Shown here in pieces: positions 1-64,000 of a DNA stretch of 64,000 nucleotides. Origin of the DNA: an uncultured Gemmatimonadaceae bacterium (GTDB taxonomy: Bacteria; Gemmatimonadota; Gemmatimonadetes; Gemmatimonadales; Gemmatimonadaceae). Positions within the stretch are counted from its first letter, which is position 1. Each line of letters starts with the position of its first letter. Below the pieces are notes generated by a model. It ran no database searches and was not told where the DNA came from. It saw only the letters and a program-made list of their open reading frames with translations. Location of the stretch: the NCBI GenBank assembly GCA_963751275.1, contig CAVVTZ010000007.1:384001-448000 (forward strand), written 5' to 3'. A program made the position numbers and the translations under genes.

Positions 1-2
1 AG

Positions 3-2162
3 CAGGGTGGCGCGTTCAGTGAGCAGACGACGGAGCCCGCCGCCGGCGAGCGAGCGCCAGAGTTTTGCGGGCAGGAGGAGCGCGAGCGTGCCGCCTTCGC
101 GCAGCAGGTCCACCGAGCGCTCGACGAAGAGCGCGGCGAGGTCCACTTGCGCGGCGAATCCCGCGCCCGCGCGCGCGGCCGCCGCGCCGCGCTCCCAGGC
201 GGCGGTACGAAAAACCGTGAAGCGCTCGCGGAGCGCCGCACGCGCGGCCGGCGGGATGCGGTGCAGCCGCACCCACGGCGGGTTCCCGATGATCGCATCG
301 AAGCCGCCGCGCGCCGGAACGTCCGGGAAATGCGTGAGCCAGTTGAAGGGGAGCGCGCCGCCCGCGGCCAGCGACCGCCGCGCCGCCGCGATCGCACGCC
401 CCGCGGCGCGTGCGGCGGCGAGATGCGCGGTGTCATCGCGCGTGGCGCGGATCCGGTCGCCGAACAGATCGCGCCCCCGGAGCGCCGCGATCAGATCGCG
501 CCGGACGGCGCCGTTCCGCGCTGCCGCCGCATCGAGGTGGGCGAGTGCGAGCGAGCGTTCGGCGCGGTCCAGCGCGCGGTGGAGGGTGCGCTTGCGCGCG
601 CCCGTCGCGCGCGCGTATCGCTCGCGCAGCCGCTCGATCGCCGCGCCGCCGCGCGGCGGCACGCGCTCACCCGCGAACGCCGGCCCGGACAGCGCATCGC
701 CCACCCGGATGTTGCGATCGAGGTTCGGCAGCGGCGGCACGGCCGACGGGTCGCGCTCCCCGCTCTCGATCACCACCGAGAGCCAGAGCCGGAGTTCGCA
801 GAGCCAGACGGCCGTGGGATTCACATCCACGCCGAAGATCGCGCGCGTGAGGAACTCACGGCGGATCTCCGCGACCGGGCGCGCGTCGCCCAGGCGCATG
901 GCAAGGTCGGACATCGTCTCCAGCGCGTGCACGAGGAACGCGCCCGATCCGCACGACGGGTCGAGCAGCCGCACCTCGCGCAGCCGCGCGCCCAGCGGTT
1001 CGCGAGCGCCCGCCGGTACGGACTCACCCGCCAGCGCGCGATCGATCGCGCCACCGGCCACGCCGTTCCCGCGCAGCGCCGACGCCAGCGCCGCGCGCGT
1101 GACGGCCGCGACGATGGGCTGCGGCGTGTAGAACGCGCCGCTGCTCCGCCGGTCGCGCGCTGACATGAGCGACTCGAACGCCTTGCCGAGCATCTCGGGA
1201 TCGATCGCCGCCTCGCTCCACGCCGCGGAATCCTCGCGCGCGGTGAAGCGATAGCGCAGCAGCAGGCCGCCGAGCACATCGCCGAGCGCGTCGTCGGGAA
1301 AGATCAGCTTCGCGCGGCGCTCGAGCGGGGTGCGCGCGAACAGGCCGCCATTGAGGAACGGGATGCGCCCCTGCGCGCGCGCGACGGCGGCGCGGTGCCG
1401 CGGCGGCGTGTTCAGTGTGCCGAAGAAGAGCGGCAGCAGCACGCGGCGGTGGAAGTGGCCGCCGCGCTCCATGCAGCCGGTGAAGCGGTGCTCGAGGAAT
1501 CGCGGATCGCCATCGAGCCAGCCTTTCGCCTCGAGGAACACCAGGAAGAGCAGGCGGCTTAGGTCGAGGATGGCGATCGCGCGGCGGTCCTCGGCGTTCG
1601 CGCGGCCGATCGCGCCGGCGGCGAGCGAGGACACCGTACCTTCGAGCGCGCGGTAGAAGCGGCGCGTCAGCGCATCGCGGCCGAGCACTTCCAGCCAGAG
1701 CGCGTGCGCGAGCAGGTCGGCGGCCTCCGGCGCGCCGGCGAGCGCGCGAAGCGTTTCCGCATCGCTTGGCGTGATCTGCGCGCGATGGGCGAGGAGCGCG
1801 GCAATGCGGGGGCGCCCGCGCGCATCGTGTTGCCAGGCGGCGAGCGCAATCTCATCCGAGCCGGCGCAGGCGACCAGCCAGAGGAGGTGCGGCGCGCGGT
1901 TCGCCAGCCGCCCCGCGATCGCGGTGATCCGGTCGCGGAGGGGTGCGCCCGGCTCCGCGAGCACGAGCAGCGCACGGAGCGTACCGGCGCCAGCGATGAT
2001 CCGCGCCTCGCGTGCGAGTCCGTCCAGGCCCAGCGCACCGCACATCGCCGGATCGATGGACAGGGGTGCGCCGCGGAATCCCGCCGCCGCGGCGAGCGGC
2101 GTGAGCGCATCGAGGGAACCGGCGGCGGCGAGGAGATCGGCCGCGGAGCGGAGCGTGAGCAC
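3..2162 (-). CDS. N6-adenine DNA methyltransferase (Eco57I/TaqI-like gamma class), truncated by left window edge
   Basis: Absent from the ORF track because no stop lies in the window. Manual minus-strand reading from GTG 2162 gives PFLNGGLF, SSGAFYTP, LLDPSCGSGAFL (motif I), IFGVDVNP and FDAIIGNPPW (motif IV); the frame was checked at GAFYTP and NPPW. Confidence 0.88.
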   Translation of the reverse strand, partial: MLTLRSAADLLAAAGSLDALTPLAAAAGFRGAPLSIDPAMCGALGLDGLAREARIIAGAGTLRALLVLAEPGAPLRDRITAIAGRLANRAPHLLWLVACAGSDEIALAAWQHDARGRPRIAALLAHRAQITPSDAETLRALAGAPEAADLLAHALWLEVLGRDALTRRFYRALEGTVSSLAAGAIGRANAEDRRAIAILDLSRLLFLVFLEAKGWLDGDPRFLEHRFTGCMERGGHFHRRVLLPLFFGTLNTPPRHRAAVARAQGRIPFLNGGLFARTPLERRAKLIFPDDALGDVLGGLLLRYRFTAREDSAAWSEAAIDPEMLGKAFESLMSARDRRSSGAFYTPQPIVAAVTRAALASALRGNGVAGGAIDRALAGESVPAGAREPLGARLREVRLLDPSCGSGAFLVHALETMSDLAMRLGDARPVAEIRREFLTRAIFGVDVNPTAVWLCELRLWLSVVIESGERDPSAVPPLPNLDRNIRVGDALSGPAFAGERVPPRGGAAIERLRERYARATGARKRTLHRALDRAERSLALAHLDAAAARNGAVRRDLIAALRGRDLFGDRIRATRDDTAHLAAARAAGRAIAAARRSLAAGGALPFNWLTHFPDVPARGGFDAIIGNPPWVRLHRIPPAARAALRERFTVFRTAAWERGAAAARAGAGFAAQVDLAALFVERSVDLLREGGTLALLLPAKLWRSLAGGGLRRLLTERATL

Positions 2163-2239
2163 GCGACACGCTGTCGCGCCCGCGGCCGGGAACCGCCATC
2201 GACTTTATGCGCCGCGCGTCATCGCACCGCGCGGAACGT

Positions 2240-3460
2240 CTACCCGGTCACGTACCCGCGCCCCTTCCACTCCACGCGCCGGCCGCGCGCCATCGCGCGC
2301 AGGATGATGTAGAGCACCACCGCGGCGCCGAGCGGGAAGGTGAAGGCGTACAGCGGTGAGAAGCCGGCCACCGCCGCGTACATCAGCGCCCAGAACACGA
2401 TCATCACGCCCGTGGTGAGCAGTGCCCACGCCGCGAGGTTCGGGCTCACCGGGACGAAGAATTGCGCCAGCAGCATCACCGGCGGCGCAAGCACCATGAG
2501 CGGCGGCACCGGCAGGAGCATCGGGAGCACGAGCGCGCCGAGCTTGCCGCCGGGCGCCGCGTCGGGCGACGCGGTCCAGATATTCTTGGTCCAGCCATCG
2601 ATGATCTCGCGCAGCGAGGTGTACATGCGCGTCGCGAGATGGTCCACGCCGATGAGCAGCTCGGTGCGCTGGCCCATCACGAACGCCCGCTGCGCGAGCG
2701 CGAGGTCCTCCGCGGGTTTCGCGCGCACCGACGCGTGCCCGCCGATCTCCTCGTAGGAGCGGCGCGTCAGCAGCATGCACTGGCCGTTCGCGATCTTGTC
2801 CGCCGCGCGTTTCGAGTTGTTCACCTCGCCCGTGCCGCCGAAGCGCATCGCGATCATCGCGAACACGTGCGGCTGCACGACGCGCTCCCAGAACGTCTTC
2901 ATCTCCTGCCGGCCCACCACGCTGAGGAAGTCGACCGAACGGCCGCGCATCGCGTTCACGCAGCGGGAGAAGAGTTCGGGGCCGGGCGCGGTGTCGGCGT
3001 CCAGGAAGAGCAGGATCGATCCGCTCGCCGCCATCGCGCCGTTCTCGCACGCCCACTGCTTGCCGAACCAGCCGCCGGGCAGCGGCGGCGCTTCGATCAC
3101 GCGCACGCGCCGGTCACGCTCGGCGATCGCGCGCGCGAGCTCGCCCGTCTCGTCCTCGGAGCGGTCGTCCACGACGATCACTTCGATGGAGCGGTACGAG
3201 CCGCCCAGCACGCAGTTGAGACAGCGCTCGATGTTGCGCGCCTCGTTGCGCGCGGGAATGATCACCGAGAGCAGCGGCGCGCCGGGGGGCGGATCGCCGC
3301 TCTCGCCGTCGATCGTCCGGGAACCGTTCAGCCGTCCGATCATGATGAACGGCATCAGGATCCACGGGAGCGCCGCGAGCACCGGCCAGAGGGTGAGCTC
3401 CGCGGCCGCCGCCGCGAGCTTCTGCAGTGCGTCCAGCGCGAGAGCGAGAGCGGGCATCAC
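2240..3460 (-). CDS. Glycosyltransferase family 2, membrane-bound (resembles carotenoid/hopanoid GT2s)
   Basis: IIPARNE, VVDDRSED, WFGKQWAC, FLDAD, ANGQC, EDLAL, RMY motifs; N- and C-terminal TM helices. Confidence 0.88.
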   Translation of the reverse strand: MMPALALALDALQKLAAAAAELTLWPVLAALPWILMPFIMIGRLNGSRTIDGESGDPPPGAPLLSVIIPARNEARNIERCLNCVLGGSYRSIEVIVVDDRSEDETGELARAIAERDRRVRVIEAPPLPGGWFGKQWACENGAMAASGSILLFLDADTAPGPELFSRCVNAMRGRSVDFLSVVGRQEMKTFWERVVQPHVFAMIAMRFGGTGEVNNSKRAADKIANGQCMLLTRRSYEEIGGHASVRAKPAEDLALAQRAFVMGQRTELLIGVDHLATRMYTSLREIIDGWTKNIWTASPDAAPGGKLGALVLPMLLPVPPLMVLAPPVMLLAQFFVPVSPNLAAWALLTTGVMIVFWALMYAAVAGFSPLYAFTFPLGAAVVLYIILRAMARGRRVEWKGRGYVTG

Positions 3461-3527
3461 GCGCTGAAAGTACCGGGCGGGCGGGTGCCGCGCTATGATT
3501 CATGGGGCAACGATGCGTGGAGCGGTG

Positions 3528-3887
3528 ATGACGGAGCGCAGCGAAGACGACCTGGTGGCCGAGGCGCGCGAGCGGATCAGCGAGTTGGCGCCCGCCGATG
3601 CGATCGCGCGCCGCGACGCGGGCGGCGCGGTGTTCCTCGATGTGCGCGAGCTGAACGAGTGGAACCTCTTCCGCATCCCCGGCGCCACGCATATCCCGAT
3701 CGGCACGCTCGCCGCACAGGCCGCCGAGCGCGTGCCGCGCGACCGCGACGTGATCGTCTACTGCAACAAGGGGAACCGCTCGGTGCTCGCCACCGACCAG
3801 CTGCGCGCGATGGGCTGGGCGCGCGCGCATTCGCTCGCCGGCGGCGTGATGGCCTGGATGTCGGCCGGCGGCGAGCTCGAGGACTGA
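3528..3887 (+). CDS. Rhodanese-like domain protein
   Basis: LDVRE..E...RIPGA, active-site loop YCNKGNRS, LAGGVMAW; start may be 3495 or 3513. Confidence 0.88.
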   Translation: MTERSEDDLVAEARERISELAPADAIARRDAGGAVFLDVRELNEWNLFRIPGATHIPIGTLAAQAAERVPRDRDVIVYCNKGNRSVLATDQLRAMGWARAHSLAGGVMAWMSAGGELED

Positions 3888-3892
3888 CCGCC

Positions 3893-4531
3893 GTGTCCGG
3901 CGCGGCGCTGGCGCCCGTGCTCGCGCATCCCCTCGTCGCGCGCCTGGCGGCATCGCTCACCGAGCGGCCCGGCGAACAGCTCGCGCTCTCCGATCCGCTG
4001 CGGCGCGCGGCGGTGGCGCTCATCCTGCGCGCGAGCGGCGCTGGCGCGCTCGAGTTCCTGCTCATCCGCCGCGCCGAATACGCGGGCGATCCGTGGAGCG
4101 GGCAGGTCGCGCTCCCGGGCGGCCGCCGCGAACCGGGCGACGGCTCGCTCGAAGAGACCGCGATCCGCGAGACGCGCGAGGAGACCGGCATCGACCTCGC
4201 GGCGCACGGCCGGATCCTCGGCCGCCTCGATGAATTGCAGCCGAGCAGCCCGGTGCTGCCGGCGATCGCGATCGCTCCCTACGTTGCAGTGCACGCGGGT
4301 GCGGCGGTGATGACGCTCAGCGCGGAGGTGGGCGGTTCGTTCTGGGTGCCGCTCGACGCGCTGCGCGACGCGCGCTCGTGGAGCGAAGTGACGATCGAGC
4401 TGCGCGGGATGCGCCGCGAGTTCCCCGGGTTCGTCTACGAGGGGAACGTCGTGTGGGGACTCACCGAGCGGATCCTGACGCAATTCCTCAAGCGGCTCGA
4501 TCCGGCGTGGGGTAGCCCGGCGCGCGCTTGA
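3893..4531 (+). CDS. Nudix hydrolase, CoA pyrophosphatase family
   Basis: AAVALIL, WSGQVALPGG, Nudix box ETAIRETREETG, VWGLTERIL; C-terminal part of ORF 2462..4531, GTG start. Confidence 0.88.
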   Translation: MSGAALAPVLAHPLVARLAASLTERPGEQLALSDPLRRAAVALILRASGAGALEFLLIRRAEYAGDPWSGQVALPGGRREPGDGSLEETAIRETREETGIDLAAHGRILGRLDELQPSSPVLPAIAIAPYVAVHAGAAVMTLSAEVGGSFWVPLDALRDARSWSEVTIELRGMRREFPGFVYEGNVVWGLTERILTQFLKRLDPAWGSPARA

Positions 4532-5039
4532 GGCGCGCCACCTGGCGCAGGTGGTGCACGTGGTGCTTCTCGAGGAAGCGCAGCGTGTCCGCGATGTCCA
4601 TGTAGCCGCCCACGGGGTGGCGGTAGACGATCGCGCGCGCGGCCGCTTCGTCCATCCCCTCCAGGTACCCGCGGAGCGCCGCGCGCGCGTCGCCCCAGCG
4701 TTTCGCGGTCTCTGCGAGCGTCACCGAGGGATCGGGCGCCACGCCCTTCACCGGCATCTTCACGCGCACGTGCGTGAGCCAGAGAAGATCGAGCAGGCGC
4801 GCGCGGTAGACGACGTCGAGCACGGCGCGCCGCGGCACGCCGGTGACCCGGCGTTCGGTGAGCACGCGCGTGGTCTTGGCATCGACGAGCGTGAGGTGCT
4901 GCGCGACGTCGCCGAGCGACCAGGCGCCGGGCCCGGGGCGGAACGCGAGTTGCGCGGCGGCGAGCGCGGCGAGGTCATCGACGAGCGCGAGCCGCTGTCT
5001 TTCGATCGCGTCGAACCGGGTCTGCAGCGAGGGGAGCAT
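4488..5039 (-). CDS. DinB family protein
   Basis: PGAWSLGDVAQHL, HPVGG, HHVHHLRQV; ATG at 5039. Confidence 0.8.
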   Translation of the reverse strand: MLPSLQTRFDAIERQRLALVDDLAALAAAQLAFRPGPGAWSLGDVAQHLTLVDAKTTRVLTERRVTGVPRRAVLDVVYRARLLDLLWLTHVRVKMPVKGVAPDPSVTLAETAKRWGDARAALRGYLEGMDEAAARAIVYRHPVGGYMDIADTLRFLEKHHVHHLRQVARLKRAPGYPTPDRAA

Positions 5040-5183
5040 GGCCGGACGGTGGACGGGAGGGTGCGATGACGGGACGCGGCTTCCGGCGGGAAAGGAAACA
5101 TGGGCGCCCATGCGGCGACAGGGAGGGCGGGGGGCGATCCGGCGGCGGGTCGCGATGTTGCGCGGCGCGCGCGCCGTTCGTAG

Positions 5184-5199
5184 TTTAGGAGCGCCTAAA
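5184..5199. promoter_or_regulatory. Putative DtxR/MntR-family operator
   Basis: Palindrome TTTAGG-AGCG-CCTAAA in an AT-rich patch about 40 bp upstream of mntH; the operon encodes a DtxR-family regulator. Confidence 0.7.
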
Positions 5200-5238
5200 T
5201 CATTTACTAGGCTTGCATAGTTTCCCGCGCCCGCCGCC

Positions 5239-6612
5239 ATGGACCCCGTAATCGCCCCGAGCCGCGAACCTGAGACCGCCCCGCCGCCGCCGCGCCCCGA
5301 GCTCGGGTGGCGGCGCCCGCGGCTCGCCCCCAGTCTCGCCGAAGCCTACCGCACGATCGCCGTGCCGCAGGCGTCCTGGTGGCGCAAGGCGTTCGCCTTC
5401 GCCGGCCCCGGCTATCTCGTCGCCGTCGGCTACATGGACCCCGGCAACTGGGCCACGGACCTCGCGGGCGGTTCGGCATATGGATACACCCTGCTCTCGG
5501 TGGTGCTGCTCTCGAACCTCCTCGCGGTCCTGCTGCAGGGGCTCGCGTCGAAGCTCGGCATCGCGACGGGACGCGACCTCGCGCAGGCCTGCCGCGATCA
5601 CTATCCGCGCCCGGTCGTCTGGTTCCTCTGGGTCATCTGCGAGCTCGCCATCGCCGCGTGCGACTTGGCCGAGGTGATCGGCGCCGCCATCGCGCTCAAC
5701 CTGCTCTTCCATATCCCGCTCGTCGCCGGCGTGCTGCTCACCGCGTTCGATGTGCTCGTCGTGCTCTGGCTGCAGCACCGCGGCTACCGGCTGCTCGAAG
5801 CGCTGGTGGTCGGCCTCATCGCGACGATCGGCTTTGGTTTCCTCTTCGAACTGATCATCTCTCGCCCCGATCTCGCCGGCGTCGCCGCGGGACTCCTGCC
5901 GCAGACGGTCATCCTGAAGGACCCGCAGATGCTCTACATCGCCATGGGCATCCTCGGCGCCACGGTGATGCCGCACAATCTCTACCTGCACTCGTCGATC
6001 GTGCAGACGCGGAAGTACGAGGAGAGCGCGGCGGGGAAGCGCGAAGCCGTGCGATTCGCGTTCCTCGACTCCACTGTCGCGCTCACGTTCGCGCTCTTCA
6101 TCAACGGGGCCATCCTCGTGGTGGCCGCCGCGACCTTCAATCGCGCGGGGATGCACGACGTCGCCGAGATCCAGCAGGCCTACAAGCTGCTGTCCCCCCT
6201 GCTCGGCGTGGGCGCCGCCAGCACGGTGTTCGCGCTGACGCTCCTGGCGTCCGGCCTCAACTCGACATTGACGGGAACGCTCGCGGGGCAGATTGTCATG
6301 GAGGGCTTCCTCAACCTCCGGCTCCGCCCCTGGCTGCGCCGCCTGATCACCCGCGGGATCGCGATCGTCCCGGCCGTGATCGTGGCGGCGCTGTACGGCG
6401 AGAGTGGAACGGCCAAGCTGCTCGTGATGAGCCAGGTGGTCTTGAGCGCGCAGCTCTCGTTCGCCGTCTTCCCGCTGGTGCGCTTCACGTCGGAGCGCGC
6501 CAAGATGGGAGAGTTCGTGAATGCGTGGTGGATGAAGGGACTCGCGTACCTCGTGGCATTCGGGATCGCCGGTTTGAACGGATGGCTCATGTACCAGATC
6601 TTCTTCGGGTGA
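5239..6612 (+). CDS. mntH: Nramp-family Mn2+/Fe2+ transporter
   Basis: [11 protein letters not shown] and [13 protein letters not shown] signatures; about 11 TM helices. Confidence 0.95.
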
Positions 6613-6620
6613 CCGCCGGC

Positions 6621-7073
6621 ATGTACTCGCGCATCCTCGTACCGCTCGAGAACTCGCCGTACGACGATGCGATCCTCGCCCACGTGGCGCGGCTCGCGCA
6701 CGCCTGCGGCGCATCGATCCTGCTCATCCATGTCGCCGACGGCTTCGCCGCGCGCAACATGAAGCAGCTCGAGCTGCGCGAGAGCGAGGAGCTGCGCGCG
6801 GACCGGGCCTATCTCAAGCGGATGACGACATTCCTCGAGACGGCCGGCTTCAAGGTGGACTCGGTGCTCGCGGGCGGCGACCCGGTCACCGAGATCATCG
6901 CGGCGGCCGAGCGCGAGCACTGCGATCTCATCGCGATGTCCACGCACGGGCACCGCTTCTTCAAGGACCTGCTCTTCGGCAGCGTCGCCGAATCGGTGCG
7001 CCACCGCTGCACGATCCCCGTGCTGCTCGTGCGCGGCTCCGCCGAGTCCCGCGCGATCTGGGCCGCCACGTGA
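6621..7073 (+). CDS. Universal stress protein (UspA family)
   Basis: MYSRILVPL, DLIAMSTHGH, GSVAESV...PVLLVR. Confidence 0.9.
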   Translation: MYSRILVPLENSPYDDAILAHVARLAHACGASILLIHVADGFAARNMKQLELRESEELRADRAYLKRMTTFLETAGFKVDSVLAGGDPVTEIIAAAEREHCDLIAMSTHGHRFFKDLLFGSVAESVRHRCTIPVLLVRGSAESRAIWAAT

Positions 7074-7759
7074 ACGCCGCGCCGCGCGCACCGGGCGCCG
7101 TCACCGCGCCCGTCGAGGATTACCTGAAGGCGATCTACGAACTGGAGCGCGCCGGCGATCCCGCGGGGACGAACGAGATCGCGCAGCGCCTGGCGATCGC
7201 GCCGGCCTCCGTGAGCGGCATGATCCGCCGCCTCGCGAAGCAGCGGCTCCTGGCGCACGAGCGCTATCGCGGCGTGCGCCTCACGGCCGCGGGCCGCCGC
7301 GTGGCGCTGCGCACGATCCGCCGCCACCGCGTGATCGAAGCCTACCTCACGCGCGCGCTCGGCTTCTCCTGGGACCGCGTGCACGACGAAGCCGAGCGCC
7401 TCGAGCACGCCGCGAGCGATGAGCTCGTGGACCGCATGGCCGCGGCGATCGGCGAGCCCGACACCGACCCGCACGGCGCGCCGATCCCCACGCGCGAGGG
7501 GAAGATCGCCGAACGGCCGATGCTCGCGCTCGATGCGCTCGCGCCGCGCGAGCGCGGGCGCGTCGTGGAGGTGAGCGACGAGGACGCGGAGCGCCTGCGC
7601 TATCTCGGCTCGCTCGGCCTCACGCCCGGCGCGCGGGTGCAGCTGCTGGAGCGCGCGCCGTACGGGGGGCCGCTGCGCCTGAAGGTGGGCGCGAAGGAAC
7701 GTGTCATCGGGGCCGAGCTCGCGGGCACCGTGCTCGTGGAGCGCGCCGCGGAGCCGTGA
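7070..7759 (+). CDS. mntR: DtxR/MntR-family metal-dependent regulator with C-terminal FeoA domain
   Basis: EDYLKAIY, RRHRVIE, HDEAERLEH, DPHGAPIP, FeoA-like LRYLGSLGLTPGA; GTGA overlap with usp. Confidence 0.9.
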   Translation: MNAAPRAPGAVTAPVEDYLKAIYELERAGDPAGTNEIAQRLAIAPASVSGMIRRLAKQRLLAHERYRGVRLTAAGRRVALRTIRRHRVIEAYLTRALGFSWDRVHDEAERLEHAASDELVDRMAAAIGEPDTDPHGAPIPTREGKIAERPMLALDALAPRERGRVVEVSDEDAERLRYLGSLGLTPGARVQLLERAPYGGPLRLKVGAKERVIGAELAGTVLVERAAEP

Positions 7760-8016
7760 GCAGCGACCTCCTCGCGCGGCTGAGGCAGCAGCTCGGCGCG
7801 GCCTACGCCGTGCAGCGCGAGCTCGGCGGGGACGAGACATCGCGCTTCTTCCTGGCGACCGAGACGGCGCGCGGACAGCGCGTGATCATCCGGGTGCAGC
7901 GGGGTGGTGCCGGCGCCGCGGAGCCGGAGTTCTCCGCCCTGCCGTACTCCGATGCGCTCATGCGCGAGTTGAGAGTCACGCCGGTCTCGAGCGGCACGGG
8001 ACTCAGCCGGCCGTGA
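7756..8016 (+). pseudogene. Truncated N-terminal stub of a Ser/Thr protein kinase
   Basis: First ~46 aa align by eye with the N-termini of the kinases at 49325 and 51756, but the Gly-rich loop and catalytic Lys are altered and a stop follows. Confidence 0.55.
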
Positions 8017-8023
8017 TCTGAGC

Positions 8024-8653
8024 ATGGGCGCGAGCGCCGCCCGCCGCCACACTGCGGCGTACGTGACGGCGAGCGTGATCGTCGTGCTCATCGCGGGTGC
8101 GATCATCCTGCGCGCACCGGCGCCCGATCGCGCGCGCCTCGAGACCGCGCGCCGCCTGGAGGAGCGCGTCCGGGATTTCGAGAGCGCCCGGGATCTCCCC
8201 GGCGCGGAGGCCGCCGCGCGCGATCTCATTGCGGCCGACCCCGCGGCGCCATCCGGCTGGAGCCTGCTCGGCGGTGTGCTGCTCGCCGAGCACCGGAACG
8301 ACAGCGCGATCGCGGACCTCCGCCACGCGATCGCGCTCGAGGGCGCAGAGCCGTCGGCGCCCGACCTCGCGTACCTGTCGTACGCGTTCGCGGTCTCGGG
8401 CCAGCGCGATTCAGCGCTTGCGCTCCAGCGCGCGCTCGAGGCCGACGCCGCGCGCGAGCCCGTGTCCCCCGCGGCGCTCGCGATCGCCGAGCTGGGCGCC
8501 GGCCAGCGCGACTCTGCGATCGCGCTGTTCGCGCGCGCGATCGACGAGCATGATGTGTACATGGGACAGATCTTCCCCGAGGATCCCGTGTTCGACGCGG
8601 TGCGCGCCGACCCGCGCTTCGACGCGCTCAAGCGGCGCGCGCACCTGAGTTGA
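8024..8653 (+). CDS. Membrane-anchored TPR protein resembling the C-terminal module of kinase-TPR proteins
   Basis: N-terminal TM, TPR-like helices, tail DPVFDAVRADPRFDAL similar to EPMYDNLRGEPRFQAL of the 49325 kinase. Confidence 0.65.
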   Translation: MGASAARRHTAAYVTASVIVVLIAGAIILRAPAPDRARLETARRLEERVRDFESARDLPGAEAAARDLIAADPAAPSGWSLLGGVLLAEHRNDSAIADLRHAIALEGAEPSAPDLAYLSYAFAVSGQRDSALALQRALEADAAREPVSPAALAIAELGAGQRDSAIALFARAIDEHDVYMGQIFPEDPVFDAVRADPRFDALKRRAHLS

Positions 8654-8660
8654 ACGGACC

Positions 8661-9471
8661 GTGACCGCCGCCGTCCACATCGGGACGCAGGGCTGGAACT
8701 ACGACGCGTGGGTGGGTCCGTTCTATCCCGACGGCACGCGCGCCGCCGATTTCCTCACGCTCTATGCGCGCGCCTTCGACACCGTGGAGGTCGATTCCAC
8801 CTTCTACGCGATCCCCGCGGAGAAGACCGTGCGCGGCTGGGCCGAGCGGACGCCTGCGCACTTCCGTTTCGCGCTCAAGAATGCCGCAGGAGATCACGCA
8901 CGAGCGCCGGCTGCGCGAGGTGGACGATCTACTCGAGCTCTTCCTCGACCGCGCGCACGTGCTGGGCCCGAAGCTCGGGCCGGTGCTCATCCAGCTCGGC
9001 CCCGATTTCGCGCCGACGGAGCTGCCGGCGCTCGCGCAGTTCCTGGACAAGCTGCCCGCGGACGCGCGCTTCGCCGTGGAATTCCGCCAGCGCGGCTGGA
9101 TCAACGACACCGTGATGCAGACCCTCGCCGATCACAACGTGGCGCTCGCGCTCACCGACGCACGCTGGATCCCGCGGAAGACGATGCTGTCACTCGCCGC
9201 GCGCCCGACCGCGGATTTCGCGTATCTGCGGTGGATGGGACCGAACCGGGAGATCGTCGACTACTCCCGCATCCAGCACGACCGGACGGCCGAATTGGAG
9301 GAATGGAGCGAGGCGATCCTGCTGCTCATCCAGAAGGTGAGCGCCGTGAGCGGGTACGTGAACAACCATTTCGCGGGGCATTCGCCGTACAGCGCGCGGC
9401 AACTGCAACGACTGCTGGGCCAGCGGCCGGTGGAGCCGGGCGAACTGGGTGAGCAGATCAGTCTGTTCTAA
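8661..9471 (+). CDS. DUF72 (YecE-like) protein, frameshifted near 8880
   Basis: IGTQGWNY..W...FYP and VEVDSTFY in ORF 8661; PQEITH, AVEFR, YLRWMG, YVNNHFAG in ORF 8764; removing one base joins them. Confidence 0.88.
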
Positions 9472-9477
9472 GAGCTG

Positions 9478-9556
9478 AGGGGAAACGGGAAACGGGATAC
9501 GGGAGCGAGTGGTGCCAAGAACCACTCGCTCCCGTTTCCCGTTTCCCGTTTCCCCT
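9478..9556. repeat. Heptamer-based (GGGAAAC) palindromic element
   Basis: 36-bp arms with 1 mismatch and a 7-nt loop; related copy at 12411. Confidence 0.85.
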
Positions 9557-9658
9557 GTGCTCCATTGCGCAGTCTGCAGTGAGACTCTGCAAGTGAATCC
9601 GACCGTCGTAGCGGCAGGCGACAGCCGACAGTCGACGTCCGCTGTTATCTATTCGCGA

Positions 9659-10370
9659 ATGCCCTCCCGCCGCCAACTCCTCGCCGCCCTCCTGGGCCTT
9701 GCCGCCGCGGCCGTCTTCGTGCGACTCGGCTTCTGGCAGCTCGACCGGCTGAAGCAGCGCCGTCTTGCGAATGACGTGAAGCTCACGCGCATGATCGCGC
9801 CGCCGGTCGGTCCCTTCGCCATGATCGCGGGTGCACGCCGTTGGCGCCCGGTGCGCGCGACGGGAACGTTCGACTTCGATCACCAGGTCGTGATCACCGG
9901 CGAATCCCGCGATGGCGCGCCCGGTGTCTACATCATCACGCCGTTCACCGTGGAGCCCAGCAACCGCGTGGTCCTCGTGAACCGCGGCTGGGTCTACTCG
10001 CCCGACGCGCAGACCGTGGAGCTCAACAAGTTCGATGAGCCGCCGCACCAGGTGCTGAACGGCTACGTGGACGAGTTCGTGACGGACGGAAAGGGCCCGG
10101 CGCGCACGGCATCCAACCCGAACGCCTTCCGTCGCATGGATGCGGCCGAGCTGCCGAAGGCGTTCCCGTTCCCGATCGCCATGTTCTACGTGGTGGCGCA
10201 GCGCGACAGCAGCGCCGCGCCGGCGCCCGGGGCGCCCGTCCGGCTGCCGCCGCCTTCGCTCGACGAAGGGCCGCATTCTGAATTACGCGATCCAGTGGTT
10301 CGCCTTCGCACTGATCGCGATCGGCGGCGCCTCGGTGATGATCTATCGCGAACGCCGGACGCCGGGGTAG
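9659..10370 (+). CDS. SURF1 family protein, frameshifted near 10276
   Basis: LGFWQLDR, PGVYIITP, VLVNRGWV; the conserved GPHLNYAIQWF is restored by deleting one T. Confidence 0.88.
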
Positions 10371-10484
10371 GAGATTCCCTGAGTGTACTCCCCCGCGCGG
10401 GTGCTATAACTTCCAGTCAGGACGGACGCGTTCCGCCCGCCGGCCGCGCGGTCGCGGCCCGGAACCTTTGCCATTGAAGGCACC

Positions 10485-12383
10485 ATGTCACCGTCATCCC
10501 ACGGCCACGCCACCGAGCAGGAAGCCCGCGACGTCGCGGAGTCCGCGCGCGAGAGTGAATGGGCGTCGCCGAGCTTCCTGAAGGAGATGTTCCTCGGCCG
10601 GCTGCGCATGGATCTCATCGATCCCTTCCCGCAGGAGACCGCGGAGGAGGCAGCGCGCGCCAAGCCGTTCATGGAGAAGTTGCGCGCGTTCCTCGACCGG
10701 CTCGACTCGGACAAGATCGACCGCGAGGGGAACATCCCCGAGAGCGCCGTGCAGGAACTGCGCGACATGGGCGCGTTCGGCATCAAGATCCCGGTCGAAT
10801 ACGGCGGCCTGGGCCTCTCGCAGACGAGTTACATCCGCGCCATCGGCATGGTGACGTCGAAGGATGGCTCGCTCACGGCACTGCTCTCCGCCGCGCAATC
10901 GATCGGGCTTCCCGGTCCGCTCAAGCTCTTCGGCACCGAGGAACAGAAGAAGAAGTACCTGCCGCGGCTCGCGAAGGGTGCGATCTCGGCGTTCGCGCTC
11001 ACCGAAGTCGACGCCGGCAGCGACCCGGCGAACATGCGCACCACGGCGACGCCCACCGAGGATGGGAAGACGTTCGTGATCAACGGCGAGAAGCTCTGGA
11101 TCACGAACGGCACGCGGTGCGAGTTGATGGTCGTGATGGCGCGCACGCCCGATGCGGTCGTTGGCGGCAAGCCGAAGAAGCAGATCACGGCCTTCATCGT
11201 CGAGACGAAGACGCCCGGCCTGGAGGTGACGCACCGAAACCACTTCATGGGGCTGCGCGCGATCGAGAACGCCGTGCTCAAATTCACGAACGTGCGTGTG
11301 CCGCGTGAGAACATCATCTGGGGGGAAGGGAAGGGGCTCAAGCTCGCGCTGGTGACGCTGAACACCGGCCGGCTCACGCTGCCGGCGAGTTGCGCGTACG
11401 GGTCGAAGCAGATGCTGCGCATCGTGCGCGAGTGGTCCACGAAGCGCGTGCAGTGGGGGCAGCCGGTGGGCAAGCACGAGGCCGTCGCGCAGAAGATCGC
11501 GCACATGGCGGCGAACGTGTTCGCCATGGAGTCGGTGGCCGAGCTGTCGAGCGGGCTGGCGGACCGCGGCGGCTACGACATCCGCCTCGAAGCGGCGATC
11601 GCGAAGCTGTGGAACAGCGAAGCGAGCTGGCGCGGCGTGGATGATGCGGTGCAGATCCGCGGCGGCCGCGGCTATGAGACCGCCGACTCGCTGCGCGCGC
11701 GTGGCGAGGACCCGATCCCGCTGGAGCGCGCGATGCGCGACTCGCGGATCAACCTGATCTTCGAGGGATCCTCGGAGATCATGCGGCTGTTCATCGCGCG
11801 CGAAGCGGTGGACCATCACTTCAAGACCGCGTTCGACCTCGTGAACCCGCAGGCGACCGGCGCACAGCGCCGGGCGGCGTTCGCGCGCTCGGCGAAGTTC
11901 TATCCGTTCTGGTATCCGATGATGTGGTTCGGCGGCCTGCGCCGCTACGGCGACTTCGGGAAGCTCGCCGGCCACGTGCGCTACATCGAACGCACGACGC
12001 GCAAGCTCGGCCGCTCAGTGTTCCACGCGATGGTGCGCCTGGGGCCGAAGCTCGAGAAGCGGCAGATGGTGCTCTTCCGTCTCGTGGATGTTGGCGCGGA
12101 ATTGTTCGCGATGTCCGCGAGCTGCTCGCGCGCCCGCGCGCTCGCCGCGAAGGGGGACGCGTCGGCGATCGAGGTGGCCGACCTGTTCTGCAATGAGGCG
12201 CGGCTGCGGATCGCGGAACTTTTCCGCAACCTGTTCGGTCCGAACGACGCGGCGCTGTACAAGGTCTCGCAGCGCGTGATGGCGGGGGATCTGACGTGGC
12301 TGGAGGATGGCATTGTGCGCGTCGAATCTCCGGCGAGCACGACGGCGGAGCAGAAGCCGAGGCGGGAAGCCGCGTTGGTCTAG
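10485..12383 (+). CDS. Long acyl-CoA dehydrogenase (VLCAD/FadE10-like)
   Basis: FALTEVDAGSD, INGEKLWITN, LNTGR, QIRGGRGY, IFEGSSEIMR, C-terminal extension. Confidence 0.93.
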   Translation: MSPSSHGHATEQEARDVAESARESEWASPSFLKEMFLGRLRMDLIDPFPQETAEEAARAKPFMEKLRAFLDRLDSDKIDREGNIPESAVQELRDMGAFGIKIPVEYGGLGLSQTSYIRAIGMVTSKDGSLTALLSAAQSIGLPGPLKLFGTEEQKKKYLPRLAKGAISAFALTEVDAGSDPANMRTTATPTEDGKTFVINGEKLWITNGTRCELMVVMARTPDAVVGGKPKKQITAFIVETKTPGLEVTHRNHFMGLRAIENAVLKFTNVRVPRENIIWGEGKGLKLALVTLNTGRLTLPASCAYGSKQMLRIVREWSTKRVQWGQPVGKHEAVAQKIAHMAANVFAMESVAELSSGLADRGGYDIRLEAAIAKLWNSEASWRGVDDAVQIRGGRGYETADSLRARGEDPIPLERAMRDSRINLIFEGSSEIMRLFIAREAVDHHFKTAFDLVNPQATGAQRRAAFARSAKFYPFWYPMMWFGGLRRYGDFGKLAGHVRYIERTTRKLGRSVFHAMVRLGPKLEKRQMVLFRLVDVGAELFAMSASCSRARALAAKGDASAIEVADLFCNEARLRIAELFRNLFGPNDAALYKVSQRVMAGDLTWLEDGIVRVESPASTTAEQKPRREAALV

Positions 12384-12410
12384 GCACGGCACGAGCCGGA
12401 ACTGAAACAA

Positions 12411-12479
12411 GGGATACGGGAAACGGGAAACGGGAGGGAGTAGTCACTACTCCCTCCCGTTTCCCGTTTCCCGTATCCC
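12411..12479. repeat. Heptamer-based (GGGAAAC) palindrome, probable bidirectional terminator
   Basis: Perfect 34-bp arms with a 1-nt spacer between the convergent acyl-CoA dehydrogenase gene and csoR. Confidence 0.85.
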
Positions 12480-12501
12480 CTCTGCCGCTGCCGTTCGAAG
12501 T

Positions 12502-12873
12502 TCAGCGCGCGTGTCTATACATGAGCTCCACCAGCTCGTCGTACATTCGCTCGCGCGCCGCGCTGTCCGCGCCCCGGATCGCATCCGCCGCACAGTAGCG
12601 CAGGTGATTGCCCATCAGTCCGCGACCCACCGCGCGCAGCGCCTCGTGCACCGAGCCGATCTGCGTCATGACGTCGGCGCAGTAGCGGTCCTCCTCGATC
12701 ATCTTCTGCAGCCCGCGCACCTGCCCCTCGATGCGCCGAAGGCGCCGCAGGTTCGCGGCCTTCGTCGCCGCGTCCACGCCGTGCGCCTTGCGCGCGCCGC
12801 GCCCGCCGGGCGCCTCGTGCTCGAGGCCGCACGCGCAGGCCGCCGCCTTCTTCGCTTTCGCCGTCACCGCCAT
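12502..12873 (-). CDS. csoR: CsoR/RcnR-family copper-sensing repressor
   Basis: RLRRIEGQVRG, YCADV, NHLRYC (C-H-C ligand set); lies in the copZ-copA operon. Confidence 0.9.
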   Translation of the reverse strand: MAVTAKAKKAAACACGLEHEAPGGRGARKAHGVDAATKAANLRRLRRIEGQVRGLQKMIEEDRYCADVMTQIGSVHEALRAVGRGLMGNHLRYCAADAIRGADSAARERMYDELVELMYRHAR

Positions 12874-12883
12874 GGTGCGCTCC

Positions 12884-15240
<2,357 letters not shown>

Positions 15241-15244
<4 letters not shown>

Positions 15245-15453
15245 GCCGGGACCGCGTGGGCCGTGTAGCCGGCGGCGGTGACGACGGCGGTGATCTGCGC
15301 GGCGTTCGCGGCGGCCGGATCGAACTCCAGCGTGGCGCGGCCGATCGAGACGGTCTCGATCTTCACGCCGGGCATGCCGGCGAGCGCGCCGCGCACGGCG
15401 TTCAGGCAATGGCCGCAGCTCATGCCGTCGATGGTGAGTGTGAGGCGTTCCAT
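15241..15453 (-). CDS. copZ: Copper chaperone (HMA domain)
   Basis: IDGMSCGHC, 70 aa, GAGGAG ribosome-binding site. Confidence 0.9.
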
Positions 15454-15489
15454 GATTACTCCTCGCGGGCGGGTGATGCCTGGAAGCTA

Positions 15490-15506
15490 ATACCCCCAGG
15501 GGGTAT
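15490..15506. promoter_or_regulatory. CsoR operator
   Basis: Perfect palindrome ATACCCCC-A-GGGGGTAT about 37 bp upstream of copZ; matches the TACCC...GGGTA pattern of CsoR boxes. Confidence 0.85.
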
Positions 15507-15703
15507 ATCAAGAGGCCGAAGGAAAGGGCGGAGCCCGACCCCGCGATAGATGGCCGCGCTGACACTCGAGCCGCCGTCGTTCCGTATGGCAATCAAGGCG
15601 CCTTCCAACGTTTTCCTCACCGCCGGTGTCACACCTTCCAGCCCTTCGCCTTGGGCTGCGATCCGTCGTCTCCGCCGCTCGAATCCACCTTCGCGAACCG
15701 GGA

Positions 15704-18358
15704 ATGCGCCGCCTGCTGCTATCCGCCGTGCTCGCCTCGCCCCTGATCCTGCCGGCGCAGTCGCCCGCGCCCGCGCCGCCGCCCTCGCGGTCCGGCGCGA
15801 CGCCGAGCGATGACGCCAGGACGCGCGCCGAGACGACGGTCGGGCAGCAGCTCGCGTCGCTCGGCGATCCACCGGTGCGCGCCGCGACCGCCACCGCCAA
15901 CTCCGCCATCGCCACACGCGCGCGCCTCGCACCCGTGATCGACGGCAAGGATGACGATCCGGTCTGGGCGCAGGCGCAGATCATCGACTCCTTTCGCCAG
16001 TTCCAGCCCGAGGAAGACAGCACGCCGAGCTTCCGCACCGTCGCGAAGGTCGTGTACGACGACAAGTACCTGTACGTGTTCGTGCGAATGTACGATCCGC
16101 ATCCCGACAGCATCGTCGCGCTGCTCAGCCGCCACGACGTGCACACGCAATCCGATTGGATCAAGGTGATGCTCGACTCGTACCACGACAAACGCAGCGG
16201 CTACGAGTTCGCGGTGAACGCGCGCGGCGTGAAACGCGATTACTACATGTACAACGACAGTCAGGAAGACGACTCGTGGGACGGCATCTGGGACGTCGCC
16301 ACCACGGTCGATTCGCTCGGCTGGACGGCCGAGTTCCAGATCCCCTTCGACCAGCTGCGCTTCGCGCCGGCGCCGAATCTCACCATGGGACTCGGCATCT
16401 GGCGCGACATCGCGCGCTACAACGAGCGCGACAGCTGGCCCGTGTTCCGCCGCTCCAAGCCGGGAATCTCCTCGCAGATCGGCGAGATCACCGGCATCGA
16501 AGGGCTTGGCTCGCCGCGCCACCTCGAGGTCGTGCCGTACGTCGTGGCCAAGAACGTCACGTGGCCGGATGGCCCGGGCTACCAGCGCCAGCAGGAGTTC
16601 ACGGGCGGCGCCGACCTCAAGTACGGCGTCACCACGAACCTCACGCTCGACGGCACGGTGAATCCCGATTTCGGCCAGGTCGAATCCGACCCCGCCTTGC
16701 TCAACCTCTCCGCGTTCGAGACCTTCCTGCCGGAGAAGCGGCCGTTCTTCGTCGAGGGCACCGGCATCTTCCACCTCGACGTCGGGTGCAACAACGGTGC
16801 GTGCACCGGACTCTTCTACTCACGGCGCATCGGCCGCCAGCCGCAGTTGAGCGACGGGTCGCTCGCATCGCCCACCGCCACGCCGATCTACGGCGCGGCC
16901 AAACTCACCGGCCGTCTCAGCAACGGACTCTCGGTGGGCGTGCTCGACGCGCTCACGGCGCAGGCCGACAATTCCGACGGCAGCACCGCCGAGCCGCCCA
17001 CGAACTACTTCGCGGCGCGCGCGATCAAGGAGTACGACGACGGCCAGGGCGGCGTCGGTGCGATGGTCACCGCCACCAACCGGCAGAACGATGCGTGGAC
17101 CTCGCCGTACCTGCGCACGAGCGCGTACACCGGCGGCGTCGATTTCCGGAAGCAGTTCTCCAAGCGCCAGTACGAACTGACGGGCTACGTGGTGGGCAGC
17201 TCGGTGAGCGGTTCCGATAGCGCGATGCTGTTCACGCAGGAGAACAGCACGCACTACTACCAACGCCCGGGCAGTGGTCTCCCCTTCGACACGCTGCGCA
17301 CGTCGCTCGCCGGCGATGCCGAGCAGGTCAGCTTCGGCAAGATCGGCGGCGGCGTTCTGCGCTTCAACACGAGCCTCCAGCGCGTCAGCCCCGGCTTCGA
17401 GATCAACGATCTCGGCTATCTCGCGCAGGCGGGCACGGAGAGTTGGGGGAACTGGATCGGCTTTCAATACCAGGAACCGAAGTCGTTCTACAAGCAGCTC
17501 TTCCTGAACTTCAATGCCTACGGTGCATGGAGCGCCGAGGGGATCTCTGGCGCGCACCTCAGCACCACGAGCACGAACGTGAACGCGACGTCGGAGTTGA
17601 GGAACGGCTGGATCGTGAACGTCGGCATCGAGGGGGACAATCTGCTCGGCGTCTTCGACGACCGGAAGGCACGCGGCGGTCCTGCGATGTTCCGCCACCC
17701 GTTCCTTTCATGGTGGGGCGGGATCCAGGGCGATCCGCGCATGAAGATCGTGCCGAGCATCAACACCTTCGGCTTCAACGGCAGCGGCGGCAAGTCGCAC
17801 GGATGGGGCGTCGACCCGCAGGTGCTGTTCACGATGTCCTCCAACCTCGCGCTCACCCTCGGCCTGCACTACGACCTGAACATTGACTACACGCAGTGGG
17901 TACAGAATTTCTCCAGCGGGGCCGACACCAGCACGTTCGCGGTGCTCCACCAGGACACCTTCTCCGCCACCATCCGGCTCGACGCGACCTTTACGCCCAA
18001 GCTGTCCTTCCAGCTCTTCGCGAACCCGTTCATCAGCGACGGCCGCTACGAGAACTGGCGCGCGCTCACCGACCCGCGTGCGACGACGTACGACGCGCAA
18101 TTCACGCCGTACTCGCGAGGGGACACGACGGCCGCTTCATACAATTTCAACGACCAGGAGTTGATCATGAACTCCGTGCTGCGCTGGGAATACCGGCGCG
18201 GCTCCGCGGTCTATCTCGTCTGGCAGCACGGCCGCAACTACTACAATCAGAGCCAGCAGTACAGCGGCTTCGATCCCGGCACGAACGTCAACAACCTGCT
18301 CTCGATCCACCCGATCAACACCTTCCTCGTGAAGATGACCTACTGGCTTAGCCTGTAG
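15704..18358 (+). CDS. Secreted/outer-membrane protein with CBM9-like N-domain and DUF5916-like beta-barrel
   Basis: Signal peptide, PVIDGK.DD..W, WTAEFQIPF, TVNPDFGQVE.D, FLPEKRPFF, LFYSRRIG, terminal FLVKMTYWL. Confidence 0.78.
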   Translation: MRRLLLSAVLASPLILPAQSPAPAPPPSRSGATPSDDARTRAETTVGQQLASLGDPPVRAATATANSAIATRARLAPVIDGKDDDPVWAQAQIIDSFRQFQPEEDSTPSFRTVAKVVYDDKYLYVFVRMYDPHPDSIVALLSRHDVHTQSDWIKVMLDSYHDKRSGYEFAVNARGVKRDYYMYNDSQEDDSWDGIWDVATTVDSLGWTAEFQIPFDQLRFAPAPNLTMGLGIWRDIARYNERDSWPVFRRSKPGISSQIGEITGIEGLGSPRHLEVVPYVVAKNVTWPDGPGYQRQQEFTGGADLKYGVTTNLTLDGTVNPDFGQVESDPALLNLSAFETFLPEKRPFFVEGTGIFHLDVGCNNGACTGLFYSRRIGRQPQLSDGSLASPTATPIYGAAKLTGRLSNGLSVGVLDALTAQADNSDGSTAEPPTNYFAARAIKEYDDGQGGVGAMVTATNRQNDAWTSPYLRTSAYTGGVDFRKQFSKRQYELTGYVVGSSVSGSDSAMLFTQENSTHYYQRPGSGLPFDTLRTSLAGDAEQVSFGKIGGGVLRFNTSLQRVSPGFEINDLGYLAQAGTESWGNWIGFQYQEPKSFYKQLFLNFNAYGAWSAEGISGAHLSTTSTNVNATSELRNGWIVNVGIEGDNLLGVFDDRKARGGPAMFRHPFLSWWGGIQGDPRMKIVPSINTFGFNGSGGKSHGWGVDPQVLFTMSSNLALTLGLHYDLNIDYTQWVQNFSSGADTSTFAVLHQDTFSATIRLDATFTPKLSFQLFANPFISDGRYENWRALTDPRATTYDAQFTPYSRGDTTAASYNFNDQELIMNSVLRWEYRRGSAVYLVWQHGRNYYNQSQQYSGFDPGTNVNNLLSIHPINTFLVKMTYWLSL

Positions 18359-18496
18359 CGCGGGATACCTGGGGCCGCCTGCAGGTGACCGCGGAGGAGC
18401 AGCTGAAGCCGGCTGCTCCTTCGTGCATCCGGCGGTCGTTGACGCGCCCCGCGCCCCCTGCGAGCTTTCCGCCTCCACTCCTCCGCGGCTGGCCCC

Positions 18497-19386
18497 ATGA
18501 CCCGCATCGCATTCCTCGGCCTCGGCGCGATCGGCACGCCGATGGCGCGGCACCTGATCGATCCGCGCTTCGAGCTCGCGGTGTGGAACCGCACGCGCGA
18601 GAAGGCGATCGCGTTCGCCGGCGCGGGCGCCAACGTACGCGTCGCGGCCTCGCCGCTCGACGCCGCGAAGGGCGCGGAGTTCGTGATCACCTGCCTCCCC
18701 GCGTCGCCCGACGTGGAGTCGATCCTCGAAGGACATGGCGGTCTCGCCGCCGGACTCGAGCGCGGATCGGTGCTCGTGGACTGCACGTCGGGCGACCCCG
18801 CCACCTCGCGCCGGATCGCGGCGCGCCTCGCGGAGCGGGGCGTCGATTTCGCCGACGCCCCCGTGAGCGGCGGCGTGATCGGCGCCGAGAAGGGCAAGCT
18901 CACCGTGATGGTCGGCGGCGACGCGCGCGTGTTCGAGCGCATCCAGCCGGTGCTCGCCGCGTTCGGTGAGAAGATCGTACACTGCGGCCCGGTCGGCGCG
19001 GGACACGCGCTCAAGTCGGTGAACAACGCGCTGCTCGCCGTGCACATCTGGTCCGCCGCCGAGGGGCTCGCGGCGCTCGCGAAGGCCGGCGTGAAGCCCG
19101 CGGTCGCGCTGGATGTGATCAACGCATCGAGCGGGCGCAGCAACGCGTCGCAGAACCTGTTCCCGGAGCGCGTGCTGTCTCGCGCCTTCCCGCGCACCTT
19201 CCGCCTCGCGCTGCTCGACAAGGACGTCGGCATCGCGGCGGCGGTCGCGAAAGAGCAGCGTGTGCCCGCGCCGCTCATCGCGCTCACCGCGGAACTCTTC
19301 CGCGCCGCCCACAACGCGCTCGGCGAAGAGGCCGATCACGTGGAGGCGGTGAAATTCCTCGAACAGCTGGCCCAGGTGGAGATCGC

Positions 19387-19390
<4 letters not shown>
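18497..19390 (+). CDS. NAD(P)-dependent oxidoreductase, 3-hydroxyisobutyrate dehydrogenase family
   Basis: GLGAIG, WNRT, DAPVSGG, GAGHALKSVNN, KD motif. Confidence 0.9.
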
Positions 19391-20643
<1,253 letters not shown>

Positions 20644-20682
20644 GCGTTCCGCGCGCCTCGTTCCTCGCCGAGGTCCGCGGCG

Positions 20683-21894
20683 CTATTTCTTCTTGCGCGA
20701 TACGGTGGTGGACTCCAGCGCCGCGACGAACGGCGTGTACTCCGATCCCGGACTCCACAGCACCCAGCTGTCGTAGCCCGCGTCGTACACGGCCTTCTTC
20801 TGCGCCTCGATCTGCGCGCTCGTGTAATGCGGCGGGCCGAGCGTGAACGCCTGCAGCCACGCGCGCACGTGGATCGGGCTCGTGATGCCGAGGCGCGTGT
20901 CCTTGTGATGCGCCGCCGTGATCGCGGAGTCCACCACGAGATAGGGCTCCGTGTTCGGGTGCGCGATGCCGAAGGCGCCGTGCGGATAGTGTGACGGGTA
21001 CACCATCGGCAGCAGCACGTCGGTCACCGGCGCGAGCTCGCTCCACTCCTGGCCCACCTCGAGCGCGCCGCCGATCGACGTCACCATGCCGAAGATGTCC
21101 GCCGTGCACCGCGCGCCGGCCGCGTGGATGCGCGGGCACGCCGCGCGGAAGAAATCCGCGAGCGCCTTGGGCTTCGACACGCCGTTCGCGTCCTTGAACA
21201 CCTGCGGCGGCAGCGACGGGTACGGCTCCGGGAAGCGGATGTAGTCGAACTGGATCTCGTCGAAGCCGAGGTGCGCGAGCTCCACCGCGACGCGAATGTT
21301 GTACTCGCGGATCACCGGATCGTACGGGTCCACCCAGGTGAGCCCCTTCTTGTCGTGCCAGGGCGTGCCGTCGGGCTTCCGGATCACGTGCTGCGGATTC
21401 ACGCGCGCGGCCACGGAGTCCTTGAACACCACCACGCGCGCGATCGCGAGGATGTGGTGCGCCTTGAGCGTGTCGAGCAGTTCGGGCAGATGCTTCACGC
21501 GCCCCGAGTGCCCCGCGTTGCGCGAGACGCTCGAGTCCTTCGACTCGAAGTTGAGCCCGAACTCGTCCTTCATGTCGATCACGAGCGCGTTGATCTCGGT
21601 CTGGTCCGCGATGGCGATGAGGTGTCGCATCTTCTTCGCGCTCTGCGACGCCCAGCGGTTCACGTAGAGCGCGCGCACGATCCCGGTGTCGCCCATCGGC
21701 TTGCGCGCGGGAGCCGGTGCCAGCGCGGCGGCGGCCGGCCTCTTCGCGGCGGCGGTGTCCGTCGCCGGCGGCGCGGCGTGCGCGGTGTCGCGGATCGTAT
21801 CGCGCGCGACGGCGCGCCGCACCGGCGCGGCCGATGCTTCGCCGCGGCACGCGGCGCTGAGAATGAAGAGGACGGCGATGACAGGGCGGCGCAT
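20683..21894 (-). CDS. Putative glycoside hydrolase (DUF4015-like) lipoprotein
   Basis: Lipobox LSAAC, NALVIDMKD, ARVVVFKD, GFDEIQFDYIRFP, PMVYPSHY, WLQAF. Confidence 0.82.
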   Translation of the reverse strand: MRRPVIAVLFILSAACRGEASAAPVRRAVARDTIRDTAHAAPPATDTAAAKRPAAAALAPAPARKPMGDTGIVRALYVNRWASQSAKKMRHLIAIADQTEINALVIDMKDEFGLNFESKDSSVSRNAGHSGRVKHLPELLDTLKAHHILAIARVVVFKDSVAARVNPQHVIRKPDGTPWHDKKGLTWVDPYDPVIREYNIRVAVELAHLGFDEIQFDYIRFPEPYPSLPPQVFKDANGVSKPKALADFFRAACPRIHAAGARCTADIFGMVTSIGGALEVGQEWSELAPVTDVLLPMVYPSHYPHGAFGIAHPNTEPYLVVDSAITAAHHKDTRLGITSPIHVRAWLQAFTLGPPHYTSAQIEAQKKAVYDAGYDSWVLWSPGSEYTPFVAALESTTVSRKKK

Positions 21895-22003
21895 CTGCGA
21901 CTCGCGTGGTGCAGGTTGATCCCAGGGGACGCGAAATCTACAGTGCGCGTCGTGTCCATAGCACGACGACCCCATGCTTCCCGTCACAACGTATATTCCG
22001 CGC

Positions 22004-23623
22004 ATGTCACGGACCCTGGCCGCCGCCGCGCTGTTCCTCCTGCTCGCCGCCTGCCCCGAGCCGCACCACGGCGTGGGCGCGCCGCGCGCGGAGTTCATCA
22101 TCGAGGCCGGCGACAGCTCGTTCTGGGTCCGCTCCGGCCCCGAGGGGGTGCGCGTGCGCGGCGCGCCGATCCGCATCGCCCGCCTCGACGGCAATTTCAT
22201 CGAACTGTACCTGGCCGACGACGACCACTCCTACGCCGACGCCATCATCACCGGCCAGCGGCTCTACCGCCGCGATCTCCGCACCGGCGACTCGATGGCC
22301 GTCTTCCGCGACACCACGATCGACGCCGTCGCCACGGCCTATGCCAGCCAGCACCCCGAGGAGCGTCCCCTCGACCCCGACGACGACCTGCCCGACGAGC
22401 CGGCGCTCAGCGCCACGTCCGACGTGGTGCCGCTCGTCCAGTTCGGCCGCTTCCTCTCGATGCGCTACACCGCCGACCTCGAAGGCGAGAGCGCCGACAA
22501 CTGGCATCTCGCCCGGCGCTTTACGCTCGACCTCCGGAAGGGCGGGCCGGCCACGGTCGCCGACATCGTCGGCGACAAGAACGCCGACTATGTCCTGCAG
22601 AAGGGCGCCAAGCTCTTCACGCAGGCGCTCGACTCGGTGCTCGCCTCATCCGATGCGCGTGCCAAGGAGGCGGCCGCCACGGTCGGCGACTTCAAGTTCG
22701 ATCCCACCAGCTTCGAACTGCTGAGCATCGACGGCTCGCCGGCGATCCGCTTCGTCGCCCCCGGCACCGGCCGGCGCGCGGAGGGGCTCACGCTCCCGCT
22801 GCCGCCGATCGTCGTCGCCGCGCCCACCTGGTGGGCCGATGCGCGCGAAGGGATGCCCGCCACTCCCGGCGACTCGAACATCTCGAACTGGAAGCACGGG
22901 GACCTCGAAGTGCGGGTCGGGTACAAGTCAGAGAGCGAGCCCGGACGCGCCGTCATCCTCGACAGTGCGCGGCATGCGTTCCCGATCGCGGAGCTGCCCG
23001 CACCCGCGCGCCGCATCTTCTGGCTCGACCATGGCGCCGTGGACAGCGCCACGCGCGCCGCCCTCGCCCGCGCGTTCGATGAAGCCGCTCTCTATTCCGA
23101 GGACACACGGACCGCCATGACTCCCGCCCCGAGCAGCACCCCCGCCAGCCGCCCCGTGCACGACTCCCAGCACGAGACGTCCGAGCTCATGATGCCGCAG
23201 CACGCGAACAACCTCGGCCACGTCTTCGGCGGCGTGATCCTCTCGATGATGGACCGCACCGCCGCCGTGGCCGCACTCCGTCACACGCGCACCAGCTGTG
23301 TCACCGTGAGTGTGGACCGCGTCGACTTCCGCGAGCCGATCCACCTGGGCGATCTCGTCATCATGAAGGCGAGCGTGAACTTCACCGGGCGCAGCTCCAT
23401 GGAGATCGGCGTGCGCGTAGAGTGCGAGAACCTCGCCACCGGTGTGCGGCGCCACACGAACTCCTGCTATCTCACCTTCGTCGCGGTGGACCGGAACGGG
23501 CGCCCGGTGGATGTGCCGGCCATCCTCCCGCAGACCCCGGACGAGAAGCGCCGCTTCGCCGCGGCCTCCGAGCGGCGGCGCCGCCGCCTCGAGGAGCGCA
23601 AGGCGGAGGCCCGCGACGCGTGA
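22004..23623 (+). CDS. Hypothetical lipoprotein read in-frame into a hotdog-fold acyl-CoA thioesterase (thioesterase probably starts at ATG 23117)
   Basis: Lipobox LLAAC; C-terminal MMPQHANNLGHVFGG, VTVSVDRVDF, GRSSMEIGV, YLTFVAVD; GAGGA upstream of 23117. Confidence 0.75.
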   Translation: MSRTLAAAALFLLLAACPEPHHGVGAPRAEFIIEAGDSSFWVRSGPEGVRVRGAPIRIARLDGNFIELYLADDDHSYADAIITGQRLYRRDLRTGDSMAVFRDTTIDAVATAYASQHPEERPLDPDDDLPDEPALSATSDVVPLVQFGRFLSMRYTADLEGESADNWHLARRFTLDLRKGGPATVADIVGDKNADYVLQKGAKLFTQALDSVLASSDARAKEAAATVGDFKFDPTSFELLSIDGSPAIRFVAPGTGRRAEGLTLPLPPIVVAAPTWWADAREGMPATPGDSNISNWKHGDLEVRVGYKSESEPGRAVILDSARHAFPIAELPAPARRIFWLDHGAVDSATRAALARAFDEAALYSEDTRTAMTPAPSSTPASRPVHDSQHETSELMMPQHANNLGHVFGGVILSMMDRTAAVAALRHTRTSCVTVSVDRVDFREPIHLGDLVIMKASVNFTGRSSMEIGVRVECENLATGVRRHTNSCYLTFVAVDRNGRPVDVPAILPQTPDEKRRFAAASERRRRRLEERKAEARDA

Positions 23624-24039
23624 TGCGCCCGGCGCGGAAGCTCTTCACCGTCGCGCAGGCGAACAACACGCTGCCGCTCGTGCGGCGGATCGTGAAGGAC
23701 ATCATCACGCTGTATCCCGAATGGCGCGACCGCGTGGAGGCGTTCGCGGTGTACGCCGCGAACTCCACCGCCGACCAGCCCGACCCGCAGGCCGACGCGG
23801 CCGCGAAGGAAGTGCAGAAGCTGGCGGCCGAGATCGACGGATGCCTGCACGAACTCGCGGACCTCGGCGTAGAGTACAAGCAGCCGCTCGACGGCGGCCT
23901 CGTGGATTTCCCCGGCGAGATCGACGGCCGCGACGTGTGGCTCTGCTGGCGCTACGATGAGCCGGCCGTGGAGCATTGGCACGAACTCGAAGCGGGCTTC
24001 GCGGGACGAAGACCGCTCGCCCCGGTGCGCGCGAACTAA
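23623..24039 (+). CDS. DUF2203 family protein
   Basis: FTVAQANNTLP, GLVDFP, LCWRYDE, WHELEAGFAGRRPL; TGATG overlap. Confidence 0.85.
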   Translation: MRPARKLFTVAQANNTLPLVRRIVKDIITLYPEWRDRVEAFAVYAANSTADQPDPQADAAAKEVQKLAAEIDGCLHELADLGVEYKQPLDGGLVDFPGEIDGRDVWLCWRYDEPAVEHWHELEAGFAGRRPLAPVRAN

Positions 24040-24972
24040 GCGCCGGCCGCCGAGGCCGCGAAGGGGACGTCCACTTCCAATCCGTCGCGCGCGACCACGA
24101 CGTTCTCGAAGGCGCCGCGCGCTTCGTTCAAGAGTGTTTGCGCGTCGTTGGAGTAACGCGCGGAGAGATGCGTGAGCACGAGCTGCCGCACGCCCGCGCG
24201 CGCGGCGACCGCCGCCGCTTCGCGCGCGGTGGTATGCCCGGTCTCGGCGGCGCGCTCGGCCTCCTCATCGCCGAAGGTCGCTTCGTGCACGAGCACGTCG
24301 GCGCCGCGCGCGATCTCGACGGTCGCGTCGCAGGGGCGCGTGTCGCCCGTGATCACCACGCGGCGTCCGGAGCGCGGCGGACCGACCAACGCCGATGGCG
24401 CGATGACGCGGCCATCCTCGAGCGTGATCGACTCGCCCTTGTGGAGCTTTCCCCAGAGCGGACCCTCGGGGATGTTCATCTCGCGCGCGATGTCGGGGTG
24501 GAACTCGCCCTTCCGCGCCTCTTCGATCATCGCATAACCGAACGACACCGGCCCGCCATGCTCGGCGGCGTACGGCACGATGGCGTAGCCGTTGCGCTTC
24601 ACCGGCTGTCCCGGTTCGAGTTCGGCGATCTCGATCGGGAATCCGATCCGCTCGCCGCCCACGCGCATGGCGTCGCCGAGGATCTTCTTGGCGCCCTTGG
24701 GCCCCCAGAGCCGCAGCGGCTCCACGCGCCCCTGCAGCGCGAAGGTGCGGCAGAGCCCGATCGCGCCAATGATGTGATCGCCGTGGAAATGCGTGAAGAA
24801 GATGTCATCGAGCGCGAAGGTGATGCCGTAGCGCATCATCTGGCGCTGGGTGCCCTCGCCGCAGTCGAACAGCAGCGTTTCTCCTTCGCGGATCAGCGCG
24901 AGGGAGGAGACATTCCGCTCCACCGTCGGGCCGGGCGGCTGAGGTTCCGAGGAATTTGAGAGTGAGGGACAC
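24036..24972 (-). CDS. rnz: Ribonuclease Z, frameshifted near 24929
   Basis: DCGEG, THFHGDH, GDTRP, HEATF, GHTT, THLSARY; the expected N-terminus MSLTLKFLGTSAARP (GTG 24972) is one base out of frame. Confidence 0.92.
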
Positions 24973-25009
24973 GATGGAAGATACTCGCTACTAACGTCGT
25001 GAGGCGAAC

Positions 25010-25311
25010 CCCCGAACCACGTCATTGGTCACCCGAACGCCGTGAGGCGTGAGGCGTGCGACGAACTGACTGTACGGCGTCATTGGAGACCCTAACGCCG
25101 TGAGTCGCGACCCGAACTCCGTGATTCGTAACCCGAACGCCGTTAGTCGTGAGCACACTCACGGCGTTCGGGTGACCAATGACGCCGTACAATCAGTTCG
25201 TCGCACGCCTCACGCCTCACGGCGTTCGGGTGACCAATGACGCCGTACAATCAGTTCGTCGCACGCCTCACGCCTCACGGCGTTCGGGTGACCAATGACG
25301 GAGTTCGGGTT
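25010..25311. repeat. Composite inverted plus tandem repeat element
   Basis: 58-bp tandem unit (starts 25161, 25219, 25277), an inverted copy at 25021-25086, and degenerate 21-bp subunits like GTCATTGGTCACCCGAACGCC. Confidence 0.85.
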
Positions 25312-25316
25312 TCGCC

Positions 25317-26282
25317 TCAGATAGCTGGCATAGCGAGCGCCGCAGCGTGTTCCTCGGGGTCGATGTTCCGCCCCGACACGATGACCACCACGGGGAAAGA
25401 AAGCTTCAGCCGTCCCTCGAGCACCGCCGCGACTCCCACCGCCCCCGCTCCTTCCACGATCAGCCCTTCTTCTCGCGCCAGGAACCCGATCGCGCGCGCG
25501 ATGGCCGGTTCGTCCAGCACCGCCAATTCATCGAGCGCATGCCGTCCGATATCCAGCGCGAATTCATCGATGTCCCCCGCGAGTCCATCCGCCAGCGTCG
25601 GCACGCTGTCGATGTGCGTGACGCGCCCCGCCGTGAGCGATTTGCTCATCGCCGCGGTGTTCACGCTCTGCGCGCCCGCGATCTTCACCTTGGGCGCCAC
25701 GCGGCGCAGCAGACTCCCCGTGCCGGCGAGCAACCCCGCGCCGCCCACGGGCGTCACCACCATCGCGACGTCCGGCAGTTCTTCGAGGATCTCGAGCGCC
25801 ACCGTTCCCTGTCCGGCGATGAGCGTGTCGCCCAGGCATGGATTGATGTACGTCACCCCCTGCTCGCGCGCGAAGTCCTTCGCGCGCACCATGGCCATGT
25901 CGTAGTCCTCGCTCTCCGCGTCCACCGTGGCACCGAGTTGCTCGATGCCGCGCCGCTTCACCATCGGCGCGGCGCGCGGCACGAACACCATCGCGGGAAT
26001 ACCGAGCTGTCGCGCCGCCCACGCGACGCCGAGTCCGTGATTGCCCGCCGAGCTCGCCGCCACGCCGCGCTCGCGCACTGCGAGTGTGAGCGACGCGATC
26101 GCGTTGAATGCGCCGCGCAATTTGAAAGAGCCGGTGATCTGCTCGCACTCGAGCTTGAGCAGCACCTCGCCGCCGGCGCGCGCGGAGAGCGCCGCCGACC
26201 GCCGCAGCGGCGTACGTATGCACACCCCCGCGATGCGTTTCGCGGCGTCGTAGATATCCTCGGCGCGCAGATCGTCGAACAT
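25317..26282 (-). CDS. Threonine/serine dehydratase family PLP enzyme without regulatory domain
   Basis: KLECEQITGSFKLRGA, SAGNHG, AGQGTVALE, PVGGAGL, EGAGA, SGRN. Confidence 0.9.
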   Translation of the reverse strand: MFDDLRAEDIYDAAKRIAGVCIRTPLRRSAALSARAGGEVLLKLECEQITGSFKLRGAFNAIASLTLAVRERGVAASSAGNHGLGVAWAARQLGIPAMVFVPRAAPMVKRRGIEQLGATVDAESEDYDMAMVRAKDFAREQGVTYINPCLGDTLIAGQGTVALEILEELPDVAMVVTPVGGAGLLAGTGSLLRRVAPKVKIAGAQSVNTAAMSKSLTAGRVTHIDSVPTLADGLAGDIDEFALDIGRHALDELAVLDEPAIARAIGFLAREEGLIVEGAGAVGVAAVLEGRLKLSFPVVVIVSGRNIDPEEHAAALAMPAI

Positions 26283-26376
26283 GGCGCGCAGAATGGGGGC
26301 GCGGGGGCGGGCAGGGCAAGGCCGCCTGTGACGCAACACGCGAACGCTCGTCTATATCTCGATAGCGCGGAACAGC

Positions 26377-26405
26377 TTGACTCCCCCTCGATGCTCTGTT
26401 ATTAT
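26377..26405 (+). promoter_or_regulatory. Sigma70-type promoter for tRNA-Ala
   Basis: TTGACT-17 bp-TATTAT with extended -10 TG. Confidence 0.7.
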
Positions 26406-26452
26406 AGTGGAGCAAGACGGGGGCCCCGCACTGCGGGGCCTTTTGAATAGGA

Positions 26453-26525
26453 GGGGCTGTAGCTCAGCTGGGAGAGCGCTGCATTCGCATTGCAGAGGTC
26501 AGGGGTTCGAGCCCCCTCAGCTCCA
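26453..26525 (+). tRNA. tRNA-Ala (anticodon CGC), CCA not encoded
   Basis: GGGGCTG/CAGCTCC acceptor with G3:U70; anticodon arm CTGCA-TTCGCAT-TGCAG; GGTTCGAG T-loop. Confidence 0.95.
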
Positions 26526-26556
26526 TAGCAGCCGAATCGCGGGATGCGCCGTTGCA

Positions 26557-26650
26557 CGGTAGGACGTAGAGTTCCAATGAGTGACGTGCCGCAGCCCCGC
26601 AACCAGAATTGATGCCCGCCGCCGATCGGTAGGACGCAGAGTTCCAATGA
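26557..26650 (+). repeat. Pair of 24-bp direct repeats CGGTAGGACGYAGAGTTCCAATGA, 70-bp period
   Basis: Copies at 26557-26580 and 26627-26650, one mismatch. Confidence 0.85.
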
Positions 26651-26691
26651 CGGCGTGCGTGGCAACTTCTGGAGCAGGACCGCAGGTGAGG

Positions 26692-26724
26692 CGCCGCGAG
26701 AGCTCTCGCGGCGTTTTGTGTTTT
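26692..26724 (+). terminator. Intrinsic terminator
   Basis: CGCCGCGAGAG/CTCTCGCGGCG hairpin followed by TTTTGTGTTTT. Confidence 0.75.
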
Positions 26725-26761
26725 GAGGGGGCCGCCGTCCCGGCTGCGACGGGAAACTGCG

Positions 26762-26858
26762 AACGGCAGACGTCGACTGTCGACTAGTGACTGTCGCAAG
26801 CGTACTGCTCGCGCCGTGCCCTGCGACAGTCTCCAGTCTCCAGTCGACGTCTGCCGTT
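26762..26858. repeat. Inverted repeat with GACTGTC/TCCAGTC heptamers
   Basis: 18-bp perfect arms AACGGCAGACGTCGACTG...CAGTCGACGTCTGCCGTT. Confidence 0.75.
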
Positions 26859-26860
26859 AG

Positions 26861-29627
26861 TTACTGCGCCGTCACCCTCTCCGTCACGCTCCGCACGCCG
26901 TTCGACAGCACCACCTCGAGATCCGAGGCGGGCACATCGACGCTCCCTCCGCGGGCGAACGACAGCACCTGGCCCGTCCGCCGGTCGCGCACCATGGCCA
27001 TCGGATACGTGCGGTGGTCCCACGTCACGTGAGTGAGCCGCCCCCGCATACGAGCGAGCAGCCCGCTCGGCGGGGCGTTGCCTTGGTTCATCTCCGCCAC
27101 CGGCGATCCCGCTTCGCGGCGCACTTCCGCACCCTGACCGCGCAAGCGCAACGCCGACAATCGCGACAGGTCGAAATTCCGCACCGGGATCTTGAACACG
27201 AACCCACGAGTTCCTTGCGGATCATCGGCCATCTCGGCGGCCTCGAACGACTGCGAGAAGAGCGCCGCGCCGCTCGCGTCCAGCCCCTCGATCGACATCG
27301 ACCCGCGGCCACTCGGCAGGCTGGGCAATGCATCGATCTCGAACGCGGGCTCGAGCACGAGCTGTCCGTGCTCTACGCGGCCCCAGACGAGCAGCACGCG
27401 CTCCGGTCCGGCGGCACCGGCCGGCGGCGTGAAGATGTCGGGCGTGCTCAACCGGAAGTTCATGATCTTGATGAAGCCGTAGTTGCTGGTCCAGTACGGC
27501 CGGCAATAGCTCATCATGTCGAAGTCCGCGGCGGGCGTGTAGACCGTCGCCGTCGTAGGCGTCGCGCCCGCGACGTCCACGCCGTACGCGTCGATGTTGC
27601 CGGTCGCGTTCGGATAGCTGGGATCGGGGCCGCCGGCGCCGCAGCCGGGCGCGTGCTCGCGTCCCCAGTTGTGGCCGGTCTCATGCGCGAGGATCTGGTC
27701 GTTCTGCCCGCGGTCCCAGCCGATCGCCGCCTGACAGCAGCCCACATAGCCGAGTCCGGCCACACCGCCGCCGTAGCTGGGGTGGACCACGCCGTAGTAG
27801 TAGATCGAATCCTGCGCCGCCGTCGTGACCTCGATGCTGCGCAGCGCGGAGATCTCGCTCAGGATCGTGCCCCACCCGGTGCCATCCGAGAGCAGGATCA
27901 CGCTGCGTGTCGGTGAACACTGCGTGCACCTGCACGTTGTAGCTCGGGAACGGGTGCGTCTTCTGCGAGAACGCCATGAACGTGCTCTCGTTGGCCGCTG
28001 TCACATTGCCCTGCAGGCCGTCCTTCGAATGTCTTCACGGGGATCAGCATCTCGTGGAAGATGCTGAGCGTCTTCACGTTGAACGCGAACGTGCCGCTCG
28101 CCGGGAAGCTGTTGTCGGACTCTGACGACTCCGGGATCACGTTCGTCGGATCCACGTCCGCGACCGCCTTGAGGTTCGCCGCGATTCGTGCCTTGGGCAC
28201 CGCCACGTTCCACGAGCTGTTCCATGTCTGTTCGGCGACTGCCGTCGGCACCGAGGCGCCCGGCGCATTGATGATGTCGGTCTGGATCAGCGACGCGCCA
28301 TTGTACCAGCGCACGCGCACCTGCGGCGTGACCGTGTTCGCCTGGTTGGCGACGACGAACACGCGGAGATACCCGTCTTTGTTCGCCACGAGCGGCACGG
28401 TATCGGTGAAGCTCTGCGTCCCCTGTGTGAGATACATGCCCGCGATCGTGAGATTGAGCCCCGCGACGGATGCATACGCCACCGGCGCGTTCACCGGCGT
28501 GACCGATGCGGTCACGACGCTCGTCTGCGAGGTGGGCGACGGCACGTAGACCGTCGGGCCGACCGTCACGTTGGACGCCGTGGTCGTGTACGTGCCCGGC
28601 GCGAGTTTGTTGATCGTGGTCGTCGCCGTCACGCTCTGCGAGAACGAGCTCGGGCCGGTGACGACGATTGACGCCGGTCCGCTCGGCAATCCGGTCACCG
28701 TCACCGTGAGCGAGCCGGTGGAGATCGCATAGGTGACGGTCTTCGACAGCGTGAGCGCGCCTGGGGCGAGCGTCGCGGTCTGGCTCGCGATGGTCGGCGC
28801 GTATGTCGCAGTGGCGTTGCTCACGTTGCTCGCAGCGATCGTGTACGTGCCGAGCGGCAGCGCGCTGAGCACCGTCGCGCCGCTCGCCGTGATCGCGTGA
28901 CTGTACGCGAACGGGCCGGTCACGAGTACGCTCGGATTCAGTCCGCCCGGCAGCCCGCCGATCGTGACGGTGATCTGTGTCACCGGACGAGACGCTCGGA
29001 CTGAGCCCGCCCGGAGGCCGTTCGACCGTGACGTGACTGCCCCGTCATGGCCGAATAGGTCTCGGTGGCGGTCGCGTTGGTGAGCGACGCGGGCACCACG
29101 ATCGTCTGCGTCGCCGGCGTGCCGCCATACGTAGTCGAGCCGCTCGACACGACGTTCGCCGTGACCACGTACGATCCCGGCTTGAGGTTCGTCCACGTTT
29201 GCGATGCGGTCGCGACCTGACTGAAGCCGCCGGGACCGGTGACGGTGACATTGCCATTCACGCCGCCCGGCAGCCCCGACACCGTGAGCGCGAGGCCGCC
29301 GCTCGCGAGCGTGTAATTCACCGCCGCGTTGAGCGTCGTCGTCGTGATCGACACGCCGGTCGTCGCGGGCGATGGCGCGTACGTCGCCGTGCCCGTCACG
29401 ACGTTGCTCGCCGTCACGGTGTACGTCCCGGATGGCAGATTGCTCAGCGTCGTGGTCGCCGTCACGGTGTGGCTGTAGCTGTTGGGCCCGGTCACGACGA
29501 TCGCCGCCGGCGCGCTCGGCAGGCCACTCACCGTCACCGTGAGCGCACCCGAGGGCGCGGCGTCGCCCGACTTGCACGCGGCGAGGATCAGAACGACGGG
29601 AATGAGGCGGCGGAATTCGGAACGCAC
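26861..29627 (-). CDS. Large lipoprotein: Thr/Val-rich Ig-like repeats plus M66-like zinc metallopeptidase; broken into several frames
   Basis: Lipobox LAAC after GTG 29627; repeated LTVTVSGLP...VTGP...YT domains; HETGHNWGREH and DMMSYC; breaks near 29040-28975, 28030 and 27900. Confidence 0.72.
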
Positions 29628-29704
29628 GGGGGCCTCTCCAGGCTCTCGGGATGTGGTGATTCTACACTCTATGAGCGACGGGTTGCTGACGGAGGGCGTC
29701 ACCT

Positions 29705-29802
29705 GTTCGGGCATCGCCTATCGTGCATCGTGCATCGGTCTTTCTTCGACCCGTGATCTACATCACGCTGGTTTGATGCACGATGAACGATGCCCGATGA
29801 AC
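29705..29802. repeat. Imperfect inverted repeat of CATCGTG-type heptamers
   Basis: TATCGTGCATCGTGCATC versus GATGCACGATGAACGATG. Confidence 0.55.
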
Positions 29803-29874
29803 GCGTCCTTGCTCCATCTCATTGTCGCCGCTAACTTTCCCGTCCCTCCGGAACGCCGGAGCACAATTGAATTC

Positions 29875-29947
29875 TGCCCCTTGGTGTAACTGGCAACACG
29901 CCTGACTCTGGATCAGGAGAGTCCTGGTTCGAGCCCAGGAGGGGCAA
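29875..29947 (+). tRNA. tRNA-Gln (anticodon CTG), CCA not encoded
   Basis: TGCCCCT/AGGGGCA acceptor; CCTGA-CTCTGGA-TCAGG anticodon arm; GGTTCGAG. Confidence 0.95.
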
Positions 29948-29950
29948 CTG

Positions 29951-29986
29951 ACGAGCGCGACGCGGAACTCTCCGCGTCGCGCTCGT
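29951..29986. terminator. Hairpin downstream of tRNA-Gln
   Basis: 16-bp perfect arms ACGAGCGCGACGCGGA/TCCGCGTCGCGCTCGT, 4-nt loop. Confidence 0.65.
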
Positions 29987-30041
29987 TCGTCCGGGGGGGT
30001 GCGCCGGCATCCGCGGCACCCCCGCTTCGCCGCCGATGGGC

Positions 30042-30521
30042 TCAGCGCTTGACGGTGAAGTCCAGAATGTACGAGTGCGATACGCTGCTGCAGTCCGACG
30101 AATAGAACACCAATGTGCCGCTCAGGTCGATCCGGCCCTGCCCGCTCACGTAGGGGCCGAATAACGACGCGCTGCGTGATGGGCACGCTGAGGAGACAAG
30201 GTACAGCGAAACGTCCGGATCGCTGCCACTCCCCACGGATCCGTCGATCGCGCCGTTGATGTTCAACGTCGTCTTGCGACCGCTATCGCTAACCGTTCCC
30301 GCGACGGTGTAGCTCCCAGCCAGCACGCCTTGGGCCTGCACAAGCGACAAGGTCAGCGTGGCGTGCAACGTGTCGCCGTGGTCGCTGCCGGATATCGGCC
30401 CCGAATACTGCCCAGCGACGTCTTCGTAAGTCGGAAGCTTCCCGAACGGGTTCAGGTCGGGACTACAACCTGTGATACCGAGCGGGAGTACCGACATGAG
30501 CAGAATCGACCGGATGCGCAT
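30042..30521 (-). CDS. Hypothetical lipoprotein
   Basis: MRIRSILLMSVLPLGITGC lipobox; beta-rich mature part; GAGGAG RBS. Confidence 0.65.
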   Translation of the reverse strand: MRIRSILLMSVLPLGITGCSPDLNPFGKLPTYEDVAGQYSGPISGSDHGDTLHATLTLSLVQAQGVLAGSYTVAGTVSDSGRKTTLNINGAIDGSVGSGSDPDVSLYLVSSACPSRSASLFGPYVSGQGRIDLSGTLVFYSSDCSSVSHSYILDFTVKR

Positions 30522-30688
30522 AGCCGCTCCTCGCGAGGGCACGTGGCGAGGCTGTACCCTGATGCGACGATGTGGTTGGCCCCGGCAGCGGGCAATCGGA
30601 AACTCCGCACCAAAGGTGAGGAAGAACCCTTCACGACATTTCTGTCCAGATCCACTCCTCCACAGCCCGCGTCGCGCCGTTGCGTCGT

Positions 30689-31183
30689 TCAGAACCTCGC
30701 CACCGCCGCCTTCGCGAGCACGAGAAGCTTCGCCTTCTCCTGCGCCGTCGAGAACGGTGCCGGATTGTCGATCGTGAGGATCCGGATGCTGAAAGCGGCG
30801 TTCCCCTTCAGCACCCAGATGAACGGGCCGCCCGACGGGTAGATCTGGTACACCGCATCGTCGCCGAGTCCCGAGATGGGTTCGCGCGTGATCATTGGGG
30901 CCGTCGACGACTTCATGAACTGATACGCCCTGACCGAGTGCGTGTTCACGCCGACCTTGCGGCTCGTGTCGCCGAACTTCGGGTCGTTCGACCACAGGCA
31001 GGAGGTGGTATCGCCCGGAGACATTCGCTCGCTCGTCGCGCTCGGTACTTCGATCGCCGCCGCGGCCTCGGAGGCGGTGATGAGCGAGCAGGCATCGGTC
31101 GAGCCGCGCATCGCCGAGGCCAGGAGGAGGATCACGCCACCGCAGGCGATCGAGATGATTCCGCGTCGGATGTCCATGGTCAA
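30689..31183 (-). CDS. Hypothetical exported protein
   Basis: Signal peptide; DACSLIT and ISGLGDDA motifs seen in DUF3558-like proteins. Confidence 0.6.
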   Translation of the reverse strand: MTMDIRRGIISIACGGVILLLASAMRGSTDACSLITASEAAAAIEVPSATSERMSPGDTTSCLWSNDPKFGDTSRKVGVNTHSVRAYQFMKSSTAPMITREPISGLGDDAVYQIYPSGGPFIWVLKGNAAFSIRILTIDNPAPFSTAQEKAKLLVLAKAAVARF

Positions 31184-31282
31184 CTCCGCGTCGCGAGTGA
31201 GAAGATAAGAGAACTATCGCGTACGAATTGGATGTTCGGCCAGCGCGTCGGCGCGCTCGATGCGATCTCCGGACTCGCCCGC

Positions 31283-31558
31283 CTACTGCGGCTTAGTCCA
31301 TCGCTTCGCGTAGATCGCCAACGCGACGACGCCCACGGCGATCACGGTCAAGATGCCCGCGATCGCGATGCCCTCGTGCGCCTGCAGGTCGCTCGGCGAC
31401 ATCACGTAGAAGGGGAGCGACGCGAGCACGCCGATCGCCACCGCGGCCGACACCGCACCGAAGAATCGCTTTCCGGACCAGATCCCCCTGCGCCGCGCGG
31501 CTTGAATGGCGCTCAAGCCGGTGAGCACGATCAGCACGATCGCGATGGTCGGGATCAC
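31283..31558 (-). CDS. Small 3-TM membrane protein
   Basis: GTG start overlapping the upstream stop; three hydrophobic helices. Confidence 0.6.
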   Translation of the reverse strand: MIPTIAIVLIVLTGLSAIQAARRRGIWSGKRFFGAVSAAVAIGVLASLPFYVMSPSDLQAHEGIAIAGILTVIAVGVVALAIYAKRWTKPQ

Positions 31559-32748
31559 GGCGTGCCGTCCCCGTGCACCCGTGAGCTCACGGTCCACGAT
31601 CCCGAGAGCGTCCCGTTCGGGTTCGCGTTCGGGTCCGCCGTCTGGAAATACTCGTTGGTCCCCGCGTTGTGCCAAGTGTAGTTGAACCCGCTTTGCACCT
31701 TCGCGGTCTCGCCCGTGGCCGGGTCGCGCACGGTCTGCTGCCCGAGGATCCCGTCCACCCAGTCGGACGTGATCGTGTGCTGCGCGTTCGCGACCTCGGC
31801 GGCGTTGCGCATGGAGTTGTCGGTACCCTGCTGCAGCGTGGCCAGGAATTCCTCGTGCTGCCGCTGCGTGGCCGCCTGCTGCTGCTGGAACGCCTCGTAC
31901 TGGGCGGTCATCGCCTGCGTCTCCGCCCGCGCTCGCGCATTGATCATCTGCAGCATCATCGCGGTGCGCTGGTTCTCGCGCTGCTGCACCGCTTGGTCCC
32001 ACTGCGGATTCGCCAATGCCGAGGTGCTCGCCCAGAGCGCGAGCATCGCATCGAACTTCGCCTCGGGGGCGGCGATGTAGCGCACCCCCGCATTGCAGCT
32101 GGCGTGCCAGACGCGCTGGCCGTACAAAGTCGTCCCCCATTGCCTGTTGCAGTTCACCTCCGTGCGCAGGCGGCCGCGCATCTTGTACGAGCCGTTGGTG
32201 AACTTCACATCGGCGACCGCCATGTCATGGAAGTTGTCGGGAGGCGTCATTCCTGCCGCGCGGTACTTGTTCGCCCAGAACTCGTCCGCCTGTTCGCGCG
32301 ACCGCCGGAATTCCTTCATGACGGAGTCGGGGATCCCAACGTCGCCCACGTAGTCGAGCTTCATCTCCGCCGAGAGCGCCTTCAGGAAATCCTGTGCGCT
32401 CATGCCGTCATCGAGCGGGAGACAGCCGGGCTTCACACGGCCTGCGTCGCGTCCGCCCCATGCCCACGCGAGCGGCGGCAACCTCTCAATGAAGCTGAGC
32501 CCGTCCGGGCTCACGACGCGCCACACCGCGCTCGCGACGGGGAAGCAGAGATTCCCCTGGTGCACCGCGCCGCGGAAGTGCCAGTCCTTCGGGAACTGGA
32601 CCGCGTAGGCGGTCATGCCCATGTAGGGATCGGTGAGGGACGCCACCTGAAAGCCCGCCGCCGGCGGCGGGGGCCAGCCCGCGGGCGGCGACTGGGCGTG
32701 AGCGGCGCTGACAACGGCGGCGAGCGCGACGGCAGCGATGCGGCGCAT
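31555..32748 (-). CDS. Hypothetical secreted protein with Gln-rich coiled coil
   Basis: Signal peptide ending AHA-Q; protein-like composition. Confidence 0.7.
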   Translation of the reverse strand: MRRIAAVALAAVVSAAHAQSPPAGWPPPPAAGFQVASLTDPYMGMTAYAVQFPKDWHFRGAVHQGNLCFPVASAVWRVVSPDGLSFIERLPPLAWAWGGRDAGRVKPGCLPLDDGMSAQDFLKALSAEMKLDYVGDVGIPDSVMKEFRRSREQADEFWANKYRAAGMTPPDNFHDMAVADVKFTNGSYKMRGRLRTEVNCNRQWGTTLYGQRVWHASCNAGVRYIAAPEAKFDAMLALWASTSALANPQWDQAVQQRENQRTAMMLQMINARARAETQAMTAQYEAFQQQQAATQRQHEEFLATLQQGTDNSMRNAAEVANAQHTITSDWVDGILGQQTVRDPATGETAKVQSGFNYTWHNAGTNEYFQTADPNANPNGTLSGSWTVSSRVHGDGTP

Positions 32749-32828
32749 TGGGATGGGAGGTGAGGGTGGTTCTTACGCTGCCTCGGATGGGGAGCGAGCG
32801 CAACGGGCGGTGCGCCCCTCCTCGCGCG

Positions 32829-34719
32829 CTATGGAACGACGGCCGTGGCCGAGACGGTCAGCGGTGAGCCGGTCGCGCCCGCGACGGTCACGCTCAAAGT
32901 CTGTGTTCCCGACGCCGGACCGAGCGTCCAGCTCGTGCTCGCCTGACCCGACGCATCGGTCAGCGCGACGACCGGTGACACGGATCCGCCGCCCGTGGCC
33001 ACGTTGAAATTCACCAGGTATCCGGCCAGCGGCCCGCCCGCGGGACTGAGCACCTTCACGACGATCGGCTGAGGGAGCGGACTATCGACCGCTCCGCTCT
33101 GCCCGTCGCCCGACACGAGCGCAAGCGTCGCACTGGATGGGACGACGACCAGCACCTCGATGCCCAAGGCGTAATGCAGCGACGCCGCGATGATGGGTAT
33201 GGTGCCGGGGCTTTCACCCGTGACGGTGACGTTGAGCGAGGTTTTCCCGGCCGGGATCGTGTCTATCATCGTGCCGACCGGCGGGTTGGTGCCCGGGCCC
33301 GGTATGAACTTGAATACGGCCGTGTCCCCACTGATCAACAGCACGGGCAGGCCGCCGGCGGGAGCCGGCGTGGAGATCGCGACGCCCACGGTGGCGGTCC
33401 CACCGACGTGCACCGAGTCGTACGTGAGCGTCACGAAGTTCGGCGTGGCGGTGTCCATCGTCGTGCCGGCGGTGTAGCCCGGCGCGGTGGCGTGCAACAC
33501 CGACACGCCCGGCGCCACGCCCGACGGGAGCAGCGTCGCCAGCGAGGAGCCCTGGGGGAAGGTGATCGTGCCGGGGCCCGGAATGGTGACGTACTGGGTG
33601 CTGTCGCTCGTCACCGTCACGGTGAGGCCGCCCGCCGGCGCCGCGGCGACAGGGTCACGACCGCCTGTGCCTGCTGCGCCGACGCCGATCCCGACGAGGG
33701 CGCCCGGCACGGCGATCGTGATCACGCCGGTAACGGACCGTTCCCGTCGCCGTGAAGGTGACCGGCGTCAGACCGGCCGACAGTCGCCGTCAGCGTGTTC
33801 GCGCGCCGCCGTTGCGACCCAGCGTCCAGCTCCCGACGCACGCGAGTCCCGACGCGTTCGTGGTCGCGCTGCCGCCCGTGACTGCTCCCGCCGCCGCTCG
33901 CCACCGCGAACGTGACGCCACGCCCCGCAACGGGGTGTTGAACGCGTCGGTGACCATCACCTTCGGCGCGACCGCGACCGCGGTCCCCACCGCCGCGCTC
34001 TGTGCGTCGCCCGCCACCTTGGTGACCTTCGCCGGCACGCCGGGCGATCCGGTTCCCACGGTGAGCTGCGTCGAGTCGAATACTCCCGTGGGCGTACTCG
34101 CGTACACCCACACGGTGCCGGTCGTCGCGCCGGCCCGGAACAGTCCCGCGGCGTTGATGGTGTTGCTCTCGCTGCTGGTGGCCCAGTGCACGTAGAACTG
34201 CGCGACCGGCGCGCCGGACGAATCGTAGGCGGCAACGCGGAAGGGCAGCTGCCCGCCGGGCGCGACGACCGAGTCGCGCGGCGCGATGCGCACGGAGTCA
34301 ATGTTCATGCCGGGACCGACGTAGTGCAGCGGGACCCGCACCGGCGCCGCGGTCTGTCCCGCGGTCACCAGGATCGGCGCCTGCCCGGTGAACATCAGCG
34401 TGCCGCTCGCGAGGAGATCGACGGTCACGGTGTACGTGGCGGTGTCGGTCACGGGCAGCGACATCGCGGTCGTGATCTCGGTGGAGTCGGGCGAGAAGGG
34501 ATAGGTCTGCGTCACCGATTCCGCGCCGCGGACCGCGATCAATTCGACCTTGTCGATCGTGAGGCCGCCGAAGGAACCGTACGCGACGGTGAGCTGGGGC
34601 CTGATCGCCAGCGACGCCGTGTGCTCCACGATGCCGCTGGGACTGTCGCACGCGATGGCCGCGCCCACCGCCGCCAGGGCAGAGAGCAGAATGCGACGGC
34701 GGTCGCGGGCGCGAAACAT
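32829..34719 (-). CDS. Ig-like (Big_1/invasin-type) repeat lipoprotein, garbled by several indels at 33650-33930
   Basis: AIAC lipobox; KVAGDAQSAAVG...VGSWTLG and SGDGQSG...TDASGQA...WTLG repeats split over ORFs 33790..34719 and 32829..33725. Confidence 0.68.
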
Positions 34720-34720
34720 C

Positions 34721-35287
34721 TTACAGCTCCTCCCCCGCCCGCGCCGTCGGGATCGGCTCCTGCGGCGATGAACGCAGCATCACGTTCAGCAGGATGCCGT
34801 ACAGGATCAGGCACGCGATCGCGCCCAGCACGCCGCCCGCGAGCGCGATGTCGCCCACGTCCGACCGCTCGGCCAGCTCGGGCGCGACCGCACCGCAGAT
34901 GATCGAGAAGGTGATCACCACGCCAGTGGCGCGCAGCGACATCCAGAACGACCGCCGCAGGGCGTGATCGTGATCCAGCTCCCAGGTGAGCGCCGAGTAG
35001 TGCAGCAGCATGCTGGAGTTCGTCTCGCTGCTGTTGGTCGAGAGCAGCGCGCCGTACGCGCGCGCGAGTTCATGATAGCTGCGCCGCGTGAGCAGATGGC
35101 TCAGGTACAACTCACTCATGGACTGCTGCGGCACCTCGGTCAGCTTCTCAGCCGCGCGCTCGATGCTCCGTGCGGTCGCCTGCAGCGCGAAGAGCACGAT
35201 GGCGCCGAGCAGCCCCATCGCACCGGCGAGCGTCTCGGCGATCGTGCTCATCGAGTTGAGCAGTGCGAGTTCCAGATGCGCGTTCAT
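34721..35287 (-). CDS. Hypothetical membrane protein
   Basis: ATG 35287, three hydrophobic segments; tail of ORF 34721..36400. Confidence 0.6.
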   Translation of the reverse strand: MNAHLELALLNSMSTIAETLAGAMGLLGAIVLFALQATARSIERAAEKLTEVPQQSMSELYLSHLLTRRSYHELARAYGALLSTNSSETNSSMLLHYSALTWELDHDHALRRSFWMSLRATGVVITFSIICGAVAPELAERSDVGDIALAGGVLGAIACLILYGILLNVMLRSSPQEPIPTARAGEEL

Positions 35288-35391
35288 GGGAAGGATTATG
35301 GGCGCAGCGGGCGGAGCCGTCCAGTGAGCGCCGGCCGGTCGCGGCTGGCGCGCGCGACCCGTCACGCGACACCATCTACGGCCGCTCGCGC

Positions 35392-37035
35392 TCAGAACCG
35401 GTAGCTGAGACTCGCGTACAGCTGGTCGTTGCTCTCGAGGCCACCGGTCGTGCGCATTGCGGAGATCAGCAGGTACCACGACCGCGTGAGCCCCACGTCC
35501 GCGTCGAGGCCGAACCACCGCACCATGGTCTGCGGCACGGTCGTGGAGTCGGTGGCCACGATGCGCGGATCGTGCTCCTGCCGCAGGCCGCCGTTGAGCT
35601 CCAGCCGCAGCCGCCACACGGGGCTGAATCCCACGTTGCCCGCATAGAGCCACCCATCGATGGTCTGGCTCGTGTACTTCGTGGTGCGCAGTCGCACGGT
35701 GCCCTGCATCGCGAAGTTCGTCGCGATCCAGCCCGTGTACGACGACGCGGCGCCGTACGCCCCGCCCAGACTCTGCCGCGCATCGCCGCCGATGTGCAGC
35801 GCGCGCATCGGTGCGATCGAGATCCCGCCCCACATCCCCTCGCGGAAGCTGTCGTCGAACGACGTCTCGGGGCTCACGTAGTCGCGGTACAGGATCACGT
35901 TGCGCCGGTTGTCGAAGCCGCCGTACAGACTCACGAAGTCGGTCACCTGCAGCTGCGCAGTGGCGAAGGTGCTCGTGGGCGCGAGCGTGGGCAGTCCCAT
36001 CGCGGCCTTCCATCCGCGATTGTAGTCCACCTCCTGCGTGGCATACAGAGTGAACCGGCGGTCGGAGAAGAACGCCTGCGCGAAGAGGAACTCGCGATTG
36101 AGCGCGCTGCCGTCGTACGAGCCAATGCCGCCCACGGTGAAGGCCCATTGCGCCGCGCCGCCATTCGCGCTGAGCGGCGAAACGGGCGCCTGGTGGATCT
36201 GCACGTAGCCGCCGTACTGTCGTATCTGGCTCGAATAGCCCATGGTGAGCGGATCGGGTTGGGATCCGCCGAAGGCACCGAAGCTCCAGTGCTGCTTCAC
36301 CAGCTCCGCCGTCGCACCGTCGAACAGGCTCACGCTCGAGAGCGCCGACACGTATTGACGCCCCACGGTCATGTGGGCGCCGGACGCCGCGTCCACCCAC
36401 GTCACCGCCGCCTGGTAGACGCGCAGCGCGTCGTCGCTGGTCGTCGTGCCGTCGGGGAGCACGGTGTACGTGCGCCGGCTGCGCGTGTCCAGCGCGAAGA
36501 AGATCGGTGAGCCATTCACCGCCGCGCCGAACAGACTCAGCTCCAATCCCGGCTGTGAGATCCGTCCCGTCGCCGAGTCGCGGCCGGCCACCAGTTGGTA
36601 CGTGACGCCGATCCGCCCGCGGATCCCGAGATCCTTCAGCCGGCTGGGCGGCGGCGCGCCCGACGCCCGCGCCTGCGCCACCTTCACGCTGTCCGCCGGG
36701 AGCTTCGAGAAGCGCACGCTGTCATAGACATTCACCGCCGAGGCGCCGCTCGCGACCTCGCACGCCGCCGAATGCGACGAGAGATACTGCACCTTGAGTT
36801 CCGCGATCACGGCGCCGGCGCGCAGCACCACTACGCGGCTCCCATGCCACACGCCGTCGCGGCTGCCGGCCGAGATGTACACCGACTGCCCGGAGACGTA
36901 CGACACCATCGTCGCGCCGGAGAGCGAGTCGGGGAGCGGCGCCGGCGCGGCGCCGCTGTTCACCGCCTGCGCCGCCACGGCGGGCGCGACGAGCGCCGCC
37001 GCGAACGCGAGCTGCCGCACGACGCGCGCGCTCAT
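35392..37035 (-). CDS. Putative outer-membrane beta-barrel (porin partner of multiheme cytochromes)
   Basis: Signal peptide, small N-terminal beta domain, many amphipathic strands, terminal LYASLSYRF beta-signal; ATGA overlap with the cytochrome gene. Confidence 0.72.
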   Translation of the reverse strand: MSARVVRQLAFAAALVAPAVAAQAVNSGAAPAPLPDSLSGATMVSYVSGQSVYISAGSRDGVWHGSRVVVLRAGAVIAELKVQYLSSHSAACEVASGASAVNVYDSVRFSKLPADSVKVAQARASGAPPPSRLKDLGIRGRIGVTYQLVAGRDSATGRISQPGLELSLFGAAVNGSPIFFALDTRSRRTYTVLPDGTTTSDDALRVYQAAVTWVDAASGAHMTVGRQYVSALSSVSLFDGATAELVKQHWSFGAFGGSQPDPLTMGYSSQIRQYGGYVQIHQAPVSPLSANGGAAQWAFTVGGIGSYDGSALNREFLFAQAFFSDRRFTLYATQEVDYNRGWKAAMGLPTLAPTSTFATAQLQVTDFVSLYGGFDNRRNVILYRDYVSPETSFDDSFREGMWGGISIAPMRALHIGGDARQSLGGAYGAASSYTGWIATNFAMQGTVRLRTTKYTSQTIDGWLYAGNVGFSPVWRLRLELNGGLRQEHDPRIVATDSTTVPQTMVRWFGLDADVGLTRSWYLLISAMRTTGGLESNDQLYASLSYRF

Positions 37036-38513
37036 CCGGCCCGTCCGCGCGGATGGCAGCTGTAGCACGCCTGGCTGTCATAGCGGTAGCCCGACACTCC
37101 GTGATGATTGTTGTTCGTGCTGGTCTGTGAGTGACAGCCGTTGATGCACGAGAAGACGACGTAGTTCGCCGGGTTCGTGTGGCAGGTGGCGCAGCTGCTC
37201 CACCGGCCGTTGTGCGCGCCGGAATAGATCGGGAAGAAGCTCGCGTCGTGATTGAAGGTGGCGCCGAGCCAGGTGGACGTCGTGTGGCAGTTCTGACACG
37301 CCGTGGGGAATCCCGCCGCCGCGTGCGCCGGATTGTTCGTGCCGTTGTAATCGGTGAGGTGGCAGGACACGCACGTCGTCGGCTTGCCGGCGTATACGCC
37401 GTCGCTGTGACAGGCGGTGCAGGCCAGCGGGATGTGCGCGCCGGTGAGCGGGAAGAGCGTCTTCGAATGGTCGAACACCGCGCCCGTCCACGTCGTGGTG
37501 GAGTGGCACGTCTCGCACGTCGTACCGAAGCCGGACGCGCTGTGGCTGGGCGTCGCGGTGTTGTAATCGTTGAGATGGCACGACACGCACGTCGTCGGCT
37601 TCCCCTTGTAGACGTTGTCCGAGTGGCACGCCGAGCAGATGAGCGCGAGGTGCGCGCCGGTCAGCGGGAAGAGCGTCTTCTGGTGGTCGAAGGCCGCGTC
37701 GGTCCAGCGCACCGTACTGTGGCAATCGAGGCACTCGGTGGGGAAGCCGGCCGGCGCGTGGGCGGGCGACGCCGTGCCATTGTAATCGGTGAGGTGGCAG
37801 GAGACGCAGGTCGTCGGCTTCCCCTTGTACACGCCGTCGCCGTGGCACGCGCTGCATTGCACGGCCAGATGCGCGCCGGTGAGCGGAAAGAGCGTGGCCG
37901 AATGATTGAACGTCGAGCGGTCCCACGTCACGGTCGTGTGGCAGGCTTCGCATACCGTGGGGAATCCGGCCGCCTGGTGCGGAGGGTTCACGGTGGCGAC
38001 GTACGCGGGCATGTGGCAGGCCATGCATTCCACCGGCCGTCCGACGAACGTCATGTGCCCCTGCTGCACGGGCGGGTGGCACGACATGCAATCCGCCATC
38101 ACGTGCGCGCCGGTGAGCGGGAAGCGCGTGGTCTGGTGCCGCTGGTTCATGACCGACCGGTCGAGGAAGTTCCTCGGCGAGTGGCACAGCGCGCAGTTCG
38201 ATCCGAGCTCGCCGCGGTGGATGTCCTGGTGGCAGTCCGCGCACTTGGTGCTCGTGCCCTTGAACGTGAGCGACGTGTGGCACGCGCGGCAGTTCGTCTG
38301 CGCGTGGGCCCCCTCCAGCGGGAATTGCTTGGGCGCGTGCTTGAAGCCGGCGCTGATCTTCGCCGGCTTCCAGGCGTCGGGACTGTGGCACGACGCGCAC
38401 GGCTCCTTGAGCTCGCCGTGCGGGTTCGTGACGGTCTGCTGCGCGGGCGCGGACGGCGCCGCGCCGAGCACGCACGCGGTGGCGGCGAGCGCCAGGATGA
38501 TCGCACGGGTCAT
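37032..38513 (-). CDS. Multiheme cytochrome c, 493 aa, 18 CxxCH plus 1 CxxxCH
   Basis: Motifs counted manually; signal peptide; 72-73 aa tri-heme repeats. Confidence 0.93.
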   Translation of the reverse strand: MTRAIILALAATACVLGAAPSAPAQQTVTNPHGELKEPCASCHSPDAWKPAKISAGFKHAPKQFPLEGAHAQTNCRACHTSLTFKGTSTKCADCHQDIHRGELGSNCALCHSPRNFLDRSVMNQRHQTTRFPLTGAHVMADCMSCHPPVQQGHMTFVGRPVECMACHMPAYVATVNPPHQAAGFPTVCEACHTTVTWDRSTFNHSATLFPLTGAHLAVQCSACHGDGVYKGKPTTCVSCHLTDYNGTASPAHAPAGFPTECLDCHSTVRWTDAAFDHQKTLFPLTGAHLALICSACHSDNVYKGKPTTCVSCHLNDYNTATPSHSASGFGTTCETCHSTTTWTGAVFDHSKTLFPLTGAHIPLACTACHSDGVYAGKPTTCVSCHLTDYNGTNNPAHAAAGFPTACQNCHTTSTWLGATFNHDASFFPIYSGAHNGRWSSCATCHTNPANYVVFSCINGCHSQTSTNNNHHGVSGYRYDSQACYSCHPRGRAG

Positions 38514-40519
38514 GGGCGGACCGGTTGAGTGTGGCAGCTCTCGCACTTCGGCGAGAGGCCGCGGTAATCGATCGACGCGCGCGGTGCGCCGGGCGGCGGT
38601 TTGTGGCAGCCGGCGCACGGGACCTTCGCGTGCGCTCCGGTGAGCGCGAACGACGCGTCGCGGTCGTGATCGAAGCGCACGGCGGGCACGAACGCATCGA
38701 GCCCGTGACAGCTCTCGCATCCGCCGGCCGCGCGGCGCTTCGCGAACTGATCGCCGTGCGGGTCAGTGTGGCACGCGACGCACCCGTCGTGCCGCGCCGC
38801 GAACGTGATCGTGGCCGGCGCCTTCGCAAGGATGAGCGTGGACTTGAACGGCGCGGCCTTCATGTCGGTGTGGCAACTCACGCACGGCACCGCGAGATGC
38901 GCCCCCGCGAGCGGGAACGCCGACTTCGCGTGCGCGGCGGCGTCGAACGTCGAGGGCCGGAAGTGCTTCGTGTCATGGCACGCCGCGCAGGTCGCGTACA
39001 GCTTCGCCTCGTCCGCGCGCGTGAAACGCCCGCCGTGCGCATCCAGGTGGCATGCGGCACACGACGTCTCCGGCACCTTGAACGCGACTCTCGCCTTGCC
39101 GAGCCGCTCGGGCGCCGCGAGCGGCGGCAGCCCTGCGCGTCCCACCGAGTGGCACGCCCCGCACGGGATCTCGGCGTGCCGGCCGTCGAGCGCGAGCTTG
39201 AGCGAGGCGTGCGCCTTCGTGGTGTACGTCGTCGGCGTCCAGCCGGCGACCTTGTGGCACGCTTCGCACGCGCCCTTGTCGGAGCGTAATGCGAGCTGGC
39301 CCGCATGATCGTCGGCGTGACAATCGCGGCACACGGCGCGCGCGGGCCGCATTTCGATCTGCTTCCGCGATGCGCCCGCCACCGTCACCGTGCGCGTCGC
39401 GTGGCACGCACCGCACTTCACGGCGGCGTGCTTCCCCTCCAGCGGATACGCGCTCTTCGCGTGCTGCGCCACGGTGTACGTACTCGGGCGGTAACCCTCC
39501 ACGGTGTGGCAGGCGTCGCAGTCCACCGTTCGGCCGGCGAGCGTCGCCTTGCCGGCGTGCACATTGGCGTGGCATCCGTTGCAGCTGCCGAATGCGGGAT
39601 GCATCCCCTGGCTCGGGAATCCGATGTGACAGCTCGCGCACGCGACCGTGGCGTGCCGGCCGCGGAGCGGATAGCGCGTCGCATCGTGATCGAAGGTCTT
39701 CCGGTTGATCGTCTGGAAGCTCGACGTCACGTGACACTTGTCGCACGCCCCGGCGAGGCGCCCCTTGTGCGGGTCCGCGTGACAGTCGGCGCAGTCCGCA
39801 TGGCTCACCGGCTTGAACACCGGGATCAGCGCGCCCTGGTCGTTCGTGCGCGGCGCGAGGCGCGCGGCCGTGTGGCACTTGGCGCACGGCACGTCCGCAT
39901 GCTTGCCCGTGAGCGGATACGCCGAGCTGTCGTGATCGAATCCGCTCGCCGGTTTCCATCCCGTCATCACGTGGCAGGTGAGACACTTGGCGCCGAGCGC
40001 CTTGCGGTGCGGGTCCTCATGGCACGAGAGGCAATCGGTCTCGAGGCCCACCCAGCCGGCGCCGTGCGTGCGCGGCGACAGCGCGGCCACGGGCGATGTG
40101 CGGAATGCCGTCTTGTGGCACGACGCGCATTTCAGATCCGCGTGCTTGCCCTCGAGCGGCCAGCCCGCTTGCCGGTGGTCGAACCGCTCAGCGGAGCCGT
40201 CGGGCCACTTGATGAGGGAGAAGTCCGTGCCGGCGTGATCCGGATGGCAGCTCGCGCACGCCGCCTTCGCGTTGCGCGCGTGCAGTCCGCGTCCGCTCTC
40301 CACGAGCGCGGGGATCTCCTTGTGACAGCTCACGCACGCCTGGTTCATCGCGCCGCTCCTCGTGCCGTGACACTTCGTGCAGTTCAGCGAGCCTTCGAGT
40401 TCCGCATGCGGCTTCGCCAGCGGACCGGGCGAGATCTGCGCCCGGAGCGCGAACGGCACCGCCACCATCGCGAGCAGCACGCAGGCCGCCCGCACCGCGC
40501 TACCCGGCTTGAGCGACAT
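38510..40519 (-). CDS. Multiheme cytochrome c, 669 aa, 23 CxxCH
   Basis: Motifs counted manually; signal peptide ending LRA-Q; FDH...PL.G.H...CxxCH repeats. Confidence 0.93.
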   Translation of the reverse strand: MSLKPGSAVRAACVLLAMVAVPFALRAQISPGPLAKPHAELEGSLNCTKCHGTRSGAMNQACVSCHKEIPALVESGRGLHARNAKAACASCHPDHAGTDFSLIKWPDGSAERFDHRQAGWPLEGKHADLKCASCHKTAFRTSPVAALSPRTHGAGWVGLETDCLSCHEDPHRKALGAKCLTCHVMTGWKPASGFDHDSSAYPLTGKHADVPCAKCHTAARLAPRTNDQGALIPVFKPVSHADCADCHADPHKGRLAGACDKCHVTSSFQTINRKTFDHDATRYPLRGRHATVACASCHIGFPSQGMHPAFGSCNGCHANVHAGKATLAGRTVDCDACHTVEGYRPSTYTVAQHAKSAYPLEGKHAAVKCGACHATRTVTVAGASRKQIEMRPARAVCRDCHADDHAGQLALRSDKGACEACHKVAGWTPTTYTTKAHASLKLALDGRHAEIPCGACHSVGRAGLPPLAAPERLGKARVAFKVPETSCAACHLDAHGGRFTRADEAKLYATCAACHDTKHFRPSTFDAAAHAKSAFPLAGAHLAVPCVSCHTDMKAAPFKSTLILAKAPATITFAARHDGCVACHTDPHGDQFAKRRAAGGCESCHGLDAFVPAVRFDHDRDASFALTGAHAKVPCAGCHKPPPGAPRASIDYRGLSPKCESCHTQPVRP

Positions 40520-41936
40520 CCGGCTCGAGCGGGATCTCCTTCTGCACCATGCGCACGCCCATCCGCTCGAGGAACGCGGAAGGGGGATCGCCGCCGATGC
40601 GGATGATCACGTCGTCATTCGGGAGGATCAGCGCTTCGCCCGCGGCGTCGAGCACCACCACATCGCCGCGGATCTCGCGCACGGTGCTGTTCAACACCAC
40701 GTGCACGGTGCCGAGTTCGACCGCGCGGTCGAGCTTCTGCCGCAGCCGATCCTTGAGGCGCGCGAAGCGGTCTCCTCGATAGCTGAGCGTGACCGTCGTG
40801 CCCGCCTGGTTCGCGAGGCCGAGCACGGTCTCCACCGCCGTGTCGCCGCCGCCCACGACCAGCACATGCCGCTTCGCGAAATCCTCCATCTCCGCCACGT
40901 CGTAGAAGACCTTCCCCAGCTCCTCGCCGGGCACGCCGAGGCGGCGCGCCGTTCCGCGCCGCCCCATCGCGAGCACCACATGCCGCGCGCGGTACTCGTG
41001 CTCGCCCGCGCGCAGACGGAAGAGCCAGCCCTGCCGCGTGATGTCCTCCACGCGGCGCTCGGTCTCCACGCGAAGACCGGTGGTCGCGACGATCTCCTCC
41101 CACGCCTGGAGCAGCGCTTCTTTCGATCCGTCGGCGACATAGAGGTCGCCGTACATCGGGATGTTCAGCGGCTCCGCGAAGAGGAGTTTGTGCCGCGGAT
41201 ACTTCCGCACGCTGTCGGCGAGCGACCCCTGCTCGAGCACCACATAGGTCAGCCCCGAGCGCAGCGCCTCGAGACCGGCGCTGAGTCCCGCGGGTCCCGA
41301 GCCCACGATCGCGACATCGACGGTCGCGTCCGTCGCGACCGGCATCGCGCCGGCGCTCACGGCGCGGCGCACGTGCTCCATCGCGACCTTCCCCTCGTTG
41401 ATCGCGTTCTTGATCAGACCGCGGCCGCCCAGCTCACCCACGATGTACAAGCCGGGAATGTTCGTCTCGAAATTCCCATCGACTTGCGGCACGACCACGC
41501 GGTTCACGGCGGCGCCCGCGGACATCGCGATCGCGCCCACCGGGCACGCGGTCGCGCACTCGCCGTGCCCCACGCAGTGCGCGGCGTCCACGACGGCGAG
41601 CTTGCCTCGCATCGTGATCGCGTTGGGCTCCGGGCAGGCATGCACGCACGTCCCGCATCCGACGCACATGTCCGAGCGCACGTGCGCGCGCATCGCGCCG
41701 CCGGCGTCGTCCGCCGCGTCGGGCGCGACCGCCGCGGCCACGACGTCGAACAGCTGCAACGGTACCCGGCAGCCAGGGCACACCACCGCACCCGCCGGCA
41801 CCGCGGCCCGGCATCGCGGGCACGCGGCGATGCGCGGCCGTGCCGGACGCGCCGCCGCGGAGCCGGCCGGCTTCCGCAGGTGGAAGTAGACCGACAGCGA
41901 GGTGATCACCAGGAACCCGAGCGTGGTCCAGAGCAT
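40500..41936 (-). CDS. Membrane-anchored 2x[4Fe-4S] FAD/NAD(P)H oxidoreductase (TrxR/FNR-like)
   Basis: N-terminal TM; CPRC..CPGC ribbon; CVGCGTCVHACP and CVGHGECATACP; GSGPAG; GGGDTA...SYR. Confidence 0.85.
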   Translation of the reverse strand: MLWTTLGFLVITSLSVYFHLRKPAGSAAARPARPRIAACPRCRAAVPAGAVVCPGCRVPLQLFDVVAAAVAPDAADDAGGAMRAHVRSDMCVGCGTCVHACPEPNAITMRGKLAVVDAAHCVGHGECATACPVGAIAMSAGAAVNRVVVPQVDGNFETNIPGLYIVGELGGRGLIKNAINEGKVAMEHVRRAVSAGAMPVATDATVDVAIVGSGPAGLSAGLEALRSGLTYVVLEQGSLADSVRKYPRHKLLFAEPLNIPMYGDLYVADGSKEALLQAWEEIVATTGLRVETERRVEDITRQGWLFRLRAGEHEYRARHVVLAMGRRGTARRLGVPGEELGKVFYDVAEMEDFAKRHVLVVGGGDTAVETVLGLANQAGTTVTLSYRGDRFARLKDRLRQKLDRAVELGTVHVVLNSTVREIRGDVVVLDAAGEALILPNDDVIIRIGGDPPSAFLERMGVRMVQKEIPLEPDVAQAG

Positions 41937-41941
41937 GCGCG

Positions 41942-42976
41942 CTACCGGAACCAGGTGGCGCCCAGCCACACCACCACCGCCACGTGGATCACCACCGCCA
42001 CCAGCGCGGTGATCGCGAAGGGCCGGTGCGCCACGTGCCAGAAGCGGAACACCTTGTGCGTCGCGTCGAGCATGCGCGCCTGCTGCTCGAGCGCCATCTC
42101 CCGGCTCGCCAGCGCCACCACCTGCTTCAGCGCGGCGCGCTCGGCGGCGCGGTTCTTGTGACGCTGCACCTTGAAGGAGAAGGAGCCTTCGTCCATCAGC
42201 TTGGTCCAGCGCCGGCGCAACTCGCGCGTCATCCGCCAGCGCGCGAAGTCGTTCGTGAGGAGTTGCGCGAAGGCGCGGCCGGCGCCGGTGGACGACGGCA
42301 GCGTCGCGCCGATCGCGAGCGTGCGCTCCACGGTCGGCACATCGACGCCGAGCGCTTCGGCGATCTCCTCGACGATCGCGCGGCGGCGGCCGGCCACTTC
42401 GTCGCGCGTCAGCTCCACGCCGGTCTTGCTGCGCGGGATCCGCACGTACAGGTAGCGCCCGACGATGCCGCTCGCGACCACCACCATCATGGAGAGGAAG
42501 CCGAGACCGATGAGTCCCTCGAAGCGCCACGCGGCGTGGATCGCGAGCAGCAGGGGCAGGCCGAGCGCGACCAGGATGTGCACGTCGAGCCACTTCGCCA
42601 CGGTGCCGGTCCACGCGAGCGACTTGTACTTCTTGCGCAGGGGGTAGAGCCAGAGGAAGAGAAAGATCGCGAGCGCGAGAATGCCGGCCGACTGGCCGAT
42701 GTACCCCGACGGGCGGAGCCATACGTGGAGCGGCGAACGCACGCGCTCCGCGGGCGACAGCGAGTAATAGCGCCAACCCGCGATGTTCGCGGCGGCGAGC
42801 ACGCCGAGGATGATGGCGAGCCACGGCCCGCCGCCGGCGCGTGCCTCGGCGCGCTCGCGCGGCGGTCTCGCCGGTCGCGGCGACGCCGATGGGTTCGCGG
42901 TGGTTCCCGGCGCGGCGGGGATGCGCAGGTCTCGCGGAGGGATGTTGGCCCTCGCGAGATTGGAGCGTTCAGTCAT
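41942..42976 (-). CDS. Inner-membrane protein, putative di-heme cytochrome b (ferric-reductase-like)
   Basis: About 5 TM; two helices each carry a His pair 14 residues apart (HILVALGLPLLLAIH, HRPFAITALVAVVIH). Confidence 0.7.
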   Translation of the reverse strand: MTERSNLARANIPPRDLRIPAAPGTTANPSASPRPARPPRERAEARAGGGPWLAIILGVLAAANIAGWRYYSLSPAERVRSPLHVWLRPSGYIGQSAGILALAIFLFLWLYPLRKKYKSLAWTGTVAKWLDVHILVALGLPLLLAIHAAWRFEGLIGLGFLSMMVVVASGIVGRYLYVRIPRSKTGVELTRDEVAGRRRAIVEEIAEALGVDVPTVERTLAIGATLPSSTGAGRAFAQLLTNDFARWRMTRELRRRWTKLMDEGSFSFKVQRHKNRAAERAALKQVVALASREMALEQQARMLDATHKVFRFWHVAHRPFAITALVAVVIHVAVVVWLGATWFR

Positions 42977-43038
42977 CGCCTTCGTGGCTCGGGAAGTGCG
43001 CGACGCCGCGGATCGGCGTGGCTTCGATCCCCTTTCAT

Positions 43039-43054
43039 TGCAATGGGTGGGCCT
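43039..43054 (-). promoter_or_regulatory. Candidate sigma54 (-24/-12) promoter of the cytochrome operon
   Basis: Minus strand AGGCCCACCCATTGCA = GG-N10-GC with TTGCA. Confidence 0.45.
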
Positions 43055-43160
43055 CGGCGATCCGCTCTATACCGAGCTGTCAAATCATTGTGGCGCAACG
43101 CTTTGAATAAGCACGGCCGCGTGATCATGCTCTACGCGGTAAGACGCGGCGTTGCAGGGC

Positions 43161-43177
43161 TGTACCGAAACGGTACA
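43161..43177. promoter_or_regulatory. Palindromic transcription-factor site
   Basis: TGTACCG-AAA-CGGTACA in the divergent intergenic region. Confidence 0.55.
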
Positions 43178-43335
43178 ACACCAATTGTGCGGTGGATTTG
43201 CGGGTTAAAAGTGACGCGATATTGTCGCGAAACTGCCAAGCCCCTCGTCGCACCGATCTGGAGGCCTCTGTCGCCTAGCCGAATGTCATTGCCGGCGCCC
43301 ATACTTGGCGCCGTCGATTCACTCCGAGGCCGCTG

Positions 43336-44529
43336 ATGCCGTTCGTCCGCACCCGTCTTTCCGCGATGATGTTCCTCCAGTATTTCGTCTGGGGAGCGTG
43401 GTTCGTCACGATGGGCACCTACCTCGGCACGACGCTGAAGTTCAGCGGCGCCGAGATCGGGCTCGCGTACGGCGCGACCGCGATCGCCGCGATGATCTCG
43501 CCCTTCTTCGTGGGCATGTTCGCGGACCGGTTCTTCGCGAGCGAGAAGCTGCTCGCGGTGCTGCATCTCCTGGGCGGCGCGCTCCTCTGGCTCGCATCGC
43601 GCGCGGGCACCTTCAGCACGTTCTATCCGCTGATCATCGCGTACGCGCTGTGCTACATGCCGACGCTCGCGCTTTCGAACTCGATCTCCTTCGACCACAT
43701 CGGCGACCCGCAGCGCGATTTCCCGCGCATCCGCGTGCTGGGGACGATCGGGTGGATCGCTGCGGGTCTTGCGGTGGGCCGGCTCGGCCTCGAAGCGACC
43801 GCCGTGCCGATGCAGCTCGCCGCGGGCGCCTCGGTGCTGCTCGGCGTCTTCTCGCTCGCGCTGCCGCACACGCCGCCGCATGCTGCCGGCAAATCGCTCG
43901 CCGTGCGCGATGTCCTCGGCCTCGACGCGCTCTCACTCATGAAGGATCGCTCCTTCGCGACGTTCGTGATCGGCTCGCTGCTGCTCTGCATCCCGCTGCA
44001 GTTCTACTACGCGTTCACGAATCTCTTTCTCAACGAGATCCATCTCGCGGAGCCCGCGACGAAGATGACGCTTGGTCAGGCTTCGGAGATCGGCTTCATG
44101 CTGCTCTTGCCGTGGTTCCTCACGCGCATGGGCGTGAAGCGCATCCTGTTGCTGGGCATGGCCGCCTGGGCGCTGCGGTATTTCTTCTTCGCGCAGGGCA
44201 ACGCGGGCTCGCTGGTGTGGATGCTCTACGCCGGCATCCTGTTGCATGGCGTGTGCTACGATTTCTTCTTCGTGACCGGACAGATATACGTGGACCAGCG
44301 CGCCGGTCTCGCGGTGCGCGCGGCGGCGCAGGGATTCCTCGCGTTCATCACGCAGGGCGTGGGACTGTTCATAGGCGCGTGGGCGTCGGGTGCCGTGGTG
44401 GATGCATATCGCACGGCGGATGGGGGGCACGATTGGCACGCGATATGGCTCGTACCGTCGGCGGGGGCGCTGACCATCCTGCTGGTGTTCGCGTTCCTCT
44501 TCCGGCCGCAGCCGCGCGTTGCGGCTTAG
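43336..44529 (+). CDS. MFS transporter, NupG/XapB nucleoside-permease family
   Basis: [48 protein letters not shown]. Confidence 0.9.
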
Positions 44530-44540
44530 GCATCTGGAAC

Positions 44541-44672
44541 GAGCAACAAACTGCTTTGACAGGATGACAGGATGAACAGGACAAGGACGGGATGACGGCC
44601 TGATCGCGATCAGGCCGTCATCCCGTCCTTGTCCTGTTCATCCTGTCATCCTGTCAAAGCAGTTTGTTGCTC
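44541..44672. repeat. 132-bp perfect palindrome with ACAGGATG-type subrepeats
   Basis: 66-bp arms, no spacer, between convergent genes; related to 63471-63610. Confidence 0.9.
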
Positions 44673-44674
44673 CT

Positions 44675-45910
44675 TCACGGTCTCCATTTTCCTTGGGCCA
44701 CCGCGGGGATGAAGGAATCCAGCCCCCTCGGCGGAAAAGTGACCGTCTTCCCCTGCTCCGCGCTCATGTATCCCGCCATGAGCATGCGCACGACATCCAG
44801 CCCATCGTCGAAAGTGAGGCGCGGAGTCTCGAGTCCGAGGAACGCGCGCACGAAGTGACGATCCTCCGCCTCGTAGCCGTACGCGACCGCTTCGTTCGCC
44901 ACCACCGGCATCTGCCCGGTCTCGGCGTTCTGCTTCTCGACGAGATCCTCGCCGCTCTTCGCGTTCACTTCGCGGCTGAAGAACAGCTTCAGCCCGCTGT
45001 CGAGGGTGTTCCACGTCATCGAGTACTCGGGCCCGAGCAGCTCGGCGGACAATCGCAGCCCCGGACCCACGAAACTCCACGACGTGGTCGCTTCGCCGAT
45101 CACGGTGTGACCGTCGGCGGTCTCGAACTCGATCATCATGCTCGCGAAATCCTCGGCCGGCGTCTTCGTGTAGTCGACCTCCTTGCCCATGCTCGCGCGC
45201 AGGCGCTTCGCGTATTCGGGTCGCGACCATTTCAGGCTCGCGATGTGCGCGGTGATCTTCACCGGCTTCACGCTCGACAGCGGCTTCCCCGGCGCGGTGA
45301 GCAGATGCCGCACCATGAGCGCCGAGTGGCACATCATGTCGTTGAGCACGCCGCCGCCCTGCAGTTCGCCGCGCCAGAACCACGGCATGTGCGGGCCGCT
45401 GTGCTCCTCGGCGGCGCGCGCGAGGTACGGCCGTCCGGTCGCGGCGGCGCCGCGCTTCCAGAGCAGCGAGTGCCCGGTCTCGACCTGCGGCGCGAAGATC
45501 TGATTCTCGAGATACGCGGTGGCGAGGCCGGCCTTCGCCGCGAGATCGCGCACCTTGGTCGCCTCGGCCACGTTGCGCGCGAGCGGCTTCTCGCAGGCGA
45601 GTCCTTTGAGTTCGCCGCGTCCCTTCTCGAGCGCGTGCACGATCTCTTCCACGTTCTCGATGCGCGCCTGGTTCGGGCCCGTGAGCCAGATCGCATCGAT
45701 CGCCGGATCGGCGACCATCTCCGCGATCGAGCGGTACGGCTTCGCATCGCCCACATCCAGCTCGCGCGCGTACGCGGCCGCCGACGCGGCGTTCTTCGCG
45801 TTGGGACTCCATACGCCACGCACGTCCCCCTCGCGTACGCCGCGCCAGCCGAGCATGTGGAAGCGCGCGTTGAATCCACTGCCAATGAAACCGACGCCGA
45901 GCCGTTTCAC
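44675..45910 (-). CDS. Gfo/Idh/MocA family oxidoreductase
   Basis: GFIGSGFNA, CEKPLA, GGGVLNDMMCH; GTG 45910 overlaps the upstream stop. Confidence 0.88.
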   Translation of the reverse strand: MKRLGVGFIGSGFNARFHMLGWRGVREGDVRGVWSPNAKNAASAAAYARELDVGDAKPYRSIAEMVADPAIDAIWLTGPNQARIENVEEIVHALEKGRGELKGLACEKPLARNVAEATKVRDLAAKAGLATAYLENQIFAPQVETGHSLLWKRGAAATGRPYLARAAEEHSGPHMPWFWRGELQGGGVLNDMMCHSALMVRHLLTAPGKPLSSVKPVKITAHIASLKWSRPEYAKRLRASMGKEVDYTKTPAEDFASMMIEFETADGHTVIGEATTSWSFVGPGLRLSAELLGPEYSMTWNTLDSGLKLFFSREVNAKSGEDLVEKQNAETGQMPVVANEAVAYGYEAEDRHFVRAFLGLETPRLTFDDGLDVVRMLMAGYMSAEQGKTVTFPPRGLDSFIPAVAQGKWRP

Positions 45911-46543
45911 TTTCGCGTGGGTCTCGCGTCCATCATCGCATCGTTCACGCCAAGTTTTTCGAGCGCGGCGGGCGGGCAGCCGTTCCACTCGGCCACCGCC
46001 TTGTTCCCGAGGTACTGCACATCCTTCCATCCCATCGCGCTCGAGAAGAAGCCCGGACGCGGTCATGTCGCGGAAGCGCGAGAAGAACGCCGCGCCCTGG
46101 CTGTACTCCGGCTTCGCCTTCTTGGGCCACGCGATGTCATCGAGCAGCTGTCGGCGTTCGGCATCGGTGCACGCGGTGAACGGCTTGCCAAAGCGATCCT
46201 CGCAGGCGAGATCGAGCCATGCGAGCCCGCCGCGCATCGCGGTGCGCGTCATGTCCGACGTGTTCGCGTCCGCGAGTATCCAGTCCATGAACTCGGGGAC
46301 CTTCGCGTCGGTGGCGCTGCCCGAGCGCTCGTCGCGCGGGATCACATAGTCCACGAGCACCACCACCGTGGCCCACTCGTGGCGATTGAAGAACTTCGGC
46401 GCGTACGGCGCCGCGCTGGTCTCCGCCAGGCTCTTGAGATGCTCGGCCGCGCGCGCTGTTTGCGCGGAGCTCCACTCGATCGCGCCGATCGCTGGCGCGG
46501 CGGCGAGCCACTTCATCATCGCGCGGCGCGAGATGCGGCTCAT
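45907..46543 (-). CDS. Gluconate 2-dehydrogenase subunit 3 family (Tat-exported), frameshifted near 46052
   Basis: SRRAMMK Tat motif, IPRDERSGSATDAKVPEF, GGLAWLD; GFFSSAMGWKDVQYLGN continues in the next frame. Confidence 0.85.
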
Positions 46544-48228
46544 AGCGCCCCCGCCGCGCGCTGCTGCGCGATGTACTCGCTCGTGCGCATCGAGAGGGCG
46601 AGGATCGTCCACGTGGGATTCTTGTCGGCTTGCGACACGAACGGGCCGCCGTCGGCGACGAAGAGGTTCTTGCAGTCGTGCGCCTGGCAATGCGCGTTGA
46701 GCGCGCTCGTCTGCGGATCGTTCCCCATGATGACGCAGCCGAGCTCGTGGATGATCCGGCCGCCGGGCGCGATGCCGTAGCCCTGTTCCTTCGTGGGCAT
46801 CGGATCGAAGACCGTGCCGCCCATGTCGGCGATGAGCGCGCGGAACGTCTCCTGCATGTGCTTCACCTGATTCAACTCGTGATCGCTCCATTTCCAGTGG
46901 AAGCGGAGCACCGGAATGCCGTAGCGGTCCACGACGTTCGGATCGAGTTCGCAGTAGCTGTCGGCATTGGGGATCATCTCGCCGCGGCCGGAGAAGCCGA
47001 CCGTCGCGCCGTAGTAGCGGCGATAATCATCCTTCAACTGCTTCCCGTAGCCGCCGCCCGGCGGGTATTCCTGAATGCCGCCCATGAATCCGTAGCCGGG
47101 CGAATCGAGGCCGCCGCCCATCTCAATGTGATATCCGCGCGGGAAGTCGAGCTTGGCGTTGTCGAGCCACCAGGGCGAATAGATGTGTGCGCCGCCCACG
47201 CCGTCCTCGTTGTGCGGCACGTGGTCCATCATCTTCGGGATGAATCCGCTCACGCCCGCGCCGGTGGTGTCGGTGAGGTACTTGCCCACCACGCCGCTCG
47301 AGTTCGCGAGCCCCTGCGGAAAGAGCGACGACTTCGAATTCAGCAGGATGCGCGCGGATTCGCACGCGCTTGCCGCGAGCACGACCACGCGCGCGCTCGC
47401 GTGGCGTTCGGTGTTCGTGGTCTTGTCGATGTACGCGACGCCCTGCGCGAGCCCGTCCGCGCCGACCGTCACCTCGCGCGCCATCGCATTGCACACGAGC
47501 GTGAGCTTCCGCGTCTTGAGCGCCGGCGCGATGAGCACATCGGGGCTCGAGAAGTTCGACGCCGTGCCGCAGCCGCGCCCGCATTGCCCGCAGTAGTGAC
47601 ATGCCGCGCGGCCGTGGATGGATTTCGTGATGATCGAGAGCCGCGACGGGATGCACGTGACGCCGAGGCGGTCGCACGCCTGCTTGATCATCAGCTCGTA
47701 GCAGCGCGGCTTGGGCGGCGGGAGGAATTTCCCGTCGGGGTGATTCGGCAGCCCCTCGATGCTGCCGAACACGCCGATGAGTTCGTCGACCTGATCGTAG
47801 TAGGGCGCGAGATCGTCATAGCCGATCGGCCAGTCGTCGCCGAGTCCGTCGCGGCTCTTCCCGCGGAAATCCTCGGGACCGAAGCGCAGCGAGATCCGCC
47901 CCCAGTGGCTGGTGCGTCCGCCGAGCATGCGGGCGCGCCACCAGTCGAAATTCGTGCCGGGCGCGCGCGTGTACGGCTCGCCCTCGATCTCCCAGCCGCC
48001 AATGCAGCCGTCGAACTCGCCGAAGGGTTTCGTCTTGGTGGAGCCGCCGCGCCGTGGCGAGGAATATTCCGGCACGAGCATCTTGGAGTCCTTCGTGGCG
48101 TACCACTCGGGCCCGGCCTCGAGCAGGAGCACGTTCGCACCCGCTTTCGTGAGGACGTACGCCGCCATGCCGCCGCCGGCGCCCGAGCCGACGATGCACA
48201 CATCGTATGTCGTGTCGGCCTTCCGCAT
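46540..48228 (-). CDS. GMC family FAD oxidoreductase (glycoside 3-dehydrogenase-like)
   Basis: GSGAGGG, LGGRTSHW, CHYCGQCGRGC Fe-S motif, HELG, KNPTWT. Confidence 0.9.
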   Translation of the reverse strand: MRKADTTYDVCIVGSGAGGGMAAYVLTKAGANVLLLEAGPEWYATKDSKMLVPEYSSPRRGGSTKTKPFGEFDGCIGGWEIEGEPYTRAPGTNFDWWRARMLGGRTSHWGRISLRFGPEDFRGKSRDGLGDDWPIGYDDLAPYYDQVDELIGVFGSIEGLPNHPDGKFLPPPKPRCYELMIKQACDRLGVTCIPSRLSIITKSIHGRAACHYCGQCGRGCGTASNFSSPDVLIAPALKTRKLTLVCNAMAREVTVGADGLAQGVAYIDKTTNTERHASARVVVLAASACESARILLNSKSSLFPQGLANSSGVVGKYLTDTTGAGVSGFIPKMMDHVPHNEDGVGGAHIYSPWWLDNAKLDFPRGYHIEMGGGLDSPGYGFMGGIQEYPPGGGYGKQLKDDYRRYYGATVGFSGRGEMIPNADSYCELDPNVVDRYGIPVLRFHWKWSDHELNQVKHMQETFRALIADMGGTVFDPMPTKEQGYGIAPGGRIIHELGCVIMGNDPQTSALNAHCQAHDCKNLFVADGGPFVSQADKNPTWTILALSMRTSEYIAQQRAAGAL

Positions 48229-48233
48229 CGCGC

Positions 48234-49026
48234 TCAATTCCCCGCGTCGGGCAGCTGGCGCACCCAGAATGTTCCGGTAGCGCACCGGATAGCTGTGGTC
48301 CTGCAACAGGATCGGCAGCTTATCGGGCATGGGCGCATACGGCGGCCGGCGCTTGTACGCGGTGGGACCGGTGAGCACCGCATCGCTCTGCACGAGCACG
48401 CCGTTTTGCACCACCGTCACCCGCGCGGCGCACTGGAGCGTGCCGTCGAGATTGAACCGCGGGCAATGGAAGATGATGTCGTACGTCTGCCACTCGCCGG
48501 GCGGCCGGCTCGCGTTCACCATCGGCGGATACTGGCCGAACACCGATCCCGCGGCGCCATCGGCATACGTGGGATTCTCGTACGAATCGAGCACCTGCAC
48601 CTCGAAGGCCGACATGAGGTACACGCCGCTATTGCCGCGCTCCTGGCCCTCGCCCGTCGCGGGCGTGGGCGTGCGCCACTCCACGTGGAGCTGCACGTCG
48701 CCAAAGCTCTGCTTGGTCTGGATGTCGCCGGTCTTGGCGACGACCTCCATGTAGCCGTGCTCCACCTTCCATTTCGCCGGCGCTCCCGCGCTGTCGCCGC
48801 TCGCCCACTGTGACAGATCCTTTCCGTCGAAGAGCACGATCGCATCACTCGGCGGCGCGACCGGCTGCCCGCCGGGCGCGGGCTTCACCACCGGCGGCTG
48901 CGGGCGGTCCATCGAATGCTGCGGATACGCCGTGACGACCGGCGAGGGCAGGGTCGGGCATTGGGCGCGGATCTGCGCAGCAAGGATCGGCGAGAGAGCA
49001 AGGATCGCGAGGCGTGGATGCATCAT
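48234..49026 (-). CDS. DUF1080 (3-keto-disaccharide hydrolase family) secreted protein; last codons frameshifted, giving an apparent fusion to GMC
   Basis: PPSDAIVLFDGKDL, HVEW, GNSGV, EVQVLDS, GEWQTYDI, LQDH...YRNI(W); deleting one T gives a stop at 48234. Confidence 0.85.
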
Positions 49027-49086
49027 CGGCGTCCGCAAAGGAAGGAAGGCAATTATGCACTCGTGCTTGGCCGGCTACAAGCGCGC

Positions 49087-49243
49087 GTAGGGCCTAGTAC
49101 CGCTGTAACGGCGCGTCTGGGAGGCAGCGTGTAGTACGGCGCGGCGTGAGTGGCGCGACTCACTACTCCCGCCCCGTCACTCACGCATTGCCGTACTACA
49201 CGCTGCCTCCCAGACGCGCCGTTACAGCGGTACTAGGCCCTAC
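49087..49243. repeat. GTAG-terminated long inverted repeat (REPIN/MITE-like)
   Basis: 54-bp perfect arms GTAGGGCC...GGCCCTAC flanking a 49-bp, partly self-complementary spacer. Confidence 0.8.
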
Positions 49244-49324
49244 ACGCGCCCCTCAGGGTGGCCCGGTCCTCGCGCCGCGCCTATCTTCCCGCCTGAAGCC
49301 GACTTCCAGAGGAGTCCCCCCGCG

Positions 49325-51670
49325 TTGACTTCGCCGCTCCAGGATCAGCTTCAACGCACGCTCGGCGACGGCTACGCCATCGAACGCGAACTCGGCGGCG
49401 GCGGCATGTCGCGCGTCTTCGTCGCGACCGAGAAGGCGCTCGGCCGCCGCGTCGTGATCAAAGTGCTCCCGCCCGATCTCTCGGCCGCCGTGAGCACCGA
49501 GCGCTTCCGGCGCGAGATCCTGCTCGCGGCGGGACTGCAGCACGCCCACATCGTGCCCGTGCTCACCGCCGGCACCTCCGATGGCCTGCCGTACTTCACG
49601 ATGCCCTACGTGGACGGCGAGTCGCTGCGCGCCCGCCTCGAGCGCGACGGCACCGTGCCCGTTCGGGATTGCATCGCCGTGCTCCGTGACGTGTCGCAGG
49701 CGCTCGCCTATGCCCACGAGCGCGGCGTGATCCATCGTGACATCAAGCCGGACAACATCCTCCTCAGCGGCGGCGTCGCGATGGTCACCGACTTCGGCGT
49801 GGCCAAGGCGATCAGCGCCGCCGGCGGCGACAGCACGCTGACGTCGGTGGGTCTCGCGCTCGGCACCCCGGCGTACATGGCGCCGGAGCAGGGCACGGGC
49901 GATCCCACCAGCGACCGGCGCGCGGACATCTACGCGCTCGGTGCGGTCGGCTACGAGATGCTGTGCGGCCGCACGCTGTTCCCGGGCCGGTCGCCGCAGC
50001 AGACGCTGATGGCGCACGCGGTGGAGGCGCCGAAGCCCGTCGGCGAGTGCCGCCCCGACACGCCGCCGGCGCTCGCCGCGCTCATCATGCAGTGCCTCGA
50101 GAAGGATCCGGCCAAGCGGCCCGCCTCCGCCGCGGCGCTGCTGCAGTCCATCGACTCCGTGATGAGCGGCGGCACCGCGATCCGCGCCGCCATGCCGCGG
50201 CGGCGTCGCACCGCCGTGGCCGGGCTCATCGCGCTCGCCGCCGTGATCGCGCTCGCCGGCTACTTCGCCGCGACGCGCCGCGCGCCCCCGCTCCCGAGCG
50301 AGCGGTCGATCGCCGTGCTGCCGTTCGATCCCCTGGGCGGCAAGCCGGAGGACGAATACTTCGGCGACGGCATGGCGGAAGAGCTGATCACCGCGCTGAG
50401 CAAGGTGCCCGGATTGCGGGTCGCCGCGCGCAGCTCGGCGTTCGCGTTCAAGGGGAAGAACGAGGATGCGCGCAGCATCGGCCGCCAATTGAACGTGAGC
50501 GCGGTGCTCGGCGGCACCGTCCGCCGCGAGGGGAAGCATCTGCGCGTCACCGCCCGCCTCGAGTCCGCGGACAGCGCGCGCGAGATCTGGTCGGAGACCT
50601 ACGACCGCAACGAGACCGACGTGTTCGCGGTGCAGGACGAGCTCACGCGCGCGATCGTCGGCGCCTTGCAGCTGCGCCTCACGCCCAGCAGCGGCGCCGC
50701 GATCGCGAAGCGCGGCACCGCGAACATCGAGGCCTACAATCTCTACCTGCACGGTCGCTTCTTCTACGAGAAACGGAGCGAAGACGGCCTCGTGAAGGCG
50801 GCCGACAACTTCTCGCAGGCCATCGCGCTCGATTCGAATTATGCGGCCGCATACGCCGGCCTCGCCGATTCGTACAGCCTGCTCGCGACCTTCGGCTTCC
50901 GCGCGCCGCGCGCGATGTATCCGAAGGCCAAGCTGGCCGCGCTCCGGGCGCTCGCGCTCGACAGCATGCTCGCCGAGGCGCATACATCGCTCGGCTTCAT
51001 CCAGCTGTTCTACGATTTCGATTACGAGAGCGGCTCCCGCGAGCTCACACGGGCGATTGAGCTCGACCCGCACTACGCGCCGGCGCGGCTTTTCCGCTCG
51101 TGGTATTATGTGGCCGCCGGCCAGCTCGATTCCGCGGTGCGCAATGTGCAGCGGGCCAAGGCCGACGACCCCCTTTCGCTGATCATCAATACGCGCCTCG
51201 GCACGATGCTCTTCTGGACGCGGCAGTACGATTCCTCCGCCGCGCAGCTGCTCCACACGCTCGAACTCGACTCCACGTACGCCCTGGCGCACAGCCAGCT
51301 GTCGCGCGCGTACCTCATGCTGCACCGCTGCAAGGATGCGATCCGCGAAGCGCAAAAGTACAGTGCGGTGGTGGGCAACTACGAGAGCGCCAATCTGGGC
51401 TATTCGGCCGCCGTGTGCGGCGACACCGCGCTCGCGCGGCACGAATTGCAGTCGCGCCTCGACGAGCTGAAACGGCGCTACGTCTCGGCCGATGTGATCG
51501 CCCGCCTGTATGCCGGCCTCGGCCAGAAGACCGAGGCACTCGACTGGCTCGAGAAGGCCTACGACGAGCGCACCTGGTCGCTCTTCCTGCTCAAGGTCGA
51601 ACCGATGTATGACAACCTTCGGGGCGAACCGAGGTTCCAAGCGTTAGTCACCAAGATGCGCTTGCAGTGA
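49325..51670 (+). CDS. Ser/Thr protein kinase with TM, TolB-like and TPR domains
   Basis: GGGGMS, VIK, HRDIKPDN, DFG, GTPAYMAPE; SIAVLPF; TPR helices. Confidence 0.93.
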   Translation: MTSPLQDQLQRTLGDGYAIERELGGGGMSRVFVATEKALGRRVVIKVLPPDLSAAVSTERFRREILLAAGLQHAHIVPVLTAGTSDGLPYFTMPYVDGESLRARLERDGTVPVRDCIAVLRDVSQALAYAHERGVIHRDIKPDNILLSGGVAMVTDFGVAKAISAAGGDSTLTSVGLALGTPAYMAPEQGTGDPTSDRRADIYALGAVGYEMLCGRTLFPGRSPQQTLMAHAVEAPKPVGECRPDTPPALAALIMQCLEKDPAKRPASAAALLQSIDSVMSGGTAIRAAMPRRRRTAVAGLIALAAVIALAGYFAATRRAPPLPSERSIAVLPFDPLGGKPEDEYFGDGMAEELITALSKVPGLRVAARSSAFAFKGKNEDARSIGRQLNVSAVLGGTVRREGKHLRVTARLESADSAREIWSETYDRNETDVFAVQDELTRAIVGALQLRLTPSSGAAIAKRGTANIEAYNLYLHGRFFYEKRSEDGLVKAADNFSQAIALDSNYAAAYAGLADSYSLLATFGFRAPRAMYPKAKLAALRALALDSMLAEAHTSLGFIQLFYDFDYESGSRELTRAIELDPHYAPARLFRSWYYVAAGQLDSAVRNVQRAKADDPLSLIINTRLGTMLFWTRQYDSSAAQLLHTLELDSTYALAHSQLSRAYLMLHRCKDAIREAQKYSAVVGNYESANLGYSAAVCGDTALARHELQSRLDELKRRYVSADVIARLYAGLGQKTEALDWLEKAYDERTWSLFLLKVEPMYDNLRGEPRFQALVTKMRLQ

Positions 51671-51755
51671 GCCGCGACACCGCGCGGCGCACCGCCTCGT
51701 AGTGCGATGGAGCAGGCAGTAGCTTCCCGGGTATACCGGCGGAAAGGGGTCGTGC

Positions 51756-54899
<3,144 letters not shown>

Positions 54900-55064
54900 T
54901 CCGCGCGCGAAGGCGCACGGATCCTGTCCGGTCGTCGTTTCCCGGACACCGGCCGCGCGTTGCGCTCTTGTGTCGGTCCGCCTTCCGCCGTACCATCACG
55001 CACCGGGTGACGCCGCCCGTGCCGCGCCCTCAAATCCCGCCCTCACCATAGCTGGAGGACATTC

Positions 55065-55520
55065 ATGCAAGCGCACAAGGTCATCCTCGGATCCGCCCTC
55101 GCGATCGCGATCGCTGCGTGCAGCAGCGGAGGCTCGTCCACCACGAACGCGCCAGCGCCTGCGGCCGCGGCTCCGGCGGCCGGAGCCAGCGCCGGCGCGG
55201 TCGCCAGCAGCGCGGGCGATACCACGGTCGCGACGGAGATCCTGGTGAACGTGATCAACAGCCATATCCCGCCCGCCGTGGTCACCGTGTGGGTCACGGG
55301 CCCGTCGGTCGGCCGCATCCTGCTGGGCGATGTCGCGATCAATCAGACGAAGGCCTTCACCTTCAAGGCCGGCAATCTGAACGGCAGCTACCGGCTCATC
55401 GCGCGGGCGGCGGGCGGCGCGGAACTGCCCTCGCAGCCCTTCAACCTCACGCCGACACTGCGGTTCGTGCAGTGGTCGCTCGACGTGAACTCCATCGTCC
55501 AGTACCAGACGCCGAAGTAG
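55065..55520 (+). CDS. Hypothetical lipoprotein
   Basis: IAAC lipobox, Ala/Pro linker, small beta domain; GGAGG RBS. Confidence 0.7.
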   Translation: MQAHKVILGSALAIAIAACSSGGSSTTNAPAPAAAAPAAGASAGAVASSAGDTTVATEILVNVINSHIPPAVVTVWVTGPSVGRILLGDVAINQTKAFTFKAGNLNGSYRLIARAAGGAELPSQPFNLTPTLRFVQWSLDVNSIVQYQTPK

Positions 55521-55521
55521 G

Positions 55522-56454
55522 TTGACGGCGGTCGTTCGCGGATCGATCTCGCTCGCCGCACTCGCGCTCCTGGGCGCGGGTGCGGCGGCGCAGGCGGCGC
55601 CGGCGTCGCCCGCGCCTCCGGCGCCCGTCATTCTGCTGCAGTCGGATTTCGGACTCCAGGACGGCGCGATCGCCGAGCTCAAGGGCGTCGCCTATACGGT
55701 GAGCCCCTCGATCCGGGTGGTGGACCTCACCCAGCTTATCCCCCCGTTCGACATTCTCGACGCCGCGTACCGTCTGCGCCAGGTGGCGCCGTTCTGGCCC
55801 GCCGGCACGGTCTTCGCGTCGATCGTCGATCCCGGCGTCGGCACGAAACGTCTTTCCGTGGTGATGCGCACGAAGACGGGCCAGTACTTCGTCACCCCCG
55901 ACAACGGGACGCTGACCTTCGTCGCCGAACTGCTCGGCGTCGATGAAGTGCGCGAGATCGACGAGAGCGTGAACCGCCGGCCCGGCTCCGAGTGGTCCGC
56001 CACCTTCCATGGACGAGACGTGTACATGTACACCGCCGCGCGCCTCGCCGCGGGCGTGATCAGTTTCGAGCAGGTGGGCCCATCGCGCGGCGTGTCCTAC
56101 GTCGCGCTGCCGGTCCCCGCGCCGCAACTCTCCTCGCACTCGGTGACGGGCACGGTCATCGCGCTCGACCAGCCGTACGGGAATCTGTGGACCAACATCG
56201 ATACGATGGCGGTGCACACGCTGGGCATGAAAGCCGGCGACCGCGTGCGCGTGCGGATCATGAAGGGCGCCACCGCCGTCTGGTCCGACGTGGTGCCCTT
56301 CGTGCGCACCTTCGGCGACGTCCCCGTGTCGAAGCCGCTGCTGTACGTGAACAGCCTCGACCGCCTCGCCCTCGCGCTGAACGAAGGCAACTTCTCGAAG
56401 CGCTATTCGATCGGATCGGGCACCGAGTGGACTCTCGAGATCGTGAAGCCCTAG
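55522..56454 (+). CDS. SAM hydrolase/SAM-dependent halogenase family (DUF62) with signal peptide
   Basis: SDFG, VDPGVG, PDNG, TFHGRD, YGN, ALNEG. Confidence 0.88.
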   Translation: MTAVVRGSISLAALALLGAGAAAQAAPASPAPPAPVILLQSDFGLQDGAIAELKGVAYTVSPSIRVVDLTQLIPPFDILDAAYRLRQVAPFWPAGTVFASIVDPGVGTKRLSVVMRTKTGQYFVTPDNGTLTFVAELLGVDEVREIDESVNRRPGSEWSATFHGRDVYMYTAARLAAGVISFEQVGPSRGVSYVALPVPAPQLSSHSVTGTVIALDQPYGNLWTNIDTMAVHTLGMKAGDRVRVRIMKGATAVWSDVVPFVRTFGDVPVSKPLLYVNSLDRLALALNEGNFSKRYSIGSGTEWTLEIVKP

Positions 56455-56493
56455 CGCCTTCGGCTGAATCGCGCGGGGCGGGATCTTCAACGA

Positions 56494-56558
56494 CAACCGC
56501 TTGCGCGCGGATCACACGGAAACGCGCGGAAGGCGCGTGATCCGCGTACAAGCAGTTG
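56494..56558. repeat. Imperfect inverted repeat (CGCGGATCAC type)
   Basis: CAACCGCTTGCGCGCGGATCAC versus GTGATCCGCGTACAAGCAGTTG. Confidence 0.6.
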
Positions 56559-56711
56559 CGGTGATCTCGACTCGCGACCGATGCCCGGTCGAACGCCCCG
56601 GAACTTGCCCCTCTCGCCGGTGTCCAAACGGTACGCATTGAACGTCCAGTTTATGGACAGATTTCCCGTCCGGAAAAACCCCAAGTCCTTGCTCGGAAGT
56701 AACTTGACCAA

Positions 56712-56728
56712 CGGCATGCAAGTCGCAT
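56712..56728 (+). promoter_or_regulatory. Candidate sigma54 promoter
   Basis: CGGCATGCAAGTCGCAT = GG-N10-GC; upstream IHF-like CAAGTCCTTG and palindrome GTCCA-N5-TGGAC (56644-56658). Confidence 0.5.
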
Positions 56729-56788
56729 ACGTACATAGGGTGAGGGCGGCATCCGCCGCTCGAACGTTGGTGTGAATCCGGAGGGTAT

Positions 56789-58324
56789 ATGATGCACACC
56801 GTCCTGCTCAGCCTGGTCGCCGCAGTCGCTCTCCCGAACAGCGCAGCTCCCGCCGCGCCGGCCGCTCCCGTTGTGGCCAGCGCCGAGCATCGCATGCGCT
56901 CCGGGGATCCCGTCATCAAGGTCTGGACCGACTGGGATCAGTACTCGCGCGGCGATAACGCCGACGTCCACGTCCGGACGCGCGAAGACGGCTACCTCAT
57001 CGTGATGCAGGCGGATGTCGACGGACGCGTGCGGGTGCTCTTCCCGCTCGATCCGACCGACGACGATTACGTGCGCGGCGGCAAGGACGTGAAGCTCCCC
57101 GGCCGGAACGGCAAGGGCACGTTCTACGTGGATGGCCCCGGCGGCATGGGCATGGTGTACGCCGCGATCTCCAGCGTGCCGTTCCGCTTCAACGATTTCG
57201 CGCAGAACGATCACTGGGACTACGGCGCGCTGTACGACAAGACGCTGGACAGCGACTTCGAGAACGGCTTCACCGTGCTGGTGAACAAGATGAGCACGGG
57301 CCACTTCGATTATGACGTCTATCGCTACGAGGTGCTCGCCCAGAGCTCGTACGCGGAGGCGCCGATCGCCTACGCCGGCCCCGCGGTCTACGGACCGTCG
57401 CCGTGCTGGGGCATCTACAACCCGTGGTGCTACGGTGGCCCGCTGCTCTATGGCGCGGGTCCCTACGCCTACGGCTATGGCGCGCCGTACTTCGGCTTCA
57501 GCTACGGGGTCGGCTATGGCTTCTCGATCGGGTTCGGCTTCGGCTGGGGCGGCTACGGCTACGGCGGCTGCTGCTATTACGGCGGCTATCCGGGCTATGG
57601 CTACGGCTATCCGGGCTACGGCTATGGTTACGGCTACCCGTACTATGGCTATCCGTACAATGGCTATGGCTACGCGTATCGACCGCCGTACACGTTCAAG
57701 CCTGGCAATCCCGCGGGCACCGGTGGCCCGGGCATTGGCTATCGTCCGCCGCTCACCGGCACGCCCGGCTCGATCGGGCACTTCACCGGCGGCACCGGCA
57801 CGCCATTCCGTCCGACCACCGGCACGCCCGGTGGATTCCTCGGTCCGGCGGTCGGTCCGCGCGGGCACGTGCCCGCCATTCACACCGGCTACACGCTTGG
57901 CGGCCGCGCGCCGGCGTTGCACACGCCGGGCTCCGAACCGCGGCACACGACCACCGAGTTGCCGACGATCATCGGACACCGGACGCCCACCGGACCTAGC
58001 GGCACGCAGGGGGCCGCGCGTCCGCAGCATTACCAGGGTCCGCCGCGCTATGTGCCGGGACGCAATGCTCCGGCGCCGCGTGGTGGTCAGCCGGCAGCCG
58101 CGCCGCGTGGCGCGCCGTCCGGTCCGAGCGGAGCGCCGCGTTCGGGCGGCGCACCGCCCGCGCACTACAGCGCGCCGCGCGGCGGCGGGTACAGCGCACC
58201 GGCTCCGCGTCCGAGCGGCGGCTCGGCTCCGCACCCGAGCGGCGGCGGATCGGCTCCGCACCCGAGTGGCGGCGGATCGGCTCCGCATCCCAGCGGCGGC
58301 GGGTTCGCGCACCGCGTCCATTAA
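56789..58324 (+). CDS. Secreted DUF4384-like protein with Gly/Tyr-rich and Pro/Gly-rich tail
   Basis: Signal peptide; Y.RGD...V.VRTREDGYL...D.DGRVRVLFP; GY repeats; PSGGGSAPH repeats. Confidence 0.75.
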   Translation: MMHTVLLSLVAAVALPNSAAPAAPAAPVVASAEHRMRSGDPVIKVWTDWDQYSRGDNADVHVRTREDGYLIVMQADVDGRVRVLFPLDPTDDDYVRGGKDVKLPGRNGKGTFYVDGPGGMGMVYAAISSVPFRFNDFAQNDHWDYGALYDKTLDSDFENGFTVLVNKMSTGHFDYDVYRYEVLAQSSYAEAPIAYAGPAVYGPSPCWGIYNPWCYGGPLLYGAGPYAYGYGAPYFGFSYGVGYGFSIGFGFGWGGYGYGGCCYYGGYPGYGYGYPGYGYGYGYPYYGYPYNGYGYAYRPPYTFKPGNPAGTGGPGIGYRPPLTGTPGSIGHFTGGTGTPFRPTTGTPGGFLGPAVGPRGHVPAIHTGYTLGGRAPALHTPGSEPRHTTTELPTIIGHRTPTGPSGTQGAARPQHYQGPPRYVPGRNAPAPRGGQPAAAPRGAPSGPSGAPRSGGAPPAHYSAPRGGGYSAPAPRPSGGSAPHPSGGGSAPHPSGGGSAPHPSGGGFAHRVH

Positions 58325-58330
58325 CGGACG

Positions 58331-59044
58331 TTGGCCGGATTCGCCGGATTCCGTCCGGCCGCTCTGAGATTCTTCCGCTCGCTCAAGCGGCACAATGAGC
58401 GAGCGTGGTTCGAGGAGCATCGCGCCACATGGGAGCAGGAAGTGCTCGGCCCCATGCGCGACTTCGTCGAGGAGATGGATGACCGGCTGGCGCGCATCGC
58501 CCCTGAGATCTGCGGCGATGCGCGCCGGTCGATCTTCCGCATCTACCGCGACGTCCGCTTCTCCCACGACAAGCGTCCATACAAGACGCACGCCGCCTGC
58601 TGGTTCTACCACCGCGATTCCGACGCGAAGGTGGGTCACGATGGCGGCGGCGCCGGATTCTATTTCCATCTCGAGCCGGGCGGCGGCGAGATCGGCGGCG
58701 GACTCTGGCGTCCCGGCCCGCCGGTGCTCAGGAAGCTCCGCGACGCGATCGCGGCCGATCCCAAAGGCTTCGCGCGCGCCGCCGATTCGCCGTCGATGCG
58801 GCGGCGCTACGGCGGGATCTCCACGAACTACGTGCTCACCCGCCTGCCGCGCGGCTTCGACGCGTCGCATCCCGCCGCGAAGTGGCTGCGCTACCAGTCG
58901 TTCACCGCGGGGCGCACGATGACGGATTCCGAGATGATCCGCCCCGACCTCGCGAAGCGGGTGGCGCTCGAGTACGCCGCGGTGCTCCCGCTCGTGCGGT
59001 GGCTCAACGCCGCGGTGGGCCTGCCGCCCGCGACGCGCCGCTGA
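58331..59044 (+). CDS. DUF2461 family protein
   Basis: HNERAWF, FRIYRDVRFSHDKRPYK, GFYFHL, GGGLW, PRGF. Confidence 0.88.
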   Translation: MAGFAGFRPAALRFFRSLKRHNERAWFEEHRATWEQEVLGPMRDFVEEMDDRLARIAPEICGDARRSIFRIYRDVRFSHDKRPYKTHAACWFYHRDSDAKVGHDGGGAGFYFHLEPGGGEIGGGLWRPGPPVLRKLRDAIAADPKGFARAADSPSMRRRYGGISTNYVLTRLPRGFDASHPAAKWLRYQSFTAGRTMTDSEMIRPDLAKRVALEYAAVLPLVRWLNAAVGLPPATRR

Positions 59045-59047
59045 CGA

Positions 59048-59827
59048 TCAGCGCTCCCCGCGCCGCGCCTCGATGATCTCGCCGGGATCGTTGCTGATGA
59101 TCCCGGTCACGCCGAGCTCCCACAACGCGATCGCATCGGCGGGCCGGTCCACGGTCCAGATGTGCACCGGCACGCCGCGCCGCTTCGCATAGCGCGCGAT
59201 GGCGCGCAGCGGCAGCGGAATGCGGTGCCAGCTCGGCGGGATCGACAACACCTCGTATCGCTCTTTGCCGGCCGGCACGCCGAGCAGCACATGCGCGAGC
59301 AGCCGCTGTACCTCGGCTTGCGAAGCGGTGACGTGCCAGAGCGGCGTGCGGAACGGCTCGAGCGCCGCGCGGTCGAACGATCCGATGACGCAGCGGTCCT
59401 CCGCGTGGTGCGCGGCGAGCAGACGCCGCAGCTCGGCGCTCGCGCCGGCGGTCTTCAGTTCGATGAGCAGCGGCGTGGAGGGGAATCGCGCGAGCACCTC
59501 CTCGATCACGGGCACGCGAATGCCCTGGCCGCGGTAGGGGAACGTGCGGCCGTCGGGGGTGAAGCGCGCGCCCGCATCGGCCGCCTGGATCTCGGCGAGC
59601 GTGAGCGCCGCGACCGCGCCCTGCCGGTCGGTCGTGCGATCGATCAGCGGATCGTGGATCACCACGACGCGGCCGTCCGCCGAGCGGTGGACGTCGAGTT
59701 CGAGCGCATCGACGCCGGCGGCGACGGCGAGTTCGAACGAAGGGAGCGTGTTCTCCGGCGCGCGGAGGGCGGCGCCGCGATGACCGATCACGATCCGGGC
59801 GCCGGTCGCGAGCAGCGCCGGGGTCAT
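59048..59827 (-). CDS. Glycerophosphodiester phosphodiesterase
   Basis: GHRGA, PENT, ELDVH, IHD, IELK, WTVD, GIISN. Confidence 0.92.
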   Translation of the reverse strand: MTPALLATGARIVIGHRGAALRAPENTLPSFELAVAAGVDALELDVHRSADGRVVVIHDPLIDRTTDRQGAVAALTLAEIQAADAGARFTPDGRTFPYRGQGIRVPVIEEVLARFPSTPLLIELKTAGASAELRRLLAAHHAEDRCVIGSFDRAALEPFRTPLWHVTASQAEVQRLLAHVLLGVPAGKERYEVLSIPPSWHRIPLPLRAIARYAKRRGVPVHIWTVDRPADAIALWELGVTGIISNDPGEIIEARRGER

Positions 59828-59831
59828 GGCC

Positions 59832-61008
59832 TCACGGCGTGGCGGACGGCGGCTTCGCGGCGGGAGTGGTCACGTCTTCCGGCGGCTTGACCACGGTCGC
59901 GCTGAGCAGCGAGCCGCCGTCTTCGTGGTAGTACGCGACGTGATGCCCGCCCGTGATGTAGCGCGCGTCGCCCATGCCGGCGGAATTCAGATTGCCGGAG
60001 GACATGATGGGCATCCGTACCGACCACTTGCGCACCACCCAGACGCCGCCGGGGAGCAGCTCGAAATCCATGCGCCCGCCGTAGCGGCGCGGCGAGACCT
60101 CCGCGAACAGATTCGTGTGACGGAATTCCATGTACCGGAGCGCGGCGGTCGCGGAGTCGAGCCACAGCGTGCCGGTCACATCCGGCGCGCTGCGCTTGAG
60201 CGCGGGCTCGAACGTGAGACCGACGAGCCCGGGGTGATCCGTGTCGAGCGAGTCGTGCCGCACCCGAAAGCAGTGCGTGCGAGCGAAGGCATCGGAGAGC
60301 AGGACGTTCGCGTCGGGCACCGCGAACACCGTGTCGCCGGACTCGAAGAATCCGGGCACCGGCTCGCCGGTGTACACCACGCGATAGCCTGAATTTCGCG
60401 AGATCCTCCGGCGACACCCCGGTCTGCCAGGGGTGCTCCAGCAGCACGGAATCGACGAGCACCTTCTCCTGGCGGACGATGAGGCTCGTGCCGTCGAGGA
60501 ACCGCGTGTAGCGCTGCCGCACCGCGAACACGAGCCGGCCCTCGAGCGCCACCTGCGTCGCGTCCAGCACCTTGCGCGCCTCTTCCCAGAGGATTGCGGT
60601 CTGCGCGCCCTCGGTGGGGCGGATGACGCAGCGCGACGACGAGCTCACGAACACGGTGGGAAGGACCACCGCCACCGATGTCGCGGTGAGGTGCGCGACG
60701 ACCGACGCGCCCGGTGCGACGGCGATCGTGTCGAATCCGTTCGCCGCGAAGCCGATGCGCTCGGCGCGCAGCCGGTACGCCCCGGCGGCGCTCAGCCTTA
60801 TCGCGAAGCGGCCGGAATCGTCACTGATCGCGCCGGCCACGCGCGTACCCGATGTGTCGAGCACAACGATGATCGCACCGAAGATCGGCGCGTGCGACGC
60901 GGCATCCGTCACGTCGCCGCGAACCACCTGCGACAATGCCGGGGACGCGACGGCGGCCGCCGCGACCACGGCGCCGGCGATCGTCGATCGAACGAGATGA
61001 TGTCGCAT
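59832..61008 (-). CDS. Secreted carboxypeptidase-regulatory-like domain protein, frameshifted near 60390
   Basis: VRGDVTD...SDDSGRF...YRLRAERIGF; continues as PDANVLLSDAF..HCF, GTLWLD in ORF 59832..60380. Confidence 0.72.
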
Positions 61009-61173
61009 GCACCCCGGTCCTGAAGAGCGTCTCCTTGGTACTATACCCCGGAGACCGCGGTTCGCCAGTTGGACGCCGGACATCGGGCCTGTCCGCCGCG
61101 CCCCGTGCATCGTAGAATGGACGCGGCGCAGCCCCTTCCGCGCGCCCATCTCTTTGACACGCCGGAGGCGCAA

Positions 61174-61734
61174 ATGGTCAACATGTACCAGTTGTGGATG
61201 CCGATCGTGCTGTCGTCGATCCTCGTGTTCATCATGAGTTCGCTGATCTGGATGGCGCTCAAGTATCACAAGAACGACATCGCCGGCCTGCCGGACGAGC
61301 CTTCAGTCCTCGACGCGATCCGGAAGCAGAAGCTCGCGCCGGGCCAGTACGCCTTTCCGTGGCACGCGGACATGGCGGCGATGAAATCGCCCGAATTCCA
61401 GAAGAAGATGACGGAGGGCCCGGTGGGAATGGTCACGATCCGGGCGCCGGGCAACGCCGGCATGGGCCCGATGCTCGGCAAGTGGTTCGTGTACCTGCTC
61501 GTGATCTCGAGCGTGGTCGCGTACGTCACCGGGCGCACGCTCACGGCGGGCGTCTCATACCTCGTGGTGTTCCGCGTGGCCGGCACGGTGGCGTTCCTCG
61601 GCTACGGCGGTGCGCACGCGATGTACGCCATCTTCTGGGGGCGCCCGTGGAGCGTCGTCTGGCGGGATATCTTCGATTCGTTCGTGTACGGCTGTCTGAC
61701 GGCCGGCGCGTTCGGCTGGCTCTGGCCGCGCTGA
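61174..61734 (+). CDS. Conserved hypothetical membrane protein
   Basis: GGAGG RBS, four TM helices, terminal GWLWPR. Confidence 0.72.
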   Translation: MVNMYQLWMPIVLSSILVFIMSSLIWMALKYHKNDIAGLPDEPSVLDAIRKQKLAPGQYAFPWHADMAAMKSPEFQKKMTEGPVGMVTIRAPGNAGMGPMLGKWFVYLLVISSVVAYVTGRTLTAGVSYLVVFRVAGTVAFLGYGGAHAMYAIFWGRPWSVVWRDIFDSFVYGCLTAGAFGWLWPR

Positions 61735-61738
61735 TCCG

Positions 61739-62401
61739 ATGAAGGAGCTGCGCCCGTCGCATCGCGAACGGGATATCCATGAGACCCGGGCGATCGCGAC
61801 GGGCGCGGCCATCGCGGTGTTGATGGTGCCGCTGCTCGCCTTTGAAGGACCGCACATGTGGGGGATCACGGGATGGTCGCTGCTGTTCTTCGTGCTGTTC
61901 GGCGCCGGCGGCACCGGCGCGCTGGCGACGGTCGCGATCATCACCGGGCTCCGCCAGACTGTCCGCGCCGCGAACGTGCTGTACAACCCGTCCGGATCCA
62001 CCACGCCGTACGAGCGCGTCTACTCGTATCAGCACGCGCTGGAGATGCGCGGCGACATCGCCGGCGCGATGGAGAGCTGGGAGGCGCTCATCAAGGAATC
62101 GCCGGGCGACGCCGCGGTGCGGTTCGCTGCCGCCGCGCTCTTCGCCGGCCGCGGCAAGAACCCCGCGCGCGCCGCTGAACTCTACCGCGAGATACGGCAG
62201 CTGCCGGGCGCGACCGTGCAGCACGAGTTCGGCGCGACGAACGCGCTGATCGATCTGTATCGTGGACCGCTGAAGGACGAGGGGCGTGAGCGCAGCGAGC
62301 TGCGCCGGTTCGCCGAGCGATTCCGCGGCACGCCGCAGGGGGAACTGGCCCGCCGCGCGCTCGAGGAATCGCGGGCCACGGCGGACGGCGCGTCCACGTG
62401 A
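61739..62401 (+). CDS. Hypothetical membrane protein with TPR-like C-terminus
   Basis: Two TM helices followed by helical repeats; coupled to neighbours. Confidence 0.62.
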   Translation: MKELRPSHRERDIHETRAIATGAAIAVLMVPLLAFEGPHMWGITGWSLLFFVLFGAGGTGALATVAIITGLRQTVRAANVLYNPSGSTTPYERVYSYQHALEMRGDIAGAMESWEALIKESPGDAAVRFAAAALFAGRGKNPARAAELYREIRQLPGATVQHEFGATNALIDLYRGPLKDEGRERSELRRFAERFRGTPQGELARRALEESRATADGAST

Positions 62402-63474
62402 GGCGCGCGGCGGCGCTCGCGGCCGTGGCCGTGCTCGTGGGCGCGGCGGCATCCCGCGCGCAGGAGTGGCAGGATTCGGCCACCGTGGTGCGCGTCTGCG
62501 CCGGCGGCGATGTGACGCTCGGCGTGAATGGCGACACCACCATCAAGAACGGCAAGCGCATTCCGCCGCGCGTGTGGCCGGCGCCGCCGGCGCTGGTCGC
62601 GCCCCTCGCGCCGTTGTTCGCCGACGCCGACATCGTGTTGCTGAACGCCGAAGGCGCGATCGGCGACAGCGCCGCCACCAAGTGCGTGACGGGCTCGAAG
62701 AACTGCTTCGCCATGCGGATGCCCGCGAGCGCGGCGCCGGCGCTGCGCGCGGTGAACGAACGGGCCGTGGTGGTCGCGAACGTCGCGAACAATCACGCAC
62801 ACGACGCGGGGGACGATGGCTTCGCGCACACACTGCGGCTCCTCGATTCCGCCGGCGTGCGCGTGACCGGCGCCGACAGCGAACCGACGATCGTCGTGAC
62901 GCGGCAGGGCGACAGCGTCGCGATCCTCGGCTTCGCGGCCTCGCCGCCGATGGATGTGCGCGATCTCGATCTCGTGCGCCGCCTGGTCGCGCGCGCCGCC
63001 GCGATCACGCCGCGCGTGGTGGTGACGATGCACCTGGGCGCGGAGGGGCCGAAGGCGCAGCGCACGAGCGACCAGAACGAGAAGTTCGTGGGCGAGGAGC
63101 GCGGCGACCCCGTGGCGTTCGCGCGCGCGGCGGTGGAGAGCGGGGCGCTGCTCGTGATCGGCCACGGCCCGCATGTGGTGCGCGGGATGCAGCGGATGGG
63201 CGCGGGGTCGCTGGTGTTCTACTCGCTGGGGAATCTCGTGAACGCCGGGCCCTTCTCGATGAAGCCTCCCAACGACCGCGGCGTCATCGTGTGCGCGGAT
63301 GTCGCTCCGCGCGCAGTACTCGGCGCGACACTTCGGCCTACGCGCCAACGCGAGCAGGGGATCGTGTCGCCCGACTTATCGGGGCGCACGATCGCCTTGA
63401 TGGATTCCCTGAGCCACTTGGATTTTCGGGATTCGACGCTGAAGCTCCGTGTCGAGGCGGTTTGGGTGCCGTAG
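62398..63474 (+). CDS. CapA (PGA_cap) family metallophosphatase-fold protein
   Basis: GDV, NAEG, ANNHAHD, MHLGAE, GHGPHV, YSLGN. Confidence 0.88.
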   Translation: MRRAAALAAVAVLVGAAASRAQEWQDSATVVRVCAGGDVTLGVNGDTTIKNGKRIPPRVWPAPPALVAPLAPLFADADIVLLNAEGAIGDSAATKCVTGSKNCFAMRMPASAAPALRAVNERAVVVANVANNHAHDAGDDGFAHTLRLLDSAGVRVTGADSEPTIVVTRQGDSVAILGFAASPPMDVRDLDLVRRLVARAAAITPRVVVTMHLGAEGPKAQRTSDQNEKFVGEERGDPVAFARAAVESGALLVIGHGPHVVRGMQRMGAGSLVFYSLGNLVNAGPFSMKPPNDRGVIVCADVAPRAVLGATLRPTRQREQGIVSPDLSGRTIALMDSLSHLDFRDSTLKLRVEAVWVP

Positions 63475-63610
63475 AGCAACTGCTTTGACAGGATTACAGG
63501 ATGAACAGGATCACTGCTGATAACAGCCTGAGGCGCGACCGCCTCAGGCTGTTATCAGCAGTGATCCTGTTCATCCTGTAATCCTGTCAAAGCCGTTGCT
63601 GTTGCTCTAC
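63471..63610. repeat. Long palindrome of the ACAGGAT family
   Basis: 54-bp perfect arms (63482-63535 and 63540-63593) flanked by GTAGAGCAAC/GTTGCTCTAC. Confidence 0.88.
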
Positions 63611-63649
63611 CCGAAACGCGCGCCGTCGCCCCGAGCGGCATCGGTACCG

Positions 63650-64000
63650 CTATTCGATCGTCGTGGTGCCCGACGGCTGTATGGGGAGCGAGAGCGACAG
63701 CGCGGCCGAGTCCGCGGGAACGAGTCGCCGCACACCCTGCCACGGCCGGATCCCCGGCGCCGGCGCGCGGAGCAAGTTGGTCTCGACGACCTTCCGCGCC
63801 TTCGAACTCGCTTGTATGAACCGGCCGTTCCCGATGTAGATCCCGATGTGCGTCACCTTCTTGCCCTTGCCGAAGGTGAGCAGATCGCCGGGGAGCAGCT
63901 GCGCGGTGTCCTTGGGGACCTCGGTGCCCACCTTCGCTTGCTCGGCGGCGGTGCGGGGGACGGTCAGGTTCAGTCCGGTGAGGACATACGCCACGAGACC
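63650..64000 (-). CDS. NlpC/P60 (C40) peptidase, N-terminus outside window
   Basis: PRTAAEQ, PGDLLTF, HIGIYIGNGRFIQAS. Confidence 0.88.
   Translation of the reverse strand, partial: GLVAYVLTGLNLTVPRTAAEQAKVGTEVPKDTAQLLPGDLLTFGKGKKVTHIGIYIGNGRFIQASSKARKVVETNLLRAPAPGIRPWQGVRRLVPADSAALSLSLPIQPSGTTTIE

Follow-up and report, generated by a model that had tools for sequence, protein, structure and literature searches.

A five-gene porin–cytochrome cluster in Gemmatimonadota with a co-conserved flavo-iron-sulfur subunit that may link NADPH to the cell surface

The window, a stretch of 64,000 nucleotides from an uncultured Gemmatimonadaceae bacterium (GCA_963751275.1, contig CAVVTZ010000007.1, positions 384,001 to 448,000), carries five adjoining, co-oriented open reading frames on its minus strand, here called genes A to E (Table 1). 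The initial annotation described five genes that overlap or lie 5 bp apart, and our coordinates agree: A and B are separated by 5 bp, B and C overlap by 20 bp, and the C/D and D/E overlaps are 4 bp each. Chance open reading frames are excluded by the heme motifs of C and D, with 41 CxxCH in 1162 aa versus a genome-wide, six-frame background of 0.038 per 1000 aa. The 42 heme motifs first reported comprise these 41 plus one site that is CxxxCH only, so the total holds only if CX3CH is counted. Upstream of A, scans for promoters and terminators and a search for an FNR-box pattern were negative, with no sigma-70 or FNR-box match. A search of sequencing runs listed no RNA run; the four DNA runs that it listed had shares below 0.1.

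Table 1. Features of the five-gene cluster (positions in the window)
Feature	Position	Strand	Remarks
Gene A, membrane protein	41942..42976	-	344 aa
Gene B, flavin/Fe-S enzyme	40500..41936	-	478 aa
Gene C, 23-heme cytochrome	38510..40519	-	669 aa
Gene D, 19-heme cytochrome	37032..38513	-	493 aa
Gene E, barrel	35392..37035	-	547 aa, last residue Phe
Intergenic region, common to A and divergent MFS transporter gene	42977..43335	.	presumed promoter region

Gene A encodes a predicted diheme cytochrome b. Specifically, this inner-membrane protein (IMP) has five hydrophobic helices, an SGIVG motif, a 140-aa basic loop predicted to be cytoplasmic, and two W-x3-H-x13-H motifs (H133/H147 and H317/H331). 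The two His pairs noticed at the outset are confirmed, with all four His invariant in 69 of 69 homologues. The two pairs are predicted to face opposite sides of the membrane and would thereby span it on their own. Family models recognize A poorly: PF01794 scores 10.1 bits against a cut-off of 28, with weak matches in 20 of the 69 members (best E 6e-4), and PF01292 matches weakly, below its cut-off. The structure model of A (pLDDT 92.2) retrieves only generic helix bundles in VIA-align, the best being a designed diheme protein (Z 10.0, rmsd 3.0, 103 aligned), with STEAP4 among them at Z 7.9.

Gene B encodes a protein with an N-terminal membrane anchor, a zinc-ribbon-like CxxC..CxxC insert that 21 of 68 homologues share, two ferredoxin motifs, and an FAD/NAD(P)H domain. 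The anchor and the flavin domain were correctly called at first reading; the accompanying “2x[4Fe-4S]” is unproven, as the second ferredoxin motif, CxxHxxCxxxCP, has His in place of Cys (68 of 69 homologues), the other six Cys being invariant. The flavin fold is circularly permuted, its C-terminal FAD segment now standing at the front; this motif order is invariant in the alignment (69/69; a regular expression caught 60/69). A hydrophobic N-terminal segment exists in 68 of 68 homologues read as whole frames (66 at KD >= 1.6), 66 of 68 are net positive immediately after it, and a Tat motif occurs in 0 of 68. These predicted anchors argue against soluble products of the divergently placed B genes.

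Judged from its sequence, B is an enzyme of the YpdA/TrxR type whose flavin fold is circularly permuted and lacks the CxxC. The closest solved relatives of its flavin domains are YpdA/Bdr and the TrxR-like FNRs (PDB 7A76, 7A7B; E 5e-32). Like them, B lacks a redox CxxC and has an NADPH-type basic motif; unlike them, it is permuted, membrane-anchored, and ferredoxin-fused. The basic motif, a conserved Y/H-R-x-x-x-F-x-R, resembles the HRRxxxR NADPH 2′-phosphate motif and the CxxC-less TrxR-like FNRs as presented in PMC8564101. Membership in YpdA/Bdr proper was rejected, given the permuted domain order and a TIGR04018 score of 167.8 bits against a cut-off of 339.9 (in this and the other family-model scores, the query ends of B and D are slightly off). 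Membership in the thioredoxin reductases was likewise rejected, as the redox-active CxxC after the FAD motif is absent from all homologues (0/69 have it).

Genes C, D, and E all begin with hydrophobic, signal-like N-termini, as judged by hydropathy only. C possesses 23 CxxCH motifs, one heme per 29 aa, and seven FPLxGxH-like repeats, and its heme count is nearly constant among relatives (23 in 48 of 57; range 20–23); it is predicted to be a periplasm-spanning wire. D has 18 CxxCH and one CxxxCH (one heme per 26 aa) as well as five FPLxGxH repeats; it shows no visible lipoprotein signal and is predicted to be a barrel-associated or outer cytochrome. Its heme count ranges from 12 to 46 in relatives, and some operons contain the D+E pair in duplicate. 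The variability of D versus the constancy of C, together with the pair duplications, fits D reaching outward from E. For E, the initial annotation proposed a β-barrel ending in Phe, and both points hold: the model shows a barrel of 22 strands preceded by a small β domain (mean pLDDT 90.7), and the last residue is Phe. E belongs to no Pfam or NCBIfam family; structurally, it is closest to 22-strand TonB-dependent transporters (Z 18.7), with MtrB at Z 14.5.

The five genes travel together. In a survey of 301 genomes of the phylum, A occurs in 65, B in 68, and E in 57, with none of them in 232; B is present in 65 of 65 genomes with A, and A, B, and E co-occur in 54 of the 57 with the barrel, counts that come from related and thus not independent genomes. 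The co-conservation that the initial annotation required is upheld. Among metagenome loci chosen by A alone, B is found in 24 of 24 with adequate flanks (62 of 80 overall), and every part is present in the nine long ones (9/9). Distant clusters that a single query missed carry a same-family barrel in 10 of 10 loci of sufficient length (profile E 1e-17 to 1e-28). The position of B varies: across 68 fetched stretches, picked around known matches, B is divergent in 36, directly after A in 14, after the cytochromes or barrel in 9, and before A in 3, and 6 lack A or B.

Gene fusions also link A and B. Among the best 120 listed long B homologues, 93 are fusions to A, 91 in the order B-A and two in the order A-B, falling into 17 clusters at 60% identity; another 11 of these 120 are B-TM-multiheme fusions. 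The two A/B orders sit in separate clades, and both appear to put B on the cytoplasmic side. A precomputed PF01794 assignment exists on seven long B fusions. The fusions surfaced only with B as the query: a longer-protein search with A returned two proteins, neither a flavoprotein fusion. We conclude from these sequence patterns that B is a real fifth part of the system, and the fusions substantiate the earlier proposal of a pyridine-nucleotide module. Two named bacteria provide examples. On plasmid pEMTOL02 of the cultured Emticicia oligotrophica DSM 17448, all five genes follow the same order and are accompanied by ccsA; in Anaeromyxobacter diazotrophicus the B-A fusion is a single chain (WP_176067241.1). 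Exceptions come from close Acidobacteriota loci: 5 of 16 fetched stretches lack B, and a full-length B was found elsewhere in the genome for one of these five. Three IMPs of the B-less Acidobacteriota form one clade (98/99). Thus, it seems that proteins of the A family can function with no B next to them.

Matched by description, that is, by motifs and gene content, A, C, D, and E appear to share the layout of PCC3, a proposed porin–cytochrome system of predicted function (He et al. 2017, PMC5566968; Hoover et al. 2023, PMC10734462). As PMC5566968 defines it, the PCC3 IMP has ~300 aa, five TM helices, SGxxG on TM4, and WX3HX13H on TM3 and TM5; A has five helices, SGIVG, and two WX3HX13H motifs, a signature that PCC4 IMPs share. 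C and D, both repeat-rich, lie within the PCC3 range of 22–39 aa per heme, and E, by its 22-strand model and structural barrel matches, corresponds to the PCC3 porin, which in Leptothrix cholodnii also has 22 strands. Further likenesses are a fixed cytochrome of ~21–27 hemes, a second cytochrome of variable length, and the repeats themselves. PCC3 is expected to have one periplasmic and one extracellular cytochrome, and the constant heme count of C beside the variable one of D fits its pattern. In Proteobacteria, PCC3 is reported to comprise four genes, and its IMP is hypothesized to be quinone-active (PMC5566968). The clusters here differ in their fifth, NAD(P)H flavo-Fe-S subunit, co-conserved and often fused, and in lineage: Gemmatimonadota, Acidobacteriota, Bacteroidota, and Myxococcota rather than Proteobacteria.

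Redox proteins beside such clusters have precedents. The PCC4 and porin-less IMP-MHC-“other redox protein” clusters in the text and Suppl. Table 6 of PMC5566968 likewise place an IMP and a redox protein (412–805 aa) beside multiheme cytochromes; as listed there, the cytochromes are smaller (4–18 hemes) and a porin is mostly lacking. In PCC group 1 of ghost-rock karst MAGs, a “ferredoxin-NADP+ reductase” gene adjoins the porin–cytochrome cluster in 7 of 11, and functional coupling was suggested (PMC13264449 section 18). That group has a porin of about 20 strands and one large decaheme cytochrome gene of 4–5 kb, and its description includes no IMP, fusion, or mechanism (PMC13264449). The four-gene core had already been proposed as PCC3, and neighboring redox or FNR genes are on record (PMC5566968 Suppl. 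Table 6; PMC13264449 section 18).

The pairing of A with B also recalls the NOX/ferric reductase (FRD) family and MsrQ-Fre, in which a cytoplasmic NAD(P)H flavin module feeds bis-His hemes across the membrane (PMC12525009). A shows the corresponding two bis-His pairs, HX13H spacing, and two His-bearing helices; it has five hydrophobic segments, whereas FRD/NOX proteins have six transmembrane segments in the same account (PMC12525009). In contrast to FRD, the dehydrogenase B is TrxR-type with putative Fe-S centers, and electrons would leave through multiheme cytochromes and a barrel. For MsrQ, an FRD family member, that account holds that quinone cannot be the donor and proposes cytosolic Fre (PMC12525009).

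MtrCAB, MtoAB, and Geobacter Pcc share with the present cluster a barrel and multiheme cytochromes through the outer membrane. Their barrel family differs from that of E, and their electrons come from quinol through CymA, ImcH, or CbcL (PMC6295460). Mtr membership of the cytochromes was rejected: DmsE/MtrA (TIGR03508) scores 34.8 and 28.6 bits against a cut-off of 192, and MtrC (TIGR03507) 17.8 against 209. The cluster had initially been judged vulnerable to a match with an already characterized complex; none matches, neither A nor D having a sequence match in the PDB and the Mtr and YpdA models falling below cut-off. In a literature search that covered few subscription journals, we found no description of the five-gene system or the A/B fusion and, in keeping with the initial annotation, no demonstrated extracellular electron transfer (EET) for Gemmatimonadota. 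The annotation had also proposed looking for ccm/ccs maturation genes, and the host genome encodes ccm genes, transhydrogenase PntB, and a secretin, the only secretin match.

On the strength of gene content, motifs, co-conservation, fusions, and the predicted folds of A and E, we lean toward the interpretation that A to E form one PCC3-type trans-envelope conduit in which A is fed directly by B, a cytoplasmic, membrane-anchored NADPH flavo-Fe-S protein, and not by quinol. We infer the cofactors, topology, contacts, direction, and acceptor as follows. NADPH would pass hydride to the FAD of B, from which single electrons would move through two Fe-S centers into A, first reaching the heme b on the cytoplasmic side (H133/H317) and next the one on the periplasmic side (H147/H331). 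From there, the 23-heme C would carry electrons across the periplasm to D, held in or on the barrel E, and D would deliver them to an outside acceptor, with Fe(III) minerals, humics, or another cell as candidates. A and B together would approximate a two-component NADPH oxidase or ferric reductase with a different flavin fold. The membrane potential would aid outward electrons and be dissipated by them. Because proton-motive force would be spent, the conduit would serve as a redox valve or low-potential reductase, not in energy-conserving respiration; iron mobilization and redox balancing at low oxygen are possible roles. Also in favor of this reading are the MsrQ precedent and the ccm, PntB, and secretin genes of the host. 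Counting against it are the Acidobacteriota loci that lack B, the four-gene form of proteobacterial PCC3 with its supposedly quinone-active IMP, the poor PF01794 and fold matches of A, the missing lipoprotein signal of D, the single secretin match, and the likeness of E to TonB-dependent transporters. We know of no bacterial metal-reducing wire that uses an NADPH-to-surface route without quinones.

An unlikely, yet the best surviving, alternative is an ordinary quinone-linked PCC3, in which, as He et al. proposed, the redox partner of A would be the quinone pool, and B would belong to a side branch, either as an NADPH:quinone entry point or as a heme maturation or repair reductase. The full PCC3 IMP signature of A and the four-gene Acidobacteriota clusters without B would suit it, as would the ubiquinone binding ascribed to MsrQ (PMC12525009), and an A/B fusion proves partnership, not exclusivity. 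Against it stand the constant presence of B in genomes of the phylum with A (65/65) and the 93 fusions among the best 120 listed long homologues, as well as the predicted opposite-face His pairs, by which A would cross the membrane alone. It is improbable that electrons instead stay in the envelope, with A and B reducing periplasmic multiheme cytochromes as a capacitor or enzyme supply and the barrel admitting a soluble substrate (e.g., a metal chelate) or anchoring cytochromes. The plain, signal-like N-termini of C and D, the structural likeness of E to transporter barrels, and the porin-less IMP, MHC, and “other redox protein” clusters listed by He et al. (PMC5566968), with similar distant modules found here, are consistent with that arrangement. 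The tight co-occurrence of E (54/57), its same-family counterparts in the distant clusters (10/10), the 12 to 46 hemes of D versus 20–23 in C, and the D+E duplications argue against it.

TrxR-like FNRs are reversible, a point in favor of an inward wire, in which extracellular donors (Fe(II), minerals, or partner cells) reduce NADP+ via the same chain. Although PCC3 was first found in Fe(II) oxidizers (PMC5566968) and is transcribed in Sideroxydans, such flow is very improbable, as it would oppose the membrane potential and NADP+ is more negative than the usual Fe(II) donors, making it doubly uphill. In addition, the host has heme-copper and bd oxidases and seems to be a heterotroph that respires oxygen. 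The initial annotation suggested that the operon could link NAD(P)H to extracellular acceptors or donors; the fusions favor the NAD(P)H module, and donors feeding NAD(P)+ seem thermodynamically unlikely.

To our knowledge, characterized Gram-negative EET begins at the quinone pool. Returning to the NADPH-fed conduit, we tentatively suggest that it could represent a widespread, quinone-independent form of EET, a “NOX plugged into a nanowire” in which NADPH and the membrane potential would supply low-potential electrons at the cell surface. Such a system might exist in about one-fifth of sampled Gemmatimonadota as well as in Acidobacteriota, Bacteroidota, Myxococcota, and Planctomycetota; its carriers would include soil bacteria that respire oxygen, and it would be plasmid-mobile with its own heme-attachment gene. 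An NADPH-fed wire would also suggest that the PCC3 membrane protein is a transmembrane conduit. Cultured E. oligotrophica DSM 17448 and the A. diazotrophicus fusion make the system directly testable. If the reading is correct, an NADPH-fed wire would reach lower-potential acceptors, for redox balancing or iron mobilization rather than respiration, and abundant soil and freshwater phyla would take part in the redox cycling of metals and humics.

The five genes A to E lie on one strand, with a 5-bp gap between A and B followed by overlaps of 20, 4, and 4 bp at the B/C, C/D, and D/E junctions. The coordinates thus bear out the compact, co-oriented arrangement proposed in the initial annotation. 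The 42 heme motifs it counted are likewise present: gene C encodes 23 CxxCH motifs, and gene D encodes 18 plus one CxxxCH, against a six-frame, whole-genome CxxCH background of 0.038 per 1000 aa. The four-gene core is the already known layout of PCC3, a proposed porin-cytochrome c cluster type.

Coordinates of the genes of the five-gene cluster in the window
Gene	Product	Position	Strand
A	inner-membrane protein (IMP)	42976-41942	minus
B	flavo-iron-sulfur protein	41936-40500	minus
C	multiheme cytochrome	40519-38510	minus
D	multiheme cytochrome	38513-37032	minus
E	barrel	37035-35392	minus

Gene A possesses 5 hydrophobic helices, SGIVG, and two copies of W-x3-H-x13-H, a signature that the accessible text of He et al. 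2017 (PMC5566968) assigns to the PCC3/PCC4 inner-membrane protein. The two His pairs expected of this protein are H133/H147 and H317/H331, and all four residues are invariant in 69/69 homologues. Judged by charge distribution, the N terminus and a 140-aa basic loop probably face inward, so that H133/H317 would sit towards the cytoplasmic side and H147/H331 towards the periplasmic side. AlphaFold models the protein with high confidence (pLDDT 92.2), but the structural matches of this model are generic bundles, and the PF01794 score is under the cut-off. Gene A would work like a ferric-reductase membrane domain and is a candidate member of that family.

Gene B residues 204-470 align to YpdA/Bdr 1-270 (E 5e-32), while residues about 149-190 align to the C-terminal FAD segment of thioredoxin reductase (E 5e-4) and, weakly, to a YpdA-like paralogue in the same genome. 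Thus arranged, the flavin fold is circularly permuted, and its motif order is invariant in 69/69. The redox CxxC is absent in 69/69; available portions of PMC8564101 and a YpdA preprint describe TrxR-like proteins lacking CxxC as ferredoxin/flavodoxin reductases. The family's Y/H-R-x-x-x-F-x-R motif resembles the HRRxxxR NADPH motif, as presented in the same portion of PMC8564101. The annotated 2x[4Fe-4S] content is tentative as to cluster type: both ferredoxin motifs exist, but the second carries His in 68/69 and the first lacks its second Cys in 11/69. An N-terminal hydrophobic segment in 68/68 homologues, a net basic stretch after it in 66, and a Tat motif in none of the 68 suggest that the catalytic part is cytoplasmic.

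The products of genes C and D are built of repeats, at 29 and 26 aa per heme, respectively. Relatives of gene C have 23 hemes in 48/57 cases, and gene D-like proteins reach 46, resembling the PCC3 pattern of a fixed periplasmic and a variable extracellular cytochrome reported in the consulted part of PMC10734462. Gene E matches no Pfam or NCBIfam family and has 1046 relatives at E <= 0.001 among 50% representatives. Its model shows 22 strands forming a barrel, plus a small beta domain at the N terminus, in agreement with the predicted beta-barrel. Structurally, TonB-dependent barrels match it best (Z 18.7, rmsd 4.4, 359 aligned); MtrB scores Z 14.5, and Foldseek places ushers and porins on top (TM <= 0.47).

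The host genome contains ccm genes, one of the checks initially suggested, as well as PntB, one secretin, and heme-copper and bd oxidases. Split over two frames are ccmE (C9:594744-595038) and two of three matches to heme-copper oxidase subunit I (C6:17289-18655; C9:343534-344872), probably through assembly indels, so the ccm set is only putatively intact. G000:C9:597972-604642, which lies outside the window, reads as another porin-cytochrome-like cluster; its frames are an 8-heme lipoprotein-like one, a 17-heme membrane-anchored one, an aromatic-rich one of 511 codons, and a further multiheme one. It follows directly on the ccm operon and precedes a [NiFe]-hydrogenase operon that includes cytochrome b. 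Within the window, 43336-49038 holds an MFS gene of the nucleoside:H+ symporter family in divergent orientation, followed by genes for sugar oxidation (GMC oxidoreductase, gluconate 2-dehydrogenase subunit 3, Gfo/Idh/MocA, 3-keto-disaccharide hydrolase; two long merged frames). Two apparent Ser/Thr kinase-TPR genes, a type typical of Gemmatimonadota, occupy 49325-54899, and a short ORF translation at about 26464-26560 looks like a tRNA gene in a protein frame.

The proposed operon is co-conserved. Close relatives carry the label Gemmatimonadota, taken here as the lineage of the window. Among 301 genomes of the phylum, E occurs in 57, B (E <= 1e-60) in 68, and A (E <= 1e-10) in 65; B accompanies A in 65/65, A and B accompany E in 54/57, and 232 genomes have none of the three. 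Ten distant loci missed by the E query carry a barrel of its family by profile. Gene B takes four positions among 68 stretches chosen around hits. The window's exact order recurs in 9/13 GTDB loci picked by E, including Acidobacteriota; the remaining 4 are cut short or rearranged. Full B homologues exist in 5/5 genomes searched, 3 of them from those 4 loci. B is present at 62 of 80 metagenome loci picked by A, and at 24/24 with enough flank. Emticicia oligotrophica plasmid pEMTOL02 (NC_018749.1 75998-90781) has all five genes in the window's order behind ccsA, with 23 and 40 hemes; a group of genes for an ECF sigma, a beta-barrel, Rieske, DUF5777, YceI, and cytochrome c runs divergently from them. 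The L050, L056, and L084 operons have two cytochrome-barrel pairs behind one IMP/flavoprotein.

In a second phylum, labelled Acidobacteriota, A is matched in 35/201 genomes. Among 16 close loci fetched, B is nearby in 11 and not in 5, only one of which has full-length B elsewhere in the genome; 3 IMPs from B-less loci form one clade. Thus, four-gene PCC3-like versions exist within this family. They favor the alternative of a quinone-linked PCC3 with B as a side branch, which we consider unlikely. A sequencing-run search yielded no expression data. A search for long B homologues gave 609 matches among 8000 candidates; the 120 listed include 93 fusions with an A-type domain (91 in B-A and 2 in A-B order; 17 clusters at 60%), of which 92 keep both His motifs. 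One of the fusions is from the cultured Anaeromyxobacter diazotrophicus. In a 47-row tree, the six B-A fusions sampled form one group (95/83) that excludes the two A-B fusions, which suggests at least two fusion events. A cytoplasmic B fits both orders. The fusions are the strongest evidence for B as A's partner; they address partnership, not direction or exclusion of quinone. Among the same 120, 13 carry multiheme domains and 14 are other; 11 of the 13 (P0273-P0281, P0324, P0370) are apparent fusions of flavoprotein, one hydrophobic segment, and a 20-34-heme cytochrome. TPR or FHA domains occur on other long homologues.

On balance, we favor a path in which electrons would pass from NADPH to FAD to Fe-S within gene B, then to the inner-side and outer-side hemes b of A, and via C and D/E to an outside acceptor. 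MsrQ offers a precedent: in the accessible part of PMC12525009, quinone cannot be its donor, and cytosolic flavin reductase Fre is proposed. Membrane potential would aid outward flow and be dissipated by it, and so, rather than respiration, we see in the system a redox valve or a low-potential metal reductase. A role confined to the periplasm is more doubtful than the quinone-linked alternative, and inward flow, being doubly uphill, is highly improbable.

PCC3 is still called functionally unverified in the available text of a 2025 preprint. He et al., as far as accessible, list IMP-cytochrome clusters that lack a porin and adjoin an "other redox protein" left without a name. Loci resembling those of their Supplementary Table 6, as available, have distant IMP-like domains fused behind apparent cyclic-nucleotide-binding and ferredoxin domains (L214:8807-11275, L215:5313-7919), adjoining an 8-heme cytochrome and a B-like gene. 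A 2026 karst study (PMC13264449), in the part consulted, reports an FNR gene beside 7/11 porin-cytochrome clusters and suggests coupling; by description, cluster size differs from ours. Our literature searches found no description of the five-gene unit, the permuted flavoprotein, or the fusions. The claim of an NADPH-fed conduit is mechanistically specific and testable, and cultured hosts exist.
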